From contig NW_003314267.1 of the NCBI RefSeq assembly GCF_000143415.4, positions 3,903,201 to 3,967,200 on the forward strand: DNA of 64,000 nt, written 5' to 3'. The notes beneath the pieces are model-generated. The model was given only the letters and a program-made list of their open reading frames with translations. It was not told the DNA's origin and made no database searches. The DNA is from Selaginella moellendorffii. Taxonomy: Eukaryota; Plantae; Lycopodiophyta. Shown in pieces: positions 1-64,000 of the stretch. The number at the start of each line of letters is the position of its first letter. Positions within the stretch are counted from its first letter, which is position 1. The position numbers and the translations under genes were made by a program.

Positions 1-169
1 GAAATTAGTAATGTGAGGAAGAGGGTACATATTTAGGATTGTTACTTCATTTAATGAATGATAATTGATATAGAAATAAATACTCCTATCAAGTTTTATT
101 ATAAAATAAGGTTCACATGCCCAAGAACTCTGTGACTTTCAAATAACACCCTTTTCCAATATCTCCTAA

Positions 170-1980
170 AAATTTACATATAAAATATTAATTTCTTTGG
201 GTGACCGATGACAAACAAAAACCTTGATTGGCAAGCATCCTTAGTTAGAATAAAATGACATGTTGCAATCTTAACCATAGACGATAGGTCAAACTCAAAA
301 AGATTAATATATTCCTTTATGAGCCAATCAACCGTAGCAACACAAGAACTGTCAAAGGGATCACAAAAGGGAAGAGAGGAGTAAGAGGGAACATAAAAAA
401 AAGTAATAGGGAAAAAAAGTGATAAAAACAAAGGTTAAAATAAAGAGATGAAGAAGAATAATAGTGAGAGAAATGGAAGAAATATAAAGAAATATAAAAC
501 AAAGGGAAAAAACCTCAAAGTCACACTTAACATGAGTGCGCTGCAACCAATCCATACAAAGGATAATGTCAAAAGCTTGACTCAAAACCACCCACAATAA
601 CTGTAACTCAAGTTTGAAACCACCTATATGCACAATCAGGTCTACTTCATCCCATGCACATGCATATGTATGCCCGTTGCCATAAAAAATGAAAACTAAC
701 TCTGCCACACTACGCAAATGTAGACACTAATATGTCGCAACAAGCCGAGCAATAGAAGATAAACTCAAGTTTGTATCAACTAACACAAAGAGAATAATAG
801 GAAATCTTTTGTTAAAACATTAGATGAACTGATACCAAGTGAACCCCTTAATAATACTCTCGAAACAAAAATGAAAGGGTCACTAACTTATTCGTGCAAG
901 GTCCCTCCGCTGCTCACGTGACTTCTCATTTCTGAAAGCATCTCAGTGTCCAGACCTTCTACTACAACAACACCAATAAGACATTGTTGATACCAAGGTT
1001 TTCACCTAAGAAATTGAGGTCACCAATCTAAAAAATGCTAATAATACTGATAAGTATGACCAACTTCATTATATACCTAGCAATGGACATCATAACCATA
1101 ACCACGTCCTTGCCCTTATCCTTGAACTCAGGTAGCAACAACATCAACCTTCATTGGAACAAAACCATCTCCCATAGGAAGTGAAGATGAAGGATATGCA
1201 ATGAGAAGTGGAAGAGGTGACATCTCATAACATTGCGCCCAAACGAAGAACATCATTAAGGGTGGCTAAAGCAAATGCATGCATAAGTCCTACAAGATCT
1301 TGACGAAATGCTAGCCACAACATTCCCAACTTGATCTGCTCTGATATATTTAACTCCATACAATACAAGAGGCTACGGAAATGAATGCTAAACTGCATCA
1401 CGAACTCATACAGCCTTTGACAAGACAATGCAATTGTTGAAAGGCATCATCACAATTATTAGTATGTTCAAATGCACGTTTGAAGACATTTGAGAAAATA
1501 CTCCAATCCTCACAAGTGGTTGTGCTCAAACTATTGTACTGTTGTAGCGTCGTCCTTTGGAGACACATGGGAAATTCACGCAAATGCTGAACATCATTCC
1601 AAGATTGATATGTGGCAGTCACTGTGAAATGATCAAACTAATGATACACATTATCTATAGGATTCCGACATAAGAACTTCAGCCGGACTCGAGAATTAAC
1701 AGCAAGAGCAAGAGGAGTTGTACCACGCGTTGTGAATGCCACCATCAACTAAGTCTGATTATTCAATTGCAACTACATAGCATTGAGCAATTGCATCCTC
1801 CTCCTTTGACTTTAGAGTAGCAATTAATGCTGCTAAAATGAACGAAAAGGAAAAAATCAAAAGAGAAGAAATTGAAAAAGCTATAAAGAAAGAGAGATCT
1901 AAATAATGAAAAAGCTAGATTTACAACAAAATCCCAAATTCAAGCACTTCTTAGAGACAATCAAAGCTGCCCCTCATCTC
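170..1980 (-). mobile_element. Degenerate Ty3/gypsy-like LTR retrotransposon remnant (gag/protease region)
   Basis: Broken minus-strand ORFs carry a retrotrans-gag-like segment (WSIFSNVFKRAFEHTNNCDDAFQQLH) and a retropepsin-type DIILCMDWL motif. Many stops. The 1555-1980 part recurs at about 9745-10150. Confidence 0.55.
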
Positions 1981-3856
1981 CACCAATGTGAATGTATGGA
2001 ATATAGAAATGGGATATAGAAAATTTGCATATTAAGTATAGGTTATATACAAGAGTTAGTGGTCCAGATTGAAATTAATCCAACAACTACCAAAATTCCA
2101 CTATGTTAATATTAATATACAGTGTTGTAGTTATATATTTAGACCTCACACTAACTATTAAGCAAAATGTTATATTATAATCAATAAATAATTTGCTAGG
2201 CTTGATTTTGCTTATTCCTATTTTATTAATATTATTAATCAATAGAATTTTTTAATTATAAACATGTTTATCAACCATTAGAATAAACTAGAATATACTA
2301 AGAAGTGTTTAGGAAATTTTATAAATTATAAACATGTTTATAAGTTATAAATACAAATTTAATCTAAATAATTAACAACAGTTAAATGGTAGAATATTCA
2401 AGAATATTCAAATATATTCCACTCTAAAAATAATTTCTTTCTAAACTAAAACGTTGAGCCAATATGTTTTAATTTAATGTGCTTAGCAATCACCAAGGAA
2501 GGGAGGGCTAACGAGCTTCTTGTCATTCAATCCTCTTCTCTCGCAGGCAATATACACCCTTTGCCTTGGCAAAAGCAGCGAGATACTATCCTCTTGCGGA
2601 GACTGGTACAATTTCCGCATTGATTTAGCAGGAGAGCAGCGACACGGCATGGCGCTTCGTGATACCAGTCGCAATCCTGCACAGGGCCAAGTGGTCGGGT
2701 GCGTGTAAGTTCTAGATCTTTCTTGCCTTTGCAATTCTTTTTTGAGCAATGGCTTGTTGCGGGAACTTCTCCAACACTTATGGGTGCATTCCTGAGCAGA
2801 TTCCTGAGCCATTGCAGGTGGATTCGATCCGGGAGAGCATGAGCAGGCAGGTGCTGGGGTGGCCAATCGTGAGCGGGGGATGGAGCTGGTGGACAGATCG
2901 TGGTGAGGGATGGCGAGGGAGGAGTTGAGGAGGAAACTTGGGCGCTTGGGAACTGGGGCCATGTCGACCAAAGGTTAAGAATTCTTTGGTAGGAAAGAAG
3001 ACGAAAGTTTAGCGGTAAATTACATTTTTAATTATAATATAACCTTTTCTTTAGTAAGTTAATATTGTTCTTGAGAGTCCAACCCAAAGGATGCCAAGAT
3101 TCCCGGGCTGCGGGAAATCCTTCATGGCATGAAGAGCAACGAGTAGAGTCTTCTCTATTATGTGCGAATCTTGACGCGGGATTTCATGTAACCCTCCGCA
3201 GCGTCTATTTGTTTCCATCCACACGAAGGAGCGCTGTGCTCGCCACATCGCCTTTGATGAAAGAATTTATAAGCTTGGGTTCATCGACCAGTAGCAAGGC
3301 TTCTGATCCGATTTCAAAGTCGTTTGAAGCCATGACCACCTCGCAAAACCTACGCTCTCGGAATTCCATCCTTCAAAACCATCTGTCTTTCAGCATCTTA
3401 TGATCGGCACTTGAGGAACAAAACCCGCATGCGCAGCGGCCACGTCTTGCAGTTTGTGAAGATCTCTACAAGTTATTTCCGCCTCCATTCCGCTCGAGCA
3501 GCTTTACAGGGCGAGCAAGCTAAGAAGTCAGTGTTAAGAGCACTAATCTTTCTGCAAGAACACTTCAAGTAGCCTTTCTTCCTCTTTTCGCTTGTCACCT
3601 GCTGCAGTAAAGCGCCCATCAACGAATCCAGCACCTCCGGAATGGGGAGCACCAACTTTTATTTCGTGCTGTAGAGCAAAGGATCAGATTGCCTGGTCAA
3701 TTCCGGTCTACTTTCTTGTACTTTCGTGCCTCTCACGACCTTTCTGTAGTGTTCTAATTGGGCACTTATTCGAGCATAATTTCGAAATCACTACTTCGGT
3801 ACTCCCCAGCCGCCTATATCTTATCTGGCTTCCAATCCAACGTCAAAGCGCTGCGA

Positions 3857-5356
3857 ATGGCGGGTGCTAGCAAGAAGCCTCATGTTCTAGCGTTCCCACT
3901 CCCAGCCCCGGGCCACATGAACTCACTGATGCACTTCTGCCGCCGTCTCGCGGCCTGCGATGTCACCATCACCTACGCCTCCAATCCGAGCAACATGAAG
4001 CTCATGTACCAGACGCGCGATCTGATTGCAGACCCCCACGCCAAGAGCAACGTCCGCATCGTCGAGGTCTCGGACGATCCAGGTAACAGCAGCAACGATC
4101 TCGCCAAGGGGGATCCCAGCGAGCTCGTGGAGAAGATCCGCCTGGCAGTGCGGGCCATGGCAGCCTCTGTGCGAGAGCTTATCCGGAAGTTCCAGGAGGA
4201 AGGGAATCCCGTTTGTTGCATGATCACAGACACCTTCAACGGATTCACCCAGGATCTGGCGGACGAATTCGGCATCCCCAGGGCGGCGTTCTGGACCTCC
4301 AATGCGATCAGCGACATCTATCACCTCTTCCTGCCGGAGCTCATGTCCAAAGGATTCGTGCCAGTCACGAGTAAGTTCTCCCTCCCCTGTTTTTAGGGTT
4401 CTAAGGAAACTCTTCTTCTTCCAGCCAGGAAAACGGACGAGCTCATCACATTCCTCCCCGGATGCCCGCCGATGCCCGCCACGGATCTGCCGCTCTCCTT
4501 CTACTACGACCACCCAATCCTGGGCGCGATCTGCGACGGCGCGTCGCGGTTCGCGGAGGCGAGATTCGCGCTGTGCAACACCTACGAGGAGCTGGAGCCC
4601 CACGCAGTGGCGACGCTGCGCAGCGAGGTCAAATCCAGCTACTTCCCCATCGGCCCGTGCCTGTCCCCCGCATTCTTCGCGGGGGACTCGACAGCGGTGG
4701 AGCGATCCAGCGAGCACCTGTCTCCCGAGGATCTGGCGTGCCTGGAGTGGCTTGACACACAGAAGGAATCCTCCGTGATCTACGTCTCCTTCGGCAGCGT
4801 GGCCACCATGTCCGTGGAGCAATTCCAGGAGCTCGCCAGGGGCCTGGAGCGCAGCAACCAGCCATTCGTACTGGTGCTGCGCAAGACCCTGGTCGCGGAT
4901 CCATCGGTTAACGATTTCTTCGAGTGATTGAAGCAGCGGATCGGCGAGCGCGGGATCGTGATCTCGTGGGCGCCGCAAATGCACGTCTTGCTCCACCCGG
5001 CGGTGGGAGGATTCCTGACGCACTGCGGATGGAACTCGACCGTGGAGGGGATCTGCGCGGGCGTGCCGATGCTCGCCTGGCCTTGCATGGCGGAGCAAAA
5101 CGTGAACTGCAAGGAGCTTGTGGAGCACTGGAAGCTGGCGATCCCGGTCCAGGATGATCGGGATAAAAGCTCCGTGATCTCGGTCTCGAGCGAGAGGCTG
5201 GCGGATCTAGTGGCGAGGCTGATGAGAGGCGACGAGGGTCGCGAGATGCGAGCCCGGGCTCGGGGATTCCGCAAGGTTACTGCGGCTGCCATAGCCGAGG
5301 GAGGATCCTCGGACAGGAACCTCAAGGCCTTCGCCCAAGCTCTGAGAGATCTGTGA
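3857..5356 (+). pseudogene. Family-1 UDP-glycosyltransferase UGT-A1 with premature stop (exons 3857-4370, 4425-5356)
   Basis: PGHMNSL catalytic His, MITDTF Asp, PSPG box [24 protein letters not shown]...AEQ, and GT-AG intron 4371-4424. In-frame TGA at 4925-4927 where paralogs have GGT or GGA. Confidence 0.88.
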
Positions 5357-5399
5357 TCTCTTGGACGCGACAATTAGAATCGATCAATGGGTCAGTGAG

Positions 5400-7050
5400 A
5401 TTGGAAGTTTTAATAAGCCAATTTGTGCTGCCTCTATGCGGTCTTTCACTCCCTCTTTTCCATGTGTTTTTTAGATGGAGAGCATAACTTAAGTACTTGG
5501 ACATGTTTTTGGAACAGATTCTTGGGGTTGGGTTTCAAAAACCATGTTGCCAATGCACAAAACTGTGCCAGAGTGTCAAACTGTGGTTGCACAGTGGTGG
5601 TATTTGAGCTAGCAATAGCAAATAGAAGAAGAAAGAGATACATTCCCAATAAAGATAGTTCCTCCCCTTGTCCAGCGCCCCAATATAGCATTGTTGCGCT
5701 CCAATCTTTGAGGCTCCAAAGATTTAAGGCTACAACATGTTCCTGACGCCCTTGCTATGGGGTTTCTTGTGGTTCTTGTGGCCAGCTGGGAAATTCAATA
5801 GCCCCAAAAGTTTTGTGAGTATCTAAGAGTGAGTTTAACAGCAACATGTCTTTTCCCGCTTGGCTCTGTTGCCCAAGGCTTCTGCAGGTTGTGCCTGCGC
5901 CCCTGCATGCGGGCAAGATCAATGCTCAAGGCCTGACTGGATGACACTTCTGCAATTTCCAAGTCCAGCTGTTGGATCAGTCTCAATGAGTTCGATAGTT
6001 TGCCCCTGCCTTGGGTGGCAGAAGGTCAAAGCATACAAGATTTCTTGATCCTTGTTGGAAACAATCACTGCCACCAGGGGTGAGGCGCTTCTAGCTCTAA
6101 GAGTTGCTTGATCAACAATTGGCAAGGGATCATATCAAATGTTCCACAAATCCAAGTAGCAATGTCTTGTTTCATCCCAACCTTGTACGTTCCATAAGGA
6201 TGCACAAAGTGACAAGGTCGTCCAAGCAAGATCACTGTTTTCGAAACCCATTGGCCTCAAGTGTGTATGTTGTGTTCAGATATATGCTCTCTATGACATG
6301 AGCTGAGGTGGCAGTAGTGCCACCTCACTGCATGTCTTCGACTGTCATAGAGTCATCCTTGTCCATCGTGTTTTCTTCTTCCCAGGTGGAGATTTCCTTT
6401 TCAATTTGCTTAGCAAGTAACTGGACAAACCAGTGTGCATGTAGATTTCCTTGAAGGGCCGATTGTGCAGGGGCTCATGGAGAAAGAGTTTTCGAGATTA
6501 TTCCAGAAGCCTGTGACGAAGAGGCTTTTGTGTTTAAAAGTGTTTAATAGTGATCTTTATTTCTTGAGTTTATTACTGTCCTTGGCATGTCCTTGTGAGG
6601 CATATGTATTTTTCCAAACGCACCAGCTACTTTTTTCACAAAACAGCTCTTAGGAACTTAGTACCTTAAGAACTGCCTCAACTCCTCTGGATGCCCACAA
6701 GACCATAACTTCCTGGTTGCATACTTCTCAAGCCTGACAACACCTGCTTGCAAGCTGGGATCTTTGGCTATGGTGGAGAGTATTCTACTGGATCTGGCAT
6801 CGCACTTCTCACCAACACCAGTGCGAGCGTTGTCAATGGTGTCGTTTACAAGCTTGTCCTTCTCTTTCACTGATCTCACGGTTCCTCAGACAGCCTCAAG
6901 GCAGCTCCTCAAGGTCTACTACATCCCAGCATCGATCCCAAGACTGCCTTCCGGGAAAACATTCTACCTTTCTTATTTGACTCGTAGGGATTCAAACTTG
7001 GCCTGCTAATGGACAAACGTGAAAGAAACACGAGGAAAAGACACAGGCCC
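5400..7050. repeat. Degenerate dispersed repeat, probably retroelement-derived, between UGT-A and PLAC8
   Basis: Pieces recur at 15030-15480, 18850-20280 (partly inverted), 29460-29940 and, more diverged, at 57940-58100. No intact ORF. Confidence 0.5.
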
Positions 7051-7220
7051 AAAGTTTGTCACTGACAAGTAGCGATTAATTCAGAAATCACATTTAATAC
7101 AACCTACCAGCCGTGTGTCCAAAACGTTCGGACCAAGGCGTGCGACGCGGGAACTGTTCCCTTGCGTTGACCATGCCACTCTCAAAAGATCGATCGCTTC
7201 TGATCAAGAGCAACACGACC

Positions 7221-8095
7221 ATGGCCTACACTGACACCCCACAAAGCCATCCAACGCAACAGCATCAAGGACAGCAGCAAGGATTCACCAGCGAAGGCCA
7301 TCCCGTTGCCCCTCCTGCTGCTCATCCCCAGCCTCCGCCTGGTAGTTACTATGGACCCGGAGTGGCAACCATGGCACCCCCGAATTCTGGCCTCTGGCCA
7401 ACGGGCCTCTATGGATGCACTGAGGACTGCCCCTCTTGTAAGGTTTTTTTTTTCGAGAAAAAGAGTTCTTTTTGTGCAGCTTGGATGATTGACTGAGTGA
7501 TCTCTTTAAATTTGCTTTCTGTTCTTTGATCCTAGATTTGGTTTGTCCAGATAGATAAGATATCCGTTCGACATTTCTTATCAATCCTCTCCATCTGGTG
7601 TAACCACAGGCTGGTGTGCGTTGTGCTGTCCCTGCGTTCTTGTTGGGCGCATGGCCAACATTCTGGATCAAGGCATGACCTATTCAACTTTGAGATAAAC
7701 TATATCCCAAACGTTTTGTTTTTTTTTATGTTCCACTCACGATTCTGCTTGGATTTGTGATCCAATGTTGTAGCTGTCTTCACCGGAGCCGCCATCTTTT
7801 GCGGCTGTGGCTGCCTCTACAGCTGCCTGTACCGTGCAAAGCTGCGCCACAAGTACGGACTCCCCGAGGAGCCCTGCAACGACATCTGCACCGAGTGGTG
7901 GTGCAATTGCTGCTCCATTGCCCAGGCTTACAGGGAGCTCAGGAACCGCAACATCAACCCGGCTCTGGGTATGATTTCTGGGGCCTTGGTGATCTTTGTT
8001 TCCTGATTTCTGAAAATGGTGATTTTTCAGGGTACGAGTTTGCGAGGGCGGTGTACGAGCAGCCACCTCAAGTGCAGGAGATGCGCAAAATGTGA
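7221..8095 (+). pseudogene. PLAC8/PCR (FW2.2/CNR-like) Cys-rich protein, copy 1, probably defective
   Basis: CWCALCCPC and AQAYRELRNR motifs present. The exon-2 donor GTGAG seen in the other copies is missing at about 7681, and an in-frame 18-bp deletion removes IVQWFT. Confidence 0.75.
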
Positions 8096-8315
8096 GCTAC
8101 GGAAATTAGTTTTTAAAATCTTCAACTTGAAAATGCTTCTTCGGGGCTTTCCAAGAATGCCATGTTGCATTCGTGATCGGAAGGATTTCTTCCTCGTGAC
8201 ATTGGAAAATAATAGAAGCCCAAGTTTGTATAAATTTCGAAACATCTCATCTAGAATTATTTAACGTCCTAAAAAGAACATATACTGGAATATATTCTGG
8301 AAGAGCTATCCTCTT

Positions 8316-9700
8316 ATGACGGACGAGCAGCGCCTTCACGTAGCGGTGCTCCCAACCACCGGCTCCGGCCACATCAATCCCATGCTCGAGCTCTGCCGTT
8401 GCCTCGTCCCGCTAGGATTCCAGGTAAGCTTCGTCTATCCCAGCAGCCTTCGACACGATGATCTTCACTTCCGAGTGGTGCCAAGCCCAGCCTCGGACAA
8501 GCTTTTGCTCATGGATCCCGCGTTGCAAGAGGACGTGAGACCGGTTCTAGAGGCCCTCCGTCCACCAATAAAGTGCCTTATCGCTGATATGTTCTTAGGC
8601 TGGTCACAGGACGTGGCCGAAAGCCTGGGGATTCCACGAGTAGCCTTCATTCCCAGTGACTCAGTCATCGAAGCGACGTGCTACCATATTCCAGAGCTTG
8701 TCTCCAGGGGTTTCATTACTGGCCATGTTCCTGCCAATGGTGAGAAGAAGAAGAAACTTTACAATTGCTTCATACCGATCGACGAATATGTGTTGTTGTC
8801 TCAGCCGATCCAAATCCGGACGCTTTGATCGACTTCATCCCCGGTCTCGAGCCTTTTACAAGAGAGTTGCTCCCTCTTGCCTTCCAGAACTGGGGACCCA
8901 TTGTGACCACTCTGGGAGTTGCAGCCAGACGAACAAAGGATGCGGTTTGCATTGTCGTCAACACGATTGAGGAGTTGGATCAGGAAGTCGTGAATGGACG
9001 GAGGTTGCTGTTCTCCAGTTATTTACCAGTCGGACCTCTGGTACCTGCAGAGCTTCTGCAAGAACAGCACCCGATCACTCTCAGTTCTCCAAATGACACT
9101 AGCATGATCTGGCTGGACAAACAAGCTTACGGCTCGGTTCTCTATATCGCTTTTGGAAGTGTTGTTACTCTGCCAGCCGACCAAGTGGAGAAGATTGCAA
9201 GAGCTGTAAAAGCCACTCGTCAGCCAGTATTGTGGGCAATCAGGAGGAACTTTGCAAAAGACGTACCTGAGAACTTTTATGAAAGCTTGCAAGAGATAGG
9301 TGGGGAGCAAGCCTGCCTGGTGGTGGAATGGGCTCCACAAGTAAACGTCTTGCGCCACTCCGCGGTTGGAGCCTTCTTAATGCATGGTGGATGGAACTCA
9401 GCTCTAGAAGCCCTGTGCTGTGGAGTACCAATGCTTTGCTGGCCCTGCGCTAACGATCAGAACTTGAATGCTCTCACGATAGTGAAGAAGTGGAGAACTG
9501 GGATAATGGTGGCTCATGGACCCAAAGACGATGTGAGAAGTGAAGACTTGGGAAACGTTATAGATGCTGTGATGAATGGCGAGGAAGGGAGGACGATGAG
9601 GAGCAGAGCTAAAGAACTTAAAAAGATTGTGAGTGTAGGTACTTGCCTGGAGAGAAATCTTCAACAGCTCAAGGATGTGATCATAGCCAAGTCTCAATAG
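8316..9700 (+). CDS. UDP-glycosyltransferase UGT-B1 (exons 8316-8739, 8805-9700)
   Basis: SGHINPM, LIADMF and PSPG WAPQVNVLRHSAVGAFLMHGGWNS...NDQ. Intron 8740-8804. In-frame 24-bp deletion (NLCPKLES) relative to B3/B4, so function is uncertain. Confidence 0.82.
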
Positions 9701-10643
9701 GGGCTTGCAATACCATCTGGGTTCATTGTTATACCATTGCACTGTTGTCCCTTGGAGACATATGGGAAATTCACGTAAATGCTAAATATCATTCTAAAAT
9801 GATCAATTACTTTGAAGTGATCAATAATACACATCATCCCTAAGATTCTCACATAAGAACTTTAGCTAGATTTGATAATTAATAGCAAAAGCATGAGGAG
9901 CTATACCATGCACTATAAATGCTATGATCAATTGTGTTAGATTATTCAATTATAATTACACAATTACACTAATTGTTACTTTAGAGTCAAAGAGGAAGAT
10001 ACTATTACTTTACTATGAAAATAAATGAAAAAGAAAAAATCAAAAGAAAAGAAATTAAAAAAGTTATAAAGAAAGAGAAATATAGACAATGAAACAGCAA
10101 AATCCTAAATCCAAGCACTCCTTAGGGATAATTAAAGTTGCCTTTTATCTTTGCATGAATGGGAAAAATCCTAATTTATATACATAAGTGGTTCAAATTG
10201 AAATCAATTTAATAACTATTAAAATCCCACTACACTAATATTAGTATATGGCATTGTAATTGTACACTTAGATCTCACATTTACTATTAAGCAAAAATTT
10301 ATATTATAATCAATAAATAATTTGTTATACTTGAGTTTGTTTATTGCTATTTTATTAATATTATTAATCAATTATTTTTTAATTATAAACATGTTTATCA
10401 ACCATTAGAATAAACTAGAATATACTAAGAAGTGTTTAGGAAATTTTATAAATTATAAATACAAAGTTAATCTAAATAATTAACAACCGTTAAATGGTAG
10501 AATATCCAAGATTATTCAAATATATTCCACTCCAAAAATAATTTCTTGCTAAACTAAAACGTTGAGCCAATATGTTTTAATTTAATATGCTTAGCAAGGG
10601 AGGGCTAACTAGCTTCTTGTCATTCAATCCTCTTCTCTCGCAG

Positions 10644-11550
10644 GCAATATACACCCTTTGCCTTGGCAAAAGCAGCGAGTAGAGGTCTCTGACGACGGTG
10701 GCGAGACGTGGCGCAGAGCGGAGAGGAAGTTCGAGTGCTGCGCGGGGAAATGCAACCGGAGGTATGGAAATCTGCGGTCGTTTAACGAGCACCGGTGTGA
10801 GAAGCACAAGCTCCCGCCCGTGTCGCAGCTGCCCAAGGGCTTCAAATCCCGGAAGGGCGTCCCGCACGGCACGTACTACGCGCTCAAGAAGCAGCGCTAC
10901 AACGAGGTCAAGGACTCGCTGCGCTTCAAGTGGAAGACCCAGCTCCAGAACGCGAGAGCGAACTTGAAAAAGGACTACATCGGGTGTGGGATCCCAGCGG
11001 CAACTTCTCGCGCGAGCACTGGATCCGGAGGGTGAACAAAGCTTCTCATACGGAAGATGAACGCCATGAGGGAGGAGCATCCTTTGGTGAGTTGGAAGTT
11101 CTAGCTAGATTTTGTTCTTCTTTGCTAGTTTCTACGTTTTGCTTTTGCGAGTTTATATGAGTTCCCGCATTGTAGGAAAGGTATCGGCCACAAGCTGGAG
11201 GCCGGCCATCGCACCAGGCTCGGATCGCGAGGCTCGAGGCTCTTAAGGCGGAAGTGGAGAGCTACAACGAAGAAGACGAGGATGTGAACGAGTATAACTC
11301 TTCCGAAGAAAACGAGCATGAGGTAAGGTGTCGCAAATGATTTCTTCGTTGTGTTTCCGAATCGTCCTCATGATCAACAGGATGAGCACGAGGATGATCG
11401 GGGAAACTCCATTTCAGAAGCCGAAGATGATGAGGTAACAAGCTATAATCTCTTATAGCGCTTCGTTTTGACATGATCCTCTCAAGATGGATGGAAATGC
11501 TTTTGCCGCTCGCGATTCGATCGTGGAGATCCTCATGAACATCAAGGTGA
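10644..11550 (+). pseudogene. Spliced gene fragment with a C2H2-like zinc finger and acidic exons
   Basis: CCAGKCNRRYGNLRSFNEHRCEKH fits C-x4-C-x12-H-x4-H. Downstream GT-AG-bounded D/E-rich exons. No clear start, and a stop at 11033-11035. Confidence 0.45.
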
Positions 11551-12945
11551 GCTATTTGACTATTGTCTACTTATTCATTGTCCGCGAACCTATTGTCAAT
11601 TCTATAGGATGGTAGTAGTCACCACCACAACACAGCTCAAACAATTTCCGCATTGATTTAGCAGGAGAGCAGCGACACGGCATGGTGCTTCGTGATACCA
11701 GTCGCAATCCTGCACAGGGCCAAGTGGTCGGGTGCGTGTAAGTTCTAGATCTTTCTTGCCTTTGCAATTCTTTTTTGAGCAATGGCTTGTTGCGGGAACT
11801 TCTCCAACACTTATGGGTGCATTCCTGAGCAGATTCCTGAGCCATTGCAGGTGGATTCGATCCGGGAGAGCATGAGCAGGCAGGTGCTGGGGTGGCCAAT
11901 CGTGAGCGGGGGATGGAGCTGGTGGACAGATCGTGGTGAGGGATGGCGAGGGAGGAGTTGAGGAGGAAACTTGGGCGCTTGGGAACTGGGGCCATGTCGA
12001 CCAAAGGTTAAGAATTCTTTGGTAGGAAAGAAGACGAAAGTTTAGCGGTAAATTACATTTTTAATTATAATATAACCTTTTCTTTAGTAAGTTAATATTG
12101 TTCTTGAGACAAAGGATGCCAAGATTCCCGGGCTGCGGGAAATCCTTCATGGCATGAAGAGCAACGAGTAGAGTCTTCTCTATTATGTGCGAATCTTGAC
12201 GCGGGATTCCATGTAACCCTCCGCAGCGTCTATTTGTTTCCATCCACACGAAGGAGCGCTTTGCTCGCCTCATCGCCTTTGATGAAAGAATTTATAAGCT
12301 TGGGTTCATCGACCAGTAGCAAGGCTTCTGATCCATGTCGTCGATTTCAAAGTCGTTTGAAGCCATGACCACCTCGCAAAACCTGGTAAAGCACGCTCTC
12401 GGAATTCCATCCTTCAAAACCATCTGTCTTTCAGCATCTTGTGATCGGCACTAGAGGAGCAAATCCCGCAGGTGCAGCGGCCATGTCTTGCAGTTTGTGA
12501 GGATCTCTACAAGTCTTTTCCGCCTCCATTCCGCTCAATTCTTTCGCAGATTTACAGGGCGAGCAAGCTAAGAAGTCACCGTTAAGACCAACATCCATCT
12601 ATCCTGATCTTTCTGCAAGAGCACTTTAAATAGGCTTTCCTTCCTCTTTTCGCTTGTCACCTGCTGCAGCAAAGTGGCCACCAACGAATCCAGCAGCTCC
12701 AGAATGGCGAGCACCAACTTTTGTTTTGGCTGGAGTTGTCCATGTGGTTGTAGTATAGATGATGGGGCAAAAGATCAGATTGCCTGGTCAATTCCGGTCT
12801 ACTTTCTTGGCCTTGTAGTCACGTTCGAGGAGCATTCCTTTCTATGGTGTTCTATTTGAGTACTTGTTCAAGTAAATCACCACTTCGGTACTCCCCAGCC
12901 TCCTATATCTTAGCTGGCTTCCAATCCAAGATCAAAGCGCTGCAA

Positions 12946-14445
12946 ATGGCGGGTGCTAGCAAGAAGCCTCATGTTCTAGCGTTCCCATTCCCAATCCCGG
13001 GCCACATGAACTCACTGATGCACTTCTGCCGCCGTCTCGCGGCCTGCGATGTCACCATCACCTACGCCTCCAATCCGAGCAACATGAAGCTCATGCACCA
13101 GACGCGCGATCTGATTGCAGACCCCCACGCCAAGAGCAACGTCCGCATCGTCGAGGTCTCGGACGATCCAGGTAACAGCAGCAACGATCTCGCCAAGGGG
13201 GATCCCAGCGAGCTCGTGGAGAAGATCCGCCTGGCAGTGCGGGCCATGGCAGCCTCTGTGCGAGAGCTTATCCGGAAGTTCCAGGAGGAAGGGAATCCCG
13301 TTTGTTGCATGATCACAGACACCTTCAACGGATTCACCCAGGATCTGGCGGACGAATTCGGCATCCCCAGGGCGGTGTTCTGGACCTCCAATGCGATCGA
13401 CGACATCTATCACCTCTTCCTGCCGGAGCTCATGTCCAAAGGATTCGTGCCAGTCACGAGTAAGTTCTCCCTCCCCTGTTTTTAGGGTTCTAAGGAAACT
13501 CTTCTTCTTCCAGCCAGGAAAACGGACGAGCTCATCACATTCCTCCCCGGATGCCCGCCGATGCCCGCCACGGATCTGCCGCTCGCCTTCTACTACGACC
13601 ACCCAATCCTGGGCGTGATCTGCGACGGCGCGTCGCGGTTCGCGGAGGCGAGATTCGCGCTGTGCAACACCTACGAGGAGCTGGAGCCCCACGCAGTGGC
13701 GACGCTGCGCAGCGAGGTCAAATCCAGCTACTTCCCCATCGGCCCGTGCCTGTCCCCCGCATTCTTCGCGGGGGACTCGACAGCGGTGGAGCGATCCAGC
13801 GAGCTCCTGTCTCCCGAGGATCTGGCGTGCCTGGAGTGGCTTGACACACAGAAGGAATCCTCCGTGATCTACGTCTCCTTCGGTAGCGTGGCCACCATGT
13901 CCGTGGAGCAATTCCAGGAGCTCGCCAGGGGCCTGGAGCGCAGCAACCAGCCATTCGTACTGGTGCTGCGCAAGACCCTGGTCGCGGATCCCTCGGTGCA
14001 CGATTTCTTCGAGGGTTTGAAGCAGCGGATCGGCGAGCGCGGGATGGTGATCTCGTGGGCGCCGCAAATGCACGTCTTGCTCCACCCGGCGGTGGGAGGA
14101 TTCCTGACGCACTGCGGATGGAACTCGACCGTGGAGGGGATCTGCGCGGGCGTGCCGATGCTCGCCTGGCCTTGCATGGCGGAGCAAAACATCAACTGCA
14201 AGGAGCTTGTGGAGCACTGGAAGCTGGCGATCCCGGTCCAGGATGATCGGGATAAAAGCTCCGTGATCTCGGTCTCGAGCGAGAGGCTGGCGGATCTAGT
14301 GGCGCGGCTAATGAGAGGCGACGAGGGTCGCGAGATGCGAGCCCGGGCTCGGGGATTCCGCAAGGCTACTGCGGCTGCCATAGCCGAGGGAGGATCCTCG
14401 GACAGGAACCTCAAGGCCTTCGCCCAAGCTCTGAGAGATCTGTGA
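12946..14445 (+). CDS. UDP-glycosyltransferase UGT-A2, intact, 481 aa (exons 12946-13459, 13514-14445)
   Basis: Open frame across a 54-nt GT-AG intron, with His/Asp dyad motifs and a complete PSPG box ending in EQ. Confidence 0.93.
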
Positions 14446-15672
14446 TCTCTCGGAGGCTAACAACCATTATGTAAAGTCAATATTTCTCGATCATACCAAG
14501 ATTTACGAGAACAAACTTGCGACACTGTTTGCGATGCGGACGGCGGTTGCGTGACTGACTTGTTATCCTAAACCTCCCGGGATTGGGATTATTGAAGAGA
14601 TGTCAGCTGACTTGCTACATATTACATCTACTGTGTCGCGTGCGTGATGGAGAACTTCAAATGTAGCATAAAAATAAAGATCTTTAACATTTCTTAGTCT
14701 TATTCATCCATTTTGCAGAAGAGCTTCTTGGGGAGGAACCGAGGCTGGGTGGCGCTGTGGCGTGCACTTGAGCAGCAGCGCCTCGTCTTTGAGATTATAA
14801 ACATCACTTTTATTTTTCTGTTTATGAAATCGTCAATATTCTTAGAATAACAAATCGATATTCCTGTACTTTGATGGAGAGGACAAAAACTAAAGAGAGG
14901 TTTCCTTTCAAAGTCTGGCCAAAGCTCCACCCCGCCGGTGCGACGTTGAGCGACGTGACCAGTCGATTGTCACTCGTCACGACGCGGAACGAGACTGCCC
15001 GATGAGCCTGCTATCGCTCTGCCTCGACATGGATGCCCACAAGACCATAATTCGTGGTTGCATACTTTTCAGGCCTCATTGCTCTTCCGGAGGACAACAC
15101 CTGCTTGCAAGCTGGGATCTTTGGCTATGGTGGAGAGTATTCTACTGGACATGGCATCGCACTTCTCACCAACACCAGTGCTAGCGTTGTCAATAGTGTC
15201 GTTTAAAGCTTGTCCTTCTCTTTCACTGGTCTCACGGTTCCTCAGACAACCTCAAGGCAGCTCCTCGAGGTCTACTACATCCCAGCATCGATCCCAAGAC
15301 TGGCTTCCGGGAAAACATTCGAGTGACCATACCTTTCTTATTTGACTCGTAGGGATTCAAACTTGGCCTGCTAATGGACAAACGTGAAAGAAAACACGAG
15401 GAAAAGACACAGGCCGCCGTGTCCAAAGTTTCTCACTGACAAGTAGCGATTAATTCAGAAATCAAATTTAATACAACCTCTGCAAATGTCCGAAAGATTA
15501 CCAGCCGTGTGTCCCAAACGTTCGGACCAAATCAAACGTGGCGTGCGACGCAGACAGCGGCTGAACTGTTCCCTTGCGTTGACCATGTCGCTATTGGCCA
15601 ATACAATCATTACAAGAATCTCCTCTTCCACTCTCAAAAGATCGATCGCTTCTGATCAAGAGCAACAACACC

Positions 15673-16538
15673 ATGGCCTACACTTACACCCCACAAGGCC
15701 ATCCAATGCAACAGCATCAAGGACAGCAGCAAGGATTCACCAGCGAAGGCCATTCTGTTGCCTCTCCTGCTGCCCACGGAGTGGCAACTATGGCACCCCC
15801 GAATTCTGGCCTCTGGACAACAGGCCTCTATGGATGCACTGAGGACTGCCCCTCTTGTAAGGCTTTTTTTTTTTGAGAAAAAAAAGTTGTGCAACTTGGA
15901 TGATTGACTGAGTGACCTCTTTAAATTTGCTCTCTGTTCTTTGATCCTAGGTCTGGTTTGTAGCAAACTTGCAGATAGATAAGATGTCCGTGCGACAATA
16001 CTTAAAATGTTTTCTGATCAATTCTCTCCATCTGGTGTAACCACAGGCTGGTGTGCGTTGTGCTGCCCCTGCGTTCTTGTTGGGCGCATGGCCAACATTC
16101 TGGATCAAGGCATGACCTGTGAGTATTCAACTTTGAGATAAACGATATCCCGAACGTTTTTTTTTTTTTGATGTTCCACTCACGATTCTGCTTGGATTTG
16201 TGATCCAATGTTGTAGCTGTCTTCACCGGAGCCGCCATCTTTTGCGGCTGTGGCTGCCTCTACAGCTGCCTGTACCGTGCAAAGCTGCGCCACAAGTATG
16301 GACTCCCCGAGGAGCCCTGCAACGACATCTGCACCGAGTGCTGGTGCAACTGCTGCTCCATTGCCCAGGCTTACAGGGAGCTCAGGAACCGCAACATCAA
16401 CCCGGCTCTGGGTATGATTTCTGGGGCCTTGGTGATCTTTGTTTCCTGATTTCTGAAAATGGTGATTTTTCAGGGTACGAGTTTGCGAGGGCGGTGTACG
16501 AGCAGCCACCTCAAGTGCAGGAGATGCGCAAAATTTGA
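15673..16538 (+). CDS. PLAC8/PCR family protein, copy 2 (4 exons, two in-frame deletions)
   Basis: All splice sites present. Lacks PQPPPGxYYGP (33 bp) and IVQWFT (18 bp) relative to copies 3 and 4. Confidence 0.7.
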
Positions 16539-16736
16539 GCTACGGAAATTAGTTTTTAAAATCTTCAACTTGAAAATGCTTCTTCGGGGTTTTCAAGAAC
16601 GCCATGTTGCATTCGTGATCGGAAGGATTTCTTCCTCGTGACATTGGAAAATAATAGAATAAATTTCTAAACATCTCATCTAGAATTATTTAATGTCCTA
16701 AAAAGAACATATACTGGAATATATTCTGGAAGAGCT

Positions 16737-17322
16737 TGTCGTCAACACGATTGAGGAGCTGGATCAGGAAGTCGTGAATGGACGGAGGTTGCTGTTCTCC
16801 AGTTATTTACCAGTCGGACCTCTGGTACCTGCGGAGCTTCTGCAAGAACAGCACCCGATCACTCTCAGTTCTCCAAATGACACTAGCATGATCTGGCTGG
16901 ACAAACAAGCTTACGGCTCGGTTCTGTATATCGCTTTTGGAAGTGTTGTTACTCTGCCAGCCGACCAAGTGGAGAAAATTGCAAGAGCTGTAAAAGCTAC
17001 CCGTCAGCCAGTCTTGTGGGCGATCAGGAGGAACTTTGCAAAAGACGTACCTGAGAACTTTTATGAAAGCTTGCAAGAGATAGTTAAAAGTTTATGGTGG
17101 TGGAACCTTGCCACCACCATAAACTGGTGGTGGAATGGGCTCCGCAAGTAAACGTCTTGCGCCACTCCGCGGTTGGAGCCTTCTTAATGCACGGTGGATG
17201 GAACTCAGCTCTAGAAGCCCTGTGCTGTGGAGTGCCAATGCTTTGCTGGCCCTGCGCTAGCGATCAGAACTTGAATGCTCTCACGATAGTGAAGAAGTGG
17301 AGAACTGGGATAATGGTGGCTC
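16737..17322 (+). pseudogene. UGT-B2 internal fragment (5' half deleted, frameshift, 3' truncated)
   Basis: Promoter joined directly to ..VVNTIEELDQE... A hairpin insertion at 17089-17125 shifts the frame, and the sequence ends after GIMVA. Confidence 0.88.
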
Positions 17323-17532
17323 GGCGCCGGCGCTACGCCCGCTAGGGTGTGGTGATCGATGGCAGCGGAGGGCGCTTGCGGTGCCATCGGCGGCGAGAGC
17401 GCGCCATGCCAATGCGCTGGTTGCGCGATCCGAGTAAGATTCGCTCTAGAGATCCGCTCGCGAGAATGTGGCTGGGGATTTGGCTTCCAGCGAAAAGATT
17501 TGCAATTTTCAACATCAAACATAGCTCCGATG

Positions 17533-18814
17533 ACCGGTAACAGCATGCGCAGCAGCAACGATCTCGCCAAGGGGGATCCCGGCGAGCTCGTGGAGAAGAT
17601 CCGCCTGGCAGCGTGGGCCATGGCAGTCTCTGTGCGAGAGATTATCCGGAAGCTCCAGGAGGAAGGGAACCCCGTTTGCTGCATGATCACGGACACCTTC
17701 AACGGATTCACCCAGGATCTGGCGGACGAATTCGGTATCCCCAGGGCGGTGTTCTGGACCTCCAACGCGATCAACGACATTTATCACCTCTTCCTGCCGG
17801 AGCTCATCTCCAAAGGATTCGTGCCAGTCGCGAATAAGTTCTCCCTCCCCTGTTTTTGGGGTTCTAAGGAAACTCCCCCTTCTTCGAGCCAGGAAAACGG
17901 ACGAGCTCATCACATTCCTGCCTGGCTGCCCGCCAATGCCCGCCACAGATCTGCCTCTATCCTTCTACTACGATCACCCAATCCTGGGCATGGTCTGCGA
18001 CGGCGCGTCGCGGTTCGCGGAGGCGATATTCGCTCTGTGCAACACCTACGAGGAGCTGGAGCCACACGCAGTGGCGACGCTGCGCAGCGAGATGAAATCC
18101 ACCTACTTCCCCATCGGCCCGTGCCTCTCCCCGGCATTCTTCGCGGGGGACTCGACAGCGGTGGAGCGATCCAGCGAGCTCCTGTCTCCCGAGGATCTGG
18201 CGTGCCTGGAGTGGCTCGACACACAGAAGGAATCCTCCGTGATCTACGTCTCCTTCGGCAGCGTGGCCACCATGTCCGTGGAGCAATTCCAGGAGCTCGC
18301 CAGGGGCCTGGAGCGCAGCAACCAGCCATTCGTGCTGGTGCTGCGCAAGACCCTCGTCGCGGATCCCTCGGTGCACGATTTCTTCGAGGGATTGAAGCAG
18401 CGGATCGGCGAGCGCGGGATCGTGATCTCGTTGGCGCCGCACGTCTTGCTCCACCCGGCGGTGGGAGGATTCCTGACGCACTGCGGATGGAACACGACCG
18501 TGGAGGGGATCTGCGAGGCCGTGCCGATGCTCGCCTGGCCTTGCATGGCGGAGCAAAACGTGAACTGCAAGGAGCTTGTGGAGCACTGGAAGCTGGCGAT
18601 CCCGGTCCAGGATGATCGGGATAAAAGCTCCGTGATCTCGGTCTCGAGCGAGAGGCTGGCGGATCTAGTGGCGAGGCTGATGAGAGGCGACGAGGGTCGC
18701 GAGATGCGAGCCCGGGCTCGGGGATTCCGCAAGGCTACTGCGGCTGCCATAGCCGAGGGAGGATCCTCGGACAGGAACCTCAAGGCCTTCGCCCAAGCTC
18801 TGAGAGATCTGTGA
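17533..18814 (+). pseudogene. UGT-A3, 5'-truncated
   Basis: Starts at GNS..NDLAKGDP, so the catalytic His is absent. Intron donor mutated (GTAAGT to ATAAGT, about 17834). PSPG box damaged (ISLAPHVLL). Confidence 0.88.
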
Positions 18815-20524
18815 TCTCTTGGACGCGACAATTAGAATCAATCAATGGGTTAGTGAGATTGAAAGTTTTAATAAGCCAATTTGTGCTGCCTCTATGCGGT
18901 CTTTCACTCCCTCTTTTCCATGTGTTTTTTAGATGGAGAGCATAACTTAAGTACTTGGACATGTTTTTGGAACAGATTCTTGGGGTTGGGTTTCCAAAAA
19001 CCATGTTGCCAATGCACAAAACTGTGCCGGAGTGTCGAACTGTGGTCGCACGGTGGCTGGCAATAACAAATAGAAGAAGAAAGAGATACATTCCCAAGAG
19101 CTTGTATAAAAATAGGTCCTCCCCTTGTATCATGGTTTCCAGTGCCCCAGTATAGCATTGTTGCACTCCAATCTTTGAGGCTCCAAAGATTTATAGTTTG
19201 ACCGAGCAGTATAGCTTGACAATCACTGCCACCAGGGGGGAGGCGCTTCTAGCTGTAAGAGTTGCTTGATCAACAGTTGGAAAGGGATCATATCAAATGT
19301 TCCACAAATCCAGTTAGCAATGTCTTGTTTCGTCCCAACCTTGTGCGTTCCAGAGGATGCACAAAGTGACAAGGTGGTCTAGGGATCGCTGTTTTCGAAA
19401 GCTGGTGCGTTTGGAAAAATAAATAAAATTATTCTCCAACAAGGATCAAGAAATCTTGTATGCTTTGACCTTGTGCCACCCAAGCAGGGGCGAACTATCG
19501 AACTCATTGAGACTGATCCAACAGCTCGACTTGGAAATCGCAGAAGTGTCATCCAGTCAGGCCTTGAGCATTGATCTTGCCCGCATCCACAACCTGCAGA
19601 AGCCTTGGGCAAGAGAGCCAAGCGGGAAAAGACATGTTGTTGCTGTTAAACTCACTCTCAGACACTCACAAAACTCTTGGGGCCATTGGATTTCCCAGCT
19701 GGCCACAAGAACCACAAGAAACCCCATGGCAAGGGCGTCGGGAACATGTTGTAGCCCCATATGCCTCACAAGGGGATTCCCCACATGCCAAGGACAGTAA
19801 TAAACTCAAGAAATAAAGATCACTATTGCTATTGGTTTGTCCAGTATCTTCATGAAGATACTTATTGAAAAGGAAGTCTCCACCGAAAACATGATAGACA
19901 AGGATGACTCTATGACAGTCGACTGGGCTCATGTCATAGAGAGTGTATATCTCAACACAACATACACACTTGCTTTTTTCACAAAACAGCTCTTAGGAAC
20001 TTAGTATCTTAAGAACTGCCTCAACTCCTCTGGATGCCCACAAAACCCTCAAGTGTCATTGCTCTTGCGGGGGACAACACCTGCTTGCAAGCTGGGATCT
20101 TTGGCTATGGTGGAGAGTATTCTACTGGATCTGGCATCGCACTTCTCACCCCAAGACTGCCTTCCGGGAAAACATTCGAGTGACAATACCTTTCTTGTTT
20201 GGATTCAAACTTGGCCTGCTAATCGACAAACGTGAAAGAAAACACAAGGAAAAGACACAGGCCGCCGTGTCCAAAGTTTCTCACTGATAAGTAGCAATTG
20301 ATTCAGAAACATTTATGAAAATTACCACGTTATGAATAGTGTTTTAACCTATGCAAATGCCCATACCAGCCGCGTCCAAAACGTTCGGAACAAATCAAAC
20401 GCGGCGTGCGACGCGGACAGCGGCCTTGCGTTGACCATGTCGCTATTGGCCAATACAACCCTTACAAATATCTCCTCTTCCACTCTCAAAAGATCGATCG
20501 CTTCTGATCAAGAGCAAGACCACC

Positions 20525-21448
20525 ATGGCCTACACTTACACCCCGCAAGGCCATCCAACGCAGCAGTATCAAGGACAGCAGCAAGGATTCACCAGCGAAG
20601 GCCATCCCGTTGCCCCTCCTGCTGCTTATCCCCAGCCTCCGCCTGGTAATTATTATGGACCTGGAGTGGCAACCATGGCACCCCCGAATTCTGGCCTCTG
20701 GACAACGGGCCTCTGTGGATGCACTGAGGACTGCCCCTCTTGTAAGTTTTTTTTTTTTTCGTGAAAAAGAGTTCTTTTTGTGCAACTTGCATGATTGACT
20801 GAGTGATCTCTTTAAATCTGCTTTCTGTTCTTTGATCCTAGATCTGGTTTGTAGCAGACTTCCAGATAGATAAGATATCCGTTCGACATTTCTTAAAATT
20901 TATTTGATCAATCCTCTCCATCTGGTGTAACCACAGGCTGGTGTGCGTTGTGCTGCCCCTGCGTTCTTGTTGGGCGCATGGCCAACATTCTGGATCAAGG
21001 CATGACCTGTGAGTATTCAACTTTGAGATAAACTATATCCCAAACGTTTTTTTTTTTTTTTGATGTTCCACTCACGATTCTGCTTGGATTTGTGATCCAA
21101 TGTTGTAGCTGTCTTCACCGGAGCCGCCATCTTTTGCATCGTGCAGTGGTTCACCGGCTGTGGCTGCCTCTACAGCTGCCTGTACCGTGCAAAGCTGCGC
21201 CACAAGTACGGACTCCCCGAGGAGCCCTGCAACGACATCTGCACCGACTGCTGGTGCAACTGCTGCTCCATTGCCCAGGCTTACAGGGAGCTCAGGAACC
21301 GCAACATCAACCCGGCTCTGGGTATGATTTCTGGGGCCTTGGTGATCTTTGTTTCCTGATTTCTGAAAATGGAGATTTTTCAGGGTACGAGTTTGCGAGG
21401 GCGGTGTACGAGCAGCCACCTCAAGTGCAGGAGATGCGCAAAATGTGA
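20525..21448 (+). CDS. PLAC8/PCR family protein, copy 3, intact, 188 aa (exons 20525-20741, 20937-21008, 21109-21321, 21384-21448)
   Basis: Spliced frame is open. WTTGLCGC, CWCALCCPC, YRAKLRHKYGL and CNCCSIAQAYREL are typical PLAC8 motifs. Confidence 0.9.
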
Positions 21449-21496
21449 GCTACGGAAATTAGTTCTTAAAATCTTCAACCTGAAAATGCTTCTTCG

Positions 21497-21749
21497 GGGC
21501 TTTTCAAGAATGCCATGTTGCATACGTTACCTCCGGATTTCTTCCTTGTGCCATTGGAAAATAATACAAGCCCAAGTTTGTGAAAATTTCTAAACATCTC
21601 ATCTAGAATTATTTAATGTCCTGGGGCGTTTCAAGAATGCCATGTTGCATACGTTACCTCCGGATTTCTTCCTCGTGACATTGGAAAATAATACAAGCCC
21701 AAGTTCGTAGAAATTTCTGAAGATCTCATCTAGTATTATTTAATGTCCT
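21497..21749 (+). repeat. ~126-bp tandem duplication in the PLAC8-3 / UGT-B3 spacer
   Basis: ggggc..tcaagaatgccatgttgcatacgttacctccgg...attatttaatgtcct occurs twice here and once in the other units. Confidence 0.85.
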
Positions 21750-21778
21750 AAAACAATGTAAATATGAGCTATCCTCTT

Positions 21779-23187
21779 ATGGCGGACGAGCAGCGCCTTC
21801 ACGTAGCGGTGCTCCCAACCACCGGCTCCGGCCACATCAATCCCATGCTCGAGCTCTGCCGCCGCCTCGTCCCGCTAGGATTCCAGGTAAGCTTCGTCTA
21901 TCCCAGCAATCTATGCCCCAAGCTGGAGTCGAGCCTTCGACACGATGATCTTCACTTCCAAGTGGTGCCAAGCCCAGCCTCGGACAAGCCTTTGCTCATG
22001 GATCCCGCGTTGCAAGAGGACGTGAGACCGGTTCTAGAGGCCCTCCGTCCACCAGTGAAGTGCCTTATCGCTGATATGTTTTTAGGCTGGTCACAGGACG
22101 TGGCCGACAGCCTGGGGATTCCACGAGTTGCCTTCATTCCCAGTGACTCAGTCATCGAAGCGATGTGCTACCATATTCCAGAGCTTGTCTCCAGGGGTTT
22201 CATTCCTGGCCATGTTCCTGCCAATGGTGAGAAGAAGAAGAAACTTTACAATTGCTTCATACCGATCGACGAATATGTGTTGTTGTCTCAGCCGATCCAA
22301 ATCCGGACGCTTTGATCGACTTCATCCCTGGTCTCGAGCCTTTTACAAGAGAGTTGCTCCCTCTTGCCTTCCAGCACGGGGGACCCATTGTGACCACTGT
22401 GGGAGTTGCAGCCAGACGAACAAAGGATGCGGTTTGCATTGTCGTCAACACGATTGAGGAGTTGGATCAGGAAGTTGTGAATGGACGGAGGTTGCTATTC
22501 TCCAGTTATTTACCAGTCGGACCTCTGGTACCTGCGGAGCTTCTGCAAGAACAGCACCCGATCACTCTCAGTTCTCCAAATGACACTAGCATGATCTGGC
22601 TAGACAAACAAGCTTACCGCTCGGTTCTCTATATCGCTTTTGGCAGTGTTGTTACTCTGCCAGCCGACCAAGTGGAGAAGATTGCAAGAGCTGTAAAAGC
22701 CACTCGTCAGCCAGTCTTGTGGGCGATCAGGAGGAACTTTGCAAAAGACGTACCTGAGAACTTTTATGAAAGCTTGCAAGAGATAGTTGGGGCGCAAGCC
22801 TGCCTGGTGGTGGAATGGGCTCCACAAGTAAACGTCTTGCGCCACTCCGCGGTTGGAGCCTTCTTAATGCACGGTGGATGGAACTCAGCTCTAGAAGCCC
22901 TGTGCTGTGGAGTACCAATGCTTTGCTGGCCCTGCGGTAACGATCAGAACTTGAATGCTCTCACGATAGTGAAGAAGTGGAGAATTGGGATAATGGTGGC
23001 TCATGGACCCAAAGACGATGTGAGAAGCGAAGACTTGGGAAACGTTATAGATGCTGTGATGAACGGCGAGGAAGGGAGGAGGATGAGGAGCAGAGCTCAA
23101 GAACTTAAAAAGATCGTGAGGGCAGGTACTTGCCTGGAGAGAAATCTTCGACAGCTCAAGGATGTGATCATAGCCGCGTCTCAATAG
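21779..23187 (+). CDS. UDP-glycosyltransferase UGT-B3, intact, 447 aa (exons 21779-22226, 22292-23187)
   Basis: Open spliced frame, catalytic His motif and full PSPG box. Confidence 0.93.
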
Positions 23188-23229
23188 GGGCCTGCAATAC
23201 CATCTGGATTCATACTTGATCAAAGAGAC

Positions 23230-23562
23230 AAAGTTCACGAGAAGAACTAAAATGATGGAGAAGTTGAAAACAATTGTGCCAGAGAAGGTATTTGCCTCGA
23301 TAATCTTTACCTCGAGACCCTAGGCTATTGTCCCCGAAGTTCGAATCGTTCACGAGCTTTGGCCGCTTCGTTAACTCGTCGACTTCCACCTTGAGACCAT
23401 CCAGAACGTCGACAGCCTTTTTGATCTCGAGGTTTGCGAGCTCCTGTACGTTTCGTTCGTTCCCTTCTGTAAGATTCCTGATGGCCCATTCCCTGAGATA
23501 AGGATTGTCTTCATCAAGAGCAAGCCTCCGTTCTCTCGAACTCGGTCTTGGACACGGGGCCG
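23230..23562 (-). pseudogene. Inverted 3' fragment of the ataxin-10-like gene
   Basis: DEDNPYLREWAIRNLTEGNERNVQELANLE mirrors 26090-26430, with small deletions. Confidence 0.88.
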
Positions 23563-23574
23563 AGAGGGACACAA

Positions 23575-24180
23575 GAGGGATACATTCCAGGGGAATTTAC
23601 ATCGAAGACGCGCGCAGGGTTAACAGGCTTTTGGCGCCATCCTCGGCAAATGCCGCGATCATGATGTTGCTAGAGAAGACGTTGCGCAGCCGGACTCTAT
23701 CCAACGATCGATCGACTGCCAAGAATACCGGCGATGATCCATGAAAGAAAGTTAAAATTCAAAATCTAAAGCCATTCATTTAGCTGGAAACTGGACGCTG
23801 GAGCAAGAGCATCCACGAAAGCCGCTGGCACTACCATCACCAACGAGGATGCCAAGGGAAGAGCTTGAGGCATTACCTACACTTGGAGCTCTACTAGCAT
23901 TGATGATCATCTCCGGACTGGTCATTGGTGATGTCGAGGGCATTCAAGGTTGGGCCATTCCATAGCAAAAGCAAACCAAAACCAACACAGATCCAGAGAA
24001 ATGCTCGTCTTCCTTTGACGCTACAAATACCATTCTAGATTCTTCAGCTAGAAACTCTCATGGAATTCTCTTCTTTTGTGAGCCGTTTTGCAGGACATAC
24101 ACCACCTCGTAGTTTCCCAAAGAGATCACAAGAGTTTGCTATGGGAGAAAAGGCTAGAAGGGATTCCAAGTAGGTACTTT
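23575..24180. pseudogene. Diverged PPR fragment (with micro-inversion) and diverged copy of the orphan membrane-protein gene
   Basis: 23645-23700 is the reverse complement of PPR LRNVFSSNIMIAAFAE, flanked by forward PPR sequence. 23848-24100 resembles MPREELE..LGALLALMIISG. Confidence 0.65.
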
Positions 24181-24869
24181 ATGTCATAGTTTATAAGAAC
24201 GCCTGTTCCTCCTTTCTTCTCTAGCATCAATGACCTTTTTGTCAACGTTGAGTTCTCTTCAGGGACCAAAACTTAGCATCCTTTGGTTCACTGTGCGTGA
24301 CTCGAAATCCTTGACGTCCTCGGAGCCGAGTGCTGGAACTGCTATCCGGAAGAACACAAAGGTATGGTAGCGATGAAAACGTTTCCCAGAACTTTTCTCC
24401 TTCACCACTGGCGGGAATGTATGCAGTATGGTAGATAAAGCAACTCGTGTCGTGCCATTCCCAGGCTCTCACCAACATAGCAGAATAGTTTCTAGAATAG
24501 TTTTAGAAGGCTGACCAGATTGAGATGAAGGAATCTTTGACACATAGATAACTCCATGTTTTCGTCAATCCGTCCTCCCAGAAATGATCCCATCACTTTG
24601 AACAACAAAAATGTCGCAATTTCCTTTCTCGGCATTTGCATCACAAGATGTGCTCCAAAACACCAAGTCTCTTTTGTGCTTTATCTTTCACAATGTTTTA
24701 GCTTTACTTATGGATCATGCTGCTCGCATATGCAGTGATTATTGCGCTTCATGTTACTGTTGTTTTATCTGCTGATCATCAAAGGAAATTTAAACATAGC
24801 AAGATCCCCATTCCTGACAAATGCCACCAAGAAATTCCCTTCCTCTCTCTTTGTTTTTTTAGGGTTCTT

Positions 24870-26368
24870 ATGGAGGAGGCGGTAGCAGCGTTGCGCGAGA
24901 AGGATGGCGAGGTATCGGCGGCTCTGCGTGCCGTGGTCGATGGCGCGCGATCCGACCACGGCAGGTCCTGCCTGGCGAAGCTCGGCGCCGTCCCCGCCTT
25001 GGTTTCTCGTTCTCGGGTACGTATCGACGACAATCTCCTCCTGCCGCTCCTGCGCGCTCTTCGCAATCTCTGTGCCGGCGAAGCCATGAACCAGGATTCA
25101 TTTCTCGCCGAGCAAGGGATGGATCTGGCAGTAGCACTGGCATCCAGATTCCAGAAGCGCTTATGTTCTCTTCGCGAGGAGGATCTGGAAGAAGAGGATG
25201 GGAAGTTCTGGCTGGATTGCGCAAAGGCGTTGTTCCAGATGCTCGGGAATGTGGCCGGGCGTGGAGAGCAGGCACAGGATTCCATCTGGAAGGCATTCTT
25301 TCCAGAGATTTTGCTCGACTTGGCGTGCGTCTCCACGAAAGAGGTGCTCGAGCCGCTGAGCATGGTGGTCTACACATGCTCTAGAGCGAGCCCCGAGCGC
25401 CGCCTCCAGCTTGCTCGAGGGAAAGGGAGTCGTCTCTTGGCCATCCTTCTCAGGGATTCTCCAAGCTCTGGTACGTGGAATTCTTCTCTACTCGATCGAT
25501 CACTTGTATCGTGCATTGTTCTTGTGTAGAGTGGCTAAGCTTGCTCGTGGAAGCGGTGTGCCTCAAAGACGAACACCTCCCACTGGTGTTTGCAAGCCTC
25601 GGACCTTCTTCTACGTCGGCTTTCTCGTCCGAGCAGGCCATCCTTCTCGGTGTTTTATACTCCGTCTTGGATGAGAACCAGGGGGCTGTCGCTGCCATGC
25701 CATGGAAGTCGATGGAGTTTCTGGCGGACACCATTGAGCAGTCGGCAATGCTCGTGGCTGCCACGTTTATGGACAAAGCGTTGCCTTGGCCTACAGGGTT
25801 TCCAATCGCCGACGTCCTCGGATTCAGTCTGTTGCTCACGAGACTCGCCACTACACATGACGACGTCCAGCTCGACGAAGCCAGAGTTGGTCCTTTGGTT
25901 GGATTGCTGCTGGAGATGTTACGGGCGCTTGGACCTCCAGAGATGGTGAGGAAAGCTGCCGGAAGTGCATCAACGTCTCCACCGTGCGAAGAAGAGCAGG
26001 CTGCTACAATGCCAACACGGCTTCCAGTGCACAACGTCTACAAAGGCTACCGACGTGACATAGTGTCCGTGATCGCAAACATGTCGTTTCATCGGCCCCG
26101 TGTCCAAGACCGAGTTCGAGAGGACGGAGGCTTGCTCTTAGTTCTCCAGCAGTGCGTGGTTGATGAAGACAATCCTTATCTCAGGGAATGGGGTCTATGG
26201 GCCATCAGGAATCTTACAGAAGGGAACGAACGAAACGTACAGGAGCTCGCAAACCTCGAGATCAAAAAGGCTGTCAACGTTCTGGATGGTCTCAAGGTGG
26301 AAGTCGACGAGTTAACGAAGCGGCCAAAGCTCGTGAACGATTCGACCTCCGGGGACAATAGACCATAG
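24870..26368 (+). CDS. Ataxin-10-like ARM-repeat protein, 479 aa (exons 24870-25470, 25530-26368)
   Basis: LRALRNLCAGE and the C-terminal ataxin-10 domain YKGYRRDIVSVIANM..LQQCVVDEDNPYLREWGLWAIRNL. 59-nt GT-AG intron. Confidence 0.9.
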
Positions 26369-26775
26369 CTACGAGGTAAAGATTATCGAGGCAAGTACCT
26401 TCTCTCGCACAATTGTTTTCAAGTTCTCCATCATTCTAGTCCTTATCGTGGATTCTTCTCTCAATCCACTCTTTGTGCGTTTCGATCGACTGCGAGATTG
26501 CTGCGAGCGAGCGAGCGGGCATGGAGATCGAGAGCTGTCCTCCATTCCATTGCAGTAGTCCATCCCCATCCAAACGGGATCTGTAGCAAGAGCAGTAAGA
26601 ATTTCATCAGTATCAAAGAGCAGTTCAAGCTGTAGGAGAATAGTGAGGTAACGACTACGTACCACAGAAAAAATAACCCTTGCAGCAGACACTGAAGGAT
26701 GGATAAGCAATCGATCCCATGCTCACCACAGTTGTCTCTTTGATCAAGTATGAATCCAGATGGTATTGCAGGCCC

Positions 26776-28184
26776 CTATTGAGACGCGGCTATGATCACA
26801 TCCTTGAGCTGTCGAAGATTTCTCTCCAGGCAAGTACCTGCCCTCACGATCTTTTTAAGTTCTTGAGCTCTGCTCCTCATCCTCCTCCCTTCCTCGCCGT
26901 TCATCACAGCATCTATAACGTTTCCCAAGTCTTCGCTTCTCACATCGTCTTTGGGTCCATGAGCCACCATTATCCCAATTCTCCACTTCTTCACTATCGT
27001 GAGAGCATTCAAGTTCTGATCGTTACCGCAGGGCCAGCAAAGCATTGGTACTCCACAGCACAGGGCTTCTAGAGCTGAGTTCCATCCACCGTGCATTAAG
27101 AAGGCTCCAACCGCGGAGTGGCGCAAGACGTTTACTTGTGGAGCCCATTCCACCACCAGGCAGGCTTGCGCCCCAACTATCTCTTGCAAGCTTTCATAAA
27201 AGTTCTCAGGTACGTCTTTTGCAAAGTTCCTCCTGATCGCCCACAAGACTGGCTGACGAGTGGCTTTTACAGCTCTTGCAATCTTCTCCACTTGGTCGGC
27301 TGGCAGAGTAACAACACTGCCAAAAGCGATATAGAGAACCGAGCGGTAAGCTTGTTTGTCTAGCCAGATCATGCTAGTGTCATTTGGAGAACTGAGAGTG
27401 ATCGGGTGCTGTTCTTGCAGAAGCTCCGCAGGTACCAGAGGTCCGACTGGTAAATAACTGGAGAATAGCAACCTCCGTCCATTCACAACTTCCTGATCCA
27501 ACTCCTCAATCGTGTTGACGACAATGCAAACCGCATCCTTTGTTCGTCTGGCTGCAACTCCCACAGTGGTCACAATGGGTCCCCCGTGCTGGAAGGCAAG
27601 AGGGAGCAACTCTCTTGTAAAAGGCTCGAGACCAGGGATGAAGTCGATCAAAGCGTCCGGATTTGGATCGGCTGAGACAACAACACATATTCGTCGATCG
27701 GTATGAAGCAATTGTAAAGTTTCTTCTTCTTCTCACCATTGGCAGGAACATGGCCAGGAATGAAACCCCTGGAGACAAGCTCTGGAATATGGTAGCACAT
27801 CGCTTCGATGACTGAGTCACTGGGAATGAAGGCAACTCGTGGAATCCCCAGGCTGTCGGCCACGTCCTGTGACCAGCCTAAGAACATATCAGCGATAAGG
27901 CACTTTACTGGTGGACGGAGGGCCTCTAGAACCGGTCTCACGTCCTCTTGCAACGCGGGATCCATGAGCAAAAGCTTGTCCGAGGCTGGGGTTGGCACCA
28001 CTTGGAAGTGAAGATCATCGTGCCGAAGGCTCGACTCCAGCTTGGGGCATAGATTGCTGGGATAGACGAAGCTTACCTGGAATCCTAGCGGGACGAGGCG
28101 GCGACAGAGCTCGAGCATGGGATTGATGTGGCCGGAGCCGGTGGTTGGGAGCACCGCTACGTGAAGGCGCTGCTCGTCCGCCAT
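26776..28184 (-). CDS. UDP-glycosyltransferase UGT-B4, intact, 447 aa (intron 27672-27736)
   Basis: Near-perfect inverted copy of UGT-B3. Exon-2 protein is identical, with two visible aa differences in exon 1. Confidence 0.93.
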
Positions 28185-28394
28185 AAGAGGATAGCTCTTC
28201 CAGAATATATTCCAGTATATGTTCTTTTTAGGACATTAAATAATTCTAGATGAGATGTTTAGAAATTTGGGCTTCTATTATTTTCCAATGTCACGAGGAA
28301 GAAATCCTTCCGATCACGAATGCAACATGGCATTCTTGGAAAGCCCCGAAGAAGCATTTTCAAGTTGAAGATTTTAAAAACTAATTTCCGTAGC

Positions 28395-29317
28395 TCACAT
28401 TTTGCGCATCTCCTGCACTTGAGGTGGCTGCTCGTACACCGCCCTCGCAAACTCGTACCCTGAAAAATCACCATCTTCAGAAATCAGGAAACAAAGATCA
28501 CCAAGGCCCCAGAAATCATACCCAGAGCCGGGTTGATGTTGCGGTTCCTGAGCTCCCTGTAAGCCTGGGCAATGGAGCAGCAGTTGCACCAGCAGTCGGT
28601 GCAGATGTCGTTGCAGGGCTCCTCGGGGAGTCCGTACTTGTGGCGCAGCTTTGCACGGTACAGGCAGCTGTAGAGGCAGCCACAGCCGGTGAACCACTGC
28701 ACGATGCAAAAGATGGCGGCTCCGGTGAAGACAGCTATCACATACAACATTGGATCACAAATCCAAGCAGAAAAGGAAAGAATCGTGAGCGGAACATCAA
28801 AAAAACTCAAAGTTGAATACTCACAGGTCATGCCTTGATCCAGAATGTTGGCCATGCGCCCAACAAGAACGCAGGGGCAGCACCACGCACACCAGCCTGT
28901 GGTTACACCAGATGGAGAGGATTGATCAAATAAATCTTAAGAAACGTCGGACGGATATCTCATCTATCTGGAAGTTTGCTACAAACCAGATCTAGGATCA
29001 AAGAACAGAAAGCAATTTTAAAGAGATCACTCAGTCAATCATCCAAGCTGCATCCAAGCTGCACAAAAAGAGCTCTTTTTCTCGAAAGAAAAAACCTTAC
29101 AAGAGGGGCAGTCCTCGGTGCATCCACAGAGGCCCGTTGTCCAGAGGCCAGAATTCGGGGGTGCCAAGGTTGCCACTCCGGGTCCATAGTAACTACCAGG
29201 CGGAGGCTGGGGATAAGCAGCAGGAGGGGCAACGGGATGGCCTTCGCTGGTGAATCCTTGCTGCTGCCCTTGATGCTGTTGCGTTGGATGGCCTTGTGGG
29301 GTGTAAGTGTAGGCCAT
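28395..29317 (-). CDS. PLAC8/PCR family protein, copy 4, intact
   Basis: Four exons with splice sites. Retains IVQWFT and PQPPPGSYYGP. Confidence 0.87.
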
Positions 29318-30229
29318 GGTGGTGTTGCTCTTGATCAGGAGCGACCGATCTTAACATTCGAGGGTTTTTTTGCAAGGGCGACATTTTCAAAGCAAGGACG
29401 CCGCACGCCGCACGTCGCACGTCGCACGTCGCGTTTGCTCTTAGGAACTTGCCTCTAGCCCGCGAGACCATAACTTCGTGGTTGCATAATATGCTTCTCA
29501 GGCCTCATTGCTCTTGCCGGGGACAATACCTCCTTACAAGCTGGGATCTTTGGCTATGCACACCATCTAGTGTTGTTAATGGTGTCGTTTACAAGCTTGT
29601 CCTTCTCTTTCACTGATCCTGAGCCAACCCTCGAGGTCTTCTACATCCCAGCATCGATCCCAAGACTGCCTTTGGGTTGACTCGTAAACTTGGTAGCTAT
29701 TGGACAAACGTGAAAGAAAACTTGAGGAAAAGACAGTGTCCAAAATAGCTGTTTTGTGATCTGATCTTGTGAACGATGGAACTAATTGCGACTGTTCCAC
29801 GTGTCACCAGCCCGACATCTCGACCTGGAACCTGCGAAAGACTGCTAAGGCACGGCTGTCAAACTCACTCTTAGATACTCACAGGGCCACTGGATTTCCC
29901 CAGCTGGCCGCAAGAACCACAAGAAACCACATGGCCACCATCAATTGATACCATTTGTAAACTTTTCACATCTTGGCTGCTTGTAGCAAAAAACGCTTTA
30001 AGGGTAAACAAAAACTTTGTCACGTATTCAGAACAAATGTCACAAAAAACTAAGAAGACAAGAGGAAGTAGTCTCCTCGGGAAAGGCTCAAGGCCGGGAA
30101 TGAAGTCGATCAAAGTTTGATGGTCAGGGTTGCATGAAAGAGAGGAAAGAACGCACAGAGGTATGCCTCCTTTCTTTTCAAACTTTTGTTCTTACCACTG
30201 CGGGAGCTCTGGGATATCATTTGGCGGGC

Positions 30230-30373
30230 TTGGAGAGAATGGCGATCCCGGCGTGGGCGTCGGTGTCCCCGGGCTTTGTTTTGGAGAGAATGGCGATCCC
30301 GGCGTGGGCGTCGGTGTCCCCGGGCTTTGTTTTGGAGAGAATGGCGATCCCGGCGTGGGCGTCGGTGTCCCCG
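30230..30373 (+). repeat. Triple 51-bp tandem repeat covering the start codon of an IGPS-like pseudogene
   Basis: ttggagagaatggcgatcccggcgtgggcgtcggtgtccccgg(gctttgtt) x3. Confidence 0.92.
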
Positions 30374-31240
30374 GAGGAGCAGCAGCACCATCGGCGCCTC
30401 ACCTTGCTGCTGCGCAGCAAGCAGAGGGTCCTGAAGGCGCCCCTGGCCGCCATGGATGAGCAGGAGCGGCAGCTTCAGTCGCGGCTGGAGGGACTCCAGA
30501 GAATGCCGCCACCCCAGCACCGGCTGCTGCAGAAGATCGTCCGCACGGCAATCGTGGCCGAGGTCGCGCGGGCCTCTCCGGCGGAGAAGCCAGAGGGCGT
30601 TCGGCAAAGGAGCCACGACTATGTTAAAATGGGTATGGTTTTTTCCTTCGCTCTTTCTCTTTGCGATGTAGTGTTTGAGCTGACGCTATCTCGGTTTGCA
30701 CTGACGAAGAAGTGTCGCCAGATGGAGTTTGGATCTAGAAGCTGTTTCTAAAGGTAACGATTCTTCTTTCTTTCTTATCATGTTCTGACATTGGCAAAAT
30801 TTCCTTGAAGTAATTCCTCGGATGTGCAGCGGTGGAGCCGCCAATTCTTCACAAAGATTGGATCATTCATCCGATACAGGTAGCCAATCCACAATTGTGT
30901 ATCGAACACAAAGCTTTGTGTTGCGTAGATAATCGACACTCGGGATCCGGTACTGCTGCTCTTAGGGCCGTCTACTCAGTTCTTTCCAAAGGAACATGTG
31001 TTTCCGCAAGCTCTGTGAAAGCAATCAATCAAACTCTTCGATTTGCAGGAATGCCATCCTTTCTATGCAACATATAGTGACAGCCGGACTTAAACCAGTT
31101 GTGGAGGTGAGCTTTGGGATTCTTTCTCTGAAACCAAATTAAATCTAGGTTCGTCAATCCCAAGGAGTTCAAAGAACTCTCCACTCTCGACAGTCTTCAG
31201 TTTCAACATTTTAGGTGGAGTTGCAGTATGTTGATTGTCG
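30239..31240 (+). pseudogene. IGPS-like pseudogene copy (exons 1-6 only)
   Basis: Homologous to 48822-49790. Acceptor 1 and donor 4 are lost, there is an in-frame stop, and the 3' end is replaced by a PPDK fragment. Confidence 0.85.
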
Positions 31241-31270
31241 TAAATTTCACTCTTTTCCTCAGTAACAAAC

Positions 31271-31299
<29 letters not shown>

Positions 31300-31302
<3 letters not shown>

Positions 31303-31500
31303 CATTCCTTGCTTTTTTGCCTCGCTCGGTCGCAATGCTGACAAGCTGGCCGACTCCTCTCTGGTCGAGAACCTGAGATCAGTCTCATGAAACTAGAATG
31401 GATATGTAAAATGCCTTGCATAGACAGACACGTTGTCCTGGCGATATGTAAACGTCATTTGCGTCAAGTAGTTGGTCCCGAAAGAGAAGAACTCCGCGAT
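31300..31500 (-). pseudogene. PPDK 3' fragment (also at 43235-43410)
   Basis: Matches 50480-50730 ([25 protein letters not shown]). Confidence 0.8.
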
Positions 31501-31674
31501 CTATCAAAGAATCCTCAAGAAAGATTACGTGTGGAATACAGACTCCTAAGAACTCTTTTTATAGGGATGTCAATTTGCACGAAGAACTTTGACTTGGTCA
31601 GCGGTTTATAAGGTGATGAGCTTTTCCAGAAAAGAAGAACGATGAAAAGACTGACACAAGGTACTAGTATTGTA

Positions 31675-31930
31675 TGGAAACCTGTGCCTGCTCTCCACGC
31701 AATCCAGCCACTACTGCATAAGCGCTTCTGAGTGCTACTGCTCGGCAAGGAACGAATCCTGGTTCATCGCAGAAATTGCGAACAGCGCGCAGGAACTCGA
31801 TACGTACCCGAGAACGCGAAAACAAGGCGACGGCGCCGAGCCTTGCCAGGGAGGACCTTCCGTGGCCGGATCGAGCGCCATCACCCAAGGCACGCAGGGC
31901 CGCCATCCTCTTGGCGCAACACGCCTTCTA
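31675..31930 (-). pseudogene. Ataxin-10-like 5' fragment (also + at 35950-36200 and 41760-41870, - at 43615-43850)
   Basis: AALRALGDGARSGHGRSSLARLGAV..LRAVRN matches 24890-25100, with deletions. Confidence 0.8.
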
Positions 31931-32201
31931 TGGAATCGTACAAGTCGTGTTAAACACCAGTCGCTCGATCTCTTCTGATATATTGCATCAGTGGTAAGGA
32001 GAAGGAAAGATCTTGGAAACGTTTTCATTGCTTCATACCTTTGTGTTCTTCGCTTTCATATCGGCGTTGAGCCTTTTTGATTTGGAGTAGCACCGAGGAG
32101 CTAAGGCCTCCTTTGGTCCTGGAAGAGAAGACTCGATGAGAAGCAAAAGCTCAGACAAACTGTGACACAAAGGTACCTGCTTGGAGTTCCTTTCTCAGTC
32201 G

Positions 32202-32677
32202 TCAAACTATTGGAATTATATATCCTGCAAAACAGCTTGCCAAAGAACAACCGTTTTCACAGAATGGAGCTAGAATTGAACGGTTGATGAACGGTTGATT
32301 TGCAGCAGATCTCTGAGCTTCACGAGAATTTCTAGTTGACGAACCTAGAATGGTACCTACAGTTCGCAGTGTCAAAGTAGCAACATGAGCACTGCTCGGG
32401 ATTTGGACGACGGTTCCTGCGTTGCTTTGGGGACTCGTTTCTTCGATTTTTCTCTGTAGAAGTTTCTCTAGAAATGTGAAGTAAAACTGAAGAGAGTACC
32501 TGCAAAGCCGAGGGCTTTGACATGGAATGGCCCAACCTTGAACTCCCTCCACATCCAGCACGTCATCACCAAAGCAATGGCCATCATACCCATCCCACCA
32601 AAGACTACTCCAGAGATGACCATCAAAGCCAGTAGAGCGCCAAGAACATGCAGCGGCTCAAGCTCTTCCCTTGGCAT
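32202..32677 (-). CDS. Orphan small membrane protein (putative 32-nt intron 32468-32499)
   Basis: Hydrophobic LGALLALMVISGVVFGGMGMMAIALVMTCWMW. Multiple paralogs in the window. Confidence 0.45.
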
Positions 32678-33192
32678 CTCCCTCGATGGCTGCTTCGATC
32701 GAGCCTCCAGCTTTGGCAATCTAAAAGCCCTAGGTAGTATAAATGAACCGCTTAGATTTGAATTTGTACCTTTGGTGGCGGCGTTCCTTTCTCCGCTTGT
32801 TGTCAAACAAATGCCGCTTCCACCCTGGGAATCAAGGCTCTGGAAAGAACCGAGATTAAAAAGTAGAATTTACAGCTTCGTTCGTGTTCCGGAGATTATG
32901 ATCGAAATTTCGCAAAAAATGTCCAAGAATCCTCGAGAATCTGAAGAAAGAAAAAAAATTATCAGGAAATCATCAAGGAAGAAACCCTTCGTCGCCATCA
33001 TCATCATCACATTCCACCATCGCTCACACTCTCTCGTCTCTATTGTGCTCTATAGTTGCTGCTCTCTCTCTCGCATCGCTCACTCTCTCGTCTCTATCGC
33101 GCGCTCCATAATCGCCGCTCTCTCTTTGCCAACCTAAGAGGGGCGAGACGTTGCTTGAATGTAGCATACTTACGTATATTCTAGTATGTGGC

Positions 33193-35143
33193 ATGGAAAC
33201 GCAAGTCCTGGGCACCAGGAATCTCCATGAAGCCCTCGATCGCCTTGCGCAGTCCAACGCCGCGCTGGTTCCGGCGTCCTATGGTGCTCTTCTCAAAGAA
33301 TGCGGCAATGCCAGGGAGCTGGCGCTGGGCAAGCTCGTCCACTCTCACATCGCCAAGCACGGATCATCCGACAGAGACACATTCCTGGGGAATTTCTTGG
33401 TTCACATGTATGGGCGGTGTGGAAGCATCGACGACGCGCGCAGGGTCTTTGATAGAATCCGGCTGCGCAACGTCTTCTCTAGCAACATCATGATCGCGGC
33501 ATTTGCCGAGAATGGGGATCTTGCTAGCGCGAAGAACTTGTTCGATCGATCGACCGTGAAGAACACCGTGACATGGAACGCAATGATCAATGCGTACGTG
33601 GGCGCTGGCGCGATGGAAGAAGCTAAAGATCTGTTCAAGGCGATGCCAGTGAGAGACGTCGTTTCGTGGAGCGCGATGATCAAAGCAAATGCCGGGAGAG
33701 GGGATTTGGAGATGGCGATTCTTCTGTTCAAGCTCATGGATCTAGATGGAGTGCGGCCGAATCGCGTGACATTCATGTGTGTGCTCGAAGTGTGCGCTGA
33801 TCTAGAGGCAATCACGCTGGGGATCACGATCCACGAGCTCATCCGGGAGGCAGGGCTGGAATCCGAGACGAAGATCGCGAACACGCTCATCCACATGTAT
33901 GGGAGCTGCGGGAACATCCAGAAAGCCAGCGAGATCTTCGAATCGATGCCACACAAATCCACAGTCTCGTGGAATTCCATCGTCTCGGCCTATGCCTGGA
34001 GTGGAGATCTCGATCAAGCCAAGCGCCTGTTCGATCGGATGCCCCAGCGCGACGTGGTGTCGTGGAATTCGATGCTCGTGGCGTATTCCCAGAACGGGCA
34101 TGGCGATCGAGCTCTGGAGCTTTTCTTGGCGATGGATCCCTCGCTGCAAAACGAGGTCACGTTCGTAATCGCGGCGGATGCCTGCGCGAGCCAGGCAGCG
34201 CTGGAAGAGGGCATCGCGATCCACTCGCGAGCATCGGCTCGGGGATTCGATGCCGACATCCGCGTCGCGAATGCGCTGCTCAATCTCTACGCGAAATGCG
34301 GCACGATCGATCGCGCGAAAGATCTCTTCGAGAGGATGATCGAGAGGGACGCTGTCTCGTGGACTGCGATGACCACAGCGTTTAGCCAGAGCGGGCAAGC
34401 ATCAGAGGCACTGCTGATGATCCAGGCGATGGATCTCGAGGGTGTGAAGCTGGATGGATTCACCTACGTGACGGCGCTGGACGCGTGTGCGATCATCACT
34501 CCCCCGGCGGTGGGCGAGGGGCGATCGATCCGATCGAGGCCGTGTTCTACGGCTATGGCGGCGACACCCTTGTGGCCAAAGCGCTCGTCACGCTCCTGGG
34601 CAAATCCGGGAGCGTGGAGGGCGCCAAGAGCGCCTTCGATCGAATTCGCTCCAAGGACGCCGTGTCGCTCAACAGCATGATCGCGATCGATCCGGCGAGG
34701 CGGCGGTGGAGGCGCTGCGATCCATGGCGGCGGAGGGCGTGAGCCCCGATTCCATAACATTCATGAGCGCGCTCTCGGCGTGTAGCCACTCGGGACTGCT
34801 GGATCTGGCCTGGGAGCTCTTCCCGTGCATCGCTGGAGACTATGGGATCGCTCCAGCGATGGATCACTACGTGAGCTTGCTGGATCTGCTGGCTAGAGCT
34901 GGGAGGATTGACGAGGCCGCGGATTTGATCGCCCATATGCCATTTGAGCCGCCGGCGCTGGCGTGGACGATACTGCTGGGCGCCTACAATGCGATGGGGC
35001 AGCAGGGATCCAATGCCGTGGAGCGATCGATGGAGCTAGAGCCCGAGAACTCGGCACACTATGTCCTTCTCTCCAATCTCAGGAGCCCTAAAAACAGGGG
35101 TAGGGTTTTATTTAAAGTTTGGCATGTACAAATTCAAATCTAA
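33193..35143 (+). pseudogene. PLS-class PPR protein with E domain, copy 1, frameshifted
   Basis: Repeated DVVSWNSM..AY / ANALL..Y..CG motifs and E domain LDLLARAG..MPFEP..W..ELEPENSAHYVLLSN. 1-bp deletion at about 34538 and 13-bp deletion at about 34688. Confidence 0.88.
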
Positions 35144-35222
35144 GCCGTTCGTTTACTACCTAGGGTTTCTAGACGCTGGAAGGAGCATCGACGAAAGCCG
35201 CCGCCATTTGCCATCGAGGACG

Positions 35223-35662
35223 ATGCCAAGGGAAGAGCTTGAGCCACTGCATGTTCTTGCTGCTCTACTGGCTTTGATGGTCATCTTTGGAGTAGTCTTT
35301 GGCCATTGCTTTGGTGACGGCTGTGATCATCCCCTGCTGGATGTGGAAGGAGTTCAAGGTTGGGCCATTCCATGTCAAAGCCCTCGGCTTTGCAGGTACT
35401 CTCTCAGTTTTACTTCACATTTCTAGAGAAACTTCTACAGAGCAAAATCGAAGAAACGAGCCCCCAAAGGAACGCAGGACCCGTCGTCCAGATCCAGAGC
35501 AGTGCTCATGTTGCTACTTTGACACTGCGAACTGTAGGTACCATTCTAGATTCGTCAACTAGAAATTCTTGTGAAGCTCAGAGATCTGCTACAACCGTTC
35601 AATTCTACCTCCATTCTGTGAAAACTGCCATTCTTTGGCAAGCTGTTTTGCAGGATATATAA
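35223..35662 (+). pseudogene. Orphan membrane-protein gene copy with frameshifting deletion
   Basis: Paralog of 41013-41469 lacking the GVGTM-coding segment. Confidence 0.5.
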
Positions 35663-36213
35663 TTCCAATAGTTTGACGACTGAGAAAGGAACTCCAAGCA
35701 GGTACCTTTGTGTCACAGTTTGTATGAGCTTTTGCTTCTCATGGAGTCTTCTCTTCCAGGACCAAAGGAGGACTTAGCTCCTCGGTGCTACTCCAAATAA
35801 AAAAGGCTCAACGCCGATATGAAAGTGAAGAACAAAGGCATGAAGCAATGAAAACGTTTCCAAGATCTTTCCTTCTCCTTACCACTGATGCAATATATCA
35901 GAAGAGATCGAGCGACTGGTGTTTAACACGACTTGTGCGATTCCATAGAAGGCGCGTTGCGCCAAGAGGATGGCGGCCCTGCGTGCCTTGGGTGATGGCG
36001 CTTGATCCGGCCACGGAAGGTCCTCCCTGGCAAGGCTCAGTGCCGTCGCATTGCTTTCGCGTTCTCAGGTACTTATCGAGTTCCTGCGCGCTGTTCGCAA
36101 TTTCTGCGATGAACCAGGATTTGTTCCTTGCCGAGCAGTAGCACTCAGAAGCGCTTATGCAGCAGTGGTGGAGAGCAGGCACAGGTTTCCATCTGGAAGT
36201 CGGATCACAATAC

Positions 36214-36333
36214 TGTTAGAACTAAGCTGAACATGCACAGAACCAGGGCAGGTAGCTCACTGGTAAAGCACCTGGCGCCGGTGTAGGAGGTCCTGGGTTC
36301 AATCCCCGGCCTATCCAGATCCATTTTCCAACA
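36214..36333 (+). mobile_element. 120-bp solo LTR-like insertion carrying a tRNA-like sequence (Helenus-type TRIM LTR)
   Basis: Termini TGTT...AACA. 5-bp TSD AATAC (36209-36213, 36334-36338). Empty site present in the paralog at about 43594-43625 (minus). tRNA-like cloverleaf at 36246-36317 with A box, B box GGTTCAATCC and a downstream TTTT. Confidence 0.8.
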
Positions 36334-36339
36334 AATACT

Positions 36340-36925
36340 GGAGTCAAGTTCGGCTGTTGCTCTACGTAGCATAGAGGCGTTCAGGCAAATCGAAGAGATT
36401 GGCTTTCACAGAGCTTGCGGAAACACACGGATCTTTGGAAAGAACTGAGTAGATGGCCGTAAGAGCAGCAGCACCGGATTATCTACGCAACACAAAGCTT
36501 TGTGTTCGATACACAATTGTGGATTGGCTACCTATATCGGATGAATGATCCAATTTTTGCGAAGAACTGGCAGGAATTACTTTGCACAAACTTGAGAAAC
36601 TTTGCCAACATGATAAGAAAGAAAGAAGAATTGCTACCTTTAGAAACAACTTCTAGATCCAAACTCCATCTGGCGATTCTTTGTCGGTTCAAACCAAGAT
36701 AGCGTCAGCTCAAACACTCGAAAGAGCGAAGGAAAAAACCGTACCCCATTTAACATAGTCCTGGCTCCTTTTGGCTTCTCCACGGGAGAAGCCCGCGCGA
36801 CCTCGGCCACAATCGCCGTGCGGACGAGCAGCCGGTGCTGGGGTGGAGCCCCTGCAGACGCAACTGGAGCTGCCGCTCCTGCTCATCCATGGCGGCCAGG
36901 GGTGCCTTCAGGACCCTCTGCTTGC
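36340..36925 (-). pseudogene. IGPS-like pseudogene fragment (inverted)
   Basis: Reverse complement of 48910-49620, with deletions. Confidence 0.8.
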
Positions 36926-37928
36926 CGCGAGCCTGGGAATCCCACGGGGTTATATGCCTGCCAGTGGTAAGGAGAAAAGTTTTGGTTCTGAGAAGAAAGG
37001 AGGATGCTTTACTCGTACCTCTGCGCGTTCTTTCCTCTCTTTCAGGCAACCCCGACCACCAAACTCTGATCGACTTCATTCATTCCACAACTAAAGTGTG
37101 CTCTCCAACTTTTTCTTGCAGGATTTCGAAGAAGTTTTCAGGTGCGTCGCTTGCAAAGTTTCGTCTGATCGCCCACAAGACTGGCTGGTGAGTGGCTTGC
37201 ACAGTTTTAGCGATCTTCTCCACTTGATCAGCCGGGAGGGAGATGACGCTTCCGGAGGTGATGTAGAGAACCAAGCGGTGAGGTTGTTTGTCCAACCAGC
37301 TGATACTGATGTCTTCTTCTGGAGAACTGATAGTTTCGTGCTCTTGCAGAAGCGCCTGAGGTATAAGTGGTCCGACTGGCAGATAGTTGAGAAACTCTTT
37401 CCTGCGCGAAGTCACAAGTTCGTGATCCAGCTCCTCGATGGAGTTGACGAGAACACACGCAGCTTCCTTTGTTTGCTTTGCAGCAGCTCCCAGAAGAAGC
37501 ACAACAGGACCGCCGCGCTGGAAGCCAAGAGGAAGCAGTCTCCTCGGGAAAGGCTCGAGGCCGGGGGCTCCACAAGTGCCTGTCTTGCGCCAGTCAGCAG
37601 TTGGAGCCTTCTTAACGCACTGTGGATGGAACTCGGTGCTAGAGGCCCTGCTCTATGGAGTACCGACACTTTGCTGGCCGTGCGCCTACGAGCAGAACTC
37701 GAATGCTGATATAATGACGGAGAAGTGGAAGCTGGGGTGAAGTTGGCTGATGGACCCGACGATGGTGTCAAATGCGAAGACTTGGAGAAGATCATAGATG
37801 CTGTAATGAATGGCGAAGAAGGAAAAACAATGAGACGCAGAGCCGAAGCTCTCAAGGAGATTGTGAGGAAAAGTGCCTCGAGAAAAACATTCGGCAACTC
37901 AAGAACGTGATTGTAGCCGCTTCTCAGT
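36925..37928 (+). pseudogene. UGT-C pseudogene with internal inversion 37081-37563
   Basis: 5'-truncated copy of UGT-C. The middle segment (PGLE...HTLVVE) is flipped and the flanks stay in + orientation. Confidence 0.88.
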
Positions 37929-38445
37929 AGACAATCTCCAAGCATCGCTGCTCTGGAGAAGCTCCACTCACTTTAACGAAAGTCAGGAAAAAGAAGAGAG
38001 AAAAGAAAAAAGAAAATAAATACCTTTGAGAGGAGCTTCCACATCGATCACTGATCTCGAAGCAGAAACATCGCTGGTCTGGAGAAGAAGCTCCACCCGT
38101 GAAAAATAAAAAATCTAGCACTTTCTACAGAGCTCTCTTACCTTGAAGATTAAGATCGATGAAGAAATCTCCAAACGAACTTCGAAAAGGTGGAACCAAA
38201 GTTAGCGAGATCACACACACACACACAGATGCATACCTTGAGAACAGCTTCCACATCCATTTGGCAATGCCTTGGCAAACGCAACGAATAATCAATGAAT
38301 CGAAAGAACCACTACACTTACCCGGATTTTCGCCAAAGATCTTCGGTCGCCGCCCGGCGCTGCTTTTTCTCGCGTCCACCCCTTGAATCCATGGCCGCTC
38401 CCCTCCTTGGATCCATGGCGCTCCCCCCAAAAACCAAACTTTAAA

Positions 38446-40371
38446 TCAAACCCTACCCCTGTTTTTAGGGCTCCTGAGATTGGAGAGAAGGACATAGTGT
38501 GCCGAGTTCTCGGGCTCTAGCTCCATCGATCGCTCCACGGCATTGGACTGCTGCCCCATCGCATTGTAAGCGCCCAGTAGTATCGTCCACGCCAGCACCG
38601 GCGGCTCAAATGGCATATGGGCGATCAAATCCGCGGCCTCGTCAATCCTCCCAGCTCTAGCCAGCAGATCCAGCAAGCTCACGTAGTGATCCATCGCTGG
38701 AGCGATCCCATAGTCTCCAGCGATGCACGGGAAGAGCCCCCAGGCCAGATCCAGTAGTCCCGAGTGGCTACACGCCGAGAGCGCGCTCATGAATGTGATG
38801 GAATCGGGGCTCACGCCCTCCGCCGCCATGGATCGCAACGCCTCCACCGCCGCCTCGCCGGATCCATTCGCGGCGTAGATCGCGATCATGCTGTTGAGCG
38901 ACACGGCGTCCTTGGAGCGAATTCGATCGAAGGCGCTCTTGGCGCCCTCCACGCTCCCGGATTTGCCCAGGAGCGTGACGAGGGCGTTGGCCACAAGGGT
39001 GTCGCCGCCATAGCCGTAGAACACGATGCTCGCGAGTGGATTGCGATGCCCTCTTCCAGCGCTGCCTGGCTCGCGCAGGCATCCGCCGCGATCACGAATG
39101 TGAATCCATCCAGCTTCACACCCTCGAGATCCATCGCCTGGATCATCAGCAGTGCCTCTGACGCTTGCCCGCTCGGGGCGTAGATCGCGATCATGCTGTT
39201 GAGCGACACGGCGTCCTTGGAGCGAATTCGATCGAAGGCGCTCTTGGCGCCCTCCACGCTCCCGGATTTGCCCAGGAGCGTGACGAGGGCGTTGGCCACA
39301 AGGGTGTCGCCGCCATAGCCGTAGAACCCGATGCTCGCGAGTGGATTGCGATGCCCTCTTCCAGCGCTGCCTGGCTCGCGCAGGCATCCGCCGCGATCAC
39401 GAATGTGACCTCGTTTTGCAGCGAGGGATCCATCGCCAAGAACAGCTCCAGAGCTCGATCGCCATGCCCGTTCTGGAAATACGCCACGAGCATCGAATTC
39501 CACGACACCACGTCGCGCTGGGCATCCGATCGAACAGGCGCTGGGCTTGATCGAGATCTCCACTCCAGGCATAGGCCGAGACGATGGAATTCCACGAGAC
39601 TGTGGATTTGTGTGGCATCAATTCGAAGATCTCGCTGGCTTTCTGGATGCTCCCGCAGCTCCCATACATGTGGATGAGCGTGTTCGCGATCTTCGTCTCG
39701 GATTCCAGCCCTGCCTCCCGGATGAGCTCGTGGATCGTGATCCCCAGCGTGATTGCCTCTAGATCAGCGCACACCTCGAGCACACACATGAATGCCACGC
39801 GATTCGGCCGCACTCCATCTAGATCCATGAGCTTGAACAGAAGAATCGCCATCTCCAAATCCCCTCTCCCGGCATTTGCTTTGATCATCGCGCTCCACGA
39901 AACGACGTCTCTCACTGGCATCGCCTTGAACAGATCTTTAGCTTCTTCCATCGCGCCAGCGCCCACGTACGCATTGATCATTGCGTTCCATGTCACGGTG
40001 TTCTTCACGGTCGATCGATCGAACAGGTTCTTCGCGCTAGCAAGATCCCCATTCTCGGTAAATGCCGCGATCATGATGTTGCTAGAGAAGACGTTGCGCA
40101 GCCGGATTCTATCAAAGACCCTGCGCGCGTCGTCGATGCTTCCACACCGCCCATACATGTGAACCAAGAAATTCCCCAGGAATGTGTCTCTGTCGGATGA
40201 TCCGTGCTTGGCGATGTGAGAGTGGACGAGCTTGCCCAGCGCCAGCTCCCTGGCATTGCCACATTCTTTGAGAAGAGCACCATAGGACGCCGGATCCAGC
40301 GCGGCGTCGGACTGCGCAAGGCGATCGAGGGCTTCGTGGAGATTCCTGGTGCCCAGGACTTGCGTTTCCAT
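38446..40371 (-). pseudogene. PLS-E PPR, copy 2, frameshifted with ~305-bp internal tandem duplication
   Basis: Inverted copy of 45182-46804. 1-bp deletion after FDRMP. Duplicated block at about 38873-39100 / 39178-39405. Confidence 0.88.
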
Positions 40372-40931
40372 GCCACATACTAGAATATACTTAAATATGC
40401 TACATTCAAACAACGTCTCGCCCCTATAGCTTCAAATCATTTCTAGGTTTGGCAAAGAGAGACCGGCGACTAGGGAGCGCGCGATAGAGACGAGAGAGTA
40501 AGCGATGGCGGAATGTGATGAAGACGATGATGATGTATGGTTTCTTCTTTGATTCTCGGATGAAATCCCCTCCATTCTCTCCATAATCTTTCTTCTTTCT
40601 TCAGATTCTCGAGGATTCTTGGACGGTAGGCTCATTTCTTGCGAAATTTCAATCCTAATCTTCGTTCATGACCCTGGAACGCGAAGATCGATCGCGCCGA
40701 TGACGAAGCGGTAAGTTCTACTTCGTAATCTCGGTTCTTTCCAGCGTCTGGCCTTGATTCCCAGAGCGCAAGCGGCATATGGACGCAGATCGTGAGTTTC
40801 CTTGACAACAAGCGGAGAAAGGAGCTCCAACGACGCAAGTATCAAGCCCGGAAGAGTTTGTGCCTCGCCATGCCGGTGCCAAAGGTACAAATTCAAATCT
40901 AAGCCGTTCATTTACTACCTAGGGTTTCTAG

Positions 40932-41469
40932 ATGCCAAAGCTGGAGGCTCGATCGAAGCAGCCGCTGGAGCAGGAGCATCGACGAAAGCCGCCGCCATTG
41001 CCATCGAGGACCATGCCAAGGGAAGAGCTTGAGCCACCGCATGTTCTTGCTGCTCTACTGGCTTTGATGGTCATCTTTGGAGTAGTCTTTGGTGGGGTGG
41101 GTACGATGGCCATTGCTTTGGTGACGGCTGTGATCATCCCCTGCTGGATGTGGAGGGAGTTCAAGGTTGGGCCATTCCATGTCAAAGCCCTCGGCTTTGC
41201 AGGTACTCTCTCAGTTTTACTTCACATTTCTAGAGAAACTTCTACAGAGCAAAATCGAAGAAACGAGCCCCCAAAGGAACGCAGGACCCGTCGTCCAGAT
41301 CCAGAGCAGTGCTCATGTTGCTACTTTGACACTGCGAACTGTAGGTACCATTCTAGATTCGTCAACTAGAAATTCCTGTGAAGCTCTGAGATCTGCTACA
41401 ACCGTTCAATTCTACCTCCATTCTGTGAAAACTGCCGTTCTTTGGCAAGCTGTTTTGCAGGATATATAA
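40932..41469 (+). CDS. Orphan small membrane protein (ATG 40932 or 41013, putative 31-nt intron 41203-41233)
   Basis: Two hydrophobic segments HVLAALLALMVIFGVVFGGVGTMAIALVTAVIIPCWMW. Conserved across paralogs. Confidence 0.5.
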
Positions 41470-41787
41470 TTCCAATAGTTTGACGACTGAGAAAGGAACT
41501 CCAAGCAGGTACCTTTGTGTCACAGTTTGTATGAGCTTTTGCTTCTCATGGAGTCTTCTCTTCCAGGACCAAAGGAGGACTTAGCTCCTCGGTGCTACTC
41601 CAAATAAAAAAGGCTCAACGCCGATATGAAAGCGAAGAACACAAAGGTATGAAGCAATGAAAACGTTTCCAAGGTCTTTCCTTCTCCTTACCACTGATGC
41701 AATATATCAGAAGAGATCGAGCGACTGGTGTTTAACACGACTTGTGCGATTCCATAGAAGGCGCGTTGCGCCAAGAGGATGGCGATT

Positions 41788-42201
41788 CTGCGTGCCTTGG
41801 GTGATGGCGCTTGATCCGGCCACGGAAGGTCCTCCCTGGCAAGGCTCGGCGCCGTCGCCTTGTTTTCGCCGTCGCCTTGTCTTCTTCTGCAGAACTGATA
41901 GTTTCGTGCTCTTGCAGAAGCGCCTGAGGTACGAGTGTGCGTGCCTTGGGTGATGGCGCCCGATCCGGCCACGGAAGGTCCTCCCTGGCAAGGCTCGGCG
42001 CCGTCGCCTTGTCTTCTTCTGGAGAAGTGATAGTTTCGTGCTCTTGCAGAAGCGCCTGAGGTACGAGTGTGCGTGCCTTGGGTGATGGCGCCCGATCCGG
42101 CCACGGAAGGTCCTCCCTGGCAAGGCTCGGCGCCGTCGCCTTGTCTTCTTCTGGAGAAGTGATAGTTTCGTGCTCTTGCAGAAGCGCCTGAGGTACGAGT
42201 G
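41788..42201. repeat. Chimeric 132-bp tandem repeat (x3) of ataxin-10 (+) and UGT-C (-) pieces
   Basis: GGTACGAG recurs at 41928, 42060 and 42192. 44-aa repeat in ORF 41732-42571. Confidence 0.9.
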
Positions 42202-42622
42202 GTCCGACTGGCAGATAGTTGGGAAACTCTTTCCTGCGCGAAGTCACAAGTTCGTGATCCAGCTCCTCGATGGAGTTGACGAGAACACACGCAGCTTCCT
42301 TTGTTCGCTTTGCAGCAGCTCCCAGAAGAAGCACAACAGGACCGCCGCGCTGGAAGCCAAGAGGAAGCAGTCTCCTCGGGAAAGGCTCGAGGCCGGGAAT
42401 GAAGTCGATCAGAGTTTGGTGGTCGGGGTTGCCTGAAAGAGAGGAAAGAACGCGCAGAGGTACGAGTAAAGCATCCTCCTTTCTTCTCAAAACCAAAGCT
42501 TTTCTCCTTACCACTGGCAGGAATATAACCCCGGGACTCGAGCTCTGGGATATGGTAGAGGAGCACCTCATTGATCGCGTGACTGGTGTTTAAGGCGACC
42601 TGTGGGATTCCCAGGCTCGCGG
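42140..42622 (-). pseudogene. UGT-C middle fragment
   Basis: Matches 47920-48403, including the intron. Confidence 0.85.
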
Positions 42623-43210
42623 CAAGCAGAGGGTCCTGAAGGCAGCCCTGGCCGCCATGGATGAGCAGGAGCGGCAGCTCCAGTTGCGGCTGCAGGGGCT
42701 CCAGAGAGTGCCGCCACCCAGCACCGGCTGCTGCAGAAGATCGTCCGCACGGCGATTGTGGCCGAGGTCGCGCGGGCTTCTCCGGTGGAGAAGCCAGAGG
42801 GCGTTGGGCAAAGGAGCCAGGACTATGTTAAATGGGGTACGGTTTTTCCTCAGATGTGTAGCGGTGGAGGTGCCAGTTCTTCGTAAAAAATTGGATCATT
42901 CATCCGATACAGGTAGCCAATCCACAATTGTGCATCGAACACAAAGCTTTGTGTTGCGTAGATAATCTGGTGCTGCTGCTCTTACGGTCATCTACTCAGT
43001 TCTTCGTGTGTTTCCGCAAGCTCTGTGAAAGCCAAACTCTTCTATAGGAACGCCTCTACGCTACGTATAGCGACAGCCGAATTTGACCCAGTTGTGGAGG
43101 TGAGCTGTGGGATTCTTTCTCTGAAACCAAACCAAATTCAGGTTCGTCAATCTCAAAAAGCTTGAGTAACTCTCCCATTTCAGTTGGACTTGCAATGCGT
43201 TGATTGACAT
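42622..43210 (+). pseudogene. IGPS-like pseudogene fragment
   Basis: Matches exon 1 (3' part) and exons 3-6 of 48822-50108, with deletions. Confidence 0.8.
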
Positions 43211-44135
43211 AGATCTCTCTCTCTCCCCCCCCTCCATTCCTTGCTTTTCTGCCTCGCCCTCGCTCGGTCGCAATGCTGATAAGCTGGCCGACGCCTCTCC
43301 CTAGTCTCATGAAAATAGAATGGATATGTAAAATGCCTTGCATAGACAGACACGTATATCTAAACGTCATTTGCGTCAGGTAGTTGGTCCCAAAAAAGAA
43401 GAACTCCGCGATATGTCAAAGAATCCTCAAGAAAGATTATGAGTGTCCTAGAACTCTGTAAGAACTATTTTGATAGGGATATCAATTTGCGCGAAGAACT
43501 TTGACCAAGTTGACTTGGTCAGCGGTTTATAAGGTGGTGAACTTTTCCAGAAGAAACAATGAGAGGACTGACACAAGTTACTAGCCAATGTTCCAGTATT
43601 GTGATCCGACTTCCAGATGGAAACCTGTGCCTGCTCTCCACCACTGCTGCATAAGCGCTTCTGAGTGCTACTGCTCGGCAAGGAACAAATCCTGGTTCAT
43701 CGCAGAAATTGCGAACAGCGCGCAGGAACTCGATACGTACAAAGCAAGGCGACGGCGCCGAGCCTTGCCAGAGAGGACCTTCCGTGGCCGGATCAAGCAC
43801 CATCACCCAAGGCACGCAGAATCGCCATCCTCTTGGCGCAACGCACCTTCTATGGAATCGCACAAGTCGTGTTAAACACCGGTCGCTCGATCTCTTCTGA
43901 TATATTGCATCAGTGGTAAGGAGAAGGAAAGATCTTGGAAACGTTTTCATTACTTCATACCTTTGTGTTCTTCGCTTTCATATCGGTGTCGAGCCTTTTT
44001 GATTTGGAGTAGTACCGTGGAGCTAACTCCTCCTTTGGTCCGGGAAGAGAAAACTCGATGAGAAGCAAAAGCTCATACAAACTGTGACACAAAGGTACCT
44101 GCTTGGAGTTCCTTTCTCAGTCGTCAAACCTGGAA

Positions 44136-44670
44136 TTATATATCCTGCAAAACAGCTTGCCAAAGAACGGCAGTTTTCACAGAATGGAGGTAGAATTGAA
44201 AGGTTGTAGCAGATCTCTGAGCTTCACAAGAATTTCTAGTTGACGAATCTAGAATGGTACCTACAGTTCGCAGTGTCAAAGTAGCAACATGAGCACTGCT
44301 CTGGATCTGGACGACGGGTCCTGCGTTCCTTTGGGGGCTCGTTTCTTCGATTTTGCCCTGTAGAAGTTTCTCTAGAAATGTGAAGTAAAACTGAGAGAGT
44401 ACCTGCAAAGCCGAGGGCTTTGACATGGAATGGCCCAACCTTGAACTCCCTCCACATCCAGCAGGGGATGATCACAGCCGTCACCAAAGCAATGGCCATC
44501 GTACCCATCCCACCAAAGACTACTCCAAAGATGACCATCAAAGCCAGTAGAGCAGCAAGAACATGCAGTGGCTCAAGCTCTTCCTTGGCATCGTCCTCGA
44601 TGGCAACGGCGGCCTTTCGTCGATGCTCCTGCTCCAGCGGCTGCTTCGATCGAGCCTCCAGCTTTGGCAT
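44136..44670 (-). CDS. Orphan small membrane protein, inverted copy
   Basis: Mirror of 40932-41469. Compensating -2/-1 indels keep the frame from the upstream ATG. Confidence 0.5.
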
Positions 44671-45181
44671 CTAGAAACCCTAGGTAGTAAATGAACGGCT
44701 TAGATTTGAATTTGTACCTTTGGCACCGGCATGGCGAGGCACAAACTCTTCCGGGCTTGATACTTGCGTCGTTGGAGCTCCTTTCTCCGCTTGTTGTCAA
44801 GGAAACTCACGATCTGCGTCCATATGCCGCTTGCGCTCTGGGAATCAAGGCCAGACGCTGGAAAGAACCGAGATTACGAAGTAGAACTTACCGCTTCGTC
44901 ATCGGCGCGATCGATCTTCGCGTTCCAGGGTCATGAACGAAGATTAGGATTGAAATTTCGCAAAGATTATGGAGAGAATGGAGGGGATTTCATCCGAGAA
45001 TCAAAGAAGAAAGCATACATCATCATCGTCTTCATCACATTCCGCCATCGCTTACTCTCTCGTCTCTATCGCGCGCTCCCTAGTCGCCGGTCTCTCTTTG
45101 CCAAACCTAGAAATGATTTGAAGCTATAGGGGCGAGACGTTGTTTGAATGTAGCATATTTAAGTATATTCTAGTATGTGGC

Positions 45182-46804
45182 ATGGAAACGCAAGTCCTGG
45201 GCACCAGGAATCTCCACGAAGCCCTCGATCGCCTTGCGCAGTCCGACGCCGCGCTGGATCCGGCGTCCTATGGTGCTCTTCTCAAAGAATGTGGCAATGC
45301 CAGGGAGCTGGCGCTGGGCAAGCTCGTCCACTCTCACATCGCCAAGCACGGCTCATCCGACAGAGACACATTCCTGGGGAATTTCTTGGTTCACATGTAT
45401 GGGCGGTGTGGAAGCATCGACGACGCGCGCAGGGTCTTTGATAGGATCCGGCTGCGCAACGTCTTCTCTAGCAACATCATGATCGCGGCATTTACCGAGA
45501 ATGGGGATCTTGCTAGCGCGAAGAACCTGTTCGATCGATCGACCGTGAAGAACACCGTGACATGGAACGCAATGATCAATGCGTACGTGGGCGCTGGCGC
45601 GATGGAAGAAGCTAAAGATCTGTTCAAGGCGATGCCAGTGAGAGACGTCGTTTCGTGGAGCGCGATGATCAAAGCAAATGCCGGGAGAGGGGATTTGGAG
45701 ATGGCGATTCTTCTGTTCAAGCTCATGGATCTAGATGGAGTGCGGCCGAATCGCGTGGCATTCATGTGTGTGCTCGAGGTGTGCGCTGATCTAGAGGCAA
45801 TCACGCTGGGGATCACGATCCACGAGCTCATCCGGGAGGCAGGGCTGGAATCCGAGACGAAGATCGCGAACACGCTCATCCACATGTATGGGAGCTGCGG
45901 GAGCATCCAGAAAGCCAGCGAGATCTTCGAATTGATGCCACACAAATCCACAGTCTCGTGGAATTCCATCGTCTCGGCCTATGCCTGGAGTGGAGATCTC
46001 GATCAAGCCCAGCACCTGTTCGATCGGATGCCCCAGCGCGACGTGGTGTCGTGGAATTCGATGCTCGCGGCGTATTCCCAGAACGGGCATGGCGATCGAG
46101 CTCTGGAGCTGTTCTTGGTGATGGATCCCTCGCTGCAAAACGAGGTCACGTTCGTGATCGCGGCGAATGCGTGCGCGAGCCAGGCAGCGCTGGAAGAGGG
46201 CATCGCGATCCACTCGAGGGCCGTGTTCTACGGCTATGGCAGCGACACCCTTGTGGCCAACGCGCTCGTCACGCTCCTGGGCAAATCCGGGAGCGTGGAG
46301 GGCGCCAAGAGCGCCTTCGATCGAATTCGCTCCAAGGACGCCGTGTCGCTCAACAGCATGATCGCGATCTACGCCGCGAATGGATCCGGCGAGGCGGCGG
46401 TGGAGGCGTTGCGATCCATGGCGGCGGAGGGCGTGAGCCCCGATTCCATCACATTCATGAGCGCGCTCTCGGCGTGTAGCCACTCGGGACTACTGGATCT
46501 GGCCTGGGGGCTCTTCCCGTGCATCGCTGGAGACTATGGGATCGCTCCAGCGATGGATCACTACGTGAGCTTGCTGGATCTGCTGGCTAGAGCTGGGAGG
46601 ATTGACGAGGCCGCGGATTTGATCGCCCATATGCCATTTGAGCCGCCGGTGCTGGCGTGGACGATACTACTGGGCGCTTACAATGCGATGGGGCAGCAGG
46701 GATCCAATGCCGTGGAGCGATCGATGGAGCTAGAGCCCGAGAACTCGGCACACTATGTCCTTCTCTCCAATCTGAAGAGCCCTAAAAACAGGGGTAGGGT
46801 TTGA
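45182..46804 (+). CDS. PLS-class PPR protein with E domain, copy 3, open frame (540 aa), organellar RNA-editing factor family
   Basis: Intronless ORF with P/L/S motifs and an E domain, no DYW. Lacks about one PLS triplet present in copy 1. Confidence 0.85.
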   Translation: METQVLGTRNLHEALDRLAQSDAALDPASYGALLKECGNARELALGKLVHSHIAKHGSSDRDTFLGNFLVHMYGRCGSIDDARRVFDRIRLRNVFSSNIMIAAFTENGDLASAKNLFDRSTVKNTVTWNAMINAYVGAGAMEEAKDLFKAMPVRDVVSWSAMIKANAGRGDLEMAILLFKLMDLDGVRPNRVAFMCVLEVCADLEAITLGITIHELIREAGLESETKIANTLIHMYGSCGSIQKASEIFELMPHKSTVSWNSIVSAYAWSGDLDQAQHLFDRMPQRDVVSWNSMLAAYSQNGHGDRALELFLVMDPSLQNEVTFVIAANACASQAALEEGIAIHSRAVFYGYGSDTLVANALVTLLGKSGSVEGAKSAFDRIRSKDAVSLNSMIAIYAANGSGEAAVEALRSMAAEGVSPDSITFMSALSACSHSGLLDLAWGLFPCIAGDYGIAPAMDHYVSLLDLLARAGRIDEAADLIAHMPFEPPVLAWTILLGAYNAMGQQGSNAVERSMELEPENSAHYVLLSNLKSPKNRGRV

Positions 46805-47322
46805 TTTAAAGTTTGGTTTTTGGGGGGAGCGCCATGGATCCAAGGAGGGGAGCGGCCATGGATTCAAGGGGTGGACGCGAGAAAAAGCAGCGCCGGGCGG
46901 CGACCGAAGATCTTTGGCGAAAATCCGGGGTAAATGTAGTGGTTCTTTCGATTCATTGATTATTCGTTGCGTTTGCCAAGGCATTGCCAAATGGATGTGG
47001 AAGCTGTTCTCAAGGTATGCATCTGTGTGTGTGTGTGTGTGATCTCGCTAACTTTGGTTCCACCTTTTCGAAGTTCGTTTGGAGATTTCTTCATCGATCT
47101 TAATCTTCAAGGTAAGAGAGCTCTGTAGAAAGTGCTAGATTTTTTATTTTTCACGGGTGGAGCTTCTTCTCCAGACCAGCGATGTTTCTGCTTCGAGATC
47201 AGTGATCGATGTGGAAGCTCCTCTCAAAGGTATGTATTTTATTTTTTCTTTTCTCTCTTCTTTTTGCTGACTTTCGTTGAAGTGAGTGGAGCTTCTCCAG
47301 ATCAGCGATGCTTGGAGATTGT

Positions 47323-48727
47323 CTACTGAGAAGCGGCTACAATCACGTTCTTGAGTTGCCGAATGTTTCTCTCGAGGCCAGTACTTTTCCTCACAATCTC
47401 CTTGAGAGCTTCGGCTCTGCGTCTCATTGTTTTTCCTTCTTCGCCATTCATTACAGCATCTATGATCTTCTCCAAGTCTTCGCATTTGACACCATCGTCG
47501 GGTCCATCAGCCAACTTCACCCCAGTCTTCCACTTCTCCGTCATTACATGAGCATTCGAGTTCTGCTCGTAGGCGCACGGCCAGCAAAGTGTTGGTACTC
47601 CACAGAGCAGGGCCTCTAGCACCGAGTTCCATCCACAGTGCGTTAAGAAGGCTCCAACTGCGGACTGGCGCAAGACAGGCACTTGTGGAGCCCATTCCAC
47701 AACTAAACTGTGCTCTCCAACTTTTTCTTGCAGGCTTTCGAAGAAGTTTTCAGGTGCGTCGCTTGCAAAGTTTCGTCTGATCGCCCACAAGACTGGCTGG
47801 TGAGTGGCTTGCACAGCTTTAGCGATCTTCTCCACTTGATCAGCCGGGAGGGAGATGACGCTTCCGAAGGCGATGTAGAGAACCGAGCGGTGAGGTTGTT
47901 TGTCCAACCAGCTGATACTAGTGTCTTCTTCTGGAGAACTGATAGTTTCGTGCTCTTGCAGAAGCGCCGGAGGTACGAGTGGTCCGACTGGCAGATAGTT
48001 GGGAAACTCTTTCCTGCGCGAAGTCACAAGTTCGTGATCCAGCTCCTCGATGGAGTTGACGAGAACACACGCAGCTTCCTTTGTTCGCTTTGCAGCAGCT
48101 CCCAGAAGAAGCACAACAGGACCGCCGCGCTGGAAGCCAAGAGGAAGCAGTCTCCTCGGGAAAGGCTCGAGGCCGGGAATGAAGTCGATCAGAGTTTGGT
48201 GGTCGGGGTTGCCTGAAAGAGAGGAAAGGACGCGCAGAGGTATGAGTAAAACATCCTCCTTTCTTCTCAAAACCAAAACTTTAGTTCTTACCACTGGCAG
48301 GAATATAACCCCGGGACTCGAGCTCTGGGATATGGTAGAAGAGCACCTCATTGATCGCGTGACTGGTGTTTAAGGCGATCTGTGGGATTCCCAGGCTCGC
48401 GGCGACGTCCTGTGACCAGCCCAAGAAGAAATCAGAGATTAGGCACTTCACCGGTGGTCGGAGGGCCTCTAGAACCGCTTTCACTTCCTCTTGGAGCTCT
48501 GCAGCTCTGATAAGTGACACGTCCGTGGGTGGGCTCGGCACCAGATCGATGTGGAGGTCATCTTCCCGCAGGCTCGACTCCACCTTGGAGCACAGATTCC
48601 TGGGAAGAACAAAGCTTACGTGAAATCCCAGCGGGACGAGGCGGCGGCAAAGCTCGAGCATGGGATTGATGTGGCCGGATCCATCGCAGGGAAGCGCTGC
48701 TATGTGAAGACGCTGCTCGTCTGCCAT
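47323..48727 (-). CDS. UDP-glycosyltransferase UGT-C, intact, 441 aa (intron 48213-48291)
   Basis: MADEQRLHIAALPCDGSGHINPM, LISDFF and [31 protein letters not shown]. Paralog of UGT-B. Confidence 0.93.
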
Positions 48728-48821
48728 CGCCAAAGCAAAGACTAAAGATCCAGAGAGGGTTGTTGACTATTGACTATTTGACTGGTGTTTTCTTTTTTGG
48801 GTGAATTTAGGGCTCTTGCGA

Positions 48822-50108
48822 ATGGCGATCCCGGCGTGGCGGATTTGCCTAGCGTCGGCGTCCCCGGAGGAGCAGCAGCACCAGCGGCGCCTCACCTCGC
48901 TGCTGCGCAACAAGCAGCGGGCCCTGGAGGCGCGCCTGGCCGCTATGGATGAGCAGGAGCGGCAGCTCCAGTCGCGGCTGCAGGGACTCCAGAGATTGCC
49001 GCCGCCCCAGCACCGGTTGCTGCAGAAGATCGTCGCCAGCACAATGCAGGGCCGCACGGCGATCGTGGCCGAGGTCGCGCGGGCCTCTCCGGCGGAGAAG
49101 CCAGAGGGCGTTGCGCAAAGGAGCCAGGACTATGTTACATGGGGTATGGATTCTTTTCGTTCTCTCCTTTTCTTTGCGGCGTGATTCGAGTGTTTGCTTC
49201 CTTGTCCAGGAGCTGACGCCATCTCGGTTTGCACTGACGAAGAAGTATCGCCAGATGGAGTTTTGGATCTGGAAGCTGTTTCTAAAGGTAGCGATTCTTC
49301 TTTCTTTCTTACTATGTTGTGTTCTCCTTGACATTGGTTTCCTAAGTTTGTGCGAAGTAATTCCTCGGATGTGCAGCGGTGGAGGTCCCAGTTCTTCGCA
49401 AAGATTGGATCATTCATCCGATACAGGTAGCCAATCCATAATTGTGTATCGAGCACAAAGCTTTGTTTTGCATAGATAATCGATACTCGGGAATCCGGTG
49501 CTGCTGCTCTCACGGCCGTCTACTCAGTTCTTTCCAAAGGTACGTGTGTTTCTGCAAGCTCTTAAAAAAATCAAACTCTTCGATTTGCAGGAACGCCATC
49601 CATTCTACGCTACATAGCTACAGTTGGACTTGATGCAGTTGTGGAGGTGAGCTCCTTTCTTTCTCTGAAACCAAGACTAAATTAGAAATTTCCAGGTCGT
49701 CAATCTCAAAGAACTCGAGGAACTCTCCACACTCGGCATCCCGCTCTTTGGTTTCAACATCTCAGTTGGAGTTGCAGTGCGTTGATTGACATAATTTTTG
49801 CTCTCTTGCCATCAGTATCAACCTCTTTCCCTTCTCCTACAGGTTCCAATACCAGGCTTTCGGCAGGACATCGCCAAGTCTCTGGTTCAAAAGCTCCCCT
49901 TTGGAGCCGCGTCCATTGTGGTGAGTTTTAGCCCTCTCCTCGCGCGTCAACTCAGCTTTTTCTTCTCGTCCAGGGCGTTGCTTCGATGGAGGAGGCACGG
50001 CAGATGAAGGTGGCGGGGGCGGACGCCGTCTACCTGAAAAGAGAGGCTCTAAGTTCGCCGCAAGAGCTACTCGAAAGCTTGCGAGAAGGATTGAGTGGAG
50101 ACGACTAG
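48822..50108 (+). CDS. Indole-3-glycerol-phosphate-synthase-like TIM-barrel protein, 287 aa, 8 exons (48822-49143, 49210-49287, 49377-49426, 49476-49539, 49591-49646, 49696-49776, 49843-49920, 49974-50108)
   Basis: Manual splicing gives an open frame with IVAEVARASP, GADAISVCTD, VPVLRKDWIIHPIQ, GLDAVVEV, LFGFN and GADAVYL. Confidence 0.85.
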
Positions 50109-50215
50109 AAAAACAAATAAACAGCAGTCATTTACAATCACGGTTCACGCAGATTATTTACAGTATGTATAGTTTTTAGTGTCAGTAGAGTTTCATGAAT
50201 GGATTCCTTGCGATT

Positions 50216-53200
50216 CTACTTCTTGGTAGCTGCCTGTGCAGCAGCGAGTCTCGCAATTGGCACTCTACATCAAACAAAAGTTTGCATTAGAATTCTTTCC
50301 TTTTCTTTCTCTCTTTCTTACCTGAAAGGCGAGCACGAAACGTAGTCTAGACCCGCGTCATGGAAGAACTCTACGGACATGGGCTCCCCGCCGTGCTCTC
50401 CACAAACTCCTACCTGATGTTACACAGGCGGTCAGCCATGAATCACACAACTTAGCTCGTTTCACCTTCAAACCATCCCTGGCTTTTCTGCCTCGCTCGG
50501 TCGCAATGCTGATAAGTTGGCCGACGCCTCTCTGGTCAAGAACCTGAGATCCGGAAGAACAAAAAAGTATAAGAAAAGCCTCGTGAAACGTCATGCGTGC
50601 ACCTCGAATGGATCATGCTGTAGAATGCCTTGCGAGAGGTAGACGGGTAAGAACTTGCTCACGTCGTCTCGGCTATAGCCAAACGTCATTTGCGTCAGGT
50701 CGTTGGTGCCGAAAGAGAAAAACTCCGCGTGTGATGCAATCTAGCGTGTCACCGAATTAAGCAAACAAAACCACGGGAGATTCTGTTACCTCGTCTGCAA
50801 CGAGTGCTGCCCGAGGGATTTCGATCATAGTTCCAATCTTGTATGGCAGGCTTTTGCCAACGTCCGAGAAGACTCTTTCCGCTACACCGTGGATTGCAGA
50901 AACTTGGTTTCCGAGTTCCTGTATACAGGATAATCGTGAAAAAACATTAGCTTGCACAAAAACTCGACGAACCTGAGGAGTCCCCACAAGAGGAACCATT
51001 ATTTCAGGGTAGACTTTAACACCTTGATTGGACATTGCTATAGCCGCTTCGAAGATGGCACGAGCTTGCATTTCTGTAAGCTCCGGATACGAAACTCCCA
51101 GCCTGAGAACATCTAACGTAGAATCTCCACTAAAACTCTCATGTTTGAAATATACCTGCAGCCTCGGAAACCGAGCATCGGGTTCACCTCGGACAACTTT
51201 TCAACTCGAAGTAGAACATCTTCCTCGCGGACACCAGTTTCCGCAGCAAGCTCTTCCACAATCTCGTCAATGTCACCTTCGGGAAGGAACTCGTGTAATG
51301 GAGGATCAAGCAAACGTATGGTGACCGGAAGTCCTGCATTCTTGTTGGCAAGAAACACAGGTTAGTGACTAAAACTACCAAGCTTCGCACTTTACCATCC
51401 ATGACGCGAAAAATTCCTTCAAAGTCTGATCGTTGGTATGGTAGAAGCTTGTCCAGAGCTGCTTGCCTGTGTTCGAGAGTGGATGCCATGATCATCTGCC
51501 TCACAGCCTTGATCCTCTCATCTGAAGCAAAGAACTGAACGCGCATGGATAGCTCGAGAAAAGAGCATAAGAGAGCTCACGTACCATGTGTTCTGTTCTG
51601 CACAATCCGATACCTTGAGCACCGTTGTTTCTAGCAGTGAGCGCATCCGCAGGAGTATCGGCATTGGCCATAACCTGAACGCATGTCCATGTTTAATTGT
51701 GCATCTTTACTTCTCATACCTTGAGCTTCCGATAATCATCAACCCAGCGCATGAGAGTCTCAAGATCACCACTAAGTACCGGAGGTGACAAATCCTGCCT
51801 TCCCACAATAACCTCGCCCGTTGTCCCATTCAACGAAATCCAGTCACCTTCTTTCAGTACCGTGTTTCCCAGCGACATTGTCTGTAAAGTACGTTTCAAA
51901 ACCAGAACGCTTGGCACTCTTTACCTTCTGTGCGTCGTTCACTCGAAGCTCCGAGCATCCAGCAACACAGCACTTTCCCCAGCCTCGGGCAACAACAGCA
52001 GCATGAGACGTCATCCCTCCGCGTGCAGTAAGAATGCCGGCGGCAGCATTCATGCCTCCAACGTCTTCTGGACTCGTCTCGTTTCTTACCTGAAAAGGAT
52101 TAAAGATCACTAGACAGATAAATGACGCTGCGTGAAGAATACCAGAATACAGCTTTTCCCTTGAGCATGCCAGGCTTCTGCATCTTCGGCACTGAAAACG
52201 AGTTGCCCGACTGCGGCACCAGGTGAAGCAGGAAGACCAGAACCTATGACATAATCTTTGTATGCAGCAGGATTCTCGAACTGTAGACGGAAAACGAAGG
52301 AATTGTGAAGGAGAGAAACAAATCTTTCTACCTGAGGATGAAGGAGCTGGTCCAGGTGTCTAGGCTCGACCATGTTCACAGCGGTTTTGGTGTCCACAAG
52401 CTTTTCGCCAACCATGTCGACAGCAATCTTTACCGCTCCAGCACCAGTTCGTTTCCCGGAGCGGCACTGCAGCATCCACAACCTGTTTGATTGAACAGTG
52501 AATTCGATGTCCTGAACATCACCAGGAGAATTATTAGAACATGGCATATATATACTGCGTCCTAACCATCATATCCTTGTAGTGGTTTTCCAGTATTTCA
52601 CAGTTCTTCACAAGCTCCGCATAAGCACCAGGCAAGCGTTCTTTCATAACATCAATATCCTCCGGCGTCCTGATCCCAGCCACAACGTCCTCTCCCTGCA
52701 GCCATCATACTTTCAAAGTCATCATAGATGCAACTATAGATTAAAAACCTGTGCGTTAATCAGGTACTCGCCATAGAGCTTCCTTTCCCCAGTGCTAGGA
52801 TTGCGAGTAAACAGCACCCCAGTACCCGAGTCAAGTCCCATATTTCCAAAAACCATAGCTTGGACATTAACAGCCGTGCCTCGCAAACCACTGATTTGGT
52901 TGATATTGCGATACTTGATGGCACGAGGACTGTTCCACGACTCGAAGACAGCCACAATGGCAAGCTTAAGTTGCTCTTTTGGATCTGCTTAGACAAGAAG
53001 GCCTGTCAATAAAAGCATAAGAAGACAAATACATACCAGAAGGAAACTCTTTGCCAGTTGCTTTAGAGTAAACCGCCTTGTATTTCTCAACAAGCTCTTT
53101 AAGATCCTCCGTGGTGAGGTCCGTGTCAAGCGTTGTCCCTCTCGCAGCCTTCATCGTTTCCAGCTCATGCTCAAACAGTGAATGCGGAATATTCATCACC

Positions 53201-54078
53201 TGCAACTTAAAGTAAGGACCTTTCCAGAGACGGCATACATATGACTTACCACATCACCAAACATGTCGAGGAAGCGACGATAAGAATCATACGCAAATCT
53301 CTCGCCGCTTATCTGGCCTAGGCCGGCAGCAACCTCGTCGTTGAGCCCCAGATTTAACACCGTGTCCATCATTCCCGGCATTGACACCTGCATTTCATAC
53401 AGTCAACACTAACACCACCCTGCAGAACCGAGAAAGAATAAAAGCTAGAAACACTAACCGCAGCACCTGACCGTACAGAAACCAGCAGTGGCGCAGTGGG
53501 ATTTCCCAGCGAAGCATTCATTTCTCGCTCCACAACGCTGAGTGCAGCTAGAACTTCCTCCCACAGGCCAGAAGGGAATTTCTTTCCGTTGTCAAAGTAG
53601 TCGTGACAGGTTTCTGTGGTGATGGTAAGTCCCGGAGGTACAGACAGGCCTATGCTCGACATTTCTGCGAGGTTTGCACCTTTGCCACCAAGCTGAGAGG
53701 ATAAGAACAGCGATCATACATTTCAAGATAAGGAGAAACTATTATTTTTTTACCAGAGACTTCATGCTCTTGTCCCCTTGACTGAGCCCCTTCCCGAATG
53801 TATAAACACGCTGGGGCTGATGCTGGTGTAACTCAAGCTGTGTGAGCTGCTGCTGCCCCTGATCGCAAAACAAAAACAGTGATCACGTCCACAAAAACTT
53901 AATTTTGTACCTGAACTGCGAAAACTTGAGCTCTTCCAGCTGAAACTTTGTAGCTCGTCTTCGCTATCCTTGTCTGAAGCAAGGGACGCTGCTCGTTGCC
54001 ATAAAAAGCCGCTGCAACAGCGGCCTTGTGCTGCTGCTGCATAATTGAAGCGAACATCATCTTACTGGCACAAGCCAT
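50216..54078 (-). CDS. PPDK: Pyruvate, orthophosphate dikinase (multi-exon, N-terminal transit-peptide-like region)
   Basis: [33 protein letters not shown] (regulatory Thr and catalytic His), [36 protein letters not shown]. Confidence 0.96.
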
Positions 54079-54308
54079 TGCCCCGAGCACACCAGATAAC
54101 TCTGGAAGAAGGAAGAAACACAAGAAAGGGCCTCAATCCACTTTATGATTACGTTTCCAAAATTTCGCGAGCTTAAAACCCGAGCTTAGCGAATCAACGA
54201 TAGCTCTACCTCTCTACAGTAGCTTGTTTTTACAAACTGCAACCACAAAAAATGAATTATGTCTAGATAGAGCAAAAGGCTCCGCTCGCTGCAAAATTCT
54301 CCACTCAC

Positions 54309-57300
54309 TCACATCAACTTCTGAAGGAGATCGACAGTTTGTCCTGCCGCATGTAAGACGAGCTTCTTTACCTGAAAATTTTGCGACTTAGAAAGAGCTG
54401 AGTCTAAAAACAGAATCAGTACCTCCAGCTTATCTTCTTTAGCCCGATGGTCCTTTGGAAGTCGCCGAAACTCCTCTGTTAGACGAATGCACTCATGCAC
54501 ATTTTCCGGAGACACAAAATCTAGTGCGACCTTGATGCATGACTGCCACAAAGGAAGAACTCGGGATCATACATCTCGTTTCAGTGGTGACATTTTACCT
54601 TCAAATTCCTCACTTGGTGGGGGCAGCCCGCAGGAATAAATACTGCTTCTCCAATGTGCTGTTCGAAAGTCCACGGCTCTATTTCTGAACAAGGGCTATA
54701 CATAAGCTTAGCTGAAAAACAACGTAGGATAAAACTTACGATACTCCTCTTTCAACTGCAGTTTATGCTTCTCGTCCAAGAAAAAAATCTGATCATGTAT
54801 GGGATGGTGCACCTGATGTAAAAAAAAAGGAGTAAACAAGCGTAAGAATGGTTATAAAGAATCTCAACGTTTACCTCTTTAACTGGCAAGTTTCCTATGT
54901 GTCTGAACTCTGTCGAATGTTTCATCAGATATGCTTCGAGTTTGGGAACGTCTTCTCGTCTATAAATATCCCATAAGGCACCTCCATAAGTACTGCTCTT
55001 GGCCTCACAGACCAAAATTTCATCCTTGTGACTAGTGTCGACTCCAGAAGAACAGCTCTCGGAAGACGTGTTCTCACTCGGTGACGTTTGCATATTGCGC
55101 AGATCTTTGCGCATAACTTCTATCCGTTCCTTGCGTTTCTGTTGCCACTTTATTTCAGAGGTGTGCGTTAACACATTTACCTGCACGTAAAAAACTTTTA
55201 TCAGCAAAATGAAGAACTACAATATGAAGCTGGCAGTTTACCGCGTCCGAAATGTCACAGTGCAATTTGGTGACAGAATCTCCATTGCCAAGCTCCTCAC
55301 GAAACCCGTACGCAATGTAAGTTTTGGGCCCCAGGTCAGGCTTCAACGAGTTCTCAGGCAGCTTTGCCGCCAGGTTGAAAATACCAGTCGTGGGATGCGT
55401 ATACGCCTTGAAAGGCAGAGAGTTCAGAAACTCAGCCCCATGGCGAGGGAGGCGCTCGCTGAACAAGGTCGCTGGTGGCCAATCCTTCAGCTTCAACATT
55501 TCTGGCCAACCGTCTGGATGAACACGCCCTTCTTGGTATCCTGTAAAAAACTGATGTATGTTTATCTCCACCTGAAGATGGAACGTTAGAGCTGCAACCA
55601 AACTCGACAAGAGTCTTACTTGGTTCCAATCCAGGCAATCGATGGCTTTGAGGCTCTTGTTCTCGACGGCAGTCTTACTCTTGTTTGTCTCTCGTACAGC
55701 CCTCCACATTACCATCGGCTCCCAACTCAGGCCTGTGGTACCCTCTAGGACATCCCGAACGACAACTGGTTCACCACGTACCCAGTGCTTCTGAAAGTGT
55801 TTCACTCCCTCGTCTTTCAAGTCGCTTGCGCTGGGGCAGTAAATGTGGTTGTCGCTGGATCCTTCACGCTTTGCAGCCAGGCGGACGTTGCCTGCGTTTT
55901 CCGAGCAGTCGCAAGTGTTAGCCATCGCTTCAGGATCTGGACGGTAGTCTTCTAGACACTCCTCAATCGACTTTTGAAGGTCTGAGGTATGGTGGTGTGT
56001 GAAGAGCGTCTTCAAACACAGAGGATGCGAATCACAGTTTCGACAGGGAATGCTTCCGTCACTGTGTGCTTTCCAGGTGCTGCCACCTTCCTGTTCGAGA
56101 GCAGGATCCTCAGCCTTTTCCCTTAGCTCTCGACAGCAAGTGAGGCATAAGTCGAAGCCGCATCCGGGACAATTTCGATGCATGTCCACAATGGATGTCC
56201 GGCAGTTATCACTGCCAAGAGGAGGTCCGTCAGTCACAGAAAATTGCAAAACAGATCCAACCAATAAAGGCGCTCGTCAAAATCCACCGGGGCCTTTTCC
56301 ACTCCCAAGTATGCCTCTCCTGCCATCTCGTACTGTTAGTCTGATGAAGACAGAACTGCAGAACTACTCGCCTTGGATGTTTTTCTCGAGCTCCTCTTCC
56401 TCTCGTTGTTCATTGCTGAGTTGTTTAAGATAGCGCGAGATCTTCCAAAGGAGATACTTAAAATGCTCCACCTGTTTGGATGGAGGCAGCTCCGCAGTCA
56501 CCTACATCAGACAAGGGAAAGCATCGGACACTTGATCATCAAGCGAGAATGTTACTTACAACTTTCGGCCCGTGAGTGCGTAGGCAAGCTTTGCAATTAC
56601 AGTTCCTCCGGCAGAAAGGACACTGCTTCTGGACGTCTTTCACTGTCAGCTCCGGGTACCTGGAAAAAGAAACAAAAACTTCACACGCTAAGAAAAAAAA
56701 AAACCGCAAGCTTCTTGCCATCGCTTGATACAGCTAAGGCAGTAGCGCTTCTTGTTGCAGCCATCGCAGAAAACCACATCTCCTTTGTCATTTCTCTGGC
56801 ACTGGTGGCAGCTCTTGTACTGCTCTAACTTCTCGCGAATGGCGGCGAGTTTTTCCTGAGACCAGAAATGGTCGTGAGATTCTTCGCAAAACGAAAAGAA
56901 CAGCAAAGAATACCTGATCCAGCTCTTCGGCCATGTCGGTTTCCTTTCGATCACAGCGGCGCAGCTTTTTTCTCTTCTCCTCCCGAGGAGGCTGCTGCTC
57001 CTTGCTGCTTCTCTTCGTTGCCACCTGATCCTTGTACCTCTGGGTCTTTTCTCGCATTTTATTGCGATGGTACTCGCAGTAGTTGTCATTCACCATGGCC
57101 AGTTGCGGACAGCGCCAGCCTTTCCCATCTGATCGGCTACACGGCCGTGGAAATTCCATCGATTTCCTCTTCCTGATCACACAAATCAGGGCCGCTTTTG
57201 CAGAAAAGGAAATGTGGTCTAGAGTACCTGGTTTGCCGATTTGGCTCTTCTTCCTCTCTTTCGTCTTCCTCTTCTTCCGTCCTTGTATCCGAGGATCCAT

Positions 57301-57355
57301 CCTCCCCCTCCTCGTTGTCCGCGACCCTCCTCAGCTCTGGGCGCTTGCTCCTCAT
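54309..57355 (-). CDS. KDM3/JMJD1-family JmjC histone H3K9 demethylase with WRC and RING-like Cys domains (JMJ25-29 group)
   Basis: WRC ([16 protein letters not shown]), [69 protein letters not shown]. Confidence 0.93.
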
Positions 57356-59179
57356 CTCGCCTTCACCCTAGCCTGCTTCCATTTACAATATTGCGCACAT
57401 TAGGTTTTCGCGTCATTTACATGTTATTCTGGTATTTCCATATTATTATAGTAGCGGTTTAAAATTAGCATAAAGGATTTATCCATTTAATTTTTCACAT
57501 TATTAATTTATCTAGACCTGAAATATAGCAAAGTTGACTTCTTCAAGGAGGATTTTTTAGGGCGTGTTTTGCTTGGACTTATAGCATTACTGGGTGGTGC
57601 AAGTTTGTGCTGCCCAAAGTCCAAAACACAGTATAAGGTTTTGGAAGTATATGATATGGGCATAAAGGATCTTCAATGATGCCCAAAGTCCAAAACATGG
57701 TATAAGGTTGGAAGTATCTTAAATGATGCCCCAAAGGATTTACAGATGGGATTTTAGTGGATAATGGAGTTATGGTGGATAACAACATGGGGAGACAAAA
57801 CACTCTAAAAATCATTGTTAAACACTCTTAAACACAGAAACCCCAACAAGTGTCTTGAGTTCAGCCACTATGTTGTGAGAGAGTTGGTATTGTTTTCTTA
57901 GCATGCAGGGAGTCCCCTTATATACAACATGCTCTAGTGCCTTGACACCCTCATTGCATGATTTCTTGTGGTTTTTTTGGCTGGTTGGGGAAATCTAGTG
58001 GCCCTAAGAGTTTTGTGAGCATTCAAGAGAGAACTTGACATAGTCTTTTTTCCAACTAGGTCTCTTGCTTGAGGCTTCTATAAGTCATGCTTGTACCTTT
58101 GGGGCAAGAGGTTTAGTGGAGCCCTAGCTAATGCTTTTACATCTTCTAGGTCGAGTTGTTAGACTGGTGACACATAAGCTAGCTATGACAAGTTTGATTG
58201 TACAACTTGCTTTGGTATTAGAGGAGTTGAGTTGTTGGTCCATCTGGAAGGACAAGTGCAACAAATGGATAATAGACTAGATAGTGGTTGTGAGTAGATA
58301 AAAGTGATGGTGATGAGGTCTGGATTGATCTAATATAGAGAAGAATTTGAAAACCATGGGAGAAAAGCCAGGAAATGTATGAACTCTTAGATGATTGAAG
58401 CTGATGCCACCTCAAAACTGAAATCTAAGCCCAAGCTTGCTACCATAATGATAGAAAGGCAAGTAGAAAAGAGTGAAAAAAAAGAAAAGAAAAAAACAAA
58501 GAAAATAAAGAAGAGAAATAAAAAGTCACTATAAGAGAAGTTGATAGTGATTTCAGAAGTTGCTTAATATTGTTGTGTTGTAGCATGCTCCAAGTGAACA
58601 AAGAGTGTTTGGAAGGAGGCTAGAGACACCAATGAAGTTTCCAAAGCTGCATGTCACATCAACTCATCAAGGTCCCACTACAACTTTGATCCCACTACAA
58701 CTTTAAGCAAAAATATAGAATTATGCTTGATATCATGAGGTTGAGAGATCCTAGGACAAAGTGCCTCTAAAGTCTGGAATGTAGTCTAAGTCATTGTGAA
58801 TTTGGTGGACAAGTTGAATAGTGTTGTCTGTGAAAAAAGGCCACAATCATGTTAGGTGATGCTTTGGCTGGGATCCTATGGTTCCAGTGAGCTGATGTCA
58901 CCTCTAAGTACTGGAGAGGCTAGAGAAGAATGAACTATTGCAAAAATGAACTTGCCACTATTGCCACCTTTGACAAGTAGCAACATTGGGAGTTTTATGT
59001 ATGCATATGTTTCATCTGGCTGCTACAAGTGATTGCTAAGGACCCTGGAAAAGGCCTCCAAACAATCTAGAGAAGGCGTTGCAGCTGAAAATAAACTTTA
59101 AATCATTGTTGATATGTTTATATTCGTGCTCCTTGTGCCAGACCTATGCCATCCTCAACAAACAATCCACACTAAGAAA

Positions 59180-59380
59180 TTCTATTAAATACTCAAGAAA
59201 ACACTCCTGGACTGTGATTGTCTATGCATTTGCTCAGAACAAGGATCTTATAGCAGCTCTAGAATTGTTCTGGGCATGCATCCTGGATGTGGTTGAGTTC
59301 TCACTACTTACAACCATGTTAGGTGCATAGAGTGAGTATGGGTGAAAGTGCATATAATTATAGAGGCAAGGTAATATAGA
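59180..59380 (+). pseudogene. Degenerate PPR fragment
   Basis: SWTVIVYAFAQNKDLIAALELF resembles a PPR motif, followed by stops. Confidence 0.5.
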
Positions 59381-59479
59381 GTTAGACCAAGCCATCTGAG
59401 CTATAATCCTTTTACTTCAATTCTAGTTGCCCCTCTTCTCAATCATTCTCCAATCTACTCATTGTAACTGTACATTCCA

Positions 59480-60160
59480 AACATTGCTAGAAGTCTTCTC
59501 CAAGTGCTTTGTTAAAATATCTATATAGTATGGATGCAATCCTAACTTACCTTTATATCCCAAATAAGTTGGAATTGCCTTGGAGAATATTAATAAACTT
59601 CTCACTATCAAATCAATCAAATCTTTATATAAGGGTTTCCCAAGATATGGATTACAAACCAGATTATCCCTTTGTATAAATCCAATGATCCAGTTAAAAT
59701 GGCAAATTATTGAACCCAGATTATCTCCAATATATTTATGAAACTCTTTGCTTGCTTGATGAAAAAACAACTCTTAGTTTGGGTGGAAAGTTGTTATCTT
59801 CATGCAAATGGCAAAATAGACTTTTGCCGCTATTACTCTTGTGTAGACCAACTTCTCACTCTCTAAGTATTGCTAGAGTAGTATTTGTTCATATGTAATT
59901 GAGTGGTCTTCCTTGGCTATATCAATTTATGAAGCTTTTGATCAGATGCCACAACATTTGCTCATTCAAAGATTACTTGAAATTCAAGTGCCTTCCACTT
60001 GTTGCTATTGTGAACTCTATAGAACTATGCAGTTGTAACTCTTTGATAGGGCATCAATTCCTTCTAAGGTTGGAGTCTAGCAAGGCTATCCTTTATTACT
60101 AGCTCTTTGATATTTACATTGATGCACTAGAGTCCATAATTGAAGGAAGAACACTCATGC
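59480..60160 (+). mobile_element. Degenerate LINE reverse-transcriptase remnant
   Basis: Broken + frames give EAFDQMP and VGV*QGYPLL..FDIYIDALE, resembling the KAFD and GVRQGCPLSP.LFNIYID RT motifs. Confidence 0.55.
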
Positions 60161-60327
60161 CATACCATTATTAGTAGCTTAGAGCACTCAAAATATTCTA
60201 ATTCTCAATATATTCCTCTCTATATAAAAGCCATGTGAGAGTGAGCAAGGGCTAGAGGGCATTTAGGGCTTATAGAAGAGTTTGAATTTGTGATAGAGGT
60301 ATTGAGAGCTTGAGACATAGAAGTTGG

Positions 60328-60904
60328 TGTAAAAAACCAAAGGGAACAATTCGAAAGACAATCTATAAGAGTTCAAATATAAAAGAAAATGGCCCATGAA
60401 TAAGAGTGCACCCCTTTTCCAATAAATTAAGAGTTTTAAAATACTTGGGGTTAAGCGTCTTTGGGTTTGAATAGTATTGTTCTAGGTGACATCGTGGGAA
60501 ATCCAAACTCAAGAGCTTACATTTGGTATTAGAAGTGTCTCAAATTTGGCTTTATTAGTTGACTTAAAGGAATCACACTACATATTAAGATTAGCATCTG
60601 GCAGGTCTAGCATGGTGGATTGTAAGCGACCAAAGAAAACAAGGACAGTGTGGTGGATTGTAAGCGACCAAAAAGAACAATATTCTTGTGAACTTGCACG
60701 GAAGTATGGTGGATTGTAAATAAAAAAAAAAAAATGAAAGACAATCCATAGGGGTTTAAATATAAAGGGAAATGGCTTATGAACAAGAGTGTAGCCTTTT
60801 TTCCAATCAGTTAAAGGTTTTGGGATACTTAGGATTAAGTGTTGTTGGATTTAAATAATACTAGACTAGATGATTTCCCCGGAAGTCCAAACTTAGAGTT
60901 TACA
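60328..60904 (+). mobile_element. Cassandra-like TRIM 1 (LTRs 60328-60521 and 60715-60904)
   Basis: TG...CA LTRs and a perfect 5-bp TSD GTTGG. Met-type PBS TGGTATTAGA at 60524 and TGGTGGAT before LTR2. 5S-like core GTTAAGCGT..GGGAAATCC at 60450-60504. Confidence 0.8.
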
Positions 60905-61635
60905 GTTGGAAGATAATTCTCATCTCCCAAGAAATGGTGAACTCAGTGTGATGGATTAATTTAGCTTTTTTTAGAAAATGAGAGAATTATTATTTAGAGT
61001 GTAAACTCATAGATTTGAAGTTTTTACCACTATTTTTCAACTTTCCTTTGTTTTGTTTAGTTTCAAAAAAATTTTAGATGACAAAAGTATTCATTTTGGT
61101 TTTGCTTTATTTCGGTGAAACAATTTTAACTCCTATTTCCAACAATTTAAAGAACCTAAAACTAAATTGTGAAAATAAGGGAAAATATAAGAGGAAAATG
61201 CTTATATGTGGCTTGATTTTTCACTTAGTTTTAGAAGTTTAAGTTTGAGAGTTTGGCATCAATTTGAGAAGTCATAAAATCTTTTACTTTATCTTGCTCT
61301 CTTTTTTTTAATTTTTTCACGACTATATTTTAGAACTCTAAGAGTGAGATTTTTTGAGTGTTCTCTGAATATTTCTTTTGTGGGTCTTTTCTTTTGTTCT
61401 TTAGCTTTCATAACAAATTTAAGAAGCTTATTCTTTATTGTTTTATCATCATTTTCTTTTTTCTTGAGTGTGTTGGATAGATATCTTCTAGAGCTTTTTG
61501 CCATGTGTTTGCATATGGAATTTAATGCCAATTTAAAGAGTTTAGAGGGATTTTCCACTTATGTTTATTTATTTTGAGTATAAGAAGTGGTTTTAGCTAT
61601 TTTCATGCAATTCTGAGTAGTTTAGCCATATAGTT

Positions 61636-62218
61636 TGTATAACCAACTAAAGAGAACAACTTGAAAGATAATCCATAGGAGTTCAAATGTAAAAGGAAAA
61701 AGCTCATGAATAAGAGTGCACCCTCTTTTTCAAACAATTAATGTTCTTGAGATATTTGGGGTTAAGTGTCATTAGGTTTGGGATGGGTGACTTCTTGGAA
61801 AGTCTAAATTCAAGAGTTTATATTTGATATTAGAGAGGTTTTGGTCCAAATTTCCCATGAAGAGCTTATATTTGGTATCAGAGAGGTCTCACTCCGGCTC
61901 TGTTGATTGGTTAGGGGAATTAGATTACATGTTAAGATTAACATTTAGTAGGTCTAGTTTACTTTGGTTGGGCTCGATCTAAAGGGTAGGGAGAGCTATG
62001 GCTCTCAGCTTTCGTTCACAAAGGTATAAACAACTAAAAGAAATGACTAAAGAGACGATCTATAGGGGTTCAAACATAAAGGGAAAGGGCTTATAAATAA
62101 AAGTGCACTTTATTTTCTAAATAGTTAAGATCTTGGGATATTTGGGGTTAAACATCCTTGGGTTTAAATAATACTAAAATGGGTGATCTTTTGGGAAGTC
62201 TAAATTCAAGCCCTTACA
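61636..62218 (+). mobile_element. Cassandra-like TRIM 2 (LTRs ~61636-61822 and ~62023-62218)
   Basis: Same LTR family. PBS TGGTATCAGAG at 61873 and 5S-like GGATGGGTGACTTCTTGGAAAGTC. No clean TSD. Confidence 0.7.
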
Positions 62219-62849
62219 ATTGACATCAAAGACTTTTCAACTTACTTTTAATTATGATTTTTGGTGCTCTAAAGCTCAAGATACTTATGTTTTTTGCATC
62301 TATGAGCTTGTGAATACTAATGAGTGATAATTTTTAGGTTTCTTCTGAAGTTTTACAACTATATATTTTGGTTGTAAAATAGATTTAAAGGATTCCTGTA
62401 GTGCATATGATCATGGGATGAGATTTGGATATACTATCATTGTGGATCTTTGGAACCTTGAGGGATAAATGGGGATAAAATAACTATTAAGGGTTCTTTC
62501 ATCAAGCAATTACCCCTTTTTCAATTGGCTTAAGAGGAGTTCCAAAAGCCAAGAAGTTTCACTCTTTAGGAGTATTTATTGTAATCTAGCATTTGTAATG
62601 ATTATAGAATTTTATGCCCATTCACACCAAATCAATGCACATTCGACATCTACTTACTATCAACACTATCCTATGGTTGGGGGCCATCATTCACGTATCC
62701 ACCACAAGCTAAATTATCAGATAGCTCTCTTAGTTAAAGTGGATTTAGAGTTTTCTACAGATAGTAAGTTCAAGCATCCACTACTTATAGCAGTTCTTTC
62801 TAAAATCTATATTGTATAGCATGGGATAGACTTGCCTTACTTCTTAGGC

Positions 62850-63720
62850 AATGGAGACATCTTGGCCAGAATACACATTCTTCACTTTGAGCAATATTAT
62901 GTATCGAATGGCATTGGTAGTGACAATTACAACCTTTGAGACTTCTCTCAATTGCTTACTAGTTGAGCAATTGCATAAGCAAAGACTCTTTTGGAGGTTG
63001 ATATGATAAAGTATGCCACATTCAAGGCCTTCTTCAAGTCACACTTTGATCAATAGTAGATATTGAATCATTTACTTATGGACTTATTTGCATTTTAGCA
63101 AGGAGTTCCTAAATCGGTACTAGACTATGTGAATATTTTTGTGCCTATTGAAAAGAGTGTGTGAGGTGATCACTAATGAGCCCCACAACATCACAAAATT
63201 CATCTTTTAGCTCAAGGAAAATATCCAATACAAGATGTTTAAGAGACAATTTAAAATGTGTTATAAAGCTTTTGCAACTACAGAGAATTTAAAGTGTGAT
63301 CTTCTCCAGAAGTTTGGTATCTCCAGGGTTGAGGAGGCTTTCCTCCCCTCCTCAATGGATGCTCTATTAATAGTCATTGATGACAAATTTTCTATGGTGA
63401 TTGAAAAGACTTTAATAAAGCTTATAGGGTATAAAGAGATCAATAGTAGATGTAGGAGAAGATGCTTGAAGAGCTCTATGTTTGCCATTTATAATAAATT
63501 GAGAAGCCACAATATGCTCCATGCTCTTAGTATTGCTCCTATTGTGATGTCACAACTCACAACATAGAGAGGTGTTGGAAGCTTCATCTAAAGTTGTGGC
63601 CACCACATTCTCAACATATTTAAAAGCAACCATTTGTTGATAATAACATTACAACATAAAGGAAGAATCACTACTAGTAACAATTTGAGCAACATATGAT
63701 CGAAGATGCACCTTCATCAT
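62850..63720 (+). mobile_element. Degenerate LTR-retrotransposon gag remnant
   Basis: Zinc knuckle CSYCDVTTHNIERCWKLH (CX2CX4HX4C) at 63534-63575 amid stops. Confidence 0.6.
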
Positions 63721-64000
63721 CTTTTAGTAAAGGGAAGGCTTTAATTGGATAGGTCAATACCATTAAAATTGCTGAGGAAGAGTTCATAAAGATAGCAAAC
63801 ATAAGGGCATAAAAGAAGAAAGCACTTACTCATGAGGAAATCGATAGCAATCTAACTTCTTTAGTGATCATTAATCCAACACCCAAGATGGCATGTAAGC
63901 TCCTATTCACATCTCTTCTAGATGTCTTCCACTTTTCTCTAGTAGTTCCTAAGTCTTTAAGAGTGCACTTCAATAGTTGATGGAGGCATTCATCACCTTT

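Follow-up and report, generated by a model that had tools for sequence, protein, structure and literature searches.

A probable solo LTR of Helenus-1_SMo with a tRNA-like core in a duplicated gene cluster of Selaginella moellendorffii

A 120-bp insert bounded by TGTTAG...CCAACA and flanked on both sides by AATAC lies at positions 36214-36333 of the window, the 64,000-nucleotide stretch of Selaginella moellendorffii DNA analyzed here. Judged from its sequence, this insert is very probably (a probability of about 0.95) a solo LTR of Helenus-1_SMo. Helenus elements are TRIMs (terminal-repeat retrotransposons in miniature) whose LTRs contain tRNA-derived sequence (Kojima 2024, Biology 13:119, PMC10886601), and Helenus-1_SMo of S. 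moellendorffii is the sole plant Helenus family described (PMC10886601). The element thus belongs to an already known family, published in 2024 from the same assembly, and is not new. An earlier note on this DNA, which had brought up the name Helenus, had the correct family, with 115 of 120 positions matching the Helenus-1_SMo LTR consensus. Its suggestion that the insert was possibly an undescribed family does not hold, since the published family shares the assembly, the LTR length, and the target site duplication (TSD) length in addition to this match.

The insert and its target site contain the following features:

36209-36213, plus strand: left TSD copy, AATAC, read from the sequence; a single AATAC is present at the paralogous site
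36214-36333, plus strand: probable solo LTR of Helenus-1_SMo, 120 bp, TGTTAG...CCAACA, from the sequence and the published consensus
36246-36317, plus strand: tRNA-like core of the LTR, 72 nt, from a match to Rfam RF00005
36253-36263, plus strand: box A-like TAGCTCACTGG, where the consensus has TAGCTCAGTGG
36297-36307, plus strand: box B-like GGTTCAATCCC, within the tRNA-like core
36324-36327, plus strand: TTTT run, 7 nt past the tRNA-like core, also in the family consensus
36334-36338, plus strand: right TSD copy, AATAC, read from the sequence
36339-36342, plus strand: TGGA, the last bases in common with the left-hand paralogous site and the junction of a deletion, from blastn block boundaries and a four-copy alignment

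Direct reading of the sequence bears out the 120-bp insert, its ends, and the AATAC on both sides as they had first been described, and the TTTT said to follow the tRNA-like part is present at 36324-36327. The LTR is laid out as a 32-bp leader, the 72-nt tRNA-like core, and a 16-bp trailer. Its ends form a short terminal inverted repeat (TGTTAG versus TGTTGG), and the element finishes in ...CCATTTTCCAACA without a tail.

Family membership and the solo state

The published Helenus-1_SMo element measures 325 bp in full, of which each LTR takes up 120 bp and the internal part 85 bp, and its TSDs are 5 bp long (PMC10886601). Its source assembly is GCA_000143415.2 (PMC10886601, Table S1), and its consensus, which was built from multiple genomic hits, is given in Data S1 of the same paper. 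The window corresponds to GL377571.1:3903201-3967200, at the scaffold end, and 32,859 bp of it are identical to GL377571.1:3927146-3960004 (GCA_000143415.2, Selaginella moellendorffii v1.0). The insert is located at GL377571.1:3939414-3939533 and so has the same host species as the published family.

We compared the insert by eye, in 10-base blocks, with the sequence in Data S1 (PMC10886601). It is identical to the LTR consensus at all but five positions, without indels, and both ends are identical. The identity is not confined to the tRNA-like core but takes in the leader (32 bp), the trailer (16 bp), and the two termini. The insert therefore resembles Helenus-1_SMo in species, assembly, LTR length, TG..CA ends, and the 5-bp length of the TSD, and its core and T4 run are found at the same places. 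As in Helenus generally, a tRNA-derived sequence with boxes A and B lies inside the LTR. The promoter motifs named for Helenus are TRGCY..YGG and GGTTC (PMC10886601), and the insert contains TAGCT..CTGG for the former along with GGTTC.

Full-length Helenus elements contain a PBS and a PPT between two LTRs, and their replication is described as LTR retrotransposon-like and dependent on an autonomous helper (PMC10886601). The published internal part of Helenus-1_SMo starts with the PBS, TGGTATCGGAGC, and ends in a purine run (PMC10886601, Data S1). Compared with such a full element, the locus is missing the 85-bp internal part, with its PBS and PPT, and the second LTR. A blastn search found no second copy of the 120 bp in the 64-kb window. 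A scan of metagenome contigs for the two LTR ends with a variable gap gave 0 hits, an expected outcome that carries no weight for a plant element. Matches to the family PBS with up to 2 mismatches number 7 across the whole window versus 4.15 expected, none of them near the LTR, and the best of these carry 2 mismatches, which is the level of chance. Since no PBS match rises above chance and the LTR is single-copy in the window, the locus is a solo LTR, and because it is without a PBS or PPT, the remnant cannot transpose. This agrees with the earlier proposal of a solo LTR bounded by TG..CA and flanked by a 5-bp TSD, as there is no internal part nearby and no second LTR. A solo LTR with an intact TSD is what LTR-LTR recombination is expected to leave, and remnants of this kind, with their 5-bp TSDs, are common in Helenus (PMC10886601).

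A history that would account for this structure begins with the reverse transcription of a 325-bp element, in which two LTRs enclosed the 85-bp internal part and its PBS and PPT. The integrase of an autonomous LTR retrotransposon would have inserted it, duplicating the 5-bp target AATAC, and recombination between the two 120-bp LTRs would later have removed the internal part and one LTR. We thus infer an earlier full-length state at this locus. The family PBS TGGTATCGGAGC differs by one base from the PBS usual in plants, which pairs with the 3' end of initiator tRNA-Met, and this nearness to the initiator tRNA-Met type would fit an LTR-retrotransposon helper.

The tRNA-like core and the question of Pol III

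The Rfam tRNA model (RF00005) matches 36246-36317 on the plus strand with 39.6 bits (E 1.7e-6) over its full length, model positions 1-71. Since this exceeds the RF00005 gathering score of 29 bits, the likeness to tRNA goes beyond chance. The Rfam scan covered 35500-37000 at E up to 10, and within it there was no 5S rRNA match. ARAGORN called no tRNA over the whole 64-kb window. A scan for bacterial promoters and terminators, irrelevant to this plant locus, was blank as well.

A functional tRNA gene would have an intact cloverleaf and a standard anticodon arm, and the core has neither. There is a C.A mismatch in the acceptor stem and another in the D stem, and the covariance-model alignment contains an irregular anticodon arm with a 9-nt anticodon loop, consistent with the degenerate arm seen in the earlier note. 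The minimum-free-energy fold of the 72-nt core yields no cloverleaf, and its stability is no better than that of shuffled sequence (z +0.61). The statement that this segment folds as a tRNA thus stands as one of homology, given the Rfam score, and fails as one of folding, because thermodynamic folding gives no cloverleaf and ARAGORN was blank.

The differences between this copy and the consensus are the following:

LTR position 27, window 36240: consensus C, copy G
LTR position 47, window 36260: consensus G, copy C
LTR position 53, window 36266: consensus G, copy A
LTR position 64, window 36277: consensus A, copy G
LTR position 100, window 36313: consensus G, copy A

Three of these five substitutions harm features of the tRNA-like part: box A is weakened by one (AGTGG to ACTGG), while the D stem and the acceptor stem each lose a pair to one of the other two. 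The consensus is the better tRNA mimic, with a fully paired acceptor (GGGCAGG/CCTGTCC, including one G.U pair), a perfect D stem (GCTC/GAGC), and a canonical box A, TAGCTCAGTGG. These five differences amount to a divergence of 4.2% from the consensus, compared with 4-8% among the surrounding paralogous copies (blastn). With a divergence similar to that of the paralogs, the copy is not demonstrably young on sequence grounds, and the description of the element as recently mobile is unsupported.

With a type-2 Pol III promoter, transcription of a full Helenus element would presumably begin near LTR position ~30, and a template of roughly 290 nt would result if the polymerase passed the T4 run (LTR positions 111-114) of the 5' LTR and stopped at that of the 3' LTR. 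The remnant keeps what reads as a decayed tRNA-type internal promoter (boxes A and B) together with the T4 run, and the TTTT at 36324-36327 is a candidate Pol III terminator. From these elements the remnant could at most give a short Pol III transcript of ~85 nt, and its box A is weakened. Pol III transcription has not been validated for any Helenus (PMC10886601), and the earlier description of the element as Pol III-driven is likewise unsupported.

The target site, its paralogs, and the adjoining deletion

The insert sits in c1, a decayed, pseudogenised copy within a cluster of local duplications, where it interrupts no gene of the annotation. Left of the insert, c1 shares 94.1% identity with copy c2 (44606-43594, minus strand), 95.9% with c4, and 91.5% with c3. 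In c2, the paralogous site at 43594-43625 (minus strand) reads GGATCACAATACTGG, with a single AATAC and no insert, so the empty site that had been claimed here is confirmed, with the limit that it matches c1 only through AATAC plus TGGA. No other paralog is informative for the target site, as c3 has a small deletion there and c4 stops ~150 bp short. Since only c2 keeps the target site, and keeps it empty, the insertion post-dates the c1/c2 split; the proposal that it came later than the local duplication is supported by c2 alone among the paralogs.

To the right of the insert, c1 lacks ~490 bp that are kept by c2 (43593-43093, minus strand) and c3 (31673-31092, minus strand), and c5 (~49.6-50.1 kb) keeps the right-hand part of this missing stretch. 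Once the LTR and one copy of the TSD are taken out, c1 reads ...CACAATAC TGGA GTCAAG..., and c2 reads ...CACAATAC TGGA ACATTGG... and, ~490 bp further on, ...CCACAAC TGG GTCAAA.... The homology of c1 to the IGPS-like segment of the paralogs resumes at 36337, equivalent to ~43092 (blastn, four-copy alignment). The deletion junction has 4 bp of microhomology, CTGG, and is 0-4 bp from the right-hand TSD. Because the deletion abuts the insert on its right, only the left side documents a clean insertion.

The deletion is unlikely to stem from ectopic recombination between two nearby Helenus copies, as this predicts that the right TSD would be ACAAC, as in c2, c3, and c5, but AATAC was found. We give a low probability to a more elaborate reading in which TRIM integration or LTR-LTR recombination may have provoked a microhomology-mediated deletion of the flank and in which, separately, Pol III may still make a tRNA-like RNA of ~85 nt.

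The cluster of local duplications occupies ~30000-50100 of the window, with copies in direct and inverted orientation. Its units are a PPR gene, an unnamed unit "A" (~1 kb, with products of 187-210 aa and no Pfam match), an IGPS-like unit "B", and a UDP-glycosyltransferase (UGT). Identity among the copies ranges from 71 to 98%, and frameshifts or truncations affect several of them. The v1.0 assembly contains two haplotypes. No second haplotype was seen for this region: the 90% clusters of three PPR proteins, among them the two intronless ones encoded 2-4 kb from the insert, contain no protein from another contig. A GenBank gene record for a 540-aa PPR product covers 33946-46804 of the window, a length of 12.9 kb that spans several called genes and the solo LTR, and it is probably a gene-model artefact arising from near-identical paralogs.

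Tandem repeats are also found in the cluster. At 41867-42201 there is an array of 2.5 copies of a 132-bp unit with 99% identity, and this unit is chimeric, joining a ~74-bp piece of unit "A" to a ~60-bp piece that recurs beside a UGT fragment at ~37310-37369. The IGPS-like copy of c3 contains, at 30230-30374, 2.8 tandem copies of a 51-bp unit with 100% identity. Both ends of the window, 1-2000 and 58000-64000, are AT-rich, with a GC content of 0.33-0.37 versus ~0.50 elsewhere. A near-canonical initiator-tRNA-Met PBS-like motif, TGGTATCAGAGA, is found at 61873-61884 and may mark an LTR retrotransposon.

Alternative origins and related elements

A tRNA-derived SINE (SINE2), which depends on Pol III for its transcription and on target-primed reverse transcription by a LINE for its insertion, would share several properties with the insert: a tRNA-like core whose boxes A and B form an internal promoter within a short interspersed repeat, a T-run, a short length, and flanking direct repeats. 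However, the A-rich or simple-repeat 3' tail is absent, and 32 bp of leader precede the tRNA-like part, whereas a SINE would begin at the Pol III start. The TG..CA ends, the short terminal inverted repeat, and a TSD of exactly 5 bp also argue against a SINE2, as does the match of the whole length to the LTR of a family with a PBS and PPT between two such repeats (PMC10886601). We consider a SINE2 origin very unlikely, and the missing tail, the 32-bp leader, the ends, and the TSD length bear out the earlier note in rejecting it. The two kinds of element differ in how they move, SINE2 being mobilized by a LINE and Helenus by an LTR-retrotransposon integrase. The origin proposed for Helenus is a SINE2 inserted into the LTR of a TRIM (PMC10886601).

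The insert could also have arrived as filler DNA, with part of a Helenus LTR or of a tRNA pseudogene locus serving as template when a double-strand break was repaired and ~490 bp were lost. Deletion accompanied by insertion is typical of break repair in plants, and the junction of the deletion, which is specific to c1, is 0-4 bp from the insert. Exact TG and CA limits and a length of exactly 120 bp are unexpected for captured sequence, however, and the 5-bp duplication perfectly repeats a target that the paralog has only once, leaving this origin only a very small chance. Smaller still is the probability that the insert is an ordinary tRNA pseudogene in its original position, with direct repeats present by chance. 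The Rfam match above the gathering score and a T-run behind the core, as in real tRNA genes, would be expected of one, but c2 lacks the insert, the match to the Helenus-1_SMo LTR consensus takes in the 32-bp leader and 16-bp trailer, several stems are mismatched, and ARAGORN gave no call.

Read as a solo LTR of Helenus-1_SMo, the insert also invites comparison with Cassandra, a gene-less miniature LTR retrotransposon with 5-bp TSDs and the promoter of a small-RNA gene in each LTR. Kojima groups Cassandra and Helenus as "TRIMp3" (PMC10886601). The module in Cassandra, which is found in ferns and seed plants, is derived from 5S rRNA, whereas that of the insert is tRNA-like. The two also differ in size, whole Cassandra elements being 565-860 bp compared with 325 bp for Helenus-1_SMo with its 120-bp LTR (PMC10886601). 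For Cassandra, unlike Helenus, there are reports of Pol III transcripts (PMC10886601).

Whether Pol III drives Helenus is a question of the family and not of this locus, and a copy as degraded as this one is a poor test case for it. The significance of the insert is mainly for annotation, as one more decayed solo LTR of an already described family. Helenus copies that score above the Rfam tRNA threshold can inflate counts of tRNAs or pseudo-tRNAs in the S. moellendorffii genome, a point that has likewise been made for rust fungi (PMC10886601).

What the first reader, a model, noticed from the sequence alone, without database searches (positions are those of the whole stretch)
48822..50108. IGPS-like pseudoenzyme or neofunctionalised TIM barrel missing the catalytic Lys and phosphate-binding motifs
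Seen: this intact 8-exon gene is mostly missed by the ORF track. Against canonical TrpC (S. solfataricus numbering), E51, K110 (LRKD), E159 (VVEV) and N180 appear kept. K53 is replaced (AEVARASP versus AEVKxASP), R182 is lost (FNIS), and the ESG motif is absent (SIVGVAS). The phosphate-binding VG[ES] is replaced (GADAVYLKRE). The N-terminus has a coiled-coil-like Q/E/R/L stretch. Inference: it cannot run the normal CdRP-to-IGP reaction and may bind a non-phosphorylated ligand or act as a regulator or scaffold.
Basis: partly seen in the sequence, partly recalled or inferred. Interest (0 to 1): 0.75.

Follow-up and report, generated by a model that had tools for sequence, protein, structure and literature searches.

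The report
Green-lineage IGPS-like barrel, rebuilt active site
This is a real, spliced and transcribed spikemoss (Selaginella moellendorffii) gene for a protein with the fold of the tryptophan-pathway enzyme IGPS; several residues needed for that reaction were replaced long ago and the replacements are conserved from green algae to ferns, so it almost certainly has a different, still unknown job.

Summary
An 8-exon, 287-aa gene lies at 48822-50108 (+). RNA-derived contigs from four studies show all seven GT-AG introns spliced as modelled. NCBI's S. moellendorffii model LOC112346816 (P0038) has the same length and differs at 3 residues.

It is a true IGPS-fold protein: Pfam IGPS 91 bits, AlphaFold pLDDT 92, best structural matches are IGPS. 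It fails every NCBIfam TrpC equivalog cut-off.

Residue mapping:
- Kept: E51, K110, D111, E159, N180, G212.
- Changed: K53 to Ala, R182 to Ser, E210/S211 to Ile/Val, G233/S234 to Lys/Arg.

These changes are not local decay. They define a monophyletic family running from chlorophytes through streptophyte algae, bryophytes and Selaginella to ferns, with no seed-plant hit. In it K53 is never Lys and K110 is Lys in only 8 of 31 members. A polar catalytic face is invariant. dN/dS is 0.11-0.29.

So it is not an IGPS and not a pseudogene. It is most likely a neofunctionalised ligand-binding or catalytic barrel of unknown substrate. The "coiled coil" is the normal IGPS N-terminal helices, and "non-phosphorylated ligand" is unsupported. 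The closest described analogue is apicomplexan AMR1.

The scan noted the same gene on another piece of this genome (s1-420851). Three decayed partial copies lie in the window.

The parts
48822..49143 (+). Exon 1. It holds the start codon, the N-terminal helices (IGPS alpha0/alpha00 equivalent) and strand beta1 with E84-V-A86-R87 (E51, K53 to Ala, R54).
   Evidence: junction 49143/49210 in 4 runs; Pfam IGPS 16.7 bits on the exon alone; no in-frame upstream ATG; an in-frame stop lies 18 codons upstream.
49210..49287 (+). Exon 2. It holds beta2 and the invariant T-D117-E-E119 loop.
49347..49376 (+). Alternative 5' extension of exon 3, from an alternative acceptor at 49346/49347. The 30 nt carry an in-frame TAA, giving a stop at codon 138, so this isoform is probably non-productive.
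   Evidence: (a 59-nt skip seen in X1, X3 and X6; the 89-nt skip seen in X3 and X8).
49377..49426 (+). Exon 3. It holds beta3 with L-R-K142-D143-W144 (K110, D111, F112 to W), plus H147, P148 and Q150.
49476..49539 (+). Exon 4, holding beta4.
49591..49646 (+). Exon 5. It holds beta5 and ends in E190 (E159).
49696..49776 (+). Exon 6. It holds V192 and N193 (H161 to V) and beta6 with G-F-N211-I-S213 (N180 kept, R182 to Ser).
   Evidence: (junction 49776/49843 in 4 runs).
49843..49920 (+). Exon 7. It holds alpha6 and the start of beta7, where I242/V243 stand in place of E210/S211.
49974..50108 (+). Exon 8. It holds G244 (G212 kept), beta8 followed by K265-R266-E267 in place of G233-S234, the family's C-terminal G-D-D and the stop codon.
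30341..31225 (+). Decayed partial copy A. It covers exons 1-6 at about 81% identity, with a 30-nt deletion in exon 1 and frame-breaking indels in exons 2, 4, 5 and 6. Exons 7-8 are missing.
   Evidence: Its exon-1 part corresponds to the 138-aa NCBI model P0001.
36433..36924 (-). Decayed partial copy B. It covers exon 1 (from nt 90) to exon 4, with many deletions.
42623..43175 (+). Decayed partial copy C. It covers exon 1 from nt 90, lacks exon 2 and has partial exons 3-6.

Best explanation
The gene is the single intact, expressed Selaginella copy of an old paralogue family of indole-3-glycerol-phosphate synthase, found across the green lineage.

Shown:
- The protein keeps the whole IGPS architecture, that is the N-terminal helices plus a complete (beta-alpha)8 barrel.
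- It keeps a subset of the polar residues at the mouth of the barrel (E51, R54, D111, Q118, E159, N180, G212).
- The family replaced residues that IGPS chemistry needs (K53, E210, and K110 in most members).
- It lost the CdRP carboxylate and aromatic pocket residues (R182, F89; F112 became W).
- It lost the Gly-Ser phosphate clamp after beta8, which is now Lys/Arg followed by Arg/His/Lys.
- It gained its own invariant residues (H147, N193, W144).

Inferred: it no longer makes IGP. It uses the remodelled, still strongly conserved pocket to bind, and probably to transform, a different small and probably anionic metabolite. The substrate and the reaction are unknown.

Algal and bryophyte members carry a 40-113-residue N-terminal presequence that looks organellar. 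Selaginella and fern members lack it, so the compartment may have changed in vascular plants (inferred).
For: - Gene structure and expression.
- Homology and fold: Pfam IGPS 91.1 bits on the allele P0038. AF2 gives pLDDT 92.3 and pTM 0.90 with eight strands. The Foldseek top hits are all IGPS, with TM up to 0.82 by target. hhalign probability is 99.9%.
- Not TrpC: all NCBIfam equivalog cut-offs are failed, 90.5 bits against 284, whereas a bacterial TrpC control passes at 302 against 260.
- Family-wide substitution pattern.
- Mutant data: K53A and E210A equivalents are dead and K110R loses more than 2700-fold (PMC10591298).
- Ancient vertical family: hits in ferns, Selaginella, Sphagnum, liverworts, Klebsormidium, Mesotaenium and chlorophytes. 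The family forms one clade with SH-aLRT 100, and its internal order follows the species tree.
- Purifying selection: omega is 0.11 (12 synonymous nucleotide differences against 4 nonsynonymous ones in 3 codons between the two Selaginella alleles) and 0.16-0.29 among ferns.
- Invariant residues are enriched at strand C-ends and the following loops (10 of 18; odds ratio 2.9, p 0.03).
- Duplicates in the same window have decayed while this copy stayed intact.
- Precedent: the IGPS-like proteins PfAMR1 and two Vitrella paralogues lack key residues, did not complement trpC, and PfAMR1 is essential (PMC6380595; PMC8022201).
Against: - No ligand, activity or localisation was measured or can be computed here.
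- The enrichment of invariant residues on the catalytic face is modest, and a non-catalytic binder would show it too.
- K110 varies freely and no obvious replacement acid or base was identified.
- The PTC-containing isoform is the one assembled in two of the four runs, so part of the transcript pool is non-productive.
Confidence: 0.6

Rival explanations
1. It is a non-catalytic pseudoenzyme. The barrel is kept as a ligand sensor, regulator or scaffold, for example a partner of canonical tryptophan-pathway or other plastid enzymes, and the conserved pocket serves only binding or protein contacts.
For: - Two to three residues essential for the parent reaction are gone, and the K110 position is unconstrained (K/R/W/T/A/S).
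- No new candidate catalytic acid was identified.
- The strictly conserved extreme C-terminal G-D-D (25 of 31 members) and the conserved N-terminal helices (K31, L39, L53) could be interaction surfaces.
Against: - The invariant polar cluster sits exactly at the catalytic face (E84, R87, D117, D143, H147, E190, N193, N211).
- Ferns lost G-D-D yet remain under purifying selection.
- The IGPS scaffold readily supports other chemistries: retro-aldolases and Kemp eliminases built on it are among the structural hits.
Confidence: 0.27
2. It is still a bona fide IGPS that achieves the reaction with a different set of residues, for example R87, K265 or R266 substituting for K53.
For: - E51, K110, E159 and N180 are present in the Selaginella protein.
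- Databases name several relatives 'indole-3-glycerol-phosphate synthase'.
Against: - K53A and E210A equivalents are inactive in MtIGPS.
- K110 is not conserved among orthologues, and R182, F89 and the phosphate clamp are lost.
- All TrpC equivalog thresholds are failed.
- A long stem branch separates the family from TrpC.
- The analogous IGPS-like proteins did not complement trpC.
Confidence: 0.04
3. It is a lineage-specific decaying duplicate (a young pseudogene that is still transcribed), and the substitutions are neutral damage.
For: - The window contains three decayed fragments of the same gene.
- One splice isoform carries a premature stop.
Against: - The reading frame and all splice sites are intact.
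- The same substitutions occur in 31 orthologues from chlorophytes to ferns.
- Omega is 0.11-0.29.
- Exon divergence between the alleles is 1.9%, against about 5% in the introns.
Confidence: 0.02

Closest known systems
Indole-3-glycerol-phosphate synthase (TrpC; Pfam PF00218), e.g. S. solfataricus 1IGS/1A53, M. tuberculosis 3QJA, T. thermophilus 1VC4
   Same: It has the same domain family (91 bits) and the same fold, including the N-terminal helical extension (TM up to 0.82; 25-27% identity). E51, R54, S56/P57, D111, Q118, E159, N180 and G212 are retained, and K110 is retained in the Selaginella protein.
   Different: K53 is Ala, R182 is Ser, E210/S211 are Ile/Val and G233/S234 are Lys/Arg. 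F89 is Ser/Thr, F112 is Trp and H161 is Val. It fails all NCBIfam TrpC equivalog cut-offs, sits in a separate clade on a long stem, and has a family-specific C-terminal G-D-D.
Apicomplexan/chromerid 'IGPS-like' proteins (PfAMR1, PF3D7_1363700, and two Vitrella brassicaformis paralogues; PMC6380595, PMC8022201)
   Same: These are also IGPS-derived TIM barrels in plastid-bearing eukaryotes with key functional residues not conserved. They are retained independently of tryptophan synthesis and did not complement trpC. The concept of a neofunctionalised IGPS paralogue is the same.
   Different: [quoted passage not shown] The Selaginella protein is compact and has no presequence. Orthology between the green family and AMR1 was not tested, because no AMR1 sequence was within reach of the tools. 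AMR1's biochemical function is itself unknown.
Engineered enzymes on the IGPS scaffold (retro-aldolases RA95, Kemp eliminases KE59/1A53 designs)
   Same: They use the same barrel with a rebuilt pocket and appear among the best sequence and structure matches. They show that the scaffold supports unrelated chemistry.
   Different: They are artificial, so they have no evolutionary relation to this natural family's substitutions.
[quoted passage not shown]
   Same: The name only.
   Different: According to 10.1101/2020.10.12.336560, TaTGW-7A is a UPF0261/TIM-br_sig_trns protein that is not homologous to IGPS. It is not related to this family.

Membership tests
Pfam PF00218 IGPS domain family | Score at or above the gathering cut-off (27 bits) | tested here: met
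   P0038, the NCBI allele with 3 aa differences, scores 91.1 bits at E 8e-26. Orthologues score 64-80 bits. Exon 1 of the window alone scores 16.7 bits, below the cut-off. The joined window model itself was not submitted.
IGPS fold | (beta-alpha)8 barrel preceded by the N-terminal alpha0/alpha00 helices | tested here: met
   The AF2 model has pLDDT 92.3, eight strands and N-terminal helices. The Foldseek top 50 are all IGPS or IGPS-derived designs. Atlas matches cover residues 17-287.
TrpC equivalog (NCBIfam NF001369-NF001378 and related models) | Whole-protein score at or above the curated equivalog cut-off | tested here: not met
   The best score is 90.5 bits against a cut-off of 284. The control bacterial TrpC P0069 scores 302 against 260.
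Catalytically competent IGPS | Lys53 (SsIGPS numbering), the proposed acid of the dehydration step | tested here: not met
   It is Ala86 here. Across 31 family members it is A/S/T/C/G/V and never K. The K-to-A mutant of MtIGPS is inactive.
Catalytically competent IGPS | Lys110, the general acid of ring closure | tested here: met
   It is K142 in the window protein. However, it is Lys in only 8 of 31 orthologues and R/W/T/A/S in the rest, so it is not under IGPS-type constraint.
Catalytically competent IGPS | Glu51, Glu159 and Asn180 | tested here: met
   They are E84, E190 and N211, invariant in the family.
Catalytically competent IGPS | Glu210 (of the Glu51/Glu210/Lys110 triad) and Arg182 (binds the CdRP carboxylate) | tested here: not met
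   E210 is Ile242, with no acidic residue anywhere on beta7. R182 is Ser213.
Catalytically competent IGPS | Phosphate clamp formed by G212, G233 and S234 | tested here: not met
   G212 is kept as G244, but G233/S234 are K265/R266. Across the family these positions are K/R/T followed by R/H/K. Whether phosphate can still bind is unknown.
Catalytically competent IGPS | Converts CdRP to IGP, or complements trpC | not testable with these tools
   This needs an enzyme assay or E. coli trpC complementation.
AMR1-type IGPS-like proteins | IGPS homologue with key functional residues not conserved | tested here: met
   The definition comes from PMC6380595.
AMR1-type IGPS-like proteins | Common descent with PfAMR1 and the Vitrella IGPS-like proteins | not tested
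   No AMR1 or Vitrella sequence could be fetched by reference. The nearest Atlas clusters by features are diatom 'putative IGPS' clusters of 351-400 aa, which is only a lead.
AMR1-type IGPS-like proteins | Plastid targeting | tested here: inconclusive
   Algal and bryophyte members have presequences of 40-113 aa rich in S/T/R/K. Selaginella and ferns have none. There is no in-frame upstream ATG and no upstream exon in the RNA contigs. No targeting predictor was available.

The most novel reading that the evidence does not exclude
The green-lineage family and apicomplexan/chromerid AMR1 descend from one ancient duplication of IGPS in a plastid-bearing ancestor. On this reading they encode an undiscovered enzyme activity needed for plastid biology. 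That activity was kept in algae, bryophytes, lycophytes and ferns, was lost in seed plants, and was possibly re-localised to the cytosol in vascular plants. Tractable green models such as Chlamydomonas, Marchantia and Physcomitrium could then reveal the chemistry of an essential malaria-parasite protein.
Probability: 0.15. Interest if true: 0.8.

Novelty: new variant of a known kind. Interest (0 to 1): 0.55.

Why it matters
IGPS is a textbook TIM-barrel enzyme and a favourite design scaffold, yet natural repurposing of it has been described only for the apicomplexan protein AMR1, whose function is still unknown. This finding shows a second natural IGPS-derived family, or possibly the same one. 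It has a coherent and strongly conserved set of active-site replacements, spans roughly the whole green lineage short of seed plants, and is under purifying selection.

Databases label its members 'IGPS', 'IGPS-like' or 'uncharacterized'. Metabolic reconstructions of algae, bryophytes, lycophytes and ferns may therefore count a tryptophan-pathway enzyme that is not one.

The family offers a defined question: which ligand fits a pocket with E, D, H, E, N, N plus two new basic residues? It also offers genetically tractable organisms in which to answer it.

Tried and rejected
- Exon-by-exon Pfam scan. Only exon 1 gave a sub-threshold IGPS hit and the short exons gave nothing, so family membership had to be shown through the database allele P0038.
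- PDB search with exon 1. It returned only weak hits to designed coiled coils. I rejected these as compositional, because the helix aligns to the IGPS N-terminal extension.
- Joined spliced model. I built it only inside scripts, for translation, comparison with P0038, dN/dS and the tree. P0038, which differs at 3 residues, stood in for it in the Pfam, NCBIfam, PDB, AlphaFold and Atlas runs.
- Protein Atlas by features and by shape. Both returned only generic IGPS clusters. The diatom clusters are a lead, not evidence.
- Literature searches for a described green-lineage IGPS-like family. Only the AMR1 papers were relevant, and the cereal 'IGPS-like' genes are a name collision.
- Contigs of P0067 and P0056. 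They come from metagenome records with no organism label, so it stays open whether the family reaches beyond Viridiplantae.
- Origin of the duplication. I could not obtain a canonical plant or cyanobacterial IGPS, or any AMR1 sequence, so the tree is rooted only on bacterial TrpC-like hits and the origin is unresolved.

Full report
1. THE OBSERVATION

Reading 48300-50700 and assembling exons by GT-AG rules gives an 8-exon gene on the + strand. The exons are 48822-49143, 49210-49287, 49377-49426, 49476-49539, 49591-49646, 49696-49776, 49843-49920 and 49974-50108. The CDS is 864 nt (287 aa) and the introns are 49-89 nt.

The model is confirmed in two independent ways.
- Contigs of four runs from four different studies, which hold about 55-60% of the sampled words of the locus (roughly the exonic share), skip exactly the seven predicted introns.
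- A profile search returned 'uncharacterized protein LOC112346816 [Selaginella moellendorffii]' (P0038, 287 aa). It differs from my translation only at A34I, V183A and A257S.

P0038's locus lies in GCA_000143415.2 (scaffold GL377582.1). It has the same neighbours as the window: a UDP-glycosyltransferase head-to-head, and pyruvate,phosphate dikinase tail-to-tail. The window is therefore S. moellendorffii, most likely the other haplotype or another assembly. The scan noted the same gene on another piece of this genome (s1-420851).

2. WHAT IT IS

Exon by exon, only exon 1 gives a weak IGPS hit (16.7 bits). The allele P0038 scores 91.1 bits on Pfam IGPS against a cut-off of 27. Full-length orthologues score 64-80 bits.

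AlphaFold2 on a 46-sequence alignment gives pLDDT 92.3 and pTM 0.90, with eight strands alternating with helices and three N-terminal helices. All top Foldseek hits in the PDB are IGPS or designs built on IGPS, with TM up to 0.82 by target and 25-27% identity. The Atlas shape search agrees. The Q/E/R/L-rich N-terminus aligns to the start of the IGPS profile and is the usual alpha0/alpha00 lid, not a coiled-coil domain. The coiled-coil hits of exon 1 in the PDB are compositional.

3. THE ACTIVE SITE

Three kinds of alignment give the same map in SsIGPS numbering: phmmer to solved IGPS structures, MAFFT with 15 TrpC-like sequences, and hhalign of family against TrpC (probability 99.9%).

Kept in the window protein:
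- E51 = E84
- R54 = R87
- K110 = K142
- D111 = D143
- Q118 = Q150
- E159 = E190
- N180 = N211
- G212 = G244

Changed in the window protein:
- K53 = A86
- F89 = Ser
- F112 = W144
- H161 = V192
- R182 = S213
- E210/S211 = I242/V243
- G233/S234 = K265/R266

K53 became Ala and the neighbouring Arg is the normal R54. G212 survives. The beta8 clamp was replaced by two basic residues.

In M. tuberculosis IGPS the Ala mutants of the K53 and E210 equivalents have no detectable activity, and the K110-equivalent Arg mutant loses more than 2700-fold (PMC10591298).

Against NCBIfam the protein reaches 90.5 bits where the TrpC equivalog models demand 258-414. A bacterial TrpC control passes.

4. NOT A LOCAL ACCIDENT

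An exhaustive HMMER search with exon 1, two word-index searches and one profile search recover a family in these groups:
- ferns (Adiantum, Ceratopteris)
- Selaginella
- Sphagnum
- liverworts (Riccia, Calypogeia)
- Klebsormidium
- Mesotaenium
- chlorophytes (Trebouxia, Monoraphidium, Chlamydomonas eustigma)
- unlabelled transcriptome and metagenome contigs

No seed-plant protein appeared, although the database is rich in them. This suggests loss in seed plants but does not prove it, because the index scores only the 8000 best candidates.

In a maximum-likelihood tree the 33 family rows form one clade (SH-aLRT 100) on a long stem from 14 bacterial TrpC-like sequences. The internal order is chlorophytes, then streptophyte algae, then embryophytes, with the embryophytes supported at 99. 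That order fits vertical descent.

Across 31 members:
- K53 is never Lys, and F89 is always Ser/Thr.
- K110 is Lys in only 8.
- R182 and E210 are always gone.
- G233 is K/R/T and position 234 is mostly R/H/K.
- E51, R54, D111, Q118, E159, N180 and G212 are invariant.

The invariant set also includes family-specific H147 and N193, with W144 near-invariant. Ten of the 18 invariant residues sit at strand C-ends or the loops that follow them (odds ratio 2.9, p 0.03).

5. SELECTION AND EXPRESSION

Between the window and the NCBI allele, the exons differ at 16 of 864 nt (12 synonymous nucleotide differences, and 4 nonsynonymous ones in 3 codons). The introns differ at about 5%. Nei-Gojobori gives dN 0.006 and dS 0.057, so omega is 0.11. 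Four fern cDNAs give omega 0.16-0.29.

Transcripts are spliced in all four runs. An alternative acceptor at 49346/49347 adds 30 nt with an in-frame TAA, giving a stop at codon 138. This isoform is the one assembled in two runs and is present in a third, so part of the message pool is probably non-productive.

6. SURROUNDINGS

The window carries three decayed fragments of the same gene: 30341-31225 (+), 36433-36924 (-) and 42623-43175 (+). They have deletions, frameshifts and missing exons. The exon-1 part of the first fragment is annotated as a 138-aa protein in the NCBI assembly (P0001). These fragments are interleaved with a repeated UGT gene. Only the copy under study is intact.

Its start codon is 94 nt from the divergent UGT start. 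There is no in-frame upstream ATG, and no upstream exon appears in the RNA contigs.

Algal and bryophyte orthologues carry 40-113 extra N-terminal residues rich in Ser/Thr/Arg/Lys. Selaginella and ferns do not.

Twenty-five of 31 members, including this one, end in exactly G-D-D. Ferns have lost this ending.

7. MECHANISM

Shown:
- an IGPS fold
- an intact and conserved polar pocket
- loss of residues required for IGP synthesis and for holding the carboxyphenyl and phosphate ends of CdRP in the canonical way
- purifying selection
- expression

Inferred:
- The protein does not make IGP.
- The pocket binds a different and more polar ligand. The aromatic pocket residues became Ser/Thr, and two basic residues replace the Gly-Ser clamp, so an anionic group such as a phosphate, carboxylate or sulfate remains plausible.
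- Catalysis is somewhat more likely than pure binding.

I put 0.6 on this reading. I put 0.27 on a non-catalytic regulator or scaffold, 0.04 on a still-functional IGPS and 0.02 on neutral decay.

8. COMPARISON WITH WHAT IS KNOWN

At domain and fold level this is a member of the IGPS family. It is not a TrpC equivalog.

The only described natural parallel I found is the 'IGPS-like' group of Tang et al. (PMC6380595). It comprises PfAMR1 and two Vitrella paralogues that lack key residues and did not complement trpC. PfAMR1 is essential for apicoplast biogenesis and is still of unknown biochemistry (PMC8022201). Whether the green family is orthologous to AMR1 could not be tested.

The cereal 'IGPS-like' genes are unrelated to this family.

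I found no paper describing the green-lineage family.

9. LIMITS

- The joined window model was used only inside scripts. All external searches used exon references or the allele P0038.
- The tree contains no canonical plant or cyanobacterial IGPS.
- No targeting prediction was possible.
- The RNA evidence comes from assembled contigs, so it shows presence and splicing but not level or strand.

Noticed in passing
window 30341-31225 (+), 36433-36924 (-), 42623-43175 (+): There are three decayed partial copies of the IGPS-like gene, 71-85% identical, with frameshifts, deletions and missing exons. The exon-1 part of the first copy is annotated as a 138-aa protein (P0001) in GCA_000143415.2, and that model is probably a pseudogene fragment.
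   Followed up: partly
window 47323-48733 (-); also about 21779-23187, 26776-28184, 8316-9700, 37081-37953 and 42142-42623: This is a repeated UDP-glycosyltransferase (PF00201) gene array. The copy next to the IGPS-like gene is head-to-head with it, with start codons only 94 nt apart, and RNA contigs run across the gap. Near-identical (about 97%) UGT fragments flank the decayed IGPS-like copies, which indicates recent segmental duplication and rearrangement. The order of segments differs from the NCBI scaffold.
   Followed up: partly
window 49347-49376: An alternative 3' splice site of intron 2 adds 30 nt with an in-frame TAA, giving a stop at codon 138. This isoform is the one assembled in runs X1 and X6, both isoforms occur in X3, and only the productive one occurs in X8. 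It may be unproductive splicing or NMD-type regulation.
   Followed up: partly
window about 50200-54000 (-): A pyruvate,phosphate dikinase gene lies convergent with the IGPS-like gene. RNA contigs join the 3' end of one to the 3' exons of the other, so the 3' UTRs probably overlap or abut. One minus-strand intron is seen at 50412-50463.
   Followed up: no
family alignment A4; window 50097-50105 encodes G-D-D: An extreme C-terminal Gly-Asp-Asp is conserved in 25 of 31 family members from chlorophytes to Selaginella. All six fern sequences have lost it. Its role is unknown.
   Followed up: partly
family members P0012, P0014, P0019, P0024-P0027 against the window protein and the ferns: Algal and bryophyte orthologues have a 40-113-aa presequence rich in Ser/Thr/Arg/Lys, which looks like a transit peptide. 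Selaginella and fern proteins start about 20 residues before the first conserved helix. This suggests a change of compartment in vascular plants.
   Followed up: partly
   Followed up: no
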